64,000 nt of DNA from an uncultured delta proteobacterium (GTDB taxonomy: Bacteria; Desulfobacterota; Syntrophobacteria; Syntrophobacterales; Syntrophobacteraceae): NCBI GenBank assembly GCA_963808625.1, contig CAWEHK010000026.1, positions 10,228-74,227 on the forward strand, read 5' to 3'. This document shows, piece by piece, positions 1-64,000 of this stretch. Under the pieces are notes generated by a model. The model was given only the letters and a program-made list of their open reading frames with translations, had not been told where the DNA came from and did no database searches. Within the stretch, counting starts at the first letter, position 1. Each line of letters starts with the position of its first letter. The translations under genes and the position numbers were made by a program.

Positions 1-74
1 AAAGAGAACGAAGAGCTGAACGTCATCACCATGATCCAGGCCAATAGCCGGCCAAAAACCAATTTGTGGCTCAT
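1..74 (-). CDS. 5' end of a probable exported protein running off the window (possibly a thioredoxin-like partner of CcdA)
   Basis: ATG at 74 overlaps the ccdA stop (ATGA); reads MSHKLVFGRLLAWIMVMTFSSSFS, signal-peptide-like. Function is a guess from context. Confidence 0.4.
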   Translation of the reverse strand, partial: MSHKLVFGRLLAWIMVMTFSSSFS

Positions 75-778
75 AGCCAGAATTCTCCTGTCTTAATGAA
101 GAAATACTCGGCAGCCAAAATCATCAGCAACCCGAATGCTTTCTGGATCCGCCTCATCCAAATTCCGGAACGCGGGAGGGAAGTCAGAAGACCGGTAAAG
201 GTCCCAAGCAGGATGACGAGCGTGCCGATACCATAGGAAAAGGCAAAGAGCATCCCAATGCCCCAAAAAATATCCTGCTGGGTCGCCACGATGGTCAGGA
301 GCACTCCCAGGACGGGTGTGGTGCAGGTGCTGATCACCAGTGCCGAAGCCCCTCCCAGGAGCACACTCGAGAGGATATCATGCCCTCGAATATTTCGCAC
401 TTGCATTCGATTCAGGAATGCCGGCGGCGTCAGAGGAATGACTTCCAGCATCGCCAACCCAAAGATCAGGCAAATATTCCCGACCAGCAGGTAGGTCCAG
501 CGATTGCTCGTGAGCGCGCCGAAGAGCCCCCCGGACAGCGCGGCAAAAGCCCCAAGAGCCGAATACACAATCGCCAGCCCCAGGACATAAAAAATGGAGA
601 GCACAAAGCCCCTCCACCGGCTGCCTTGGGCTTTGGCGCCGACGAAAGCCACGGTAATCGGCATCATCGGATAGGTGCACGGGGTGAAGCTTGCCAATAC
701 CCCACCGGCATAGGCCAGGAGCAATGCCAGCGATTGGTGCTCCCGCGCAATTTCTTCAAATTGACTCACCCACTCCAA
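71..778 (-). CDS. ccdA: Cytochrome c biogenesis protein CcdA / DsbD transmembrane domain
   Basis: About six hydrophobic segments with the redox motifs SFTPCTYP and STCTTP. Confidence 0.85.
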   Translation of the reverse strand: MEWVSQFEEIAREHQSLALLLAYAGGVLASFTPCTYPMMPITVAFVGAKAQGSRWRGFVLSIFYVLGLAIVYSALGAFAALSGGLFGALTSNRWTYLLVGNICLIFGLAMLEVIPLTPPAFLNRMQVRNIRGHDILSSVLLGGASALVISTCTTPVLGVLLTIVATQQDIFWGIGMLFAFSYGIGTLVILLGTFTGLLTSLPRSGIWMRRIQKAFGLLMILAAEYFFIKTGEFWL

Positions 779-803
779 AGCTCACCCTCTGATTCCGCTC
801 CGC

Positions 804-1556
804 TCAGGTCGATCCGAGCTGTTCCAGGAGCCTCAGACTTCTAAGGTCCTTCTTAATGTGCTCACGGACCCAATCCAGCAAAGCATTCAGAAGCGGGACC
901 CGGCGATGCTGTGAGAAATGGAGACGCCAGATATTGGTTACGGAAAAACGCCTGGATTGATGAATAAGCACCAGACTCCCCAAATCCAACAGCAAGCGAT
1001 CCTCGTCTGCCCGGCGATGTTCCGCGCACACCAGCACTCCCTGGCTTATTCGCCACCACCAGGTGGTGGCCGATTTCAGGGGGCGGTGGCAAACTCCGCA
1101 TCGTTCCAGAGCAGGAAGATAACCCATGATATGAAGAAAGCGAAGCAGGAACAGCAAGACCACATTGACCGGGTCCCTGGTCTTCACCAGATGGTCTAAA
1201 GCCTGCCGCAAGAGGAAAAAAAGCTCCGGCTGCGGTTCCCCTTCCGGGACCATTTCCAGCATAATTTCGGAAATCAACGCCGCCTGTCCCCACCGTTTCA
1301 CCTCAACCCGGAGGCCCAAATGGGGCTCCAACAGGTTGCAGGCATCGATCCACACCAATCCCCGGCGGGCACGATAAGCCAACCTCACCAGACTGCACGG
1401 TTCAAACGTGTTGACAAACCGCTTCTTGCTCCGCCTGGCGCCTTTCGCAATGCCTTTGAGCAACCCCGACGCCTCGCCGTAAAAGGCAATGATGCGGTCA
1501 GACTCCCCGTAGTCTCTACCGTTCAAAACAATCGCATCGGTCTCAAAAACATCCAT
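804..1556 (-). CDS. recO: DNA repair protein RecO
   Basis: N-terminal DYGESDRII...GIAKGARRSKKRF; C-terminal CxxC...C-H zinc site. Confidence 0.92.
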   Translation of the reverse strand: MDVFETDAIVLNGRDYGESDRIIAFYGEASGLLKGIAKGARRSKKRFVNTFEPCSLVRLAYRARRGLVWIDACNLLEPHLGLRVEVKRWGQAALISEIMLEMVPEGEPQPELFFLLRQALDHLVKTRDPVNVVLLFLLRFLHIMGYLPALERCGVCHRPLKSATTWWWRISQGVLVCAEHRRADEDRLLLDLGSLVLIHQSRRFSVTNIWRLHFSQHRRVPLLNALLDWVREHIKKDLRSLRLLEQLGST

Positions 1557-1570
1557 GCCCCCGTCTGCTC

Positions 1571-2518
1571 TTATTCTTTCAGATACCGCTGGTCCGGGAG
1601 GTTAAAGCGGATCACACTGCCCTGCCTGGCTGGGACCTCAACCGGGCGGCCGTCCCACTTCATGCGAACGCCGCCGGCGTTGCCGACGATGATCTTCATG
1701 GTCTTCTCCGCTTCCCATTGGCGATTGTCCCCAGGTTCCAGCATCGCCGTCTGAGTGGTCTTATCATCCATGGTGACCTGAATCCAGGTCTTCTGGGTCG
1801 CTTCCACGCGGAACAGGCGTTTCCCAACCGCTTCCGCGGCAGGAACCGGCTTTTCGACCGGCTCCGGCAGGACCTCGGCCGGACCGACCCCCGCTCCGGA
1901 TGGCTTGGATGCCGGGCCGTCCTGGGCCCTGGGCACCACCGCCGCGCTTTGGGTCTTTTCTGCTCGGGAATCGCCGCCCGCAGATGAGGACCGAACCGCT
2001 TTGTCCTCGGAACCAGGGGCCGCTCCCTTCGACTCCGACCCGGTACTCTGCGCGGCCTTGTTGGAAAGATCGGAAGGCAGGTCCTGCTGCGGATAACCCG
2101 ACGCTCTAAGGGATTGAGACGGATCCGAAGATTCCCTGAATTTCCAGAACCACACGCCGCCGTAAATAGCCCCGAGGAGCGCGATGCCGAGAAGCAGTAC
2201 GGCAAATATCCCAATCCGGCTTCTCTTTCTGAGCGCCTTCGACCACTTGCCGAAACGCCGGATGCTTTCATCCTGAAGATCGAGAGCGCGAATTTCCGAA
2301 GCATGCTTCTCGATCAAGGGCTGAGGATCAATGCCCAGGGACCCGCAATAGGCTCGGATAAAGCTGCGAATCAGCAAGCTCGATCCAATCCGCTCGCAAT
2401 TCCCTTCTTCCAGGGCCTGGAGCATGCTGACACTGACGCGAACCCGTTCCGACATTTCCGCCAATGGCACGCCCTGCTTCAGCCTCTCAGACTTCAAATA
2501 TGCTGCGAGTTCCTTCAT
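1571..2518 (-). CDS. rodZ: RodZ-like cytoskeletal membrane protein (HTH, TM, DUF4115)
   Basis: N-terminal HTH (LQALEEG...FIRAYCGSLGID), one TM helix, C-terminal IIVGNAGGV motif. Confidence 0.8.
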   Translation of the reverse strand: MKELAAYLKSERLKQGVPLAEMSERVRVSVSMLQALEEGNCERIGSSLLIRSFIRAYCGSLGIDPQPLIEKHASEIRALDLQDESIRRFGKWSKALRKRSRIGIFAVLLLGIALLGAIYGGVWFWKFRESSDPSQSLRASGYPQQDLPSDLSNKAAQSTGSESKGAAPGSEDKAVRSSSAGGDSRAEKTQSAAVVPRAQDGPASKPSGAGVGPAEVLPEPVEKPVPAAEAVGKRLFRVEATQKTWIQVTMDDKTTQTAMLEPGDNRQWEAEKTMKIIVGNAGGVRMKWDGRPVEVPARQGSVIRFNLPDQRYLKE

Positions 2519-2536
2519 CCGAAACCACCAATTGGT

Positions 2537-2634
2537 TCTTAGCTCTTAGCTCTTAGCTCTTAGCTGTTGGCTGTTGGCTGTTAGCTGTTAGCTGTTGATT
2601 GTTTGCTGTTTGGTCCAGGCTCCCGGCTCTTGGT
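2537..2634. repeat. Intergenic 7-bp tandem repeat tract (TCTTAGC x4, TGTTGGC x2, TGTTAGC x2, then degenerate units)
   Basis: Directly visible heptamer periodicity. Confidence 0.9.
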
Positions 2635-2692
2635 TTTATACTTGCTGAGGTTTTAACACTTTCAATCTTTCCGCGAGAAAAATAAATTCGGT

Positions 2693-2726
2693 TCTCTCCG
2701 CGTTCTCTGCGTTCTCTGCGGTGAAT
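2693..2726. repeat. CTCTGCG-type interspersed repeat arm (CTCCGCGTTCTCTGCGTTCTCTGCGGTGAAT)
   Basis: Closely similar arm at 10215-10247; two-armed versions at 25877-25945 and 42308-42435. Confidence 0.7.
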
Positions 2727-2737
2727 TCCTCAGCCGG

Positions 2738-3696
2738 TCAGAGCGAAATCTGTATAAAGGCCCGAGCCTCAAGGTCTCGGACCCAATCCTCGAACTTCTT
2801 GCTCATTTCCGATTGAAAAAGCTGTCTTCGAGCCTTTTCGCGGGCCTCGGCATCAACCGCTGCCTGTTTTGTCTTCTGAACGTCCAGGACCTTGATGATG
2901 AAGAATCCGGTCGGCGTCTTCAGCAGCTCCGTCATCTCATTCGGCTTGAGCCCCCGGGTTGCTGCTTCGATGGGGGGCGCGAGTTCATCCGTAGGGATAT
3001 AGCCCAGGTCCCCCCCTCCTGCGCGGCGGGCCCCTTGGAGTATTCTTTTGCGAGCTTGGAAAAATCCTCGCCGCCTTTTAACCGATTCATAACGTCGCGG
3101 GCCATCTTTTCCACTTCTGCCGTTTTCTGCCCTTGAGCTCCTTCCGGAAAGGGAAGAAACAGGAGCGCCAGGCGCCGCCTCTCCACAAGAGCAGCCTCAT
3201 CCGTCTTGAGAAAAGCGTCAACCTGCTCCTGGGTGATGACGGTCTTGCTCTTGAACACCCGCTCGACCAGCCGCGAGCGCTCCAATTCCTTCTTGATCCC
3301 CTGACGAACCTGCTCGCGCGTTTGCCCCTGCTGCTGAATCACATTCTCAAATTGGGCGTCCGTAAAGTGATTCTCGCTCTTGATCGTTTCGAGGGCCTCA
3401 TCGATTTCACGCGCCGACACCACAATCTTCAAACGCCGAATCTCCTGGTCTGCCAGGTGGTCTCGAATCATCTGCTGCAGCACTTCACGCTCGAGCTGAG
3501 CGCGCCGGGCGGGATCTTCCAACTTCAGGTTCGGCGACATCTTCGTAAGCTGGCGCACTTGCTCCTGAAGCTCACTGTAGAGAATAATATCCCCATTGAC
3601 TACAGCGACAATCCGGTCGATAGTTTCCGCGCAGACAACCCCACAGCACCCAATCAGGCACACGATTATGAAGCAAAATCTAATGATCGACCGCAT
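2738..3696 (-). CDS. surA: SurA-like peptidyl-prolyl isomerase/chaperone (frameshift near 3010)
   Basis: Signal peptide, IDRIVAVVNGDIIL N-domain, parvulin GEDFSKLAKEYS; C-terminus continues in ORF 2738-2935 after a C-homopolymer. Confidence 0.8.
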
Positions 3697-3715
3697 GCAC
3701 TCCCTCGCCCCCTAA

Positions 3716-3852
3716 GAAGGTGTCCCCCAAAACCCCCTCCATCCCGTCACCCCGGGCGAAAGCCGGGGTCCAGGGAGTCTCAAAGAAACCTGGATCCCGG
3801 CTTACACCGGAATGACGCAAGGCGATTCCGGAAAGCCTTTTGGGCAACCTCC
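3716..3852. mobile_element. MITE-like element: CGTC-tagged REP doublet inside imperfect TIRs
   Basis: CGTCACCCCGGGCGAAAGCCGGGGTCCAG...CTGGATCCCGGCTTACACCGGAATGACG flanked by GAAGGTGTCCCCCAAAA / TTTTGGGCAACCTCC. Confidence 0.6.
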
Positions 3853-3941
3853 AAAATCTCAACAATTAGACCATCGCCGAAGGTGCTTCGGGGCCGCCGC
3901 CCACCATTCCTGCAGCATGAGGCCCCCGCCCCCACCCTAAC

Positions 3942-6900
3942 CTACTGAATTGACTTGATATCACTAGCACGTTCCCAGAACTCTTGCAAGGTCCTTTTCA
4001 ACCGCACGAGGCGTTGGGCCGAATCGCGTCCCCAGATGTCAACGCGCAGCCTGCGCTCCATTGCCGGATTGAAGGAACAATTCTTGGACGCCAGAAAGGA
4101 AGCGAACGACCGGAAAGGAGCATCCGCCGCAAAGTGAAGGCAAAAGGACTCATCGTCCCCGTCAATCCGCAGCATTCCAACCTGTTTCGAGAGCAATCGC
4201 ACCTTCGCGAGCAGAATCAGGTTCCTGACACTTTCGGGAAATGGACCGTAACGATCTCGCCATTCCTTCGTCAGGTCATCCACCTCCGCTTCTGCCGCAA
4301 TCGTCGCCAGCCGCTTGTACGCAATGAGCCGCTGATCGGTATTTGGGATGTAAGTCTCCGGCAGGAAGGCGCTGAGCCTGATGTTGATTTCCGGCTCGAT
4401 GGGCGCTTCTTCGAAGCGTTCCCCTTTCAGCTCACGAACGGTCTTCTCGAGGAGTTCCAGGTAGAGCTCATAACCCACGGCCGCAATATGACCTGATTGG
4501 GAGGCCCCGAGGATGGTCCCTCCCCCCGGATTTGGAGGTCATTGAGGGCGATCTTGAAGCCCGCTCCGAGCTCGCTGAAATCCAGCAGCGCCCGCAGGCG
4601 CTTCTGAGCATCCCGCGTAATGAGGTGTTCCCCGGGCACGAGCAGGTAGGCATAAGCCTGCTCACTGGAGCGCCCGACCCTTCCCCGCAACTGATAAATC
4701 TGAGCCAGCCCGAACTTGTCGGCACGATTGATGATAATGGTATTGGCTGCCGGAATATCGAGCCCCGACTCGATGATCGTCGTACAAACCAGAACATCCA
4801 CCTGGCGATGGATGAAGTCAAGCATGACCTTTTCCAGGTCCCGTTCCTTCATCTGGCCGTGGGCCACGGCAACGCGCGCGTCCGGCACCAGCAGGCTCAG
4901 TCTGGCGGCCATCTGGTAGATGCTGCCGACATGATTATGCACGAAAAAGACCTGGCCGGCCCGGTGGAGTTCCCGATAGATCGCTTCCTGGATCGTCAAC
5001 TCTTCGTATTTGCAGAGCAACGTGTCTATGGAACGGCGGTCCTCGGGCGCCGTTTCGATGACGCTCATGTCCCGAATTCCGGAAAGCGCCATGTGCAGCG
5101 TCCTGGGAATCGGGGTCGCGGAAAGGGTGAGGACATCCACGGAGACTCTGAGTTTCTTCAAATTTTCCTTGTGCTTGACGCCAAAGCGATGCTCTTCGTC
5201 GACAATGACCAGCCCCAGGTCGCGAAAGCTTACATCCTTTTGCAGGAGGCGATGCGTACCGATGACAACATCGATGGCGCCGCGCTCCAAGCCTTTGAGC
5301 ACCTGTTTTTGCTGGGCGGAAGTCTTGAAACGGCTCAGCGAGGCCACCGCTACCGGAAAGCCGTTAAAGCGCTCAAGAAAGGTCTGGTAGTGCTGCTCCG
5401 CCAGGACCGTGGTAGGCACCAGCATGGCCACCTGTTTGCCATCCATGATGGCCTTGAAGGCAGCGCGAATCGCCACCTCCGTTTTGCCGTACCCGACGTC
5501 GCCGCAGATCAGCCGGTCCATGGGCAGCGCCGAGCCCATGTCCTCCAGGACGTCGTCAATGGCCCTGACCTGGTCGGGGGTTTCCTCGTAGGAGAAAGTC
5601 GCTTCAAATTCATGGAAATACGTGTCCGGAGCAGAAAAGCGAAAGCCCTCACTGACCCGTCGCTGGGCATAGAGATTGAGGATCTCCTGGGCGATTCTTT
5701 CCGCCGATTCCCGGGCCTTTTTCTTGGCCGTCTCCCAGGACTTGCCGCCGAGCTTGTCGACGCGCGGCTCATGCCCCTCGATCCCGAGATACTTCTGGAC
5801 CCTGGCGAGTTTGTCAACGGGGACATAAAGGCGGTCCCCATCCTGGTACTCGAGCAGCACAAAATCGCTTTCGATTCCCCGCACGTTCAAGTGGACCAGT
5901 TCTTTGTAGATGCCGATGCCATGGTCGACATGGACAACAAAATCGCCCACATGAAGGTCCTGAAAGGAATTCAAAAAAACACCCGAGACCGGTTTCCGGG
6001 AAACGCGACGCGATCTCCGCCCGAAAAGTTCTTCTTCGGATACGACGGCGAGCCTTTCCGCAGGCCAGAAGAAACCTTTGAGCGAGGGACCGACCAACAC
6101 TTTTACCGCCGGGGACTCATAGGATTCCTGTCCGAATGCGAGGTCGCTGGATAACACCTCCAGGTCATAGCCCGCAAGCAGCTCCGCCAACCGCCGGGAC
6201 TGTTCCTTCTGCTGGCACACGAGGAAAGAAAGGATGCCGTCTTCCTGCCATTTGCGGAACTGGTGAGCGAGGGGTTCCAGGAGTCTTTCCTTGTTCTGGT
6301 GAGACTTCACGGCCAGGCCCAGGGCGCTGTGACTGTCGATCCCGAGATCCATGACCTTCTGGGTCTCGGCAGGTTCAATGAGGGCGTTGACCCACACCTG
6401 TTGAAACCGCTTCCCTTTTTCGTGCAGCCGTTCGGGGTCCGCGTAGAGCTCTGCGGGTGATTTCTGCCACTCGTTGCCGGTAGGATCCTTGGCACGATCA
6501 CCGCACAACTGCCAGTAATTCTCGGCCATCTCCATGCGACAACGATTGGCATCGGACCAAAAGAGAAGCGTTTGGGGGGCGAGGTAGTCCAGAAGCGTTG
6601 CGGTCTTTTCATAGAAAACCGGCAGGAGGGATTCGAAGCCGCCGTTCTGATAGCCCTCCTGAATTCTCTCCAACCAGGCGTTTCCCGCCGCGGGCGTCAA
6701 CACCCCTTCCCGAACGTCCGCATAGAGCGCTTCCTGGGCGCGTGCCCGCGCTTCCCCATCGAGGATGATCTCGCTTGCGGGAAGGAGCACCACATCTTCC
6801 AGCACCCCGAGGGAACGCTGATTGCTGGGATGGAAAAGACGAATGGATTCCAGTTCATCCCCGAAGAACTCGAGCCTCAGGGGCCAGCGGTACATGGGAG

Positions 6901-7528
6901 CGTAAATATCGAGGACGCCTCCGCGCCGGCTCAGGTCCCCATATTCCTCCACCAGGGAAACCGGATAGTACCCGCGCTCACCGAGCTGCCGGCAGAACGA
7001 TTCGAGCTCGATGGCTTCCCCTTTGACTCGATATTCCACATGGTTGAGCAGGATTTCCGGGGGCGCCAAACATTCCAGGAGAGCCATCGCCGAGGTGACA
7101 ACCAGGATGGGAGAGACCGCAGTTTTGAGGGCGTAAAGGGCCTCGAGACGCCTCGCCGTGGCTTCCATCTTTCCCAGAGACTGCGCTTTGTGGGCGGTTC
7201 GCGAAGGGAAATACCAGATCTTTCGCGCGAGGGGAGCATCCGGACGTTGGTTCTCCCTGCCGAAGAAAAAAGCGGCTATCTCGAAATATTGCTCCGCCTC
7301 CCGGTCGGTGGGGGCGATCAGGAGCATGGGTTTGCGGACGGCGCGCAGTCCCTTCCCGATGAGGTAACCCAGGGCTGTTTCCTGCACCCCGCGCAGATGC
7401 ACCGACTCCCGGGAATCCCTCAGAAAGGATAAAACGGCTGCAGCATCGGCATCCCTTTTGGGAAATCCCTCGATGGCGCTTCCATGCGATGTTGCCGGTT
7501 CCTGCTCCCGACTTACCGATATATCCAT
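3942..7528 (-). CDS. mfd: Transcription-repair coupling factor (frameshift near 4520)
   Basis: UvrB-like module, CarD-like VVHVDHGIG, CGDVGYGKTEVA, DEEHRFG, QLRGRVGRS; TRCF C-terminal domain in ORF 3942-4478. Start codon approximate. Confidence 0.95.
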
Positions 7529-7784
7529 AAGGCTGTCGACCATTCGATGCACAAAAAGAGTTTCATCTTCAGAGGAAATCACACTATAACCATGATGCCT
7601 GCGGAAAGAAAGGCTCGATGCCGGTTGGACCCGGCACACCCTGGGACCGGAGCATGTTTGAGGGATCCAAGGCTCGTGCTGGAAGTCCTTGGGTCTTTTA
7701 ACAGAGAGGCTGAGACCAGCGATGGCGAAGATGCGGACACAGAAAGCCTGCAAACCGATGAGTGTTAAAAAGGATGAACAGCCA

Positions 7785-9221
7785 ATGACCGGCAACTCTA
7801 CTCAAGAAAGGCTGCGCCGGATTCCCAGTGTGGAGAATCTGCTGCAATTGGAAGCGATCCAGGAAGCGCTCTCGCGATATCCCCGCCGGCTGATGCTGGC
7901 AAGCATCCGGCACGTTCTGGAGCAAAAGCGCAAGCTCCTTCTTGAGGAACCGGAATCGACGCCGAGGATAAACCTCGAAACAGCCCATCTGGTGCAGTGC
8001 GTTTTGAAACACCTCGAAAAGGCCGGCGCCTATACCCTGCAGAACGTGATCAATGCTACCGGCGTCATCGTCCACACCAACCTCGGGCGCTCGCTGCTCG
8101 CCGAGGAAGCCGTCGCGAGACTGCAATTGCTTTGCCGAAACTACAACAACCTCGAGTACGATCTGGTCCAGGGACAGCGAGGATCTCGCTATGTCCATGC
8201 CGAATCGATTTTGTGCGAACTCACCGGCGCGGAGGCCGCACTCGTCGTGAACAATAACGCTGCCGCCGTCCTGCTCACCTTGAACACCCTGGCGAAGGAT
8301 CGCGAAGTCATCGTTTCCCGCGGCCAACTCGTGGAAATCGGCGGCTCCTTTCGGATCCCCGATGTGATGCGCAGCAGCGGCGCCATCCTCCGCGAGGTCG
8401 GGTGCACCAACCGCACGCACCTGCGCGACTACGAAGCGGTCATCACGGAACAAACCGCACTCCTGCTGCGCGTCCACACCAGCAATTATCGCATTGTCGG
8501 CTTTACCGCCGAGGTGCCGGCGGAACAACTGGTCGCGCTGGGCCGAAAGCGCGGCATCCCGGTGATGGAGGACCTGGGCAGCGGATCTTTCGTCGATATG
8601 GCGAGATTCGGTCTGCATGGGGAACCGACCGTTTCGGAGGCCATGGGGACGGGGGTGGATGTGGTGACCTTCAGTGGGGACAAACTGCTCGGCGGCCCCC
8701 AGGCCGGTATCATTTTGGGCAGGAAGGAGATCGTCGCAGAATGCCGCAAAAACCCCCTCACGCGGGCCCTGCGCGTGGACAAGATGACGCTTGCCGTGCT
8801 CGAGGCGACCCTGCGTTTATACCGCGATGAACGCCTTGCGCTGGAAAAGGTCCCAACCCTCCGTATGATCGCCGTACCCCTGGCACTCCTCGAGGAACGA
8901 GCTCAGCATCTGGCGGCGCTCATTCGGGAGGCGGACCCCCAGCACCGCTTGCAGGTCCGGGTTCAGCAAAGTTCTTCGCAGGTCGGCGGAGGGGCGTTGC
9001 CGGGCCAGGGCCTCCCGACTTATGCGGTGGCCGTGAGTTCACCCGGCATGAGCACCCAGAGGATCGAGGCACATCTCAGAAACAATGAACCCCCGATTAT
9101 TGCCCGCATCGAGTCGGATCAATACCTGATGGACGTCCGCACCCTGCAGGCGGAAGATTTTCCGATCGTGCAACACGCTTTTCAACGACTCCTGAGAGGA
9201 CCCGAATCTGCTGGTCAATGA
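7785..9221 (+). CDS. selA: L-seryl-tRNA(Sec) selenium transferase
   Basis: VINATGVIVHTNLGRS, SRGQLVEIGGSFRIPDVM, FSGDKLLGGPQAG (PLP lysine). Confidence 0.96.
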   Translation: MTGNSTQERLRRIPSVENLLQLEAIQEALSRYPRRLMLASIRHVLEQKRKLLLEEPESTPRINLETAHLVQCVLKHLEKAGAYTLQNVINATGVIVHTNLGRSLLAEEAVARLQLLCRNYNNLEYDLVQGQRGSRYVHAESILCELTGAEAALVVNNNAAAVLLTLNTLAKDREVIVSRGQLVEIGGSFRIPDVMRSSGAILREVGCTNRTHLRDYEAVITEQTALLLRVHTSNYRIVGFTAEVPAEQLVALGRKRGIPVMEDLGSGSFVDMARFGLHGEPTVSEAMGTGVDVVTFSGDKLLGGPQAGIILGRKEIVAECRKNPLTRALRVDKMTLAVLEATLRLYRDERLALEKVPTLRMIAVPLALLEERAQHLAALIREADPQHRLQVRVQQSSSQVGGGALPGQGLPTYAVAVSSPGMSTQRIEAHLRNNEPPIIARIESDQYLMDVRTLQAEDFPIVQHAFQRLLRGPESAGQ

Positions 9222-9320
9222 TAGCCGAGGCAAAACGCTGAGCCGGGATGGTCGCCACCGCACGGAACCAGCCTCCCGGCGGCACTCTCTCCCGGCAGCC
9301 GGGAAGCCAAGATGGCGGCT

Positions 9321-9404
9321 CTCAGACTCCCGACTTCTCACTCCTGACTCCTGACTCCTGGCTCCTGGCTCCTGACTCCTGGCTCCTGACTCTGGCTCCT
9401 GACT
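9321..9404. repeat. Intergenic 7-bp tandem repeat tract (TCCTGAC/TCCTGGC, about 12 units)
   Basis: Directly visible, between convergent genes. Confidence 0.9.
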
Positions 9405-9427
9405 TCTCTCCCCAGGCAGCCAGGAAC

Positions 9428-10114
9428 TCAATAGGGCGGATCGGCCGGTCCGTCGTACCCACAGAGGCCTAAACGCGGCGAGTTGACTAAAGGGATGGGT
9501 TCACCATACTGATCATGGGGATGGGTTTTTGCGTGTTTGGCGCATAAAGCTCCCCATTCATCTTTCCTCAATACAGACACTCCATACACAACCAGGCCGC
9601 AGGCTTTTTACACTCTATGCATTCGGATTCCGGCATCACATTGCGCATCATGAGGGCGATGGGATGAGAAGTAGTGGGCTTGCCTTCCCGCACATTCACG
9701 AATTTTATGAGCGTTTCCGATGAGGTCCCAAAATCATAGATATGCGTCAGCTCAACACCTCGGCTCGAAAACTTTATCGATTCGTCGCCCTTTGGCTATC
9801 TCTTTACCGCGCCATCCCCCAGTTGAAAACTGGCTCATATGCCCACAGCATTCGAGCCAGATGGCACGCAAATAATCGTCCAAATCCAGCAAGGTAGCCG
9901 AGCCGCGCATTTCCAAATCCAGCCAGAATTCGCTCTGCCCGGCAGCCTGTACCCGCAGGTGGTAAAGCGATTCGCTGTTCCCCTTCTTACCCTCAGCCTT
10001 GGCCACAACTTCCTGCCTCTTTACACAGGCCGCTAAGTGCTTGCCCGCTCCGTTCTTAGCGAGTTCTTGCCGGCAATAGGCACATTTGCCCTTCGATTGC
10101 GTTAGCTGAGCCAT
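9428..10114 (-). CDS. Cys-rich hypothetical protein, pRiA4b ORF-3-like core (two apparent frameshifts)
   Basis: ORF 9752-10114 (CAYC...LDDYLRAIWLECCGHMSQF) continues out of frame as HIYDFGTSS...CIEC...CMEC...NSPRLGLCGY to the stop at 9428. Confidence 0.6.
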
Positions 10115-10214
10115 GCTCTTCTCCTTGAATGGTGAATCACGGTCCCATCTTCCAACTCTTCAACATTGTTCCGCTTCTTGGAACTCTGTCAAGATCTTGG
10201 TTTAGGTTCTTATT

Positions 10215-10247
10215 TTCTCTGCGCTCTCTGCGTCTCCGCGGTGAATG
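10215..10247. repeat. CTCTGCG-type interspersed repeat arm
   Basis: TCTCTGCGCTCTCTGCGTCTCCGCGGTGAAT, same family as 2693-2726. Confidence 0.65.
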
Positions 10248-10279
10248 CTATTCGGTTGCAGTCGGAGGCCACGCTCAGA

Positions 10280-11665
10280 TCATATCTTCTTCAGCTCAAC
10301 GATAGCTTCGTAGAGCTGGTCACGGTCCTGAGCCTTTCCGACGCGAACGCCCGACTGAATGATGCTGTTGCCTACCCTGGTTGCCCTGGGTATATTTATC
10401 TGAATCAATTTGAGGCCAATGGATTCCGCGATTTTGCCGAAGTACTGGTCCGTCGGGATGAGGATTCCCTGGAGGATGCTGTTGCCAATCACCACGAATG
10501 CTCTGCCGCCAGGCTTGAGAGCAAACTTAATCCCTTCAGCAAACTTAAGGCAGTCATTGAAATAGGTCGCTGCATAATTCGCCCAACCATTGCCACCGTA
10601 TACGCCCTTCTCCGGCTTAAGACCTCGCAGCGCCTCAAGTCGCAGGTGGATATCGCTTCCGGGTAAATCAAAATCGAGACCAAGGTGCTCTTTTTCGCGC
10701 ACCGTTTGCCAGAACTTCCCGAAGTTGGACTTTTCAAGTGGCGCCAGGTCCTTGGGTTGCTGAACAAACCCAAGCCAGTAAAGTTGCGGTCTTGTGTTTC
10801 GATTATAGTGGTAGTTATTGAGATAGGGAGGCGACGTGATAATCAAATCGACCGTTTCCGCCTCCAGGTGATCTTTCCAGTCGAAGAAGGAAGCCTCAAT
10901 GATGCGCGAACTCACTCTGCCTCCCTGTAACTTTCTTTGCATCCACAGCATGTCACTGCTCATGGCATCAAGCTTGTCAAGGAGAGCTTCTTCCACTGGA
11001 TAGTCGAGGATTTCCTCTTTTCCGGAACTGACGCGCCTGCTCAGGCTGGGCTCATAGGAATAATTGGAGTATTGAACCATGGTCGAGGCGAAAGCTAAGC
11101 GAAATAAATCCTTGACCCTGATTTCTTCAACAGTTTCCAGAAAATCGAAGAACCGAAGTACCCTCAAGAGTACCTTCGGGCTGTAGAATGGCGCCCGCGT
11201 GTGAAATCCTTGAGGAGGTAACGGACCTCGGTTGATAGCCCGAGAGCAGCCGTTCGGCACAAAACCTTTTCCACCGGACTACCTGCTCCTGAAAAGCAGG
11301 GATTGAGACTTCGCTGGCGCTGGTCTTTGCCCTGCTGGCCATGGCAGCATAGGGATTGATCTCGAATCCTATGGCATCATGCTGTTGGAGCAACGGCTTC
11401 CACGAGAGTGGTGCCAACGCCGCAGAAGGGGTCAAGAACGGTGCCCTTTCGGGAAAGATACCGCTCCATGACATCCTTGACGAAGTCGCTCGAGAATCCT
11501 GCAATCCACGGCACCCAGCGGTGTACTGGCAGAGCACTTGTTGCCTGCAAACGCCGGGTCACTGAATTCCGACTTCCGGTCAGCCAGACTGCGTCCCGAA
11601 CATTCAAACATTTTCAGCTGGCGCATCAAGGGCGCACTCTTGGGCAACGTGTTTGTTCGAGCCAT
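10280..11665 (-). CDS. Type II amino-DNA methyltransferase, probably N4-cytosine, alpha-type motif order (several frameshifts)
   Basis: HRWVPWIAGFS, motif I VLDPFCGVGTT, GFEINP, catalytic ITSPPY, LKPGG; spread across four overlapping ORFs. Confidence 0.85.
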
Positions 11666-11693
11666 AAACTCCCTTCGGCCCATACCGTACATC

Positions 11694-12522
11694 CTACACA
11701 GGTGGGTATTTCTCGTAATGCTCTGCGATTTGCGCTTTTATCTGCTCAACTGACAGGCCGTACGGCACATTCCCAGTTTTCGTTGCCCACGCTCGTCCCG
11801 GATGAAGTGTATCCCAAGGCGACTTGGTGTTTCTGCGTGTTTTCGGGTGTCCCCGTGTTTCCCGAAGCTGTAGCAAATCCGCACTTCATTGTTCCAGACT
11901 GGCATAAAACGTCGGACCAAGTATATCTCTGCGGTCCCCTGCCAGGCGCTCTTCACAACCAAAAAGCGGCACTCAAAATGATCCAGGCTCAAATTCCGTG
12001 CGGCCTCTATACTTCTTCGGTGATCTTTCAGGCGCCCCCAAAGCCTTGTTCCCTGTTCGGTTGGGATGGTCGCTTGATGCTTTGCTGGATCAGCTTTTCC
12101 GATATAGATCGGCGTTTCGGTGTTCACAATTGACTGATAGGCATCAAATGATCCTTTGTAGTAGAGCGCATATATACCTGAACCGTAAAACTTGGGAAGA
12201 GACTCGATCGGGTGTCGTGGCTGAACAAGCAGGGTATCCGCAATGAGCCGCCCGACAACGTTTGGGTCTAGGGATCGAGCACATACTGAGGTTGCCTGAT
12301 CGGGTCAAGTTCTAAGAGGAATCGCTCCAGCCTGTCGATAGCGCTCTCAATATTCATGCGGAGCTGCTTGAGCTTAGCTGCCTGTATCGTTGCAGGGTCA
12401 ACCGGTTCCTGCGGTAAAGACTCAAGGAGTGATCGAAGAGCGCTAAGCAACTTGGCATGGTCGAAGGTGTTGGGCAAGGAATTCAGGCCTTTCTTCTTAT
12501 CGAAGCATCGAGTTCTGTTCAC
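11694..12522 (-). CDS. Eco29kI-family GIY-YIG restriction endonuclease (frameshifts near 12268 and 11830)
   Basis: Manual translation of 12127-12267 gives FYGSGIYALYYKG, followed by PIYIGKA, RLKDHRRSI, PVWN, FGKHGD; directly upstream of the MTase. Confidence 0.85.
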
Positions 12523-12661
12523 TGAGGGTCAACAACGAACCGATTCTAAACCCATGAACCAGGATTGCAAGGGCAAATGCCGTTGCAGGTTGACGCCACC
12601 TTCATGGCATCCAAGAGGCATGGAATCTGCCTGGCAGCTTCCAATTCCTTCTTATCCAAAT

Positions 12662-13714
12662 TTACGGCATGATCTTCCGCATCAGGTCATGAAAACTGTA
12701 GTCTGCGTTCCCAAGCCAATGCTGGTAGGCAATTATGTGCCTCACCTTCAGGCTCAATTCCAAGCCGCCGATGCCTTCCTCATAGTAGAGCGTTGGGAAG
12801 CGTTCGACCTCGGGCAGTGGCTCTTTAGACATTTCCTCAAGCCATGACATTCCAAACGTGGCTCTTTCCTTTGGGTCGTCAATGGCTAAAGCTTTTGCCA
12901 TGACCTCTTTCAGGAACGCTTCACTATCGCGCTTCAGCACCGGCTTTTTGTCAAAAAAGTGTTCATGCCCCGGCACATCTCCAGGAAACGGATTATCGAA
13001 AAACCTGTTGACGATCTCGATATCAGTGACCTGGGCAACGGACCGGTCCAAATGCTTGTCGAAGAATTCTACGGCCTTTATGGCCCTGTCGAATGAATTG
13101 AGGTTTAGGAACATATCATCGTTCGATCTGGAAAAGAAAGAGCCCAAGACAATCGGCCGCTTTCTCCAGGGTATTGAGGAGTAGGAGTTTGCGAATCTCA
13201 GCTTCTTGGCCTCCTTGGAATACAGCCAAACCCATCGCTGTTTGGATTTGTCGTAATCCATGCATCGCAGCTTCGCGAAGGTGTCTGCCACTTTTTCTTT
13301 ATGGAACAATTGGAAGTGAAGCCGGGTGGGCTGATAAGGTTCCCCGGTTATCGTCACGAGGAAGGCCCTGTCCTGGGCCACGCCGATCTCGTCAAGCCCA
13401 TATTCCGTTGTCAATTCATCAGAGGTTCTTGCTACATCATCCGCGCTGTCTCTTGGGCTTACTGGATCAACCTCGCTTTGAAGGAGCCAAATCATGGTCC
13501 AGTCCAATCCTTGCTTTTCAGACTTGACAAACTCAGACCGTGAGATGCTCTTCATGGTTATGCTATCCCATTGGATGCAGATCATGGGTTCATCGTCACC
13601 TTTTTCAATCTCGATGATTCTGCCTTGCCTTCCTGCCAGATTCGTCCCGAAATCGGGATCAGTGACTCCCTTTCTCACCTTGACTGACTCGCCAACCTTA
13701 AATCTGAACTTCAT
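12662..13714 (-). CDS. Hypothetical two-domain protein
   Basis: Uninterrupted 350-aa ORF with RBS; SH3-like N-terminus FKVGESVKVRKGVTDPDF...WDSIT; no function recognised. Confidence 0.65.
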   Translation of the reverse strand: MKFRFKVGESVKVRKGVTDPDFGTNLAGRQGRIIEIEKGDDEPMICIQWDSITMKSISRSEFVKSEKQGLDWTMIWLLQSEVDPVSPRDSADDVARTSDELTTEYGLDEIGVAQDRAFLVTITGEPYQPTRLHFQLFHKEKVADTFAKLRCMDYDKSKQRWVWLYSKEAKKLRFANSYSSIPWRKRPIVLGSFFSRSNDDMFLNLNSFDRAIKAVEFFDKHLDRSVAQVTDIEIVNRFFDNPFPGDVPGHEHFFDKKPVLKRDSEAFLKEVMAKALAIDDPKERATFGMSWLEEMSKEPLPEVERFPTLYYEEGIGGLELSLKVRHIIAYQHWLGNADYSFHDLMRKIMP

Positions 13715-14230
13715 TCCCGTTCTCCCGATAGTTAGCTTGCAGCGGGAGTCTACCAGCAACACCCTTGGGGTTCAAAACGAAATCGTTCGCACGGTGAAAG
13801 CCGGTCTCAAGGGGATTATCGGTGTACTGTGGTTTTTCTGAGGATCTGACACGGCTTTGGTAATGCAGCCGGCATCTTCACAACACCTCGGAAGACTCCG
13901 GGTCAATGAAATCATCTGCAAGCCGTTCAACCCATTCAACATCGATGAAGTGCTGGAAGAATACTCTTCAGGAATGCTTGTGGATTATTCGATAGATAGG
14001 GCCGGTTGATTCGTCGGTCGTTTTGTCGGCTGACCACTGAAAGATAACGAACTCAGTGGAGGCGACCACGGCGCCAACTCTCGTGAAGTGGTGGATTTTC
14101 TAATATGATGTGGATGTGGAAGATTTTCATGATGTCAAAATTTCAATCATCAGGAGAGCTATCTGATATCGAAGTGCTGCAGCACCAACGGTGCGATACA
14201 AAGACATCCGTACCTGAGTTATCATGTCAA

Positions 14231-14440
14231 TCAACGCATCTGCAACCAGGCAGCGTCCACACAGCGAAAGAGGTATTTGTGATCGTCTTCCTTGACGCCG
14301 AGGATGAAGTGGCAGCCGGCGGCCAGAATATCACGGATGTGAGGCGCATTGAGGCTCAGAGCGTCTTCGGTGATGATGGCTCGAAGGTGCGGGTAGTGCC
14401 GAAGTGGGGTTCTCAAGCGACTGCTCCCAAGCCGGGACAC
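14231..14440 (-). pseudogene. DDE transposase fragment
   Basis: IITEDALSLNAPHIRDI...FILGVKEDDHKYLF resembles the second-Asp region of ISAs1/ISNCY-like transposases; no rest of the gene and no IRs seen. Confidence 0.6.
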
Positions 14441-14462
14441 CGGTGGTATCTCCGATCTATAT

Positions 14463-15206
14463 TCACAAGTGAAGAAGTTTTGTCCCGAACACGTTCATCA
14501 TAAGCAAAAACCAATCATTCAGGATGTGGGCGCCGGAACTGACCCATAGGTTCTTGGTCTTAATGTAGGCCAACGTTAGAATAAGACGCGCCGTGCCGAT
14601 GATGATGAGGCATTGAGCGAAATTCCAATCGTACGTCGGCAGGTGGACTGAGCCGAACAAGACCGCCGAGGCCAACCAGGCCCAGAAGACGCCGGCGGCG
14701 CGGCGCATGCCACCGCGAGAAACCAGCCACTGTAGCAGCGCGAGGAAAGGCAGGATCGTCAACACTTCCTCCCCCACAAGCTGTACGGCGGTCTTGGTAA
14801 GGAACAGAACAAGCTCCCCCGGTGCAAGGCTGTTTGCCGTGGCTATGGCCTGATTGGCTGTTGCGCCGATGGTTGCCCTAACGATGCCCCCAACCACCAT
14901 GGTGACCACAAAGTTCAGCAGGGCGAACAGGATCATACTCTTGATTGCACGCCACCCAACAGAGCCAAACAGCCTGCCAGCGTTTCCTTTGCTTATCAAC
15001 GACAGTCCGGCAAGGGGGATCGCAGGGAACAGCAAGGCTGGAACGAAGGCGCCAAGGGCACCTCCCGGCCAGGAAATTGGGGCGATGAGTAGCGCGAAAG
15101 CCGCCGCCACCAGCGCGGCGAGAACCAACCAGTGCCCCCCGGACAATGCGACCGGAGCTCCATTATAGAAGGGAAAATCGCGTCCCGGATCTTCGGGAAG
15201 TTGCAT
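14463..15206 (-). CDS. CPBP (Abi/CAAX) family intramembrane metalloprotease
   Basis: Multi-TM protein with GEE, FGSVH and H-x3-D (AHILND) motifs. Confidence 0.85.
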   Translation of the reverse strand: MQLPEDPGRDFPFYNGAPVALSGGHWLVLAALVAAAFALLIAPISWPGGALGAFVPALLFPAIPLAGLSLISKGNAGRLFGSVGWRAIKSMILFALLNFVVTMVVGGIVRATIGATANQAIATANSLAPGELVLFLTKTAVQLVGEEVLTILPFLALLQWLVSRGGMRRAAGVFWAWLASAVLFGSVHLPTYDWNFAQCLIIIGTARLILTLAYIKTKNLWVSSGAHILNDWFLLMMNVFGTKLLHL

Positions 15207-15210
15207 GCCG

Positions 15211-18200
15211 TTAGTTCTCCTTTTTAACTGACGAAAGATCCTGGAGCAGGCGATGAATGGCCGCCTCCAACTGTGGATCGCGACCGGCGGCAATATCGTC
15301 CGGTGTGTTATACGCCAGGATATCCGGCACGGTTTCGCTGTTCTCAAACCATCCCGTCTCGCGATCTTTCGCCCCAAGCTGCGGAATGCCGTACTTGATG
15401 CTGTCATTTAGTAGTTGCATCCACCAGACGGCGGTGCCGGTGCCGGGAACACGGGTGCCGACGACGGGACCGATCTTCAGCCGCTGATAGAGATGAGGGA
15501 AGATGCTGCCGTCGGAGTAGCTGGAGGCATTGGCCAAGAGGATGCTGGGCTTGCCCCAGCGGTCAACCGGGATTCGGCTGGCGTGAAAGCCGTCCCGTGA
15601 GAAAAAGTCGGCGGTGACATCACCCGTGAAAAGGGTGGCGAGCTGGTCATGGAGCATGCCGCCCCCGTTGTAGCGGACATCAGTCACCAGTGCTTCTTTA
15701 TCCCGACCCTCTCCGAACAGATAGTCCACGGCGCGTTGGTAGTTGTTGGCGTCCATTTCTGAAATGTAGAGGTATCCCAGTCGTCCCCCTGAAAGATCCG
15801 CGGTGATCTTTCGGCGCTGTGCCATCCAATGATCAACCGCCAATACTTTCGCCGCCTCGAGGCTGATGGGCGTGACGATGATGTTAGTTGATGCCGCGCC
15901 CGCTTCGGGTGTTACGGTCAGTTCGATGGGTGTTCCGGTCTTGCGATTGAGCAAGGCGTGGAGGTGTTCAATGTGGAGGACCGGAGCTCCATCCATTTTG
16001 GTGATGATCGATCCCGGCTTGATGGGTTTGATGGCCAGATCGCAAGGACCGCCGACAAGAATATCCTTCACCCTGACGCCCGAACCTGTGTAGGTGTTGT
16101 CCTCGTAAATGCCGAGTGAGGCGGTGCGGTCAGCGAGTGGCGGCTGGTGGAGCCAATAGCAACCCATATGCGAGGCATTCAGCTCGCCGGCCATCTCGCC
16201 CATAAGGTCACAGAAATCTTCCCATTGCTGGAGGTTGGGCAGGTATTTGGCGTAGCTGGCGCGGAGGGCCTCCCAATCCCGGCCGTGCATCTTGGGCTCG
16301 TAGAACTTGAGCTTGGTCATCCGCCAGAAATGCTGAAACAGCCAATCCATTTCTCCGCGTGGATCATAGTCCAGTTTCGCCTCAAAGGGGATCAGGCGCG
16401 AACTGCCGTCCGCCAGGGAGATGCGTTCGATGCCCGCGGGACTGATGCCGATAGAGGGCCTCGCCGCGATCATCCATGGACATGGACACCGCAGTCAACG
16501 GTTTCGCGAAGATCTGTTTGAACGACTCGCTCGCGAGACCGACGCGGTAGCCCAGAAGTTGTCCCGTGGCGTTGGTGGTAAGGACCAGTAATTCGCGGCC
16601 ATCCGGGAAGACCTTCATGTAGAGCACGCCGGCCAGTGAGACGGGGCTGAGGCGGGTGATACGGTGCCGGATACCGTCGGTCTGCGGCTGCCAAGCGGTG
16701 GTGTTTTTGTTTGTATCTTTGCTGTCAGCCTTTGGCGGAAGGCCAGCGCCGGAGCGGGCGAGCTTGAAGGCGTCAAAGGCTTCCTGAGTCAGATGGGCGA
16801 TGAAGATGTCCTCCTGGCTCGCCTTGCCGTGGGGGGTGCGGAGACCCAGGCGGTCGCTGGTCCAAAGGACGGATTGCCCGTCGGGGAGAAAGAAGGGACT
16901 CCTGTTGGCATACCCGCTTTGGGACAGGTTAACCGGCGGCTTCTTGCCGGTGGCGTCACAAAGGGCGATGTCCATGTCGCCAACGATGGAGCCCAGAGTC
17001 GCCAGCAGGAATCGACCGTCGGGTGACCAATCATAGCCGATGTCTCCATCAGCGTAGCTGTAAACATGGCCTGGCGGGAGCGGGGTGGCAGTGGTGTTGT
17101 CAACGCGGTTCCAAACCTTGATGTTGTTGCGATTATCGAGGTACGCAATGCGATTTCCATCCGGCGAATACGCCGGGAAAAGCAAATCGACTTCGCTGGC
17201 GATAATCTTCTTCTCCTCCATTCCGCCGGGGGTGGTAAAACCGGAGCGCCCCTCCGGTAAAGCCACTTCGTAGATCTCGGAAACGCCATCGCGCTCGCTG
17301 CAGAACAACAGGCGGCGGCCGTCAGGGCTGAAGCGGATATGTTGTTCGAAGGCCGGGGTATTGGTGATCCGGCGGGAACGCCCACTGTCGGTCGAGGCAA
17401 CATAGATTTCACCGTGGGAGACGAAGGCGACCTCCGAGCCGTCAGGCCGGGAGACGATCTCGGATACATAGGCGTTGGCGCTGGCGGAAAAGGTGCCGGA
17501 AACGAGAGGAGCTTGACGGATGCGAATGTTGAGTGGCAGGGCTTCGCCACCGTTCGATGCTCGGCGCCAGATCACGCCGTCATGGGCATAGACCAGCGTG
17601 CCGTCCTGGGCGAGGCTCACGAAGCGTACGGGCCGGCCCTTATGATACGTGATTTGCCGGGGCTCGGCGCCCGCCTCAAGCCCGACCTGCCAGACGTTGA
17701 AACTGCCGCCATTCTGTTCGCTTACATAATAGATGCTCTTACCGTCGGGAGCAAAGAAGCCATCACGGTCTTCGCCTCGGTTGTGGGTAAGCTGGCGATG
17801 CTTCCGGGTGGAAAGGTCGTAGAGCCACAGGTCCCGGGTTCCATCCGAAACCGCCCCCTTGCGCCACTCATTTTCATATACCGGGCAGTTGTCGTAGACC
17901 AGGCTTTTGCCATCCGGACCACCGCCACGTTGAGGGCTGGTGTGGGGAGAAGCAGCTGCACCGCGCCTCCGGCGACTGGGACCGTGTAGAGCTGGGTGCT
18001 GCCATGGTACGCCCCGACCAACTCCGTTTTCGGGCTGCCGATCCGGGACGAGCCAAAATAGATCGTGCTGCCATCGGCCGAGAAGGCATAAGGCACATCG
18101 TCCGCCGAGTGGTAGGTCAGACGGCGCGGAGGGGCGCCTCCAACAATCGCGGTAGCAAAAACATCGAAATTCCCATTGCGCTTGCAGGCAAAAGCAAGCG

Positions 18201-18465
18201 TCTTGCCATCGGGTGACCACACCGGTCGGGTGGAGTAAAACTCTCCGCTCGTGAGCGGTACAGCCTCGCCCCCCTGCGCGTCAACCATCCAAAGCTGGCC
18301 CCCGAAGGCGAAGGCGATGGTGCGTCCGTCTGGGGAAATCGCCGGATACCGCAACCATAACGGTGGTGCGATCTTCTCCTCCGCAGTGGCATGAAGGGCG
18401 CCACCTGCCAGTAAACATGCAACAAGGAACAAATACTTGAAAACATCAGGCATCTTGTTTTTCAT
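15211..18465 (-). CDS. Secreted tricorn-like S41 protease (frameshifts near 17925 and 16450)
   Basis: Signal peptide, WLRYPAISPDG and SPDG beta-propeller repeats, GELNASH, PDZ-like region, DVRYNGGG, catalytic SDG. Confidence 0.9.
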
Positions 18466-18966
18466 AAATCCCCCTCCAGAACAAATGATTCTGTAGTTTC
18501 TGTAAGACTCCAGGACGAGCGATGGATCATTCAACGACAGCGAGACGGATGAGATTCGGTGTGTTGCTCTCTGCGGAGAGTTGACTTCCCCCAACATCCT
18601 GACTTTGCAGCTTAATTCAGTATCGAGGCTCCTGCAAGGATATTCCGATGCCGGGCACACCCCTATCTGTAAAACATGCCGGCAAGAAAGATTTTCAAAA
18701 AGCTCGAAAGCTTCCTGACACTCAGTTTGCTCGCCAATACATGTGGCAAGGAGCTCAAAAGGTTCCGGTCGGGACAGTCACCGGAATGTCACTGGATCTT
18801 GCCAGAAGGTGGAATCCGACCAAACGGACTTCGCATAAAAAGTATGATCTGAAGGTGGTGAATTTTCGTGACGTTGAGATTTCCAGGATCAGGCGAGATA
18901 TGGATTAAGCTGAGGATCCCCTTCATATTGGTAAGGTATTCTCAATAGCTTCTAACACAGCAGCCT

Positions 18967-19383
18967 CTACTGAAGGATGTTTGGAGAAATCAGTCTCACG
19001 GAGGGAAAGTAGGATTTGTATCTCGATACATCACGAGTGAGCAATACGAGTTCGTCTACAGCCGCATGGGCTCCAATGAAAAGATCCGGGAGAGGTGACA
19101 GCTTGAGTCCCTTTCGTTTCCGGTATTCGACGAACACCTTGGCGGCCAGAAAGAGCCCCTCTTTGGGAATCTGCAGCATATGGGCTCCACAATTTGCGAT
19201 TGCCGCTTCCAGTTCTTCGATCCGCTGAAACCCTACGGAGACCTCGGCATAAATGATGGGGTTGATGCAAAGTATGTGAGTAGTGCTGTAGTATTCAAGC
19301 ATCTCCTCGGACCATTGCGCCCATACCGGATCATCCTCAAATACATCAAGCAGCACGTTGGAGTCTACCAGGAGCCCGATCAT
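18967..19383 (-). CDS. vapC: VapC-family PIN toxin
   Basis: LVDSNVLLD, IYAEVS, PLPDLFIGAHA, LLTRD; overlaps the antitoxin stop. Confidence 0.9.
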   Translation of the reverse strand: MIGLLVDSNVLLDVFEDDPVWAQWSEEMLEYYSTTHILCINPIIYAEVSVGFQRIEELEAAIANCGAHMLQIPKEGLFLAAKVFVEYRKRKGLKLSPLPDLFIGAHAAVDELVLLTRDVSRYKSYFPSVRLISPNILQ

Positions 19384-19604
19384 TCGTCGCCCCTCGTTAA
19401 TGCCATGATCTCATCGGTTGTCATCTTGACGGTGGCGATTCCTCGAAGCGCTCCAAATCTCTTCCGGGGACGATGACCACTCTTCTTTAGCAGGTAAACA
19501 CGGTCACCGTCTTCTACAAAGTCGACCTCGCTGTTGGGAGCAATCCCCAATTTTTCGCGAATGTACTGGGGTATCGTTACCTGTCCTTTTGCCGTGACAC
19601 GCAT
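19380..19604 (-). CDS. vapB: AbrB/MazE-family antitoxin
   Basis: MRVTAKGQVTIPQYIREKLGI swapped-hairpin motif. Confidence 0.88.
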   Translation of the reverse strand: MRVTAKGQVTIPQYIREKLGIAPNSEVDFVEDGDRVYLLKKSGHRPRKRFGALRGIATVKMTTDEIMALTRGDE

Positions 19605-20036
19605 GGTCCGTCTCCTTTTAAGTAAGAACCATAATAATACTACTACTACTCTAAACAAGGTGTCGCGGCAAGTGATTTAAGGGCTGGCGCAAAGGCAGAT
19701 TCTTGGAGGGAAGCGGAGTCGATTCATGGCTGGTATTTTCAACACAACTTGCCAATACCTTAAATTCCCCAATTGTTTCCATATCATCTGTATATCTGCG
19801 TTCGGACATGCGGAAACCAGGGTGTCTTACATTCTTTACAGATTCTTGGGCCTGGCCCGAGGACCGCTTCATAGATCGTCTCACCACCCTCCAACGATAC
19901 CCCAGACTCAGCAGCAAACTTCAATGACATTTTGGTTTTGAACATCACTGCTTGTCTCAGGAAATCCACTGAAGTAGTATGCACCCTTCACCGCTCGAAT
20001 CAATCCGGGGATCCCTGCATTTTCGAGGAGCAATTG

Positions 20037-20236
20037 ATGACCGTAACCAAAGCTCAGATCGTTGAAAATCTTTTGGCCAAGAATCTGTTCACCAAAGGTG
20101 ATTCGGCCTAAATCATTGACACGCTCTTCGAACCGATCAAGCAATCCCTGGAAAGGGGCGAAGATGTCATGATCAGTGGCTTCGGGACGTTTTTCGTTCG
20201 GGAAAAGCGCCAACGGCAGGGAAGAAATCTCCAGAG
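20037..20236 (+). pseudogene. IHF-alpha/HU-like remnant with an internal stop, truncated
   Basis: Manual translation MTVTKAQIVENL...DSA*IIDTLFEPIKQSLERGEDVMISGFGTFFVREKRQRQGRNLQ; not in the ORF track. Confidence 0.8.
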
Positions 20237-20286
20237 ATGAAGGCCATGCTAAAGCTTTTTGAGGATTCTCAGGAAGAGGTGATCCA

Positions 20287-20857
20287 ATGCCCGTCCAACA
20301 CAGGAACCGAAAAGGACAGACTTACACCCTGTGCCAGGGTAAAAGCAAAACAGGCACTCCGCAGTACTTTTTTTCGATGAAACCCAAGGGGGATCTGGCT
20401 GAGGCAATTCCTGAGGGGTACGAAATCTACGAGAACCCAAACGCCCAGGTTTTCCTCCGCAAGATTCAGCCACAACTCATTTGGGATTCAGAGAGGGCCA
20501 TGCTCGAAAAGCACCTCCCGGAATCTCCTGGAATGTTCCTGTGCGATATCAGAGGGAAGACGATCACCATTTTCGAAGCCGACCAGGATATCAAGAGCCT
20601 GGAAGAGTCCTTTCGGTCCTTGGCCTTCCCTCGAACTGATCGACACCGCTGAGTTGATCAGAAAGGCAGCTAATTTCTCGGGCGTGTTTCGTTTCACCCT
20701 TCAGGATGCTGAAAAAAGACTGTTTAGCCTCGAACGTTACTGCTTCAAGGGCTCCATCGATGACTGGATCTACCTCGCCGGCCCTGAAGAATTGGCAAAT
20801 CTGGCGAAAGAGTACCTGAAGCATTTGGGTCAGAAATCGTTCTATGAGCTTTACTGA
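20287..20857 (+). CDS. Hypothetical protein (frameshift near 20640)
   Basis: RBS GAGGTG; ORFs 20287-20652 and 20654-20857 join with a 1-nt shift. Confidence 0.6.
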
Positions 20858-20874
20858 CCTTTCCTCCTGCCCGG

Positions 20875-21775
20875 TCAGGCAACTTCCAGCTGCAGGTAGA
20901 GGTCCCCTCTGGTATAGGGTTGGTTCGGCAAAGGCCGGCCCATTTGCCTGAGCCGCAGTTTGGTGCCGGATTTGACCCCGGGTGGGATCTTGATGGAGAC
21001 CTGCTTCCCGCCTTGAAAATGGGGCAGTTCCACTTCTACGGTAGCCCCCCGCGCGGCGTCCACCGCTGAAACAAGCAATTGGTAGGTGACATCGAACCCC
21101 TCTGGGACCTCTGGTGTTTTGCCCTGAGGCAACGGGCTGGTCACCCGGTTCGCCGAGCAGTTTATTGAGAAGGTACTTGCCGGCCTTCTTCCCGGCTTTG
21201 GCGAGCAGGGATACGCCCTGTTGGAGGATGCCTTTGGGCTGAGATCCGGCATCCTGGTGGGGTGGGCGGGCGGGGCCGGTCGGCCAGGGCGATTGCGGTC
21301 TGGTTCGACTCCCGGAGCGGAACACGCGCACGCCGCCGGGGCCATCAAAGAAAACTCCCTGGAAGAAAATAGTTTTGTCGCCAAAGAACATGCGGTTGAA
21401 GAAGGTATCGTCGAAGCGAAATCCCATCCGCTGGAATTCTCTCTGCAGTTCCGCGAAGAGGTCCTGCGCATCGCGACTCCTGTAGAAATCCCTCAGGATG
21501 TCTTCCTGCGAGTAGCGAAAACCATACTGGGCCCCCCCACCGTATTGCTGCTGATACCCAACACGCCGAAATTGATCATACTGAGCGCGTTTCTGGGGAT
21601 CACTCAGGACACCGTAGGCTTCACTGATGCGCTTGAAGCGTTCCTCAGCTCGCTGATCGTTGGGGTTCCGGTCCGGATGGGTCTCGAGCGCGAGTTTGCG
21701 ATAGGCCTTCTTGATTTCTTCCGGGGAGGCCTCGGCTGCAACTCCCAGGGCTTGGTAGTAATCATTATGCGACAT
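20875..21775 (-). CDS. DnaJ-domain protein, CbpA-like (frameshift near 21100)
   Basis: DYYQALGV...[17 protein letters not shown]-domain; DnaJ_C ([13 protein letters not shown]...GDLYL) in the alternative frame; no Zn finger. Confidence 0.85.
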
Positions 21776-22016
21776 TCTTGCCCGTTTCCTTTTGACGAGT
21801 CTGTGACTCTGTGTTCTTCTCACCCTCCCTTGGCTCCGCCCCCGAAAGGAAGGAGCCCGGGAGACCTGGAAGCAAGATCTTTCGATCCTTCGCTGCCGAC
21901 ATGGTCGACCGCATTACGCTGTAAGTATAAGATCACTCCTTAAGAAGATCAACGATGCAGCGGCTCGGGGAAATTCTCGCAAGTTGCCATGATCAAATTG
22001 GATTAAGAGCAAGGCT

Positions 22017-22158
22017 TAGTACCACAACGAGGTTTCCGTAGCGGGCCTCAAGTTGTGGGGCAGGCTTTCCAGCCTGCCATGCCGAACTGGCCAAAAGGCA
22101 GGCTGGAAAGCCTGCCCCACACTGCTTGGACCTTCATCAAAGTACCGTTGTAATATTA
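22017..22158. mobile_element. MITE-like element enclosing a perfect 25-bp inverted GTGG-tagged REP pair
   Basis: TGTGGGGCAGGCTTTCCAGCCTGCC (22054-22078) and its exact reverse complement (22097-22121); outer IR TAGTACCACAACG / CGTTGTAATATTA (10/13). Confidence 0.65.
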
Positions 22159-22298
22159 GTACACCTGCGCACAATAAAGTGACCAGAATCCTCATGCGTC
22201 ATTCCGGTGAAAACCGGAATCCAGAAGAAATTCCTGGATACCGGCTTGCGCCGGTATGACGGGCGAAATGAGGGCACTAATTTGAGCGGAGCTGTACT
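22158..22298. mobile_element. MITE-like element: CGTC REP doublet inside 24-bp imperfect TIRs
   Basis: AGTACACCTGCGCACAATAAAGTG / CACTAATTTGAGCGGAGCTGTACT enclosing CGTCATTCCGGTGAAAACCGGAATCCAG...CTGGATACCGGCTTGCGCCGGTATGACG. Confidence 0.7.
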
Positions 22299-22299
22299 T

Positions 22300-22430
22300 G
22301 AGACTATCTCAGAACGGCCTTACCCCGTCACCCCGGCGGAAGGCTGGGTCCAGAATCCCCAGGAAAACCTGGATTCCGGCTTTCGCCGGAATGACGATCA
22401 GCGGCGCTTTGACCATTTTGAGATAGTCTC
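22300..22430. mobile_element. MITE-like element (GAGACTATCTCA TIR family) with CGTC REP doublet
   Basis: Perfect 12-bp TIR GAGACTATCTCA / TGAGATAGTCTC; full-length homologs at 43225-43390 and 49274-49404. Confidence 0.85.
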
Positions 22431-22437
22431 TTGGTCG

Positions 22438-24192
22438 TCAGGCGCCACAGATTCCGCAGCGACGGCAGCCTTCTTCGGGCATGCAGGGCTGGCCTTTTTG
22501 CTCCTGCAGGGCATGCTGATATTCTTCCCAGAGGAAGTCTCGCTTCAAACCGAGGTCGATGATCTCCCAGGGAAATATTTCGTCCCGGTCCCGATCCCGC
22601 ACCACCCAGAAGTCGGGATTGAGCGGCGCGGTGCGCATGGCTTGGGGCCAACTCAGGTCATCCAGGGCCACCTTTTCCAGAAAGAGCGCGGTCCTGCGGT
22701 CGCCCCGGGCAAGCAGCGCCTGCACATACGCCCACTTGGGCACATCGAAGTGCACGCGAACGTTGGGGACCTTCTGCAGGGCCGTCTTGATCCACTTTGC
22801 CCGCCCCTTCAATTCCTGGACACCGGCAAAGCCCGCCCACTGAAACGGCGTAAAGGCCTTGGGAATGAAGGCATTGATGCTCAGGGTTACCGTCCCGAGC
22901 CGCTTCTGCCCCCGACTGGTCTTCAGCACGTGATGTTTCACCCCCTTGGCCACCTCGACGATGGCTTCCAGGTCTTCGAGGTTTCCGTGGGCAAACCGAT
23001 CATGAAATAGAGCTTGAGACTCAGAATGCCGCCTTCGGTGAGCAAGGTCACGGCGCGGGTGACGTCTTCCAGCGTGAGGTCCTTGTTGATCACGCGCCGC
23101 AGTCGCGCCGAGCCGGCCTCTACGGCGATGGCGACCGCGTGCTGCCCGCTGGCCCGGAGAGCGGCAGCGATCTCCGGAGTGATCCGATCGGCCCGGAGAG
23201 AAGAAAAAGAGAGCTGCTTTCCCGAACTGACGAGCTCCTGACAGATACAGGAGATGTCGGGATGGTCGGTAACTGCGGCGCTTATCAAACCCACTCTCGA
23301 GGTCTCGGAAAGGGAGGATTCGATTGCCCCCAAGACTTTATCAGCGGCGTGATGGCGCATGGGTCGATACATAAAGCCGGCGGCGCAGAACCGGCAGCCG
23401 CGCCCGCAGCCGCGCCCGATTTCGACCAGCAGGACGTTGCTGAATTCGGTGTTGGGGGTGAGGATCGCCGTTTTGCAGGGAGAACTTGAAGTCAGGTCCG
23501 TGCGCCGGTAAGCGACTCGCGGGGGCGCCCCCGAACCCGGAAGAGGCTCAATGGCTGCCAGCGTGCCATGGTGGTGATAGGAAACCCGATAAAGCGAGGG
23601 GACATAGATGCCCGGCACTTCCCTGGCAAGGGCCGTAAGCAGGTCCTGGCGAGAGCGCTTGCTTCCCTGGTTCTCGAGCCAGAATGCCAGGAAATCCGGA
23701 ATGAGGGTTTCCGCTTCCCCGACAAAAACGAAATCGAAAAAAGGCGCCAATCGGTTCGGGATTCATAAAGACCGCAATGCCGCCCGCGGCCACAAAAGGG
23801 TCTGAGGGAGCGCGCTGCACGGTCAGCGGAGGGATACCGCCGAACTTGATCATCTCCACGGCGTTGCTGAAATCATTTTCGAACGGAAGGGAAAAGGTGA
23901 GGAAATGAAAATCCGGAAGAGGCCGCTGGGACTCAACGCTCAGCAGTCTGCCCGGTTGCTGCCTGAGCAGTGGCAGGTCTTCCGGTTCGGGATAGAAGAC
24001 CCGCTCGCAAACCACATGTTCATAACGGTTCAGGGCTTCATAAACGTACTGGAAGCCCAGGTTGGACATGCCAATGGGGTAGCGGTTGGGAAAGGCAAGG
24101 GCAAGGCGAAGCTTCCCGCCCCAATCCTTCCGAATGGTCCCCCTTTCTTCGGCCAGCCACTGCTGCTGCCGCTCCTTCAGTTTCCACAACAT
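22438..24192 (-). CDS. Radical SAM protein, B12-binding/YgiQ-like family (frameshifts near 23750 and 22980)
   Basis: AFPNRYPIGMSNLG, EIGRGCGRGCRFC (CX3CX2C), KLYFMIGLP, FIPKAFTPFQW, C-terminal CRRCGIC. Confidence 0.85.
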
Positions 24193-24203
24193 GGGTCAAA
24201 ACT

Positions 24204-24393
24204 TATGAGTTATGTAGTGATGAGTGATGAGTAACGAGTGAGTGCCGGGTGCTGATCACAACGCCGCACAATAAAATGTTCAGCACCCCAGTCGTCATTC
24301 CCGCATGCTCCTGGCGGGAATCCAGAAACAAAGCTTGGAAACGGATACTCATTTATGCGGAGCCGTGCTGAGTAACGAGCAATAAGCGATGAG
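24204..24393. repeat. Degenerate heptamer tract (TGATGAG/TAACGAG/TGCTGAG) interrupted by a REP-containing element at 24255-24369
   Basis: Heptamers on both sides; inner ends ATCACAACGCCGCACAATAAAATG / CATTTATGCGGAGCCGTGCT resemble the 22158-22298 TIRs; single CGTC REP at 24293-24325. Confidence 0.65.
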
Positions 24394-24485
24394 CCCTCTG
24401 TCAAGGCGATACCGAGGTGGATGCTTCTTGTTTCCGCTTAGACACTGTCTAAAAAGAACTTGCTCTCATTTCAGCCCTTTTTCGA

Positions 24486-24537
24486 ACCACGAAGAACACG
24501 AATAAATGACTTCGTAGTCCTTCGTGTTCTTCGTGGT
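24486..24537. repeat. CACGAA-type inverted repeat (perfect 17-bp arms) downstream of ftsZ
   Basis: ACCACGAAGAACACGAA / TTCGTGTTCTTCGTGGT; relative at 50978-51053. Confidence 0.8.
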
Positions 24538-24589
24538 AAGAAAGGCCTTTTATTTTTGGCCGTCTCCTTAGCAGCCCCTAAATCAGCGA

Positions 24590-25781
24590 TCAGTCCATCT
24601 GTTTGCGAATGAAGGTCGGGATGCTGAGATCTTCATCCTCCGGAGCTGCTCCGGTCAGCTTTTGGAGGAGCGTCCGCCGTTTGGGTTGATCTTGGGCCTG
24701 GCTGTCTCGTGCCGTGCGATGCCGGACCACCGTAGGGATCTGCAGGTAGTCGTAGTTCAGCTCAGGGACCAGGCCTTCCCCTCTCCTCCTGGGACGAGCG
24801 GGGATCTCCGCCTTCGGCGCCTGATCCACTTTGCCAATGCCGGTCGCGATCACGGTTACCCGAATTTCATCTGCCAGGTTGTCGTCAATGGCGATGCCGA
24901 GAATGATGTTGGCGTCTTCGTCAACCTCTTTCTGGATAATGGAGGACGCTTCTTCAAACTCGTGCATGCCCAGGTCTTCGCTCGCCGTGATATTGACGAG
25001 GACGGCGCGGGCCCCGTGGATGGAAATATCTTCGAGCAGCGGGCTCGAAATCGCCTGCTGAGCCGCCTGCGCGGCGCGGTTTTCGCCCCGCCCTACACCG
25101 GTCCCCATCAGGGCCAGTCCCATTTCAGCCATGACCGTCTTGACATCGGCGAAATCGACATTGATATATCCGGGATGGACGATGAGATCGGAAATGCCTT
25201 TTACGGCGTACAGCAGCACATCATCGACGCGCCGAAAACATTCAAGAAAGGTCGAACGCCGGTCGGCCAGACAAAGGAGGCGATTGTTCGGGATCGTAAT
25301 GAGCGTGTCGACGACTCCCTGGAGGGCCTTGAGACCTTCCTCGGCATTCCGGTGCCGCACCTTGCCCTCGACGAGGAAGGGTTTGGTAACCACCGCTACG
25401 GTGAGCGCCCCCAATTCCTTACAAACCTGCGCCGCAATCGGCGCACCGCCGGTGCCCGTGCCACCGCCCAGCCCCGCCGTGATGAAAACCATGTCACAGC
25501 CGTCAATCGCCTCCCGGATCTTTTCCAGGTCTTCCTGGGTCGCCTTGGCACCGGTCTCGGGGTTGCCGCCCGCGCCGAGCCCTTTCGTCAGATTCGTCAC
25601 CGAGCTGGATCTTGACCGACGCAAGGCTCCTTTCCAGCGCCTGGAAATCGGTATTCGCCGCGATGAACTCAACTCCATCGAGGCCCGAGCTGATCATGTT
25701 ATTGATGGCATTGCCACCTCCACCCCCAATCCCCAGAACCTTGATCTTTGCCCCATTCAGAGTTGAGTTTTTCAGATCCAT
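24590..25781 (-). CDS. ftsZ: Cell division protein FtsZ (frameshift near 25605)
   Basis: [42 protein letters not shown]-terminal LSIPTFIRK. Confidence 0.97.
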
Positions 25782-25876
25782 CCCTTTCCTCCTTTTAATC
25801 TTTTTCATGATCGAAACTTTCCATCACTTATACTCGCTTAGCCTGAAAACCTTAATTCCGGCAGAATTCTGACTTA

Positions 25877-25945
25877 ACCGCAGAGCACGCTGAGATCGCA
25901 GAGAAAGCCAATGATTCTCTCTGCAGTCTCTGTGATCGCTGTGGT
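25877..25945. repeat. CTCTGCG-type inverted repeat element between ftsA and ftsZ
   Basis: ACCGCAGAGCACGCTGAGATCGCAGAGA ... TCTCTGCAGTCTCTGTGATCGCTGTGGT. Confidence 0.7.
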
Positions 25946-26036
25946 GGAAAAGTAAACATTCTGAAGCCTAACGGATAAAACTGGACCATCCCTGTTCCCG
26001 CAACAATAAAATCCTTAAGGATTCAGTTCGTTTTCT

Positions 26037-27278
26037 TTAAATCCAGTTGCTTCTTCTCCCCCACAACTGTCTGAACCAGCGTCTCATTGCCGCAAACATG
26101 TTGCCGACCGCACCCGATTCCTCGAGCGGCGCTTGACCTCCATGTTTCCTGCCATGCAATAACAACCCGGTAGCGGTGGCATAAATCGGGTTCTTGACGA
26201 CATCGCCCAACCCGCCGAAATGGTAGGGAACTCCAATGCGCACCGGTAAATCGAGTAATTTTTCGGCCAATTCACGAATGCCCGGCAGCAACGAGACGCC
26301 CCCCGTCAGCACCACACCCCCGTGAAGCGATTCGAAGTAGCCCGAACGGAACATTTCCGCCTCAATGATTTTCACCATTTCTTCAACACGTGCTTCAATG
26401 ATTTCAGTCAGGATGGATTGCGCCAGTTGCCGGGGTTTTTGACCGCCGACGGAACCTACCTCGATAACATCCTGGGGATTGACCCACTCGACAATGGCAC
26501 AACCGTATTTCTTCTTGATCTTCTCGGCCTCTTCCATAGAGGTCCGCAAACCTACCGAAATATCGGAAGTGATGTGGTTGCCCCCCAACCCGACCACCCC
26601 GGAGTAGCGGATGGCACCATCGAGGAACATCGCGACATTGCTGGTTCCGCCCCCCATGTCGATGAGCGCTACGCCGAGGTGCTTTTCATCGTGATCCAAC
26701 ACCGATTCGGATGACGCCAGCGCTTCGAGGACCACATCCTGGACATGCAGCCCCGCCCGTTCGCAGCACTTGATGATGTTCTGGATGGCCGTGATGGCCC
26801 CGGTCACGATGTGGACCTTGGCTTCCAGGCGCACGCCGGACATCCCGATCGGATTGGCGATCCCCTCCTGGTCATCGACGATAAACTGCTGGGGAAGGAC
26901 GTGGAGAATCTGGCGGTCGAAAGGCAGGGCAATGGCCCTCGCCGCGTCCAGCACGCGATCGACATCCGCCTGGGTAACCTCACGGCTCTTGATGGCGATC
27001 ACCCCGTGACTGTTCAAGCTCTGGATGTGGGTCCCCGCAACCCCGGCAAAGACCGAGGAGATCTCGCAGCCTGCCATTAATTCCGCTTCCTCGATGGCCT
27101 TTCGGATCGAATGGACGGTTTGGTCGATGTTGACCACGACCCCGCCACGGAGTCCGATAGAAGGGTGCGTCCCAACACCGACGATATCGATCCCTTCCGA
27201 GCTCACTTCTCCGACCACAGCGCAGATTTTTGTGGTCCCCAGGTCAAGGCCGACGATCAATTCCTCTCTTTTTCCCAT
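26037..27278 (-). CDS. ftsA: Cell division protein FtsA
   Basis: GLDLGTTKI, IDMGGGTS, GVVLTGGVS. Confidence 0.97.
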   Translation of the reverse strand: MGKREELIVGLDLGTTKICAVVGEVSSEGIDIVGVGTHPSIGLRGGVVVNIDQTVHSIRKAIEEAELMAGCEISSVFAGVAGTHIQSLNSHGVIAIKSREVTQADVDRVLDAARAIALPFDRQILHVLPQQFIVDDQEGIANPIGMSGVRLEAKVHIVTGAITAIQNIIKCCERAGLHVQDVVLEALASSESVLDHDEKHLGVALIDMGGGTSNVAMFLDGAIRYSGVVGLGGNHITSDISVGLRTSMEEAEKIKKKYGCAIVEWVNPQDVIEVGSVGGQKPRQLAQSILTEIIEARVEEMVKIIEAEMFRSGYFESLHGGVVLTGGVSLLPGIRELAEKLLDLPVRIGVPYHFGGLGDVVKNPIYATATGLLLHGRKHGGQAPLEESGAVGNMFAAMRRWFRQLWGRRSNWI

Positions 27279-27404
27279 CGCTCACCTTTCAGAGTTTCGC
27301 TTTTGGATGGCATTCACTCCTGGCATTTGGCACTTTGGGCCGGAGGGTTGAACAACCCTGGTCTTCCGGTCATCAGATAACTGATCAGCTGTTCATACCA
27401 CACA

Positions 27405-28232
27405 TCAGCTTCCTTTGGAAAAAGGAAAAAGCCCTTCGACGTAAGCTCGGTCTTCATAGTCCAAATCAATGCCCACTACCACATTCCACAACTGCCGCTC
27501 GTCCAGAATCCCAAATACGCGCTGGAGACGGTGCAATTTTTGATTGAAGCCGTCCCACCCCAGCTGAATGCCGATATTATTGCGGGCCGCATAGAGAGCA
27601 AATCCCGTTTCGCCATGCCACCGGCACTCCCGAATCGCGTTCAGCGGCAACCAGCCCTCAGCCTGATTCAAGGCCGACAGCAATGCTTTCAACCCCTTCA
27701 GCGCGTCCGGCGCCACCGTGTCACCCTCCTTCAGATTCCGCCCGGAGAGTCCCTCAACCAGAAGAAATTCCTGCTTTTGCTCAGCCGACGCACGCGACAC
27801 CAACTTGCCGTCGGTATCGATCAGATAAAAGTCCTCCGCATGAATCACCGCCAGCGGTTCGCGCTCGGTAAGTTCAACCACAATGCGGTTGGGAAGAGAG
27901 AACTGGACGACCGATGATTCGAGCCACGGCAGGGCTTCCAGCTGCTTTGCCAGCTGTGCTGATTTGAGTTTCAGCAAACTGGCCTCCGGAGGGATCATCA
28001 GCGCATTCAAGATCTCGTCTTCCTTCAAGTGCTTTAACCCGACGATGGTCACTTCTTCCACACGAAACCAGGGTGCATCAAGGAGCGCATAATACGAATG
28101 AGCAAGAACCGCGCTGAAGAGCACCATTGCCCCGAGCGAGAGGGCCAGGGCAAACGCCGCTTTGAACCAGGCCTTCACGACCTTGCGCCGTTTGGTCCGG
28201 TCAGGACGATAGCGATTGCGCTTTTTTCTCAT
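27405..28232 (-). CDS. ftsQ: Cell division protein FtsQ
   Basis: TM plus POTRA (LEALPWLES...LPNRIVVELTEREPLA), IDLDY; position in the cluster. Confidence 0.88.
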   Translation of the reverse strand: MRKKRNRYRPDRTKRRKVVKAWFKAAFALALSLGAMVLFSAVLAHSYYALLDAPWFRVEEVTIVGLKHLKEDEILNALMIPPEASLLKLKSAQLAKQLEALPWLESSVVQFSLPNRIVVELTEREPLAVIHAEDFYLIDTDGKLVSRASAEQKQEFLLVEGLSGRNLKEGDTVAPDALKGLKALLSALNQAEGWLPLNAIRECRWHGETGFALYAARNNIGIQLGWDGFNQKLHRLQRVFGILDERQLWNVVVGIDLDYEDRAYVEGLFPFSKGS

Positions 28233-29155
28233 GACCCCATGATGCGGATCTCTCTTTCCAGACGGATCCCAAAATCACAACGAACGCGGTTTTCGATATG
28301 CTCGATCAGGGCCACCACATCCTGCGCTCTGGCATGGCCCCGGTTGATAATCCAGTTGGCGTGCTTGGGCGAAACCTCAGCATCCCCCATGCGCAATCCC
28401 TTGAGCCCGGATTTCTCAATCAGAGCCCCCGCCGCAAGACCCTCCGGGTTCTTGAAAATGCAGCCCGCCGAAGGCCATCCCAAAGGTTGCGTTCGTCTTC
28501 GCTCCCGCATGATCGCCGCCAGTCGCGCCCGCTGGACGCCCGCCGCGCGCGCTTCAACCTCGAGGCAGCAACCGAGGACAACCCAGCTTTCCGGCAGTCC
28601 CAGAGACCGGTAGCCGGGTGACAAATCCGATTTCGAAATACGTCGGCGCCGGTTCTGTTCATCCAGGACGTCTACCGAGAGCAGCCGGTCGGCGACGCTG
28701 CCGTCCCTGGTTCCGGCATTCATGACCAGGGCCCCGCCAACCATTCCGGGAATGCCGACCAGAAATTCCAGGCCCCCGAGCTCGTGTTCGAGGCAATAGC
28801 GCAGGAGCCGGGGCAGACGCACGCCCGCCCCGACGGACAGGCGGCCTGACGACGCGCCGTCCTGCCGGTCCAGAACAAGGTTCGCCGAACATAAATCCAG
28901 CTGAATCGCCAGGCCGTGCCATTCGTCATCGGGCAGCAGGAGGTTGCTTCCGCCACCAAGAATGAAATAACGGAAAGCGTGCAATCTCAACGCGTCCAGG
29001 AGCCTCGTCAGGGCCTCTTCGGTTTGCGGCCTCACCAGGCAGAAAACCGGGCCCCCCACGCGCAAGGTCGTATACCGGGCAAGGGGTTCCCGCCACTTGA
29101 CCTCCAGGCCGGGCAGACCATCGACAAGTGCCTGCAAAAGGTCGCGATTCAGCAT
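28229..29155 (-). CDS. murB: UDP-N-acetylmuramate dehydrogenase
   Basis: LGGGSNLL, GIPGMVGGALVMNAG, SAGCIFKNP, KHANWIIN. Confidence 0.95.
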   Translation of the reverse strand: MLNRDLLQALVDGLPGLEVKWREPLARYTTLRVGGPVFCLVRPQTEEALTRLLDALRLHAFRYFILGGGSNLLLPDDEWHGLAIQLDLCSANLVLDRQDGASSGRLSVGAGVRLPRLLRYCLEHELGGLEFLVGIPGMVGGALVMNAGTRDGSVADRLLSVDVLDEQNRRRRISKSDLSPGYRSLGLPESWVVLGCCLEVEARAAGVQRARLAAIMRERRRTQPLGWPSAGCIFKNPEGLAAGALIEKSGLKGLRMGDAEVSPKHANWIINRGHARAQDVVALIEHIENRVRCDFGIRLEREIRIMGS

Positions 29156-29170
29156 CTCTCCCCGATCATG

Positions 29171-30543
29171 TCAAATGAGTGCATGGAGCAGGGCCTCTCC
29201 CACCTGCAAGACATTGCCGGCCCCAAGCGTGATCACCACGTCATCCGGAACGACGAGTGCGCGCAGTTTCTCGACCGCTTCTTCCAGGGTTGCACAGAAA
29301 TGCAGATCATGATGACCATAAGCGGCAATGCGCCTGGCCAGAAGCTCCCCGGTTATTCCCGGGATCGGCTTTTCACTGGCCGCGTAGATCTCGGTCAGGA
29401 TCAAGACGTCGGAGTGATAGAAGCAGCGCGCAAATTCATCCATCAAAGCCTGCGTGCGGGTATAGCGATGAGGCTGAAAGACGACGATCCGACGGCGGCT
29501 GGGAAAGCAATCGGCAAGCGTGGCCAGCACCGCTCGGATTTCGTTGGGATGATGGCCGTAGTCGTCGAGCACGAGGACGCCGTGAGCTTCCCCCTTGATC
29601 TGAAAACGGCGCTGCACTCCCGTCATGTCTCCCAGTCCGGTTTGAATGTCGGCCCACGCCAGCTCCAGCTCGTGCGCCACGGCCACGGCGGCAAGCGAAT
29701 TCAGAACATTGTGGCGCCCCGGAATGCGGATTTCGATCTCTCCCAGTTCCTCCCCCTGGTGAAAAGCACGGTACCTGGTCGTCAGGCCATGAGTCCTGAG
29801 GTCGCGAGCCTGGAAATCGGCCTGTGAGGAAAAGCCGTAGGTCACGAAACGCTTGGTGACCTGGGGCAGGACCTTTTGCGTGTTCTCGTCTTCGAGGCAC
29901 AGCACCGCCTGCCCGTAAAACGGCACCTTATTGATGAATTCCAGGAAGGTTTGCTGAATGTGTTCGAGGTCCCGGTAGTAGTCCAGATGCTCCAGATCAA
30001 TGTTGGTTACCACGGCAATGGTTGGGGGCAGCAGCAGGAAGGTGCCGTCGCTTTCATCCGCTTCCGCTACCATGAAATCGCCGCCGCCCAGCTTGGCATT
30101 CGTGCCCCAGGCATTGAGCTTGCCCCCGATGACGACCGTGGGGTCGAGTCCGCCGCGCGTCAACACGGTGGAAATCATCGAGGTCGTAGTCGTCTTGCCA
30201 TGAGCTCCTGCGACCAGGACCGAGTATTTCAGGCGCATCAGTTCGGCAAGCATCTCCGCCCGGCGGATGACCGGGATTTTGCCCAGGCTGCGGGCGCTCA
30301 GCAGTTCGGGATTGTCGTCCGCAATGGCCGATGACAGGACGACCACATCCGCGCCCTTGATATGGTCGGCATGATGGCCGACGTAGATGGTCGCCCCTGA
30401 TTTTCCAGGCGGCGCGTAAGGTCCGTTTCCTTGAGATCGGACCCGCTCACCTGGTATCCCAGGTTCAGCAGCAGTTCCGCGATGCCGCTCATGCCAATCC
30501 CGCCAACACCGACAAAATGAATGTGCTTGTAGCGCTTAAACAT
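29171..30543 (-). CDS. murC: UDP-N-acetylmuramate--L-alanine ligase (frameshift near 30395)
   Basis: [46 protein letters not shown]. Confidence 0.95.
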
Positions 30544-30544
30544 T

Positions 30545-31720
30545 CTATTCCATTCTTATCCGGCTGGTTCGCGCAATATTCATGAGGATTCCAACCGCCA
30601 CACAGTTCGCCACAAACGCACTGCCTCCATAGGAAATAAAAGGAAGCGGCATCCCCTTGGTCGGAAACAGCCCCAGGACCACCCCGATGTTCAGCATGGC
30701 CTGCAGGGAAAGGAGCAAAGTCAAGCCAAAGGCCATCAGGGACCCGAGATAGTCGGGGGCCGACCGTGAAATTCTCATCCCGGTCTGAAAGAGGAAAAGG
30801 AAGAGCGCGCAAATTACTACAATTCCAACAAATCCCAGCTCCTCGCCGATGACCGCCAGGATGAAGTCCGTAAAGGCTTCAGGCAGATAGAAAAGCTTCT
30901 GCTGCCCATAGCCGAGTCCTTTCCCCAGGATTCCGCCCGAACCCACAGCAATCCATGCCTGGATGAGTTGGTATCCCGAGTCCAGTTGATCGGTCCACGG
31001 GTTCAAAAAAGCCGTAATCCGCTCCCACCGGTACGGAACGAGATAAACAAACCGGTAGCACACCAACGCCGCGCAGGGAACCAGGCTGAGTAGATAAGGA
31101 TAAGGCACCCCGCCCAGCATCAGCATGAAAACCGTCAAACACCCGAGCATAAAGGTCGTGCCAAAATCGGGCTCCTTCAGGAGCAAAGCGCTCAAAACGC
31201 CGCATAGAACAATGTGCGGCAAAAACCCAACGGTAAAGTGTTTGATCTTGTCCTGTTTCTTCACCAGGGAAACACTTAGAAAAATGATCCAGACGACCTT
31301 GGCGAACTCTGCCGGCTGCACCAGAAAAAAGCGAAAATTAAACCAGCGTCTCGCCCCATTGATTTCGGCACCGACTCCCGGGATCAGCACCAGCAGCAAG
31401 GCCAAAACCGTCCACAGAAACATCCAGGGAATATGTTTCCGGTAACTCCGGTAAGGAAAACGGCTGATCATCAGGATCGTCCCAATCCCAAGGCCGATGC
31501 AGGCCAGCTGACGCTTGAGATAGTGGGTGGCATCCGCGAATTTCCTGAGCGCCATGATGGAACTGGCACTATAGATCATCACCAGCCCCACCCCAATGAG
31601 CAGCAGGACCTCGATCCACAATTCCAACTCCAGGGAAAGAACCGCTTTCGAGGGGCTCTGAGTTTCGGTCACCACCGCGTCCGAGGCAAACTGAGGGGCG
31701 TCAGCAAACGGCCTGATCAT
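30545..31720 (-). CDS. ftsW: Peptidoglycan glycosyltransferase FtsW
   Basis: [41 protein letters not shown]. Confidence 0.95.
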
Positions 31721-33088
31721 GCCTCTCCTTTCAGCGCCGTTACCAAACGCTTGAAATGGTCTCCTCGTTGCGCGTAGCCCTCGTACTGATCAAACGACGA
31801 ACATGCCGGGGAAAGCAGCACCACGTCCCCGGCATCCGCACGCTTCAGAACATCCTTGAAGGCTGTTTCGAGGTCGGGAAAGGAATGCGTCGCGAGCCAT
31901 CCTTGCAATTCCTCATGGAGTCGCGGGGCCGCTTCACCGAAGACAAAAGCTCCCTTTCCCCTGGCCTGCAAAGCCTCTCCCAATGGTTGATAGGAACCCA
32001 GCTTGTCCCGCCCCCCCAGCAGGAGGAGGACCGGGCGATCAAAGTTCGCGATGGCTTTGACCACGGCTCCCACGTTGGTGCCTTTGGAATCATCGTAGAA
32101 GTCGATCCCGCGCCACGTGCGCACCCACTCGACCCGGTGAGGCAAGCCGCGATAGTGGTGAATCACTTCCTGGATGGCGGAAGGGGCAGCCCCCATCACG
32201 GAAGAGGCGAGAGCCGCTGCGAGCAGGTTTTCTTCATTGTGAATGCCATGCAGGTGTGTTGCTTCAAGACTCACGGCAAAAGGAGTCTGCCACGGAACGT
32301 CCACCCGGATCTCCCGTCCCCGAACGGTGGCGGCAGCCTGGGGGTCACTGCGGCTAAAATGGAGAACACGGCTTCGAACTTCGGAACTGCCTTCCAAAGA
32401 GATTGTGTCATCGGCATTGATAATGGCCACATCGGAAGGGCGCTGGTGGGCGAACAGCGAAAATTTCGAACGGGCGTAGGCACCAAAACCATCATAGCGA
32501 TCAAGATGGTCCTCGGTGATGTTCAACAACACCCCCACTTCGGGACAAAACTTCGAAGCCGTGTCCAACTGAAAACTGCTCACCTCCAAAACAAGAACCT
32601 CGGCGATCGATGGTTCGAGCAACCACCGACTCAGTGGTGTACCGATATTTCCGCCGACAAAGACCTTTTTCCCGGAAGCCTTGAGCATTTCGCCGATGAG
32701 TGAGGTGGTCGTGGTTTTGCCGTTGGTGCCGGTTACCGCCACTACCGGGAGGTCCACCTGCCGCCAGGCCCACTCCAACTCCCCGATGATCTCTATCCCC
32801 TGCTTGCTCGGCCGCCTCCAGAGGCTCGAGATCAAGAGGCACACCCGGGCTGACAATGATCTGATCAGCGTCAAGAAAATCCTCTGCATGGTGGACGCCA
32901 AGCCGCAGGAGACAGCCTTTCTCTTCCAGGTGATCCAGCGCTCCGTTGAAATCGCCGCGCGTGCGGAGGTCGGTGGCAATGATCCGGGCTCCCTGCTGTG
33001 AAAGCAGTTCGCAGACGGCGCGCCCGGAAGTCCCCATGCCGACAACCACCACCTTATTGGGCAAAGCGCTCTTTTCCTTCCGGTTCAT
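31717..33088 (-). CDS. murD: UDP-MurNAc-L-Ala--D-glutamate ligase (frameshift near 32810)
   Basis: VTGTNGKTTTT, GGNIG, LEVSSFQL, DDSKGTN, LLSPACSSFDQY. Confidence 0.95.
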
Positions 33089-34502
33089 CCGGCAAGAATC
33101 CCTTCTACGACGCGATCCATGGCCATGGACCGAGAACCCTTCACCAGGACCCAGGCATCTTTTACCACCTCGTCCCTGAGCCAGCTCACAATTTGTTCGT
33201 GACTCTCCGCATGGCGGCAGGCGGCAGCGGAAAGGCCGGCTTCCCTGGCCCCGCCGGCAATCTCCAGACTCATTTGCCCGAAGGTAATCAACTGCGCCAC
33301 CCCGAGGGCCCCAATCTGACGTCCCACCTCACGGTGCAGCGCAGCGCTCTCCGGACCCAGTTCCCTCATATCCCCCAACACTGCGACCACCGGCTTTCCC
33401 CGGCCCTCACGAGTCACCGTGCGCACCGCGGCCAGCAACGATCCCGGATTGGCGTTGTAGGTATCGTCAATCAGAATTCTGCCATCGGCAAGGCGGTGCA
33501 TCTGCATGCGCATCTTGACCGGCTGGTACTTCGCCAATCCCGCCGCAATCGCCCCTGCCGACATGCCCATCCCCCAGCCGACGGCCGCGGCGGCAAGGGC
33601 ATTCCCTACATGGTGAAACCCCAGGACCGGCAACCGCACCGTAACGCTCTCACCCCCCAGAGCTATGGCAAAGGCACTCAACCCCTCATGGGTCGCCACG
33701 TCACCGGCGAGCCTGACGTCAGCTCCAGCAGCCTTCAGGGAGTAAGTGACCGTGCGCACGTTGATCTTTTTGGAGAGCTCCACCAAACGCTCATCATCGA
33801 GATTGACCACGGCGAGATGCTCAGGCTGCAGGTTAAGCCACAGCCTTCCCTTCTCGCTCACGATCTCATCCAGGGAATGGAGGCCTTCCAGATGAGCGGG
33901 CTGGACGTTGGTGATCAGACCCACGGTTGGCCTGGTGATTTCGAGCAGCCTGGCCATTTCTCCGGGAACATTGATGCCCATCTCCACGACCGCCGCCTGG
34001 TGCTGAGGCTGAAGCGCCAGAGAGGGTGAGGGGAACCCCGATGAGGTTATTGAAATTCCCCTGGTTCTTTAAAACCTCATAGCTTTCGCTGAGAACCGCG
34101 GTCGTCATCTCCTTGGTGCTGGTTTTGCCGTTGCTCCCGGTGATGCCGACCACGGGAATGGGGTGCTGCAAGCGGTGATAACGTGCCAGTTCTCCCAAGG
34201 CATAAAGCGTATCCGGGACTTCGACGACGGCAACCTCGCCCGGGGCCGTCAAGAGAAAGGTCACCCCGTTGGTTCGAAACAACCAACGCGCCGCTCCCCT
34301 TAGCTAAAGCATCAGCTATGAAAGCATGGCCATCGGAGGACTCACCCGCAAGCGCCACAAAACAATCCCCGGGCTGAAGCCGGCGGGTGTCCGTCGAAAT
34401 ATACGCAATGGACCGATTCGGATCACCCTGCCGCAGGATACCGCCCGTCGCGGCAACAAGCTTCGCTACGGTCCAAAGTCTTTCACTGAGATCGGCGCTC
34501 AC
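33085..34502 (-). CDS. murF: UDP-MurNAc-tripeptide--D-Ala-D-Ala ligase (frameshifts near 34250 and 34015)
   Basis: STDTRR, ITGSNGKTSTKEM, NFNNLIGVPLT, DDTYNANP, LGDMRELG, VKGSR. Confidence 0.93.
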
Positions 34503-36031
34503 GATGACCTCTCTGATGCATGGATATAATCCTGGACGACCACGCGATCGTCGAACGGAAATACCTGGTTGCCAATGATCTGGTAGGTTTCGTGACCTTT
34601 TCCGCCAATAAAAACGACATCACCCGGAGCGGCCCAGGAGAGTGCCAGTCGAATTGCCTGCTTGCGGTCCACTTCGATGGTGTACGCTCTTTCTTCGGGC
34701 GCCCGGGCATCATCTTTATGGCAGGGTAAACCCATGGCTTGAATCCCCGGCTCGATCTCTCGAATGATCGCCGCCGGAATTTCGCTGCGGGGATTGTCAC
34801 TGGTCACGATCACGAGATCGCCGAAGCGCGCCGCGACTTGGCCCATCAGGGGACGCTTGGCCCGGTCGCGGTCACCGCCGCAGCCAAAAACCACAAGGAG
34901 GCGCCCTTTTGTCATTTCCTTCAAACAAGACAGGGCCTTCTCCATGGCGTCAGGGGTGTGGGCATAGTCCACCACCACCTCGAAGCCCCACTCAGGTGGG
35001 ACCGGGACACGCTGAAGCCGCCCATCCACCAGGGACACATCGTGCAGGCCGGCGCTGATCGCTTCCCCGGACACCCCCAGAGCCAGTGCCGTGGTGGCGG
35101 CCGCCAGGAGATTGTAGAGATTAAGGCGCCCAAGCAGCGGGGAGCTGATCTTGAGGTCACCGCAAGGCGTGGCCAGCGTGGTTTGAATGCCTGAATGCTC
35201 GAGTTGCGCATCCTTCACCCAGACCCTGGCTTCCCGGTCATGGGTTGAGTAGCTCCAGAGGTCTCTATGAAGCTCCTTACTCAAGCGTTTTCCGTGAGGG
35301 TCATCGGTGTTGATGACGCTTGTAAAGTTTTCCGCCCTGGTGGAAACCTCGCCTGCGAAGAGCAGCGTCTTGGCAGCAAAGTACTCGTCCATGGTAGCAT
35401 GAAAATCCAGGTGGTCCTGCGAAAGGTTGGTGAAGACGCCGACATCAAAGAGACATCCCTCAACCCTTCGCAGGGCCAGGGCATGCGAGGATACCTCCAT
35501 GACCACGTGGGTAACGCCGTCCTCGTTCATTTCACTGAAAAAGCGCTGCAGGTCCAAAGCCTCAGGAGTAGTCATGGGAGCAGTCTTCCGCTTGTCCGCC
35601 CAGCGGTAGCCAAGCGTTCCGACCACCCCAACCCGGCCGCCGTCTTGCTTCAGAATACTCTCGATCAAAAAAGTGGTGGTCGTCTTGCCGTTGGTCCCCG
35701 TTACGCCGATGAGCCGGAACTTGGCCGAGGGGTTTTCATAAAAGTTCAGCGCCAGCTTTGCCAGAGCTTTGCGGCTGTCGGGCACCCGCACGAAGGTTAC
35801 CTGAGAAAAGCTGTTGGGTGCAACCTCTGCGATGATCACCGGCGCTCCCCGGCGAATTGCCTCAGGAATAAATTGACTCCCATCCACATGGGTCCCGGGA
35901 AGTGCCACAAACACGTTGCCCGCTTCCACCCGGCGGCTGTCGTAGGCAATGCCGCTCACCGGCGTCTGCAGATCTCCCCGGCTTTCTTTTACTGCCAAAC
36001 CGTCAATGATGGTGGCCAGACTTTTGATCAC
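34499..36031 (-). CDS. murE: UDP-MurNAc-dipeptide--meso-DAP ligase
   Basis: GTNGKTT, MEVSSH, DYAHTPD, GCGGDRD, DNPR (DAP specificity), GKGHE. Confidence 0.96.
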   Translation of the reverse strand: MIKSLATIIDGLAVKESRGDLQTPVSGIAYDSRRVEAGNVFVALPGTHVDGSQFIPEAIRRGAPVIIAEVAPNSFSQVTFVRVPDSRKALAKLALNFYENPSAKFRLIGVTGTNGKTTTTFLIESILKQDGGRVGVVGTLGYRWADKRKTAPMTTPEALDLQRFFSEMNEDGVTHVVMEVSSHALALRRVEGCLFDVGVFTNLSQDHLDFHATMDEYFAAKTLLFAGEVSTRAENFTSVINTDDPHGKRLSKELHRDLWSYSTHDREARVWVKDAQLEHSGIQTTLATPCGDLKISSPLLGRLNLYNLLAAATTALALGVSGEAISAGLHDVSLVDGRLQRVPVPPEWGFEVVVDYAHTPDAMEKALSCLKEMTKGRLLVVFGCGGDRDRAKRPLMGQVAARFGDLVIVTSDNPRSEIPAAIIREIEPGIQAMGLPCHKDDARAPEERAYTIEVDRKQAIRLALSWAAPGDVVFIGGKGHETYQIIGNQVFPFDDRVVVQDYIHASERSS

Positions 36032-36056
36032 TTACGGAATCGCTCCTCTTTCTCCC

Positions 36057-38036
36057 TCAAGGCACCCGGTTCATAACCAGGTCCACCTTGGCTTTGGGCC
36101 TGACCATTGCTTCCATGCCGGAAGATACGGTAACCGGTTTTCCCGCGGGCTGCAATTTCGTCTGAATCCCAGGAGACACCGGACCCTTTGAGGCCGCCTT
36201 GTCCTCCCTTGCGGGCGCGCCAGCAGGTCCCCCCGGGCTCTTCTTTACTGCGGCCGTGGTCGTTTTCGTCGCCTTGTTGTGGGTGGCGCTTGCCGTATGG
36301 ACTCCTGGGGGCAGCGAGGGGGTGCCTGCGGCGGGAAATACTCCGAGATAAGGTAGGGCCCTGGCGGCAATGTTTCGGAACACCGGCGCCGCAACTACGC
36401 CCCCATAAATAGCGCCGTGGGGTTCATGGATGACCACGCTAATCGCCAAGCGGGGCCGATCTGCCGGAATAAAGCCGGTAAAAATGGAAGTATATTTGCT
36501 CGAGGCATAGTGCCTTGTTTGCGGATCCAAGACCTGAGCCGTACCCGTCTTCCCCGCAGCAGCGTACCCTTCCGGGGCCGCCTTCACTCCCGTCCCACCT
36601 TCCTGCGTAACAGACCCATCATATCACAAATCTGCTTCGCTGTCTTTTGCTGAATCACTCGCCGGAACGGCCTGGTATGAAGCGGTTCGTAACTTTCGCC
36701 CTGACCGTCGAGGATTTGCTTTACAATAATTGGTTGACCGATTTCTCCGCCATTGGCGAGAGCTGCCATCCCCGTGGTGAGCTGCAGCGAGGTCACGCCA
36801 ATGCTCTGGCCAAAACCTGTGGTCGCGAGATCGATTGGGCGCCATTTCTTGCCCGACCGCACCAGACCCCGGACTTCACCCGGAAGCGCGATGCCCGTCC
36901 TCGAGCCGAAACCAAACCCTTTAATGTAGCTTGTAGAAGCGCTCACTTCCCAACTGCAGCGCGATCTTACTGGCCGCAATGTTGCTCGAATATTTGATCA
37001 CTTCCGGCATGGTAAGCCACCCATACGGGTGGACATCATTGATGGTATGACCGGCGAGTTGGATTTTCCCGTTTTCGCAGAAGATGCGATCGCGCTCCTT
37101 GACCGTTCCCTCCTCGAGGGCCGCACTCATAAGAAAAATCTTGAAGGTGGAACCGGGTTCAAAGGAATCCGTAATCGTGCGGTTGCGCCAGACCTCGGCA
37201 CTGCTCTTGTTGCTCAGGTTCGGATCAAAGGGCGGCCAGTTGGCCATCGCCAGCACTTCAAAGGTCCGCGTGTCCAGAACCACGACTTCTCCTGCCCTGG
37301 CTCGATATTGATGCACCGCCTTCTCGAGTTCATATTCGGCCAGGTACTGGACAAACGCATCCAATGTCAGGCGCACGCCGAAATTTTCCATCGGCTCCGG
37401 CGGCGGTGCGGAGTCCAGCCAGAGGCATTTCCTGATGCCATCCCGGACCTGACCAACGGCTGCAATATTCTCTCGCAGAAGCTGGTCGAAGCCCTTTTCA
37501 ACCCCTTCCAGGCCGGTCCCATCCACGCCGACAAAACCCAGGACCTGACCGCCCACCTGCCCGTAAGGATAAAATCGCTTATACTCGTCTACCAGGTTCA
37601 GACCCGGTTGCTTCAGGCGCTCGACAGCGATGGCCTGCTGGTCGGTGAGGTGGCGCTTGAGCCAGACAAAATGGCGCGAGCACGATAGTTTTCCGGCAAT
37701 GAACGATTCACTCTCATCCAGGACCGGGGCCAGGTGGGCCGCCAGCCGACCGGGAGCGTCCACCATCCCGGCATCGACAAAAAGGGATCGCTGGGGTACG
37801 GAAAAAGAGAGGAGGCGCCCCTGGCAGTCATAGATGGAACCCCGATAAGTTGGCACGCGAATGGTCGTTTCCGTCTGATTTATTGCTCTTTCCAACCAGA
37901 GGGGATGTTCAATGATCTGCAATCGGGAAGCCCGCGCAAGGATGACGCAGAAGCCCAGGATGACCAGCGTGTTGAAAAAGACATAGTAGGACGAGTAACG
38001 AGCACTTCGGTACCTGCCAGGGTTGCGCCTCTCCAC
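36057..38036 (-). CDS. ftsI: Penicillin-binding protein 3 (frameshifts near 36920 and 36605)
   Basis: RGSIYD, SxxK (GSTFK), SxN (SSN), KTG (GKTGTAQ). Confidence 0.92.
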
Positions 38037-38064
38037 CTTCAGCCCCTTTCCTTTCGTAATCTGT

Positions 38065-38406
38065 TCACGGCACTGACAACTTCTGTTCAGACCTGGGTGG
38101 ATTTAACCCAAATTCTTTTTGTCCCAACTGTTCCAAGTGGTGGGGGTCCTGAAAACGGGACCATTCCAGTCGCAATTTTCTTTGTACGGTGACCAGTTGT
38201 TCGTACTCAGCCTGGAGGCTCGCAAGGCGATAGCCGTTCTGGACCTGCTGAACGTAGAGCCAGATGTAAAAGACGGCACCAAGAACGAAGACCGCCCCCA
38301 GGACCGCAGCAAGCAGGACCAACGCCCTCAAACCGAGCGAAGAAGGACGCTTCGGCATGTCCTCAAAATCGCTGGCAGGCTTTAAGTTCTGCACCGGATC
38401 AGCCAC
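38065..38406 (-). CDS. ftsL: Cell division protein FtsL
   Basis: Small TM plus coiled-coil protein between rsmH and ftsI. Confidence 0.8.
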   Translation of the reverse strand: MADPVQNLKPASDFEDMPKRPSSLGLRALVLLAAVLGAVFVLGAVFYIWLYVQQVQNGYRLASLQAEYEQLVTVQRKLRLEWSRFQDPHHLEQLGQKEFGLNPPRSEQKLSVP

Positions 38407-38424
38407 CCTTCCCCGTCCTTCTGT

Positions 38425-39405
38425 TCAGGCCACCTGGTCAAAATTGTTCGAACCCTTTCCCCATTTTTCCACGGCACGAAGGCGGGCGCTCCGCGCGCTT
38501 GGATTCCTGTCGATTTCCTCGGGACCCGGACGAAGTGGCCGCCGGGTCAAGAGTTTCACCAAAGGCTGCCCGGAACACTGACACCGTGGAATATGCTTCG
38601 GGCAGGTACATGATTTTGACCACTCCCGGAACCTTTGCTTGATGATGCGATCTTCCAGAGAATGAAAAGCAACGGTGCACAGTCGCCCTCCCGGTTTCAT
38701 GAGATCGAGAACCTGAGCGAGGAACTCTTCCAGGGATTCCAACTCATGATTTACCGCCAGGCGCAGGGCCTGAAAGGTGCGGGTCGCCGGGTGTATTCGA
38801 AGACTATCTTTGGTCTTGGGGACGACCTTTTCGATCTCCTTGGCAAGCTCGAGAGTCGTCGTAAACGATGCGACCCGGCGCCGTGAAGCAAGAGCGCGGG
38901 CGATGCGCGAAGCCCATCGCTCCTCTCCGAGATCACGGATCAGGCTCGCCAGCTCCCGTTCGGAGAGGGTATTCACCAGCTCTGCTGCAGTCTGCGGAAG
39001 GCCTCGATCCATGCGCATATCCAACGGCCCGTCGACCATAAAGCTGAATCCCCGTTCAGCATCTGTGATTTGGAAGGTGGATACACCCAGGTCGACCACA
39101 ATGCCATCGACCGGCCCCTGACCAAGTTGTTCCAGGATGTAACGAAGATCTGCGAAGTTCGCTTGGGCTAAGAGCAACCTGTTTTGATAGGCAGACAGTC
39201 TGGTTTGAACTCGTGCTATGGCAGCGGCATCACAATCAAGCGCAATCAACACGCCATCGGGGGCGCTCGCTTGCAGAATCGCCTCGGCGTATCCTCCTCC
39301 ACCAACCGTTCCATCAACGTACACCCCACCCGCATGGCATCCCAGAAGTCCCATGACAGCTTCGCACAAGACCGGAACATGGGGGCGTCCTGTCGCTTCA
39401 TCCAT
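38425..39405 (-). CDS. rsmH: 16S rRNA m4C1402 methyltransferase
   Basis: HVPVL, DGTVGGGG, DLGVS, DGPLDMRMD, HPATRTFQALR, FHSLEDR. Confidence 0.96.
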   Translation of the reverse strand: MDEATGRPHVPVLCEAVMGLLGCHAGGVYVDGTVGGGGYAEAILQASAPDGVLIALDCDAAAIARVQTRLSAYQNRLLLAQANFADLRYILEQLGQGPVDGIVVDLGVSTFQITDAERGFSFMVDGPLDMRMDRGLPQTAAELVNTLSERELASLIRDLGEERWASRIARALASRRRVASFTTTLELAKEIEKVVPKTKDSLRIHPATRTFQALRLAVNHELESLEEFLAQVLDLMKPGGRLCTVAFHSLEDRIIKQRFREWSKSCTCPKHIPRCQCSGQPLVKLLTRRPLRPGPEEIDRNPSARSARLRAVEKWGKGSNNFDQVA

Positions 39406-39411
39406 TGGCCT

Positions 39412-39874
39412 CTAAAGTCCGGTAATAGCTACCTTTTCCATAATTTGGCGATATTGCTCCGGGCTCCAGTCGAGCTGTTTCTCCCAGGCCGCTTTGTCCC
39501 AGATCTCGAAGCTTTTGAGCATTCCCGCGAGCACGACTTCCTGCTTCAGGCCCACTTTGGTTCTCAGGAAGAGAGGAATGAGAACCCTTCCCTGATCATC
39601 AAATTCACACTCCTGTGCGCTTGAAATGAAACGCCGCATGAACGCGCGTTGTTCGGGCTGGATCACGGAAAAATCCTCCGCTTTGGCCTCGATCTCTTCC
39701 CAGTTTTCCGGCGGGTAGGCCACCAGGCATTGCTTCCAGCATCGTGACGATCAGCGAATCAGAGTAATGGTTTTGCAGGACTTCGCGATATTTTGTGGGA
39801 ATCCTCAGGCGCCCTTTGGCGTCGAGGCGATTGAGCGACTGTCCTCGAAAGTGAGGCCGTTGCAGGATTCCCAC
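39412..39874 (-). CDS. mraZ: Transcriptional regulator MraZ (frameshift near 39730)
   Basis: FRGQ...LDAKGRLRIP and DDQGRVLIP repeats, FEIWD; start codon uncertain. Confidence 0.9.
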
Positions 39875-39904
39875 TTTTCCCCCCAAATTCCCATATTTTC
39901 CCAC
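39870..39904 (-). promoter_or_regulatory. MraZ binding boxes: four (G/A)TGGG-like repeats at 10-bp period
   Basis: Minus strand GTGGGaaaatATGGGaatttGGGGGgaaaaGTGGG, matching the known MraZ direct-repeat arrangement. Confidence 0.75.
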
Positions 39905-39913
39905 TTGCGACCA

Positions 39914-39941
39914 CTAATATCTATTTTTCAGCCTTTGTCAA
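39914..39941 (-). promoter_or_regulatory. Putative sigma70 promoter of the dcw operon
   Basis: TTGACA-N16-TATTAG just upstream of the MraZ boxes. Confidence 0.5.
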
Positions 39942-40208
39942 ATAGAATTACCGGGTTGAGTGAAATATTTTTGCTTTGCGGTCCGGCATCGACTCGGAGC
40001 GGAGGTCTGGCGAATCATGAAAATTGCTTCTCCTGTTCCATTTCATTTGTCGCGAACTGCCAGATTGTGTTAAGGAAAGGACGGGTCGGTGGGATGCCTG
40101 ACGGGGTATTTCATCTTGCCTCAGAAAAGCCTCTGCTCAGCCCCTAAAGGCCTTCCTTCCATGCGGCAGAGGCTTTTTTGCCTTGACCATGACGAGAGAG
40201 GCAGCACC

Positions 40209-40409
40209 GTGACACAGGATGAAGAAATTATCCTTCGGTACGCGAAGGAGATCATCGTCAAATTCATCGAACTGGGGAGGGTTTCGCCCAGCAGTTTTGG
40301 CGACCAGTTCAGGAACATCTACTGGAGCCTCAAGAACACCCTCGTCGATGCGCGCCTGCCAAAGCTGGATGAAGACTTTCCCGGCGACGATCCTGCCCAG
40401 GACGGGTGA
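40209..40409 (+). CDS. Small hypothetical protein
   Basis: RBS GAGAGG plus GTG; AKEIIVKFIELGRVSP amphipathic motif. Confidence 0.65.
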   Translation: MTQDEEIILRYAKEIIVKFIELGRVSPSSFGDQFRNIYWSLKNTLVDARLPKLDEDFPGDDPAQDG

Positions 40410-40428
40410 CGGGAAAAGATCAGAGGGG

Positions 40429-40454
40429 GAGGGGTGAGGCACAGCCCACCCCTC
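40429..40454. terminator. Hairpin between convergent genes (possible terminator)
   Basis: GAGGGGTGAGGC-ACA-GCCCACCCCTC. Confidence 0.4.
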
Positions 40455-40461
40455 TTCGATT

Positions 40462-40707
40462 TTATGCGAGGAGCATTTTCGCGAGGTAATCAAGGATATC
40501 TTTTACGGTTCGAATCTTTTCCGCTTCCTCATCGGGGATTTCCAGATCGAACGCTTCCTCGAGGGCCATGACCAGTTCCACAACGTCCAGGGAATCGGCG
40601 CCCAGATCGTCCACCACATTGGCCTCGGCCGTAACCATTTCCTTGTCGACTCCCAATTGATTGGCGATGATGTCGACAACCTTCTTCTGCATTTCATTCC
40701 GGTCCAT
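40462..40707 (-). CDS. acpP: Acyl carrier protein
   Basis: [20 protein letters not shown]; strong RBS AGGAGG. Confidence 0.96.
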
Positions 40708-41656
40708 TCTTTCCTCCTGATCGGTCAGCATCTGTTCCAACCCTGGAACGGTTTACAAATCCATAAAAAAGCACTTCCAAAACACCGGGCAATTCTTCCG
40801 CAAGGGAATAACTGCAATCATGTGCCAGCCACTTCTGGATGATCCCGTGGATGAAACCCATCACGCCATAGAAGACTGTCTGAAAATCGAGCGGTTTGAG
40901 CAAACCGTCCAGACTGGCCTTCTGGACCTTCTTCTTCAGCAGGGGGATGCGCCGCTTGACCTGCTTCAGGTAGAGGTCCTGAACCTGCACTCCGACATCG
41001 AGGCGCTCCTGCGCCAGGAGCCGGTACAGGCGCTGATTACGGTCGAAAAATTCAAAGTAGACCCGCACGTATTTGGTAATCATGGTGAGGACATCATCCT
41101 GACCATCAAGAATGGTCCTGGCCTTGCTTTCGAGTTCTTCCAGGCGCTGTCGCACCAACTCATGGAAGAGGGTTTCCTTATTGGCAAAATAGCGGTAAAG
41201 GGTCCCTTTTCCCACCCCGGCCCGCTCGGCCACCTCATCCATGGTTGCAACGTGGAACCCCTTTTCCGAAAAGACCCCAAGGGCAGCCTCCAGGACTCGT
41301 TCACGCGTGGCAGCTCTCGCGGAAACCTTGTGGTCGTCGCCGGGTTCGGCTTCGCCCATCATCCTCTCCAAAACCTTCCCAAAGAATAGCTCGGGGGCAA
41401 TGTCCCGGTCCTTGGCCACTTGTTGAAACGCGGCGACGAACCCGGTAAGGGGATAGCGGGTGGAAACCATTTTTTGTTTGAACGCATCGCGCAATTCGAG
41501 AAAACACCCGACCAGTTCATCGAGAATTTGGTTCCCGGGTTGATCGGCGTCCAAAAAATCGCCCAACTTCGCGACGATGACCTCCGGTGTCTTGCTCCCG
41601 TGAACCAGTTCTCTCATAAAACGCTGTTGTTGTTGCCGTTTGCTTTCCCTGGGCAC
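40694..41656 (-). CDS. TetR/AcrR-family regulator with a long N-terminal extension
   Basis: Central [34 protein letters not shown] at 41656 preceded by GGAGAGAGG; ATG at 41698 is an alternative start. Confidence 0.85.
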
Positions 41657-41680
41657 GACCTCTCTCCCGTTTGTGTCCCT

Positions 41681-41709
41681 GACGGACTGGTCGGTCATAA
41701 ATCATAGCA
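41681..41709 (-). promoter_or_regulatory. Extended -10 promoter with an adjacent palindromic putative TetR operator
   Basis: Minus strand TGcTATGAT followed by GACCGACCAGTCCGTC (12/16 self-complementary). Confidence 0.5.
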
Positions 41710-41786
41710 TGAAAATAAAGTCAAGAAGGTTGTCGGGTGAAGGTCAGAAAATACCGGTCTGCTTGGGAAAGAAAGTGGCGCGGCGA

Positions 41787-42248
41787 TCAGAGCGAAGCGT
41801 CGTAGACAGACGTCCGCAGCCCCTGCTTCTGAGCATAACCACGAAGGATCGCCCGTTCGGTGCCACGGGTCAGGTCATACCGGGACAATGACGAGATGGG
41901 AACGAAGGCGCATGCCAGGACATCACTGGCGGGAGCGGGTTCCCCAGCGTTGCACTCACAGAGAAAATCAAGAAGAATATAATGGTATTCGATGGTTCCG
42001 GCCTGATCCAGGATTACCCGATCCAATGCCACCACCAGATCACGGACCTGAACCTCGAGCCCGACTTCCTCCTTGACTTCGCGCACGACCGCTTCCTGCA
42101 GCGATTCCCCCAGTTCGACCAAGCCCCCCGGAACTGACCACTTCCCGGCAGACGGCTCGGTTCCCCGCTGGATTAGAAGCACCTCGTCATCGCGGAAAAT
42201 GATCGCCCCGACACCAACCAGAGGTCGTTCGGGATAACGCCGATTCAT
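41787..42248 (-). CDS. NUDIX hydrolase
   Basis: Nudix box [24 protein letters not shown]. Confidence 0.92.
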
Positions 42249-42307
42249 GCGGTCTTGCCTCCAACTTCAGGGCAGCATCCGGCAGCCATGCACCGGGAAA
42301 AGAACCT

Positions 42308-42435
42308 CACCGCGGAGACGCAGAGGACGCCGAGAGAAAAAGAGCATCCAAATCGTGTCACCTATTGCCCGAAACAAGCGTAATCTGCAATCCAAAATCC
42401 AACGTTCTTCTCCGCGAACTCCGCGTCTCCGCGTG
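42308..42435. repeat. CTCTGCG-type inverted repeat element with short internal heptamers
   Basis: CACCGCGGAGACGCAGAGGACGCCGAGAG ... CTCCGCGAACTCCGCGTCTCCGCGTG; AATCTGC/AATCCAA units between the arms. Confidence 0.7.
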
Positions 42436-42451
42436 CGAAAAAAGAAGGATG

Positions 42452-43123
42452 TCACGGCTTACAGTAACGACACGGGCGATAGCCCTGCTCCAGCCCCGTC
42501 CAACGATCCGGGAAATGGATCCTGGCCCTGGTGGCGACCTTTTTTCCCAAGGCACATTCGGAGCGATGAAAGACAAAACTCCTCCGGTTTCCGAGGTAGG
42601 CCTTTGCCGGCACCACCGGACATCTACCCCACATGCCCTGGCGTTGATGGATTGCCTCCCGCTGGTACCGAAGGAATTCCTCCAAGCGTCTGAAGTTCTT
42701 GGATGTTCTATAGACATAGGCAGAACCCGCGCGCAGCATTTCGAGGTTCGCACACCCGCCATCCGGCAAAATCACGTAAGCCAGGAAGCGACCGTGAGGA
42801 TCGAGCACCTCACGCTCATATTGCAGCGACACCTGTTTATGGAGCACCAGGTCGCTGTTCATCCTCTTCGCCTCATCCCCGAAACAGTCTGCTTTGGCCC
42901 TGCCATGAGCCACCTCGGGCGCGTCGACGCCCAGGTAGCGGATCTTTTCGCCGCTATCCAGGATAATGGTATCCCCATCGCAGACCACAACCACCTTACC
43001 GGAACTCGGAGGGACACGCCCCCAACATGAAGCGGGTGTTCCCTGCAGGGCGGTCATCAGCAGAATGATCAGCCAGCACTTCAGAATCGTGAGGCTTCGT
43101 TGACCGACGCTATTCCCGGGCAT
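42452..43123 (-). CDS. Thermonuclease (SNase) with a C-terminal Ada-type Zn-binding domain, exported
   Basis: DGDTI, IRYLGVDAPE, DPHGRFLAYV, FHRSEC...GYRPCRYCKP. Confidence 0.88.
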   Translation of the reverse strand: MPGNSVGQRSLTILKCWLIILLMTALQGTPASCWGRVPPSSGKVVVVCDGDTIILDSGEKIRYLGVDAPEVAHGRAKADCFGDEAKRMNSDLVLHKQVSLQYEREVLDPHGRFLAYVILPDGGCANLEMLRAGSAYVYRTSKNFRRLEEFLRYQREAIHQRQGMWGRCPVVPAKAYLGNRRSFVFHRSECALGKKVATRARIHFPDRWTGLEQGYRPCRYCKP

Positions 43124-43224
43124 GCGCCATTTCCCTTTCTAACAACGCACTGTTTTTGGCTGCTCTTCCGCCCTCGAGCCAAGAGGAGGCTTTCTGCGGA
43201 TAAGTCGGTGAAAGCTCCCCTTTG

Positions 43225-43390
43225 AAGACTATCTCAAAACTGGCTTACCCCGTAACCCCGGCGGAAGCCGGGGTCCAGAATCCCCCTAGGAACCTGAATC
43301 CCTACGAAAACCTGGATTCCGGCTTTCGCCGGAATGACGTTCAATGGCGTTTTGACCATAATGGCGTTTTGACCATCTTGAGACAGTTCC
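43225..43390. mobile_element. MITE-like element (GAGACTATCTCA family) abutting the alaC stop codon
   Basis: AAGACTATCTCAAAA...TTGAGACAGTTCC; internal REP doublet and short internal duplications (AATGGCGTTTTGACCAT x2). Confidence 0.85.
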
Positions 43391-44602
43391 TTAGACTTCG
43401 TCTTTGGCGGGCTTGGCGCGCATAAACTTCCCCATCTGGCGCAGGGCCTGGCGAAGTCTGTGTTCATTTTCCACCAGCGCCAACCGCAGGTAGCCTTCCC
43501 CTTCCTCGCCGAAGCCAATGCCGGGAGCAACCGCCACATTCGCTTCATCCATGAGTTTAATCGCAAAGGGCATAGAACCCATCTGGTCAAAGGGAGCGGG
43601 GATTTTGGCCCAAACGAACATGCCCGCTTTGGGCACGGTCACCGGCCAGCCGAGGCGCCGGAGTCCCCGGCAAAGGACATCGCGGCGCTGCTCATAAATC
43701 CTTGCCTGTTCCACGACCTCCGTGGCGCAATCCCGCAGCGCGACGATGCCCGCGATCTGAATGGCCGAAAAGATACCATAATCATAGTATCCCTTGATCT
43801 TGGCCAGCCCCTGAATGATTTCCTTATTCCCCACGCAATACCCAACGCGCCATCCTGCCATATTGTATGACTTGGAAAAAGAACCAAATTCAACACCGAC
43901 GTCCCTGGCCCCCGGCACCTGGAGGAAGCTTGGTGCGGTATAGCCATCGAAGGTGATCTTGGCATAGGCGAAATCATGAATGATCATGAAGCGGTATTTC
44001 CTGGCCAAAGCAACGATCTCTTGAAAAAGTTCGGTGCTGGCCACGGTCGCCGTGGGATTATGGGGGTAGTTCAGGATCAACACCTTCGGGGTCGGATAGA
44101 GCGACTCGCACATGGTCGCAATGCGCGCCAGGAAGGTCTCTTCACTGGCCAGGGGGATGCGAATGACATTGCCGCCGGCAATGATGGTGGCATAGACATG
44201 AATGGGAAAGGCCGGCGTCGGCACCAGGACCGTGTCTCCGGGTCCGACCAGGGCCAAACACAGGTGCGAAATCCCCTCCTTGGAGCCAATGGTGCAGAGG
44301 ACTTCCGTCTCAATATCCAGTTCCACGCCATAGTCCCGGCCATAGAATTGGGCAATTTCCCGACGCAGGCTGCGCAGTCCCGAAGCCACCGGATAGCGGT
44401 GACTCTTGGGGTCTTGCACCACTTCGCAGAGTTTCTGGGTCACCGCTTCGGGGGCGGGGTCGATCGGGTTACCCATCCCCAGGTCAATGACGTCGTGCCC
44501 CTGCGAACGTTTTTCCATCCTCATTTTATTGATCATCCCAAAAAGATACGGCGGCAATTGCTCCATGCGCTGGGCAAAGCGGATAATTGCATCTCCGGTC
44601 AT
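43391..44602 (-). CDS. alaC: Class I/II aminotransferase, AlaC (glutamate-pyruvate) type
   Basis: LPPYLF, DLGMGNP, TIGSKEG, PIHVY, SKSYNMAGWRVG, KGYYDYG, VWAKIP, APGIGFG closely follow E. coli AlaC/YfdZ as I recall it. Confidence 0.8.
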   Translation of the reverse strand: MTGDAIIRFAQRMEQLPPYLFGMINKMRMEKRSQGHDVIDLGMGNPIDPAPEAVTQKLCEVVQDPKSHRYPVASGLRSLRREIAQFYGRDYGVELDIETEVLCTIGSKEGISHLCLALVGPGDTVLVPTPAFPIHVYATIIAGGNVIRIPLASEETFLARIATMCESLYPTPKVLILNYPHNPTATVASTELFQEIVALARKYRFMIIHDFAYAKITFDGYTAPSFLQVPGARDVGVEFGSFSKSYNMAGWRVGYCVGNKEIIQGLAKIKGYYDYGIFSAIQIAGIVALRDCATEVVEQARIYEQRRDVLCRGLRRLGWPVTVPKAGMFVWAKIPAPFDQMGSMPFAIKLMDEANVAVAPGIGFGEEGEGYLRLALVENEHRLRQALRQMGKFMRAKPAKDEV

Positions 44603-44643
44603 GACTGTTTCCTCCTGTCTGCCTGTCTTGCTCCCGGTCAACC

Positions 44644-44677
44644 AAAAAGAAAACCCCAGGCCGCTTGGCCCGGGGCT
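44644..44677 (-). terminator. Intrinsic terminator (attenuator) in the alaC leader
   Basis: AGCCCCGGGCC-AAGC-GGCCTGGGGTT followed by TTCTTTTT, about 40 nt before the alaC start. Confidence 0.8.
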
Positions 44678-44731
44678 CAACGATGCCTTAGGCCGGCGGT
44701 TCAGCCCAAGGCTTTCGGTGGGTGCCTGCGG

Positions 44732-44815
44732 TTAATGAAACTCCAAGGCGCCAACCCTCACCCAGGCTATCCTGGCGGCGGCGGCCCATGCGATCGGTTT
44801 TGGAAAAGAGGTCAT
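44732..44815 (-). CDS. Putative Ala-rich leader peptide MTSFPKPIAWAAAARIAWVRVGALEFH
   Basis: 27 codons, RBS AAGGA upstream, GCC x4 in tandem, 7 Ala in total; lies between the promoter and the terminator. Confidence 0.65.
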   Translation of the reverse strand: MTSFPKPIAWAAAARIAWVRVGALEFH

Positions 44816-44847
44816 CACTATTCTGTTCCTTTTGTTCTTTTTTATCA

Positions 44848-44876
44848 TTTTTACTGAATATTGAAGGCCTTGTCAA
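44848..44876 (-). promoter_or_regulatory. Sigma70 promoter for leader-alaC
   Basis: TTGACA-N17-TAAAAA(T). Confidence 0.65.
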
Positions 44877-45047
44877 TGAGCACATCGCATACCCCGCACT
44901 CACTTTTTGCGCCACCTCGAGCACTTTTTCTTGCCCTTCGGGTCGTTTTTATGTCTTATTCAGAAACACACAGGAGGAATGAACCTTGGATCATAGCGTT
45001 TTGACTGGATTGCCGATGGTCTTGCTCCATAGTTGGGAAGGGAATTT

Positions 45048-45506
45048 ATGATCGATAGACCGAAAAAATTCCTACTGCTCATCGCGCTGGCCCTCGCCGT
45101 GGCAGCGCTTGTCTCCAATGTGTTTGCGCAAGTCGCAGAGCACATCATTGCCCAGGCTGCGGAATCTGCTGAATCAGCACAAAGACCAAAACTGAGCCAC
45201 GCCACCATGTGCGAAAGGGTCGATAACCTCAGCCCGACGCGAGCCGGCATCGTCTTTTCGGTCGCTAACGGCCAGGTTTGCTGTTATTCGTCATTTGATC
45301 CCGTGCCTCAGCCTACACTCATCTACCACCGCTGGTTCCACCGTGATGAATTGAGTACGCAGACCAGGCTGAGGGTGTATCCACCCAAATGGTCCACCTA
45401 TAGCGTGATCCAGCTTCGGGAAACCGACAAAGGACCCTGGCGGGTGGAGATTACCGATCAGAACGGCCGGATCTTCAGTGTCCTGCGTTTCAGCATCACT
45501 GACTAG
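45048..45506 (+). CDS. Exported DUF2914-like protein
   Basis: Signal peptide; IYHRWF...WSTYS...GPWRVEITD pattern. Confidence 0.75.
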   Translation: MIDRPKKFLLLIALALAVAALVSNVFAQVAEHIIAQAAESAESAQRPKLSHATMCERVDNLSPTRAGIVFSVANGQVCCYSSFDPVPQPTLIYHRWFHRDELSTQTRLRVYPPKWSTYSVIQLRETDKGPWRVEITDQNGRIFSVLRFSITD

Positions 45507-45534
45507 CCCTCGACTTATCTCGTGATTCTATGCC

Positions 45535-46986
45535 ATGACAAGTTTTATCAAGTTTCTTTCAACCATTCGCTGGCAAGACCTGGTGGATATCATCATCAAC
45601 AGCTATATCCTTTTCCGCGTCTATGTCCTCTTTCACGGCACCAATGCCTTTCGTGTGCTGGTTGGTATAGCCTCGCTCTGGATCCTGCAGGAGGTGGCGG
45701 CGTCCATGGGTCTGATTCTGACCAGTTGGGCGGTGCGAGGCATAACTACTGCCGCCGCGGTTATCATCATCGTCGTGTTCCGAAATGAGATCCGGTCCGC
45801 CCTCCAGGTTCGAAATCTTAAGACTTTTATCTGGGGGTCCCCCATCAGGGAACAGGCAACGCCTGTCGACATCGTGGTGCAAACAGTCTTCCAGATGGGC
45901 AAGAAGCGAATTGGCGCGCTGCTCGTTTTTCCCGGGAAAGAAGATCTGGGAGAGGACGTTCACGGGGGTATTGCCTGGTACGGAACGGTCTCAGCGGAGA
46001 TGCTGCTGAGCATATTTTGGCCGAACAACCCGGTTCATGACGGCGCCTGCATCATCCGCGGCGACCAGATCGTCGAAGTGGGAGTGCTCTTGCCACTGTC
46101 CCAGCGAACGGACCTGCCCTCATATTACGGGACCAGGCATCGGGCAGCGCTCGGCCTGGCGGAACGAAGCGATGCCCTCGTGGTGGTGGTCTCGGAAGAG
46201 CGCGGACGGGTGACCGCAGCCAAAGGCAACACGCTTATCCCGTTCAGCGAGCCGGAAGAATTGTCAAAGCTCATCAAACGGCACCTTAACCTTGACGACG
46301 GAGTTCCCACAAATGTGCAGAAACGGGAACGCTTAAGACTCTCCTTCGCCGCCATCCTGTCTTTCCTGATCATGACCGGCATCTGGTTCGGGTTCACCAG
46401 AAGCCAGGATACCATCATTGCCCTGAACGTCCCGATTGAGTACATCAACCGTCCGCTCGCCTATGAAATCCTGGACACTTCAACCGATGAGGCCCGCCTC
46501 CAGCTCTACGGCTCGAGCGCCCTGATCAAATCGCTGCAGCCGGGGCAGGTCCTGGTGCGCGTAGACCTTGACAAGGCCGTGGAAGGAAAGAATGTGTTTC
46601 CGATCACCCAGGACAATATCGTCCTGCCTCCGGGTGTGTTTCTCAATAAGGTACAGCCGTCCAATATCGATGTCAATCTTGATGCTCCGGTCACCAAGGA
46701 ACTGCCGGTTCAGGTTGACTGGGCGGGAAAGCTGCCGGAAAACCTGAACCTGGTGAAGGTCAGTGTGACCCCCGAAACCGTAAAGGTCATCGGCGGCAGC
46801 CAAATCCTCGAACACGTCGGCACCATCTACACGGCACCGGTGCGCCTGGATAGTCTGCCCAAAACGGGACCCGTCACCACCACCCTGGTCCTCACCCCGC
46901 CATCTCTGAAATTGATTTCGAATGCAACGGAAAAGGTTACCGTCAATTATGTGTTGGACGGGAAGACCAATGGTGAGAAAAAATGA
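45535..46986 (+). CDS. cdaA: Diadenylate cyclase CdaA fused to YbbR (CdaR-like) domains
   Basis: Three N-terminal TMs, DAC motifs HDGA and GTRHRAA, VSEERG, then a TM and two beta-rich YbbR-like repeats. Confidence 0.88.
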   Translation: MTSFIKFLSTIRWQDLVDIIINSYILFRVYVLFHGTNAFRVLVGIASLWILQEVAASMGLILTSWAVRGITTAAAVIIIVVFRNEIRSALQVRNLKTFIWGSPIREQATPVDIVVQTVFQMGKKRIGALLVFPGKEDLGEDVHGGIAWYGTVSAEMLLSIFWPNNPVHDGACIIRGDQIVEVGVLLPLSQRTDLPSYYGTRHRAALGLAERSDALVVVVSEERGRVTAAKGNTLIPFSEPEELSKLIKRHLNLDDGVPTNVQKRERLRLSFAAILSFLIMTGIWFGFTRSQDTIIALNVPIEYINRPLAYEILDTSTDEARLQLYGSSALIKSLQPGQVLVRVDLDKAVEGKNVFPITQDNIVLPPGVFLNKVQPSNIDVNLDAPVTKELPVQVDWAGKLPENLNLVKVSVTPETVKVIGGSQILEHVGTIYTAPVRLDSLPKTGPVTTTLVLTPPSLKLISNATEKVTVNYVLDGKTNGEKK

Positions 46987-47040
46987 TTCATTGAAAATCT
47001 TGACGCGCTCACGCAAACACAGAAACGGCAACGCAATCAG

Positions 47041-47280
47041 ATGAAGGAGAACAACCTGATGAAAAAGTTAAGCTTCGATGTCGAAGGGTTGACCGAAGAG
47101 CAGATAGAACTCGCCCGGCAGTTCATTGAGCTCATGAAGCGGGCCAAGGACCGGGAGAGAGCGTTCACGAATTTGAAAAGGCTGCTTGGAAAGGGTGCGA
47201 GGGGAGCCGAGCAAATCTCTGAGGAAGAGGCCAACAGGATCGCCGCTGAAGCCGCGGCTTATGCCAGGAAGAACCTGTGA
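47041..47280 (+). CDS. Putative antitoxin
   Basis: Small charged ORF whose stop overlaps the PIN gene start (GTGA). Confidence 0.6.
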   Translation: MKENNLMKKLSFDVEGLTEEQIELARQFIELMKRAKDRERAFTNLKRLLGKGARGAEQISEEEANRIAAEAAAYARKNL

Positions 47281-47729
47281 AGAAAGTCATTCTGAACACG
47301 AACATCATTATCAGTGCGCTGATAAGCCCGAAAGGCACACCCGGCAAGATTCTCGCTTTGGCCCTTCAAAAGAGATTTCGCCTGGTAAGTTCAGACCATC
47401 TTCTGGCCGAGTTAGGCAGGGCCTTGAAGTACGAACGAGTGACTGAAGCCCTTGCGCGCGCCCGAAAAGGATGGACGGAAAAGGACACTGCCGAATTCAT
47501 TCGCGACCTTAGAAAAGTATCCAGCCTTGTTCCCAGCAAACCTTTATCCGAAACGGTTTGCAAAGATCCGGACGACGACTGGCTCCTCTCCTGCGCGGTC
47601 CAATCAGGTGCATCGATCATCGTAAGTGGAGACAGAAACCTGACCGACCTGGTTAAATACAGACGCACTCGCATTATGGAAGCCAGGGCATTTTTAGACG
47701 AGTTGACTTCAAAAGATAGCCAAGTCTGA
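47277..47729 (+). CDS. PIN-domain putative toxin (TIGR00305-like)
   Basis: VILNTNIIISAL, LLAEL, CKDPDDDWLL, IVSGDRNL. Confidence 0.82.
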   Translation: MKKVILNTNIIISALISPKGTPGKILALALQKRFRLVSSDHLLAELGRALKYERVTEALARARKGWTEKDTAEFIRDLRKVSSLVPSKPLSETVCKDPDDDWLLSCAVQSGASIIVSGDRNLTDLVKYRRTRIMEARAFLDELTSKDSQV

Positions 47730-47787
47730 ACACCTTGCTTTTCCCCCCTCCGAATTTAGATGACCTCCCTTTTTCCTCGCACCATGA

Positions 47788-49137
47788 TTAGCATGCTCCC
47801 AGCGATGAGCCGTTCTTCAGCGAGTAAATGATGCGGTTTGCTCGCTCTTCGAGCTCCGGGATCATCTCGACCAGTGCTTTGAGGGAGGTAAGTATCTTCT
47901 TGGTCTGCTGTTGATGGGGAATGTCCAATGCGGGATGGTCCAGAAAGTACATGATTTCTTCCAGAACCTGTATGTTGTCGGCTTTAAAATCGGTATAAGC
48001 AAGTTTGGGCCAGACGGTCCGGAGGTCCGGAGGCAAGTGCTCGACCTGGAGAGCAAGGTCTTTATCCGTTCCCATCCAGATGACCTTCTGCAGTCCTTCC
48101 AGAAGCTCCTGGATCTCCTCCCGGTGCTCGTCCCAGACGCCGACTTCTGATAAAAGCCAGCCCCATTTGGGGCGAATCCGGGTATTAACCCAGTTTTGCC
48201 CCACGTGCGGCATGAGCGGTATGCGCGCCAGGTGCTGTTGGTCGTTCAATAATTCTTTGGCGAGCTCGCCTGCTTTCCCGTTGCCGTTCAGTTCGGGGAG
48301 GTGAGACTGGATGAGGTGGCTGAGCCGAGCAAGCACCGCCTTCTTGCTCACCATCTCGGGAAAGGCTTTCTCGAGCTGGGCTTCCCACTGTTCCCGCAGG
48401 AACCCTATTTCAGCGTTGATGGCAGAGAAGATGAAGCCCAACTTCACCAGCGTGTTGCGCATCTCGTGAGCCAGCACATTGCAGCTCTGAAGGCGCTGCC
48501 GCGTTAACGCCTCCTGGGCTTCCGACAGGGTTTCGCGAATATGCAGGGACAGCAGCTCGGTGCCCAGGGTCTGGGAGAGTTTTTTGATAATCTGGGTGGA
48601 ACGGTCCCCCCGTTTGACCGCTCCCAATTTGAAGTGAATCTTGATCACCGCCACAACCGCAAACTCAGAGTCTCGCCAGATTGCTTTCCCTTCATGATCC
48701 AGGGGATAGTCCGGAAACTCGGCCTGGTCCCAGTACAGGTCAGCCTTTCTCACGAGGACCGGTTCCATGTGGTGTGAGTCTTCGATCCCGCCGTTCAGTT
48801 GTTTGCGCACACTCCGAAGGTCCTCATAAGGGTTGTCTGCAGTCCAGCTTTTCTGCCTTTCCACACACCACCCCATGGCTTCCTTGATGTGCCCCGGGAG
48901 GTCACGGTACTGCTCCCAGGTCTTCCCCGGGAAATTATAGTCCGAAATCCCCGGCAGCCCCCATCGGATGATCTCAGAACCATGGCTGCGAGCTCCGGAA
49001 GTAACGCGCACCGCCTGCAATTGCGGCATGGGACCAATACGGTAAATCGTCCCTTTGTTGGCATCATTCAGACAGAACAAGATATTTTCGATCATATCTT
49101 TGCAGGTTTTTTCAAGGACGTCATTGCTAATGATCAC
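47788..49137 (-). CDS. Hypothetical protein with an H-box-like motif
   Basis: Uninterrupted 449-aa ORF; LAHEMRNTL after a coiled coil; no ATPase boxes. Confidence 0.65.
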   Translation of the reverse strand: MIISNDVLEKTCKDMIENILFCLNDANKGTIYRIGPMPQLQAVRVTSGARSHGSEIIRWGLPGISDYNFPGKTWEQYRDLPGHIKEAMGWCVERQKSWTADNPYEDLRSVRKQLNGGIEDSHHMEPVLVRKADLYWDQAEFPDYPLDHEGKAIWRDSEFAVVAVIKIHFKLGAVKRGDRSTQIIKKLSQTLGTELLSLHIRETLSEAQEALTRQRLQSCNVLAHEMRNTLVKLGFIFSAINAEIGFLREQWEAQLEKAFPEMVSKKAVLARLSHLIQSHLPELNGNGKAGELAKELLNDQQHLARIPLMPHVGQNWVNTRIRPKWGWLLSEVGVWDEHREEIQELLEGLQKVIWMGTDKDLALQVEHLPPDLRTVWPKLAYTDFKADNIQVLEEIMYFLDHPALDIPHQQQTKKILTSLKALVEMIPELEERANRIIYSLKNGSSLGAC

Positions 49138-49273
49138 CGCGCCTGCTCCAGATAGAGATTATTCTTCACCTTCAGCTCATATAAATAAAATTCTACAATG
49201 AATCGGCACGTTGGTCAATCTTGATTTTCTTCTGGCAGGCGCAGTCAGGGTTTGCGGTAGTATGCGAGGTTAA

Positions 49274-49404
49274 GGAATTATCTCAAAATGGTCAAGACGC
49301 CGTTGATAGTCATTCCGGCGAAAGCCGGAATCCAGGTTTTCCTGGGGATTCTGGACCCCGGCTTCCGCCGGGGTGACAAGGTAAGCCAATTTTGAGATAG
49401 TTTC
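49274..49404. mobile_element. MITE-like element (GAGACTATCTCA family, inverted orientation) with a TAA duplication at the malQ stop
   Basis: TAA-GGAATTATCTCAAAAT...ATTTTGAGATAGTTTC-TAA; internal GTCATTCCGGCGAAAGCCGGAATCCAG doublet. Confidence 0.85.
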
Positions 49405-50903
49405 TAAGTCCGCCCATATAGGGAGCTCATTTCCCTCAGCCTCTCCGCCACTTCGGAGGTCAGTTGCTCGGGGAGGAGTCGCCAAACCCAGTTGCCATGA
49501 GCCACACCCGGCACATTCAGGCGCGCCTCTTCGCCAAGGCCCAGGATGTCCTGCATGGGAATGATCGCCGTCGCGCAAACCGACATCATGGCAAGCCTTA
49601 TCAGCTCCCAGGAAACCTCGGCGCCCGTGACGTTCCTGCCCAGATAATGCCATAGCCGCGCTTTCGCCCCTTGGTCGAGTTCCTTTTCGAACCATCCCCT
49701 GGTGGTGTTGTTGTCATGGGTCCCCGTGTAAACCAGCGCGTTCCTGGTATGGTTATGGGGGGCGTACGGATTGGTTGGAAGGTCCTCGCTGAAGGCGAAC
49801 TGCAACACCCTCATCCCCGGAAAACCAAAGCAGGTCATGAGCTCTGTGACATCCGGCGTGATCACCCCAAGGTCTTCGGCAATTATGGGGAGAGAGGAAA
49901 ACCGTTTGAGAAGCGTAGCGAAAAAGTCATGCGCCGGCGCGGGTTCCCACTTCCCATTGATCGCTGTCGTCTCGGCCCCCGGGATCGCCCAGTAGCCCAC
50001 AAAGCCTCTGAAGTGGTCAACCCTGACGGTATCGAAAAGCCGCAAATTGTGCTCGAAACGCTGGACCCACCAACGGTAGCCTGATTCCTTCAGCACGTCC
50101 CAGCGATACACCGGATTTCCCCAGAGTTGGCCGGTAATACTGAAGTAATCAGGGGGCACCCCGGCAACAAACATGGGCCTTTGCTCGTCATCGAGCTGGA
50201 ACAGCATCGGATTGGCCCAAACCTCGACGCTGTCATCGCTTACATAGATAGGGAGATCACCGATAATCTGGACATTCCGCTGATTGCCGTAGCTCTTGAG
50301 GGCAGACCATTGCTCGAAAAATAGATATTGAAAGAATTCTTCCGCCAGGATTCTGTCGGCCAACCGCTCCCGCCATTCCCGCAGGGACTCGCCCGTTCTT
50401 TGCCTTATCTCCGGCGGCCAGGCATGCCACTCGATTCCCTCAAAGTGTTCCTTGAGCGCCACGAACAGCGCATAATCATCCAGCCAGTAGGCGTTTTCAC
50501 GGCAGAATCCAGTAAATCCACAAACCTCCCGGTTGCCCTGAGCAAACCTCGCAAATGCTTTTCGAAGCAGCTTGTGTTTGTGCGTGGAAGCAGTCTCGTA
50601 CTCCACTTTGCCATCGTTGAACAAAGGGGAATTCTCAAAATCGTCCGGCACGAGATAGCCTTCCTCCACCAGCCGGTCGGGACTGAGCAGCAGCGGGTTG
50701 CCGGCAAATGCCGAGAAAGAGCTGTACGGGGAGTTCCCGGAGCCTGGAGAGGTCGGGTTTAGGGGCAAAATCTGCCAGAGGCTTTGGCCGGCCTCGGCGA
50801 GGAAATCAACAAACCGGTAGGCGCCAGGCCCCAGATCACCGATTCCATAAGGAGAAGGAAGCGAGGTGAGGTGAAGCAATATGCCGCTGCGTCTCGCTTT
50901 CAT
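49404..50903 (-). CDS. malQ: 4-alpha-glucanotransferase
   Basis: SGILLHLTSLP, GVPPDYFS, RVDHFRGF, IIAEDLG, YTGTHDN. Confidence 0.96.
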   Translation of the reverse strand: MKARRSGILLHLTSLPSPYGIGDLGPGAYRFVDFLAEAGQSLWQILPLNPTSPGSGNSPYSSFSAFAGNPLLLSPDRLVEEGYLVPDDFENSPLFNDGKVEYETASTHKHKLLRKAFARFAQGNREVCGFTGFCRENAYWLDDYALFVALKEHFEGIEWHAWPPEIRQRTGESLREWRERLADRILAEEFFQYLFFEQWSALKSYGNQRNVQIIGDLPIYVSDDSVEVWANPMLFQLDDEQRPMFVAGVPPDYFSITGQLWGNPVYRWDVLKESGYRWWVQRFEHNLRLFDTVRVDHFRGFVGYWAIPGAETTAINGKWEPAPAHDFFATLLKRFSSLPIIAEDLGVITPDVTELMTCFGFPGMRVLQFAFSEDLPTNPYAPHNHTRNALVYTGTHDNNTTRGWFEKELDQGAKARLWHYLGRNVTGAEVSWELIRLAMMSVCATAIIPMQDILGLGEEARLNVPGVAHGNWVWRLLPEQLTSEVAERLREMSSLYGRT

Positions 50904-50977
50904 CCGCTAAACCTGGAGGTACATGAGCTCAGTGTCCTTTGGCTGGACTTCAAACTACAACCTGCCACACCCTGCCT

Positions 50978-51053
50978 CGAAGAACACGAAGGACACGAAA
51001 GAATGCATTCACGATAATCTCTGTGCTCCTCTTCGTGATCTTCGTGCCCTTCG
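50978..51053. repeat. CACGAA-type inverted repeat element between glgB and malQ
   Basis: CGAAGAACACGAAGGACACGAA ... TTCGTGATCTTCGTGCCCTTCG. Confidence 0.75.
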
Positions 51054-51092
51054 TCGCTCAAAAAACGCCTGGAGTCGTGGCGACGACCGCCG

Positions 51093-53180
51093 TTATTCCG
51101 AAAACATTGAGGTTTTAGCCGGAGGCAGAGCGGTCCTTGAACCTGCCTCTTTTTCCGGTTTGTCTTTGGCCGCTATTTTATCCAAAGTCTCCGAGGGATC
51201 AATGCCTGCAGAGGGAGACTCCTGAAGATCACCCGCAACCGGTTTGACCTCTTGAGGCGCCTCGCTCTTCAGGAAGACCACGCCGAGCGGGGGCAACACC
51301 AACGGCAAGGAATAAGATCTCCCGTGGGAACGGATGGCGTCCGCCTCCATCCCGCCGAAGTTCCCATGGCCGCTGCCACCATAGAGCTTGGCATCGCTAT
51401 TCAGGATTTCGCTCCAGAAACCGCATCTCGGCACTCCCAGCCGGTAACCGATTCTTGGCACAGGAGTGAAATTGGCTGCCACCATAATCACATCGCCGGT
51501 CTTTTTACCCTTCCGCAAAAAGCTGATGACACTCGCTTCGGCATCGCAAGCATCGATCCATTCGAAGCCTTCCTGGGTGAAATCCGCCTCGTACAGTGCC
51601 GGCTCCCTTCGATATGCCGCATTCAAACTCTGTACCCACCTCTGCATGCCCTGGTGCGTTGGAGCTTCGAGCAGGCTCCAATCCAGACTCTTTTCGTGAT
51701 ACCACTCGTCCCACTGCCCGAATTCGCCCCCCATAAACAGCAGCTTCTTGCCCGGATGGCCATACATGTACCCGAACAGGAGCCGAAGATTGGCGAATTT
51801 TTGCCAGTCATCACCCGGCATCTGCCGAATCAGGGAACCCTTCCCATAGACGACCTCGTCGTGTGACAAAGGGAGCACGAAATTTTCAAAGAATGCGTAC
51901 CAGATGCTGAAGGTGAGCTGATTCTGATGATATTTTCGATGGATCGGTTCTTTCGCAAAATAATCCAGGGTGTCATGCATCCATCCCATATTCCACTTCA
52001 TCCCGAACCCCAGGCCCCCGACGTAAGCCGGCCTCGAAACCATCGGCCACGAGGTCGACTCCTCGGCAATCGTCTGGACGTCAGGATGACGTTCATACAC
52101 AATCTCATTGAAGCGCCTCAGGAAAGAGATTGCGTCCAAATTTTCCTTGCCGCCGTGCTCATTGGGGATCCACTCCCCCTCTTTACGGGCATAATCCAAA
52201 TAGAGCATGGAAGCCACGGCATCAACTCTAATGCCGTCCGCATGGTACTTAGTGAGCCAGAACAGCGCACTGCTGATCAGGAAAGACCTGACCTCGTATC
52301 TTCCGTGATTGAAAATGGCGCTCTTCCATTCAGGATGAAAACCCTTTTGGGGGTCCGCATGTTCGTACAGATTGGTGCCATCGAAGTAAATCAGCCCGTG
52401 TTCGTCAGTGGGAAAGTGGGAAGGCACCCAATCCAGGATTACCCCGATGTCGTTGCGATGCAGCTCGTCAATCAGAAACATGAAGTCCTGAGGCGTGCCA
52501 TATCTGGCGGTGGGTGCAAAATATCCCACGGTCTGATAACCCCACGAGCCGAAAAAGGGATGCTCCATAATGGGCAGGAATTCCACATGAGTAAAACCCA
52601 TTTCGCGAAGATACTTGGGGAGATGGTCCGCCATCTCGCGGTAGGTGAGCGGGCGATTGTCTTCTTCGGGGACCCTTCGCCATGACCCTACATGCATTTC
52701 ATAAATCGTAATCGGTGCTCCGAGAGCGTTGACGCTTAGCCTATTTTGCATCCACTCCGCATCGTTCCAGTCATGCTCAAGGTCGCAGATAACGGAAGCC
52801 GTAGCGGGAGGCGTCTGCGACAAGAAGGCAAAGGGATCGCCTTTATCAACACGGTATCCATTATGTTTGGAAACGATATGATATTTGTAGACGGTGCCGG
52901 CACCGAGCTCTGCCACAAAGCCTTCCCAGATCCCCGAACCGTCATCCCTCCCTTTTAACGGATGAGAGGCCTTGTTCCAGCCGTTGAAGTCGCCGATGAC
53001 CGAGACCTTTTCCGCATTCGGCGCCCATAAGGCGAAGTGGGTCCCTTTGACTCCGTTCAACTCGATCATATGAGAGCCCATTTTCTCGAAGAGCGTAAAA
53101 TGGCTGCCTTGCCTGAAGAGGTAGATATCGTGATCGGTCAGGAGACTCCCCTTGTAAACGACCTTATTGCTTTGCTTCAT
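51093..53180 (-). CDS. glgB: 1,4-alpha-glucan branching enzyme
   Basis: WAPNA, SWGYQ, DWVPSHF, GIRVDAVASM, IAEEST, LSHDEVV. Confidence 0.96.
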   Translation of the reverse strand: MKQSNKVVYKGSLLTDHDIYLFRQGSHFTLFEKMGSHMIELNGVKGTHFALWAPNAEKVSVIGDFNGWNKASHPLKGRDDGSGIWEGFVAELGAGTVYKYHIVSKHNGYRVDKGDPFAFLSQTPPATASVICDLEHDWNDAEWMQNRLSVNALGAPITIYEMHVGSWRRVPEEDNRPLTYREMADHLPKYLREMGFTHVEFLPIMEHPFFGSWGYQTVGYFAPTARYGTPQDFMFLIDELHRNDIGVILDWVPSHFPTDEHGLIYFDGTNLYEHADPQKGFHPEWKSAIFNHGRYEVRSFLISSALFWLTKYHADGIRVDAVASMLYLDYARKEGEWIPNEHGGKENLDAISFLRRFNEIVYERHPDVQTIAEESTSWPMVSRPAYVGGLGFGMKWNMGWMHDTLDYFAKEPIHRKYHQNQLTFSIWYAFFENFVLPLSHDEVVYGKGSLIRQMPGDDWQKFANLRLLFGYMYGHPGKKLLFMGGEFGQWDEWYHEKSLDWSLLEAPTHQGMQRWVQSLNAAYRREPALYEADFTQEGFEWIDACDAEASVISFLRKGKKTGDVIMVAANFTPVPRIGYRLGVPRCGFWSEILNSDAKLYGGSGHGNFGGMEADAIRSHGRSYSLPLVLPPLGVVFLKSEAPQEVKPVAGDLQESPSAGIDPSETLDKIAAKDKPEKEAGSRTALPPAKTSMFSE

Positions 53181-53305
53181 GTTCCACTCCCCTACCCCTG
53201 TCATTCGCCTGGTGGCTAGTGACCAGTGGCTAGTTCATTGCGGCAGAAGTCATCATCCATATTATGCAACAAATCAAGAAGCTACCTTGTTTCACTTGAA
53301 GAAGT

Positions 53306-53451
53306 GAATACCGAATATCGAACAAGGAATTTCGAATGATGAAGTCTTTTTGGTTTTGCTGTCCAATCTTAATGTCCGCCACAAATCTTCAAAGCTGGAT
53401 TTTCTGCAATCCTTCGACATTCTGCGGTTCCTTGTTCGATATTCGATATTC
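53306..53451. repeat. Inverted heptamer-based repeat element
   Basis: GAATACCGAATATCGAACAAGGAA / TTCCTTGTTCGATATTCGATATTC arms. Confidence 0.8.
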
Positions 53452-53521
53452 AGCTAAAAGAGCGCCTATACATATCGAGGGGGAAGAACCGGGTGTAGAC
53501 TTGCGCCCCCTGTACTAGTGG

Positions 53522-54124
53522 CTAGGGTTCTGTTTCATCTTCCGCTCCCCTAACCCTGTCATTCGCCTCCAGATAGCTTCGCCAATTCTCTACGGTTTTG
53601 GGGCCAACACCTGGAATTTCCTCCAGCTCATCGAGATTTTGCCATGCCTGCTTCCGGCGGCGGTCGACAATAGCCGCCGCAAACCCGGCCTTCATCTGGG
53701 GAACAAACATCAATTCCTCTTCTGAAGCGAGATTCACCTCCAGTTTTTCCCCCAGGGTCAGGCGCGCTGCCGCAGGCATCGGTTCCACAAGGATTTCCGC
53801 TGAACCGGCCCCGGAACAGGCGACGCGGACCAGTTGTCCATTGCGCGTCAGGGCCTTGTCAAAACCTTCGCAAGCCCCGCCGGCGAGGTGACCGCGAAGC
53901 CCGCCGGCCGCCTCAACCGCCTGCCTGACTGTCACCTCGGGGCCGGCCAGGAGGAACACCCCGGGGTTCTTGACGTCACCCGCCACGGCGAGAGTCAGCG
54001 GCATGGGCGGAATGTCCGATGGCGGCAGATCTTTTCGGTAAAGGCGCACAAGCAGGATCGAAGAAATGAAGATGGCCAAAAGGGTAATAGCCGCCCACTG
54101 ACTGCGAGGTGCGAGATGAATCAT
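53522..54124 (-). CDS. comEA: ComEA-like protein (SLBB plus helix-hairpin-helix)
   Basis: TM, VAGDVKNPGVF...AVEAAGG, VNLASEEEL, IPGVGPKT. Confidence 0.75.
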   Translation of the reverse strand: MIHLAPRSQWAAITLLAIFISSILLVRLYRKDLPPSDIPPMPLTLAVAGDVKNPGVFLLAGPEVTVRQAVEAAGGLRGHLAGGACEGFDKALTRNGQLVRVACSGAGSAEILVEPMPAAARLTLGEKLEVNLASEEELMFVPQMKAGFAAAIVDRRRKQAWQNLDELEEIPGVGPKTVENWRSYLEANDRVRGAEDETEP

Positions 54125-55707
54125 TGCTTGCTGTTCTGCTTTTCGGCCTTGTACATCTTGTAATTGATGCTGTCCACCAGGGCCTGCCAGCTTGCTTCCA
54201 GAATGTCGTGGGAAACGCCCACGGTGCCCCAGTGGTCGTTTTGATCCCGGGATTCGATGAGCACGCGCACGCGGGCCGCCGTCCCGTCTCGTCCGGGCAA
54301 TACCCGCACCTTGTAATCGCTGAGCTCCATCTCCCTCAGTTCCGGATAAAATTTTTCCAGGGCCTTGCGCAACGCATTGTCGAGAGCGTTGACCGGGCCA
54401 TTTCCCAGGGCTGCCGTGTGCTCGATATGACCGCCCACCTTGACCTGGATCGTGGCTTCCGCAACCGGAGCCCGCTCTTCACTGAGTTTCTGGTCGATCA
54501 CCCGAAAGCCCACCAGTTCGAAATAGCGTTTGCTCTTGCCGATGGCCCGGTTGACAAGGAGCTCAAAACTCGCCTCTGCGGCTTCAAATTGAAACCCTTG
54601 ACTCTCGAGATCTTTGAGCTCATCGAGGACCTGCATGGCGACAGGGTCCTTTTTCGAGAGCCGCAGGCCATAGTCCATGGCCTTGAGTTTGATCGTCGAC
54701 CGCCCTGAAAGGTCCGACACCAGGACCCGCCGCCGGTTGCCCACGAGCGTTGGATCGACATGTTCGTAGGTGAGCGGATTTTTCTCGACCGCGCTGATGT
54801 GGACCCCGCCCTTATGGGCAAAAGCGCTTCGCCCCACAAAGGGCTGATATTTGTTCGAAGGAATATTCGCCAGCTCCAGCACAAAGCGGCTTACCGTGCG
54901 CAGCTTGACCAGGTTTTCGGGAGCAAGGCAGGGCACCCCCATTTTCAGGCAGAGGTTGGCGATGATGGAAACCAGGTCAGCATTGCCACATCGCTCACCG
55001 ATGCCATTGATCGTGCCCTGAACCTGAACGGCACCCATTTCCACGGCCAACAGGGAATTGGCGACGGCAAGATCGGAATCGTTGTGAAGATGAATCCCGA
55101 AGGGAGTTTCCGGGAAGCGTTCTTTGACTGCGGCGATAATCTCCTGAAGCGTTCGCGTCAGATTGCCCCCGTTGGTATCACAGAGAATCAGACATTCGGC
55201 GCCGCCTTCCAGCGCTTTCTCCAGGGTCTTGAGCGCATATTCGGGATTGTCCCGGAAACCATCGAAGAAATGCTCCGCATCATAAAACAGGGTTTGCACC
55301 CGGGGTCGCAGGTAGGCGAGGCTCTCCCGGATCAGTTGCAGGTTGCGGTCGAGCGTCGTGCGCAGGGCGTCATGGACATGGACCGTCCAGCTCTTTCCAA
55401 AAATGGTCGCAACGGGGGTTTTCGCTGAGACGATCGCCTTGAGATTATGGTCCGTTTCCGGGGTCTTGGTGGGATGACAGGTGGCCCCAAAGGCGGCAAT
55501 TTGGGCGTTCTTGAGCCGGTAATTCCGAATTTCCCGGAAAAAGCCCACGTCCCGGGGATTGGAGCCCGGCCACCCGCCCTCGATATAGTGCAGGCCGAGA
55601 TCATCCAATTTCAGCGCAATCCTGACCTTATCATCGACCGAGACCGAAAAATCCTCAGCCTGCGTCCCATCCCGAAGCGTTGTGTCATAGATCTTGACTT
55701 CCTGCAT
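54121..55707 (-). CDS. cimA: Citramalate synthase
   Basis: YDTTLRDGTQAE, IEGGWPGSNP, YDAEHFFDG, HLHND, AFAHKGGVH. Confidence 0.92.
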   Translation of the reverse strand: MQEVKIYDTTLRDGTQAEDFSVSVDDKVRIALKLDDLGLHYIEGGWPGSNPRDVGFFREIRNYRLKNAQIAAFGATCHPTKTPETDHNLKAIVSAKTPVATIFGKSWTVHVHDALRTTLDRNLQLIRESLAYLRPRVQTLFYDAEHFFDGFRDNPEYALKTLEKALEGGAECLILCDTNGGNLTRTLQEIIAAVKERFPETPFGIHLHNDSDLAVANSLLAVEMGAVQVQGTINGIGERCGNADLVSIIANLCLKMGVPCLAPENLVKLRTVSRFVLELANIPSNKYQPFVGRSAFAHKGGVHISAVEKNPLTYEHVDPTLVGNRRRVLVSDLSGRSTIKLKAMDYGLRLSKKDPVAMQVLDELKDLESQGFQFEAAEASFELLVNRAIGKSKRYFELVGFRVIDQKLSEERAPVAEATIQVKVGGHIEHTAALGNGPVNALDNALRKALEKFYPELREMELSDYKVRVLPGRDGTAARVRVLIESRDQNDHWGTVGVSHDILEASWQALVDSINYKMYKAEKQNSKQ

Positions 55708-55759
55708 CGCCCACCGTTCCTCAGCCGGTTTCCAGACCCTCTCCCTTTCCTTCTCGCGC

Positions 55760-57010
55760 CTATTTCTCTTCTCTGATCGTGATCCGTTCGCCCGGTTCCT
55801 TGTCCAATTCGAAGGCGTCGTGCAGCACGCGAACCGCCAACTCCGTGTATTTTTCATCAATGACACACGAGATCTTGATTTCCGACGTCGAGATCATCTT
55901 GAGGTTGATATTCTCGCGGGCCAGGATCTCGAACATCTTCGAGGCAACACCGCTGTGGCTGCGCATCCCCACACCAATCACGGAAATCTTGGCGATATTG
56001 GGATTGCTGTGAACTCCCGCCTCGATCTCTTTCGCCACTCGCTCAGCGATTTGCATGGTTTCCTGGTAGTGCGGCTTGGGCACGGTAAACGAGAGGTTGG
56101 CGCGCCCCGGAATACTGCCGCTCCCCTGAACAATCAAATCGACATTGATACCAGCCTCTGAAATGGGTTGAAAAAGCTTTGCCGCCATCCCCGGTATGTC
56201 GGGAACATTGGTGAGCGTGATCCGCGCCTCACTCTTATTGTAGGTGATTCCGGAAACCATCACCCTTTCCATTTCTTCATCCTCCTCAGTGACAAGAGTC
56301 CCCGCAACGTTCGTGAAAGACGAGCACACCAGGATCGGCACGTTGTACTTCATGCCGAATTCGACCGAGCGAAGATGCAGGACCTTGGCGCCCATGCTCG
56401 CCATTTCGAGCATTTCCTCATAGCTGATCTTATCAAGCTTCCTGGCCTTGCTGTAGATGTTCGGGTCTGTAGTAAAAACCCCCTCGACGTCGGTATAGAT
56501 TTCGCACACACTGGCCTTCAGCGCCGCCGCCAGGGCAACGGCCGTGGTATCCGACCCCCCGCGCCCCAGAGTGGTAATGTTGCCCTCATCGTCGTGGCCC
56601 TGAAAACCGGCTACCACTACGATCTTTCCCTCGTTGATTTTTTCCATGATGGGGGGGGTATCGATACAACTGATGCGGGCTTCGCCATAATGGCAATCGG
56701 TGTGAATTCCCGCCTGGTAGCCAGTCATGGACACTGCCTCCGAGCCCAGGTCCTTCACCGCCATACAGAAAAGCGCCACCGTAATCTGTTCGCCCGTCGA
56801 GAGGAGCACGTCCAATTCCCGGGGATCAGGATTGGGGCTCATTTCCCGCGCCAACCCGAACAGCCGGTCAGTGTCTCCGGCGCGGGCGGAAAGCACCACC
56901 ACGAGGTTGTCCCCTGCCTCCTTGCGCGCCAGCACGCGATCCGCCACCGCGCGAATGCGCTCCGCATTGGCTACGGAAGTTCCGCCATATTTTTGAACAA
57001 CAAGTGCCAT
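55760..57010 (-). CDS. lysC: Aspartate kinase
   Basis: VQKYGGTSV, TTLGRGGSDTTA, two ACT domains, ISTSEIKIS. Confidence 0.95.
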   Translation of the reverse strand: MALVVQKYGGTSVANAERIRAVADRVLARKEAGDNLVVVLSARAGDTDRLFGLAREMSPNPDPRELDVLLSTGEQITVALFCMAVKDLGSEAVSMTGYQAGIHTDCHYGEARISCIDTPPIMEKINEGKIVVVAGFQGHDDEGNITTLGRGGSDTTAVALAAALKASVCEIYTDVEGVFTTDPNIYSKARKLDKISYEEMLEMASMGAKVLHLRSVEFGMKYNVPILVCSSFTNVAGTLVTEEDEEMERVMVSGITYNKSEARITLTNVPDIPGMAAKLFQPISEAGINVDLIVQGSGSIPGRANLSFTVPKPHYQETMQIAERVAKEIEAGVHSNPNIAKISVIGVGMRSHSGVASKMFEILARENINLKMISTSEIKISCVIDEKYTELAVRVLHDAFELDKEPGERITIREEK

Positions 57011-57271
57011 CTAAAACGCGACCTCCCTGGTCTCAAATTCTTAGCCTTTGGATTTTCCTCTTTCACGCAGATTTTCCATGAATCATGCTTCAGAGGGGCA
57101 ACAGCGCAAGCGATCACATCGAGGAATCATCGTTGTGTAACACAAATGCGCCGGGATTTGTAGATCATTTTTGGAAGGCATTGAGATATACATGCAGAGT
57201 CGAATTGGCATTTTCCGAATAGCTTATGCCCCCTGACTGTCGCTCTGAGAAACAACTCGAGGAAAAGGAGG

Positions 57272-60014
57272 TCACCATCCTCCCAACAGCTCACGGAAGA
57301 CATCGGCCTGGTTCAATACCTCGGCAGTGCTTTCCCAGTCAGCGTCCAGAGATTCGGTTGTCTCTTTCAGGGCGAATGGATTTTGCCTCTGGTCGGAGAT
57401 GATCGTCAGCACCGTATTTTCGTCCCACTGTTTGTTTTCCAGCATGTCTTTGACCCATTGGTCCACGATGAAGTCCGGGATGGTGCCGAAAATGGATGTG
57501 ATTTCCTGGATGCGGCCGGAGAGCGTTTGGAAAAGCCTTTGTTCCACGCCTTTATCGTAGCGCATATTGTAGAAAGGAATGCGTTTGGCAATGGTTCCGC
57601 GCTGCACCCGACCCTTGCGCTGCTCCAAGCACGGTAGGGTTCCAGGGAAGGTCGAGGTTGATGAGGCAGCCCAACCGTTGCAGGTTGAGACCGGTGCTTG
57701 CGGCGTCCGTCCCCACCAGAAGCTTGAGCCTTCCTTGCGTGACCTTTTCCTTCAGGAGGTCGCGGTTGGCCGTGAGGATCTTCCCGTCCTCGAAAAGCTT
57801 GGAGGCGGAAGTGTTGGCATAGAGGCCAATCGGCTCCTCAACGGTCTTTGAAAGGTATTCGCAAAGAGCAAAGGCAGAGTCATAAAACTGGCTGAATATG
57901 AGGACTCCCATTTGCAGCCAGGTGCGCTCCTCGAATTTCTGTTGCAGCACTTCGCGCACGCGGTCAAACTTGGGATCGTCTTCACGCTCCAAGTGCCGGG
58001 CGAGATGTTCCTCCAAGCGTCGGAGGATGCTCTTTTCATCAGGAGCCAACGGATATATGGATTCGGCATCGTCGTTTGGGTCCTCGTCTTCTTCAAAGGA
58101 GCGCCCGGCAAGCATCTTTCGCGTTGTTTTGAGCCCCGCTACCAGCGAACTGCCGACCCGCCGCTGCAGCAGAGTCTTGATGAATCCCCCCGCTTTGACT
58201 CGCCGGTGCAGGGCCTTGGCAAAGTGTTCGGCCAATTCAAAGGCCTGTTCCATACCATGTGAACAAAGAATTGGCTGTCCGTCGCCGAAAGGCACCATTT
58301 CGATCTTAACCAGTTTGCCTTCTTCTTCCAGTCGCTCCCGGCTGCGCTTGATGACTCTTTGGGTGAAGGGGTTGATTTCCCGCAGTTCCTCGAATTCCAG
58401 AGTGTCTATGCGTGATGGGTCCAGACGATCCAAATCGGCGTTGGTTGCCTGGTCGTCGGTGAGCTTCAGCCCCAGGTCTTGGCGTACCCAGTCAAAGACC
58501 TCTGTTTTCGCATCCAGCGGTGTTGGCAAAGGGTCACGCCAATACTGCCATTTGTCGTAGAGCTGAGTGACTTCTTTTCTTCCCGCGACGATGTCGAAAA
58601 TCCTCGGGGTATCGCTTTTGCGCCAAAAGCCGCTGACGCTACCAAGCACCTGGGGATTCCTCAGCGACAGAATGTAAAGCAGATCCCAAAGCTCCATTGG
58701 GTGAAGCTGAACGGGCGTCGCCGTCGCCAGCAGCATCGTCCTGGTCCGGCCGGCGAGCTGCTCGGCAAAACTGTAGAGGCGTTTCTTTTCAGGTGGACCG
58801 TAGACGTTTGCAGGAGACAAGTTGCCGCGGCGAATCCGATGGGCCTCATCCCAGATGCAGCAAGAAAAGCGACGTTCCAGGAGTTGACTGACGAACACTC
58901 TATTGCGCTCACTCAGTGGTACGCTGGTGATGACCGAGGTCGAGACAATGCCAATCTTTCGTGGGCAGTTGGTGGCTTTGTTGGGCAACGCCGGGTGGAA
59001 CTCGTCACGCTCCGTCAACCACCCACCCCCTTCCCAGCGAGCCGAGGGCACCTGGAGCTTCTGGAGCAACTCTTCCTGCCACTGAGCAAGCAACGGCTTG
59101 GGGGCAATGATGAGGATCGGCAAGGGATCGAGAGTGCCGATGAGTTTCGCGACAGCTCCCAGCTGAAGAGTCTTTCCAAGCCCTACGCCGTCGCACAGCA
59201 GAAACCGGGCCCCCCGTTGGGGATCGGTCTGGTATTTCAGGTGTTCATTAAAAGCCAGGTTGATGAAATACTTCTGATGATCCCAAAAGCCGAAGAGCTC
59301 AGTGACTGTTGGAACTTCGGCGAGCATGGGCTCGGGCCCCGGTTTCTCTTTCCAATCCCCAACATGCTCAAGCACGACGCGCCGGGACAGACGGCCGATC
59401 TGTTTAACGATGAACTCGGAAAGGGGGAAGGCTCGCTCCCAGAGAGCGTCGAACTCCTCTTGCACCCATGTGATGCTCTCCTCACTGTCATCTTCCCACA
59501 CCAGTTCGTAGTTCTGTGACCAGGCGCGGGCGCTGTCATTGGCGCTGCCGATAAATGAGGTCTTACCCCAGTCACCTTCAATGATTCCGCCCTTACCGTG
59601 CACAAAACCGAATTCCGAATCGGGTACAATGCGAATTTCGAAAACCCGCCCATCTCTGCCCGATGCGCTCAGCAGGTCATGGAGAATTTTCAGTCGCTTC
59701 TGCGCTACACTCCCGTGCACGTCCACCTGTTGGCCAAAATGACCAGCATTCCATGCCAGGCGAAGCATGCTCTCCTCCAGTTCCTTGCGGCGTGCCCCAG
59801 ACGCCATGCGAACCGTCTTCACATCGTCCCCATTGACCTCCGTGTTGCAGACGATCCGTACCTCGGGAATTGCGGCCAGCTCTTCGTTGGCCAGGTCAAA
59901 CAGGCTGCTTTGAAAATAGCCGGCAATGCGATGGTAGCGTTTGGCAGATACCAGACGTTTTCTCAGAAATTCCTCATAAAGGCCGGCACGGCGAGAACTG
60001 AAGCGGCGAAGCAC
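57272..60014 (-). CDS. PLD-nuclease / SNF2 helicase fusion, anti-phage restriction-like system subunit (frameshift near 57628)
   Basis: IAGYFQSS, VHGKGGII...GSANDS...NYEL (PLD), DGVGLGKT, DEAH, ATATP, GLNLQ, DLPWNP..LEQRKGR. Confidence 0.88.
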
Positions 60015-60123
60015 TCTCTAATGCCCTCCCAACATTCTTTCTGTAGCACCATTCCACGTTCCCTCGCTCTTGTTCAGTCGCCTGACATAGGCCAGAGCCG
60101 GGCCATCTATACACTGGGGATTT

Positions 60124-60369
60124 TCAGGCAACAGCAAGGTGTTTCTCATTCTCAATAACGATCTTAGGGTCAAAGTTGATTGGTGGCACCGGCAGTCCTT
60201 GCTCTCGAAGCAGAGCAACGTGCTCCTTCATACCCCACTTCGCCTTGTAGATACAGTCCTCTACCGAATGCCCAATGCCTGAGAAGCCCTCGAGGTCCGG
60301 AGAGTAGAATCCGAAATAGTCGGGTTCCTCGGTGGCTTCGATGATGAGTGAATAAGGCAAATCGATCAT
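60124..60369 (-). CDS. hicB: HicB-family antitoxin
   Basis: YSLIIE...FYSPDLEGFSGIGHSVED...GLPVP. Confidence 0.85.
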   Translation of the reverse strand: MIDLPYSLIIEATEEPDYFGFYSPDLEGFSGIGHSVEDCIYKAKWGMKEHVALLREQGLPVPPINFDPKIVIENEKHLAVA

Positions 60370-60575
60370 TTTTTCATTCTCCTCAGGGGTGTTTGATCCC
60401 GGCAGCCTTTCAAAATCGAGTAGCATGTCCCCGTGGGAACTTCCTTTGCACCATGATAGTCCACACGGACGAGTTTGTCCCATCCAGATTTCCCATAATA
60501 TCGTATTGATCCCTTCTCTTTGACTATTCTGAATCCGGCATCCTCCAGCAATTTAACCAATTCCGAGAATCTCAC
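60366..60575 (-). CDS. hicA: HicA-family toxin (3' end probably frameshifted; likely true stop near 60383)
   Basis: ELVKLLEDAGF..VKEKGS...HGAKEVPTGT..SILK; upstream of hicB. Confidence 0.8.
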   Translation of the reverse strand: MRFSELVKLLEDAGFRIVKEKGSIRYYGKSGWDKLVRVDYHGAKEVPTGTCYSILKGCRDQTPLRRMKK

Positions 60576-60642
60576 ATCTCTTCTCCACAACCGCCAATTT
60601 CATGGCCCAACAAATAATGACCGCACCAAATTACAGCTCAAC

Positions 60643-60767
60643 AGAACAGAGTGTCCATTACCCTGAGTCGTCATTCCGGCAATCTTCCAGCCGGAATCCA
60701 CAAAGCTTCCTGGATGCCGGCTAAAAACATGCGGGTATGACGAAGGGAAATTCGGACACTCATTTCT
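60643..60767. mobile_element. MITE-like element: CGTC REP doublet inside 14-bp TIRs
   Basis: AGAACAGAGTGTCC / GGACACTCATTTCT (12/14) enclosing CGTCATTCCGGC...GCCGGAATCCA...TGGATGCCGGC...GGTATGACG. Confidence 0.65.
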
Positions 60768-60848
60768 ATGACCCTGTACAAAGCATTACAGGCCTTCACT
60801 CCGTACTTGATTCAGACTGGATACGAGATCCGGTCGAGCCCCGCGCTG

Positions 60849-63800
60849 TCACGCTTTCCGATGCTCGACACCAATGGTCAGGGCCGCCAGGTGGTCGTGG
60901 TAGGGCCTCCAGTGCGAGAGATAGGCCGTCGTCTCCTTGAGGTAAGTGAGGATTACGGCCAGACGGGTGGTGCGGAGGTTCCAGAAGTCGGTGGTGTCCA
61001 CCAGGTGTTTGACCGCTCGTTCGATGTCCGCACCGCCATGAAGGAGCTTGAGTGCATGGTAGATCTGACACGTCGGTGAATGGCGCCAGAGGCTGCGACT
61101 GGCCGCAGGAATTTCGTCAAAACGCAAGGAGTCTGGGCGCGGCAGCTCATCGGGCAGCTTTGTCCGTGTATCGTTGGCACGGGTGGGACCGAGGAGAGAC
61201 TCGTAATCAGACAGCCCATAGGCACGCCCCAAATCCTGGAAAGCACCGATTTTGAAGACCCCTTGGGCTTCCACTTCCAGTCCCTTGAGAAGGAATTTCT
61301 CCTCGGGACTGAATTCACGCCAAAACTGGTAGGGGTCCATCCCCACAGCCCTTTTGATAGATCGGACCATGGCGGGTGGCACCAGAAAATCCGTAGCGCT
61401 GCGCTTGGCATTTTCCATCAGGGAGCGCAGCGCCGAGCGGCCGCGTTCGGCGTTGGAGGTTCGGAGCTCCGCCTCAAGGTCCACCCCATCGATGCTGGCG
61501 TATCCGGTCACCACCTCGGCGGCAGCGGCCTGAGCCGCGAGCAGGTAGTCGGTATCGGTATACCCGCAGCGCGCGAGCCCTCCCTCCAGCTGGCTCTCCC
61601 GCATGGAAGTGATCACCTCGCGCACCCGCTTGTTGACCTGAGGAGTGATGAAGTCGATGTAGCCGATCTTGTCCCCGGTGCGCTTCCTCAGCACCATGTT
61701 GTAGGTGGCCTGGACATAGTTGCCCGTCCGGATTCCCGCGCCGGGAGTTTCCGTGGCAATGCTCCAAACCTGCTTTATCTGAAGGCCTGCCGCCCACATA
61801 ATGAGTGCCAGATCCTCCCAGACATCGGTCGACTTATGGGTGAACATCACCACCTGGATGCCGTCATCAGGCATGAGCTCGGCAAGACGTTGATAACACT
61901 CCGCCATCGCAACGCGGAAGGGGGCGTCGTTGCCTTTGACGGCCCTGGTTCGCATTGAGTCGGTATACCAACCAGGAAAGGATGATTTTAAATGCGGAGA
62001 ATACCAAGCCAGGAAAAATTCTGAAAGCTCTTCGTAGTTGACGGCATCAGCGTACGGTGGGTCGGTGATCCAGAGTGTACACTTTTCTTCTATCTCCCTA
62101 GCATCGCACAACGCTACACAGTGCTCGCCTTTTGCATCACTGCCAGCATGATTTACATTTAGCGCCTTGCCTAATGATGCCCAGGAGCGGTTGGCATAAT
62201 CGAAGAGTGTGTTCAACGCTTGGTTATAAAAAACTTTATGAGTAGAGACCAGCCCCACCTCCTGCGCTGCTATCCCATCGAGCCAGGCGAGCGTTATAGT
62301 TGACGTAGTTACCGAGAAGAGCTGTAAGTGCGGCCCTTACTTTTCCACTCGTTCGTGCAATTTGCCTGGAATACTCCGCCCCCGTCAGTAGCTGCCGGGG
62401 CGTGAACAGGTGATGCCAGTAAGTCCAACCCCGCGTCCGTATCGGTTCATTCGTCTTTTCTCCCGGCTCAATACGCCAAGTCGGGAACCACCCTGCCTCC
62501 TGATACTCATAAAAGACCGTGTTGAGTTCCTTCGCAATCTTTTGCTCAACTTCCAGGTCGTGGATATGTGGCTCCCGATAGACGAAGCCACCTCTACGAG
62601 TACGTCCTCGTTCGTCCACCCAATCAGGAGTAAGCCAGCGGATGCAGTAGAGTCGCTCCTGAAGAACATCCACGGGACGAGGCATGAAGTCGTGCTTTTC
62701 CCACCGCCGCAAACCTCCGTCATTCTCGATCAACTGATTGTACTGAATAGAGCGAGGCATGTTCCTGTGGCGCCTGTCACGCTTGAAAATATTCCAAAGC
62801 GGCTGAGGACACACGATGTCTCTATCCTGTTTGGTGCCCGCATTCGCGTCTTCATAGCCGTCGCCACCGTGCCGTACTCTAAAGCCAAATCGCTTTTCAG
62901 CTTCCATGGGGACAAGTTCTACCCAAGCCTTCAGCCTGGGGGCAATAACCCAACTTGGCGCCAAGGGGACTGCCCAATCGTCCCATTCCGGGACTTTAAG
63001 CTCCACACAGTAGAGATACAAGTCGGCTCGCCAGCCCTCTTCACTGACCTCATAGCCCTTTTCAATAAGCCACGCATCGATTTTTCGGTAGATTCGCTCT
63101 TGGGCACCTGTGACTTCTTGCCTTGATGTCTCTTCTCCGCCAATGAGGTTGAGCGCACCCCAAGTCAGAAGTGCAGCTACTGGATTGAGGTCAGATGCAA
63201 ACACATCACATCCCAATTGGGCTGCTGCGAAGGGGATTGCGCCGGTTCCGGAAAAACCATCACCAACCTTTAACCTTTGCACTCCAAAGCGTCTCTGCGC
63301 CAATTCTTGAACTAATCCTTCGACAGACGAGGCAGAAGTTTGGAGGTGTGAATTAATCTCCTGCCAGGATTCCTCAGGAGGGCCGCCTATTTCTTCGATT
63401 CGACAGCAATAAGGTCTTTGTTCAGCATGGGAGAGAGTGCAGAAAACCCGTTTCTCCAATTCAATGCGCCTGGCTTTCCACCATCCCATGAGGTCGGGAT
63501 CATCAATCTGCAATCCCGCTCGGTTGGCAGCGGTTCTCGCATTCTCACGTGTTTCGCGGAGCCATTTCCCAGTTTCATCAAAGAAATCCACCCGCTCATC
63601 CTCGGTTGCCTGTTGGATGCACAGCTCGGCGGGTAGTCGTTCGGTCTTTCGCTTCCACATTCCGGCATTGTCGAGGCACATGCATTTCAGGAAGATCTCA
63701 AGATCCTCAGGCCAACGTTCAGGGTCTTCAGCAGCGGAAAATACCACTCCAATGATAAGAGCCCGCGTGAGGACGAATGGTTTCTCTCCCCACCATTTAC

Positions 63801-63903
63801 CCAAGGAAAGGAGTTTCCCATGGCTGACTCGCCGTTCGAGATAGCTCTCTAACGACAGCGGCCCGATGGGGAATTGCACTTCAATAAACGATTTTTGGGG
63901 CAT
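60849..63903 (-). CDS. DUF1156-type adenine DNA methyltransferase (frameshift near 62240)
   Basis: SFIEVQFP, LGKWWG.KP, DGFSGTGAIP, SDLNPVA, RGWTYWHHLFTPRQL, ITDPPYADAVNYEELSEFF. Confidence 0.88.
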
Positions 63904-64000
63904 TTCAGTGGGACCCTAATCTGCGACTGTTTTCGTCTACATCACCTCGATTGAGTTCTCCAAGCCACCTCACGACGTTACGAGTTCAGTTCTCCAAATC

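Follow-up and report, generated by a model that had tools for sequence, protein, structure and literature searches.

The window, a 64,000-nucleotide stretch of DNA from an uncultured delta proteobacterium, carries on its minus strand a gene for a class I/II PLP aminotransferase, preceded by a leader whose parts are listed in Table 1. The earlier note, written from the letters of this DNA, had described a promoter, a ribosome binding site (RBS), a 27-aa ORF with 7 Ala codons at 44815-44732, an 11-bp hairpin, a terminator and the gene, in that order on the minus strand, and the sequence agrees with this layout and its positions. For the promoter, proposed as TTGACA-N17-TAAAAAT, the -35 and the spacing are as described but the -10 is weak; transcription is predicted to start at about 44841. 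An in-frame GTG at 44818 would give a 28-codon leader ORF with better spacing from the Shine-Dalgarno (SD)-like site than the ATG start. The first hairpin (44712-44702/44695-44685) has the 11 bp described, two of them G-U. The terminator and its U-tract are present, but the stem, 44678-44651, was counted at 12 pairs, not 11. In what follows the RNA is divided into six segments: segment 1 is the Ala run, segment 2 lies in the ORF after the run, segments 3 and 4 are the arms of the first hairpin, and segments 5 and 6 are the arms of the terminator.

Table 1. Features of the aminotransferase leader in the window, and two similar leaders elsewhere in the genome (positions with genome and contig handles).
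Feature	Position	Strand	Remarks
Promoter-like site, sigma-70-type	44848..44876	-	-35 at 44876-44871, 17-nt spacer, weak -10 at 44853-44848
SD-like AAGGA of leader ORF	44827..44831	-	
Leader ORF	44732..44815	-	27 codons; Ala9, Trp10, Ala11-14; 7 Ala in total
Ala11-14 codon run (segment 1)	44774..44785	-	predicted stall site; Ala9 at 44791-44789
Segment 2, within leader ORF	44759..44770	-	would pair with segment 3 if ribosome-free; further helix extends inward
Segment 3, 5' arm of first hairpin	44702..44713	-	
Segment 4, 3' arm of first hairpin	44685..44695	-	segment 5 partner in predicted antiterminator
Segment 5, 5' arm of terminator	44666..44678	-	
Segment 6, 3' arm of terminator, and U-tract	44644..44664	-	U-tract 44653-44644
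RBS of aminotransferase gene	44611..44616	-	
Class I/II PLP aminotransferase, AlaC-related paralog, predicted alanine aminotransferase	43391..44602	-	403 aa; ATG 44602, stop 43391; PF00155
L192, two-hairpin RNA	G000:C52:44222-44325	-	Phe/Tyr-rich uORF about 235 nt before PaaK-like phenylacetate-CoA ligase
L195, Trp-run uORF, two hairpins with U-tracts	G000:C21:130822-130919	-	before DAHP synthase; weak match, E 0.37

After the aminotransferase gene, at 41787-43123 on the minus strand, come an SNase nuclease with an Ada-like zinc domain and a Nudix hydrolase, an arrangement common in the window's own taxonomic order. When 42 of the 47 next-downstream ORFs of related loci were scanned, they encoded a nuclease or Nudix protein in that order and varied products elsewhere, and none of the 42 was alanine-related. 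On the other side, at 45033-46986 on the plus strand, a divergent DUF2914 gene and a CdaA-like diadenylate cyclase gene with a YbbR domain have their promoter region in common with the attenuated gene; further on, 47277-47729 (plus strand) encodes a PIN-family toxin component of a toxin-antitoxin system, with TIGR00305 above its cut-off. An antisense open frame of 293 codons, 43976-44857 on the plus strand, runs across both the leader and the beginning of the aminotransferase gene and is probably a shadow frame.

Taken from the window sequence alone, the leader parts are barely beyond chance. The window has 4 promoter-like sites against 1.9 +/- 1.6 in shuffled sequences and 3 terminator-like sites against 4.2 +/- 2.5; the leader folds with z = -2.07, equalled by 6 of 200 shuffles, and (GCN)4 occurs 934 times in the genome. 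A genome-wide search for short intergenic ORFs with four Ala codons gave 8 sites, a rough background only, as its filter excluded the window leader itself on account of the long antisense ORF. It is conservation that raises the leader above chance.

The earlier note had called the enzyme AlaC-type. PRK08175, alanine transaminase, is indeed its best NCBIfam match, but at 519 bits against a cut-off of 647, and the protein is below every NCBIfam cut-off. It is 49% identical over 388 aa to E. coli AlaC (NC_000913.3 b2379, glutamate-pyruvate aminotransferase), a member of the same broad subfamily, while a blastn search against E. coli gave no match; the best PDB match of the window enzyme is 2x5d, treated as Pseudomonas AlaC in a passage of PMC4094517. 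In a FastTree tree E. coli AlaC joins the group of a different paralog of this genome, the one ahead of the homoserine dehydrogenase gene (hom), with support of 87; this hom-linked paralog is 59% identical to E. coli AlaC and scores 636 bits with PRK08175. The window enzyme falls in a separate clade of 98 members (support 99) that adjoins Planctomycetota-type homologs, and is thus better described as an AlaC-related paralog outside the E. coli AlaC branch. A DapL-type enzyme, which the earlier note had named as a finding that would speak against its reading, is not what the scores indicate: 458 bits for LL-diaminopimelate aminotransferase TIGR03540 (cut-off 593) and 471 for PRK09276 (cut-off 507). 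Another paralog exceeds both DapL cut-offs and adjoins, by eye, lysA-, dapF-, dapA- and dapB-like ORFs, so that by neither score nor need does the window enzyme appear to be DapL. The separate DapL speaks for the attenuator reading, in which the enzyme is likely an alanine-forming aminotransferase.

Other alanine genes are present. Two alanine dehydrogenases pass the cut-off, and no AlaA homolog was found at E 1e-25 in this 85% complete genome. Upstream of the two ald genes, a split ald, alaS and two paralogs the longest Ala run is 1-2 codons. The alaS gene (G000:C21:74675-77255), one ald copy (G000:C24:90616-91741) and a penicillin-binding-protein-like gene (by eye, window 36057-38036) are each broken across reading frames, pointing to indel errors in the assembly.

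Orthologs of the enzyme (E <= 1e-160) were found in 25 of 122 genomes of the class and in 70 of 401 genomes of a second order, and matches at 1e-150 in 9 of 401 genomes sampled across the phylum. Named records 68-93% identical to it come from Syntrophobacteraceae and Desulfobacterales-type bacteria; the next tier, at 55-60% identity, is mostly from Planctomycetota. The ortholog set numbered 98 after the removal of eight loci: five were duplicates, two had no usable 5' end, and L038 was mistaken for a duplicate. An RNA profile blind to the Ala codons, built from the hairpin region with the uORF omitted and seeded on 10 loci including the window, matched 70 of the 98 upstream regions (70/99 if L038, which has no leader, is counted), in Syntrophobacterales and Desulfobacterales-type genomes, and matched one of 80 more distant homologs, weakly. 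In 65 of the 70 RNA-positive orthologs a short closed ORF within 130 nt contains between four and seven Ala codons in succession, while no run of four Ala codons occurs in the 250 nt upstream of any of the 28 RNA-less orthologs. The alignment of alaC upstream regions that the earlier note had proposed as a check thus came out in its favour, with Ala run and hairpins conserved together.

The other five of the 70 are exceptions. The Ala runs of L011 and L141 are interrupted; L150 has an eroded run and an intact terminator; L146 matches the RNA profile but has neither uORF nor terminator U-tract; and L041, where the match sits on an upstream terminator, was rejected as a false match. The RNA-less L174 has by eye a degenerate leader, with a short Ala-Ala-Ser-Ala run and diverged hairpins. 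L146, L150 and L174 are decaying leaders, and the joint absence of uORF and U-tract from L146 supports the attenuator reading. In L003, L004 and L005, which belong to the window's genus, about 195 nt corresponding exactly to the leader are deleted; the -35 is invariant in 8 same-genus rows including these three. This loss of the entire leader with promoter and RBS retained supports control by Ala-tRNA through attenuation. On the protein tree, the distribution of the leader requires at least 6 changes.

L041, L146 and L150 were omitted from the leader alignment, leaving 67 sequences. In all 67 an in-frame ATG or GTG lies 6-13 codons ahead of the Ala run, the ORFs being 17-33 aa long and 32% Ala; 50 have an SD-like 4-mer, and 62 have TTGAC 30-140 nt upstream of the run. 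Within the Ala run, codon positions 1 and 2 are fixed in 64-67 of the 67 rows and position 3 in only 36-53, and all four Ala codons are used (GCC 153, GCG 113, GCA 54, GCT 20). The Arg and Pro frames of this GC-rich run are unconserved, the wobble pattern fitting the Ala frame alone. Trp codons were also considered, the earlier note having listed one beside the alanines. They are not conserved as Trp in the 67-leader alignment, where the column holds several residues; the bases there are probably kept for pairing between segments 2 and 3.

The terminating helices 3:4 and 5:6 are paired in 88% and 89% of alignment cells, respectively. The alternative helices, 2:3 and 4:5, are together paired in 83.9% of cells, against 24-48% when the segments are slid, and show 96 double changes against 38.7 +/- 6.4 in shuffles, none of 500 of which reached 96. 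These shuffle controls ignore relatedness and the helices were picked from the same 67 sequences, so that the control is inflated because the leaders are related; single-base-pair tests on independent tree branches were underpowered, with p from 0.125 to 1 among the rows listed. Helix 4:5 alone is 86.6% paired, with double changes at 7 of its 10 pairs. Further, cognate duplexes are better than non-cognate ones by 3.0 kcal/mol for 2:3 (-18.3 vs -15.3) and by 3.5 kcal/mol for 4:5 (-16.0 vs -12.5), and 2:3 has an inner extension of at least 4 bp in 63 of 67 leaders, 11 bp in the window. Helix 1:2, the protector, is weak, with 70% of cells paired and no cognate advantage. The antiterminator drawn in the earlier note paired segment 3 with segment 5. 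That pairing exists in the window copy, at -17.3 kcal/mol, but in the family it is unsupported: 66.5% of cells are paired, there are 2 double changes, 393 of 500 shuffles do as well, and a cognate advantage is lacking. We therefore take 3:5 to be a probable peculiarity of the window copy. The covariation supports a his-like relay, in which 2:3 plus 4:5 would compete with 3:4 plus the terminator 5:6.

A U-tract follows 5:6 in 54 of the 67 leaders and 3:4 in 44; 33 leaders have both and 2 have neither. Where helix 3:4 has its own U-tract (44/67) it would be the first terminator. The seven related leaders L181-L187 have lost the distal U-tract and carry a long one on the first hairpin; because they retain only the first terminator, the conserved core is the choice between 2:3 and 3:4. 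The window copy has the distal terminator only.

Rfam offered no other identity for this RNA. The 7 matches in window 43000-46500 were all far below the gathering score and 14 related loci gave none, so the cmsearch that the earlier note had asked for turned up no leader family, riboswitch or T-box at gathering score. A covariance model built from segments 3-6, on the other hand, found similar two-hairpin RNAs ahead of other genes. A second site in the same genome (L192, E 9e-9) has a Phe/Tyr-rich uORF; the PaaK-like ligase behind it scores 624 bits on a truncated protein (cut-off 646), and the arrangement suggests aromatic amino acid control of a phenylacetate route. At E 0.01 some match occurs in 105 of 151 genomes of the phylum, many of them surely plain terminators. 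Among the 29 best loci besides the window, six precede TrpB-like genes (five with a Trp run), two precede TrpE (both with a Trp run), four precede LeuA (all Leu-rich) and six precede DAHP synthase (all Phe/Tyr-rich). Three PRK06836 aminotransferases, two likely binding proteins and one TPR-like protein make up six more, all Phe/Tyr-rich, and the remaining five loci precede nothing relevant. The TrpB-like, TrpE, LeuA and DAHP synthase assignments, 18 loci, are above NCBIfam cut-offs, and in 17 of them the uORF is rich in the matching residue, the peptides having been read by eye. None of six sister loci taken from the L196-L220 set has an Rfam match. Since leaders of the Trp, Phe/Tyr and Leu kinds stand before trp, aro and leu genes, the amino acid sensed can likely be read from the codon run, and the sister leaders likely serve as an internal control for the Ala run. 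A comparative survey of attenuators from 2010 reportedly covered delta-proteobacteria, and the Trp, Phe and Leu leaders may be among those it describes.

Leader-peptide attenuators of enterobacteria, including the six-segment his leader, are classical. The window family resembles the his leader in that a biosynthetic gene is preceded by a short ORF bearing a run of cognate codons and in that the position of the ribosome would choose between a terminator and a two-helix relay; it differs in its alanine codons, in its frequent two terminators and in its weak protector 1:2. As in trp/his-type attenuators, there is a predicted short translatable ORF, the control codons are kept as codons, an intrinsic terminator lies ahead of the structural gene, and a mutually exclusive antiterminator is conserved across relatives, the tree-independent test of this last point being underpowered. 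Alanine is also said, in a 1984 report, to affect attenuation of E. coli ilvB, though our literature search located no such report.

The earlier note did not know Ala-responsive attenuation as a textbook mechanism, but to call it unknown would be too strong: attenuation itself is textbook, and its tuning to alanine is already published, indirectly for whiB7 and as a proposal for Streptomyces alaS. In mycobacteria, according to the relevant passages of PMC10274678, whiB7 is preceded by an Ala-enriched uORF attenuator at which stalling leads to antitermination, with feedback involving the alanine enzyme aspC; 10.1101/2025.10.10.681568 concerns the same system. The two share the Ala-enriched uORF, antitermination upon stalling, and an outcome of more alanine aminotransferase. 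The whiB7 uORF, however, is long and mixed, responds to many stresses and targets a transcription factor, whereas the window family has a 17-33 aa ORF with one compact Ala run placed directly before the gene of the enzyme itself. A whiB7 system was accordingly rejected here, the downstream gene being the aminotransferase itself, with no WhiB7 factor. For Streptomyces lividans, passages of PMC8079986 propose alaL, ahead of alaS, as an alanine leader peptide of 22 aa with 6 Ala, and call it new for bacteria. Like the window leader it is a proposed Ala leader peptide, but it would control alanyl-tRNA synthetase, has no single central Ala run and belongs to another phylum, and those passages contain no covariation or functional test. 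In the openly accessible literature searched, supplements aside, no report turned up of an Ala leader for an alanine aminotransferase gene or from these bacteria; the main texts of PMC4833913 and PMC1262725 contain no alanine passage.

The proposed mechanism is as follows. With ample Ala-tRNA the ribosome would pass the Ala codons and cover segment 2, allowing 3:4 to form; segment 5 would then be free for segment 6, and transcription would stop at the U-tract, at about 44645. With Ala-tRNA scarce, the ribosome would stall on Ala9 to Ala13, leaving segment 2 free to pair with segment 3 as it emerges; formation of 2:3 would free segment 4 to capture segment 5, and the terminator would be blocked. 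These states were compared by equilibrium folding, which ignores kinetics, on transcripts cut off behind segment 5 and with the ribosome's 3' boundary placed 12 nt beyond the A site. A footprint over the Ala codons lets 2:3 form in all 67 leaders and 4:5 in 55; a ribosome placed at the stop codon leaves 4:5 in 3. Both changes are seen in 51 of 67 leaders, and in this model the family looks like a switch. Folding with and without a ribosome footprint, as the earlier note had proposed, thus gives switching for 51 of 67 family members but not for the window copy at equilibrium. Counting against the model, 2:3 also arises in 52 of 67 leaders when no ribosome is present and segment 4 has yet to emerge. 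Once the terminator is fully transcribed, 5:6 wins in 50 of 67 even with a stall, and therefore timing matters.

The behavior of the window copy raises the question of whether it has drifted, within an Ala-sensing family, to near-constant termination or to a relay in which 3:5 replaces 4:5. Its 2:3 duplex is among the weakest of the family (-11.4 against a median of -18.3 kcal/mol, rank 63 of 67) and its 3:5 duplex ranks 3 of 67, gaining weight when the footprint just covers segment 2. Folding favours the terminated over the antiterminated state (+4.0 kcal/mol for antiterminated relative to terminated, against a family median of -5.5; rank 64 of 67), 2:3 is lost once segment 4 is complete, and two codons rather than three separate the Ala run from segment 2; in three same-genus relatives, moreover, the leader is gone. 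Given only a distal terminator and a weak 2:3, kinetic trapping would be needed, or else this is a tighter variant. Against drift, every part is intact and 4:5 is at the family median (-15.8 against -16.0). Before segment 4 emerges, a ribosome stalled at Ala9-12 still leaves 2:3, with its inner extension, about 9 bp long, compared with 3.4 bp in ribosome-free folding. The closest relative, L002, is similarly imbalanced (+2.2), so that the imbalance has persisted, and equilibrium folding takes no account of kinetics. We consider a drifted copy unlikely, though of the alternatives it is the one that weighs most.

Less probable still is an attenuator that reads Ala codons in front of an enzyme that consumes alanine as amino donor or uses another substrate. 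The enzyme's place below every NCBIfam cut-off and apart from E. coli AlaC would allow this, as would the other alanine routes of the genome and the promiscuity of aminotransferases noted in part of PMC4094517. Induction on alanine shortage, however, suits an alanine-forming enzyme; AlaC is both the best family and the best PDB match, the DapL role is taken by another paralog, and in 17 of 18 sister loci the codon run fits what the downstream pathway produces. Very improbable, too, is a role of the Ala run as a sensor of translation stress in general or of chloramphenicol-type drugs, or its retention for GC-rich pairing alone. A penultimate alanine favours chloramphenicol stalling (a passage of 10.1101/2021.06.17.448903), the Ala-rich whiB7 uORF serves both roles according to parts of PMC10274678, and pairing between the run and the 3' portion of segment 2 is possible in 70% of cells. 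Yet the run uses all four kinds of Ala codon and varies at the wobble position only, 1:2 has no cognate advantage, sister leaders bear runs of other amino acids, and the gene downstream is a metabolic aminotransferase, with no resistance gene among the 42 next-downstream ORFs scanned.

In sum, a ribosome-mediated attenuator read through Ala codons, as the earlier note had proposed, has good support from the conservation of the run as codons and from covariation in the alternative helices. That the leader family is an Ala-codon attenuator is highly probable; for the window leader itself, we put at roughly 0.78 the probability that it is a conserved ribosome-mediated transcription attenuator that switches on a likely alanine-forming aminotransferase when charged alanyl-tRNA is scarce. 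Counting against this reading are the lack of equilibrium switching in the window copy, the weak 1:2 helix, the enzyme's score below the AlaC cut-off, and the presence of a closer AlaC homolog and two alanine dehydrogenases. More tentatively, at a little under an even chance, there may be one attenuator RNA chassis in the Desulfobacterota whose codon run has been swapped to Ala, Trp, Phe/Tyr or Leu. The Ala version would then be the first case of a leader peptide directly controlling an enzyme that forms alanine, and the run would name substrates of unassigned enzymes: alanine for the AlaC-related clade, aromatic amino acids for PRK06836, and a phenylacetate-to-phenylalanine route for the PaaK-like ligase. 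With the window leader, classical attenuation would reach alanine synthesis as well as syntrophic and sulfate-reducing bacteria. The 67 aligned variants, together with the deletions, eroded runs and one- and two-terminator forms, make its mechanism and evolution testable, and the leader may serve as a regulatory clue to the substrate of this aminotransferase clade.
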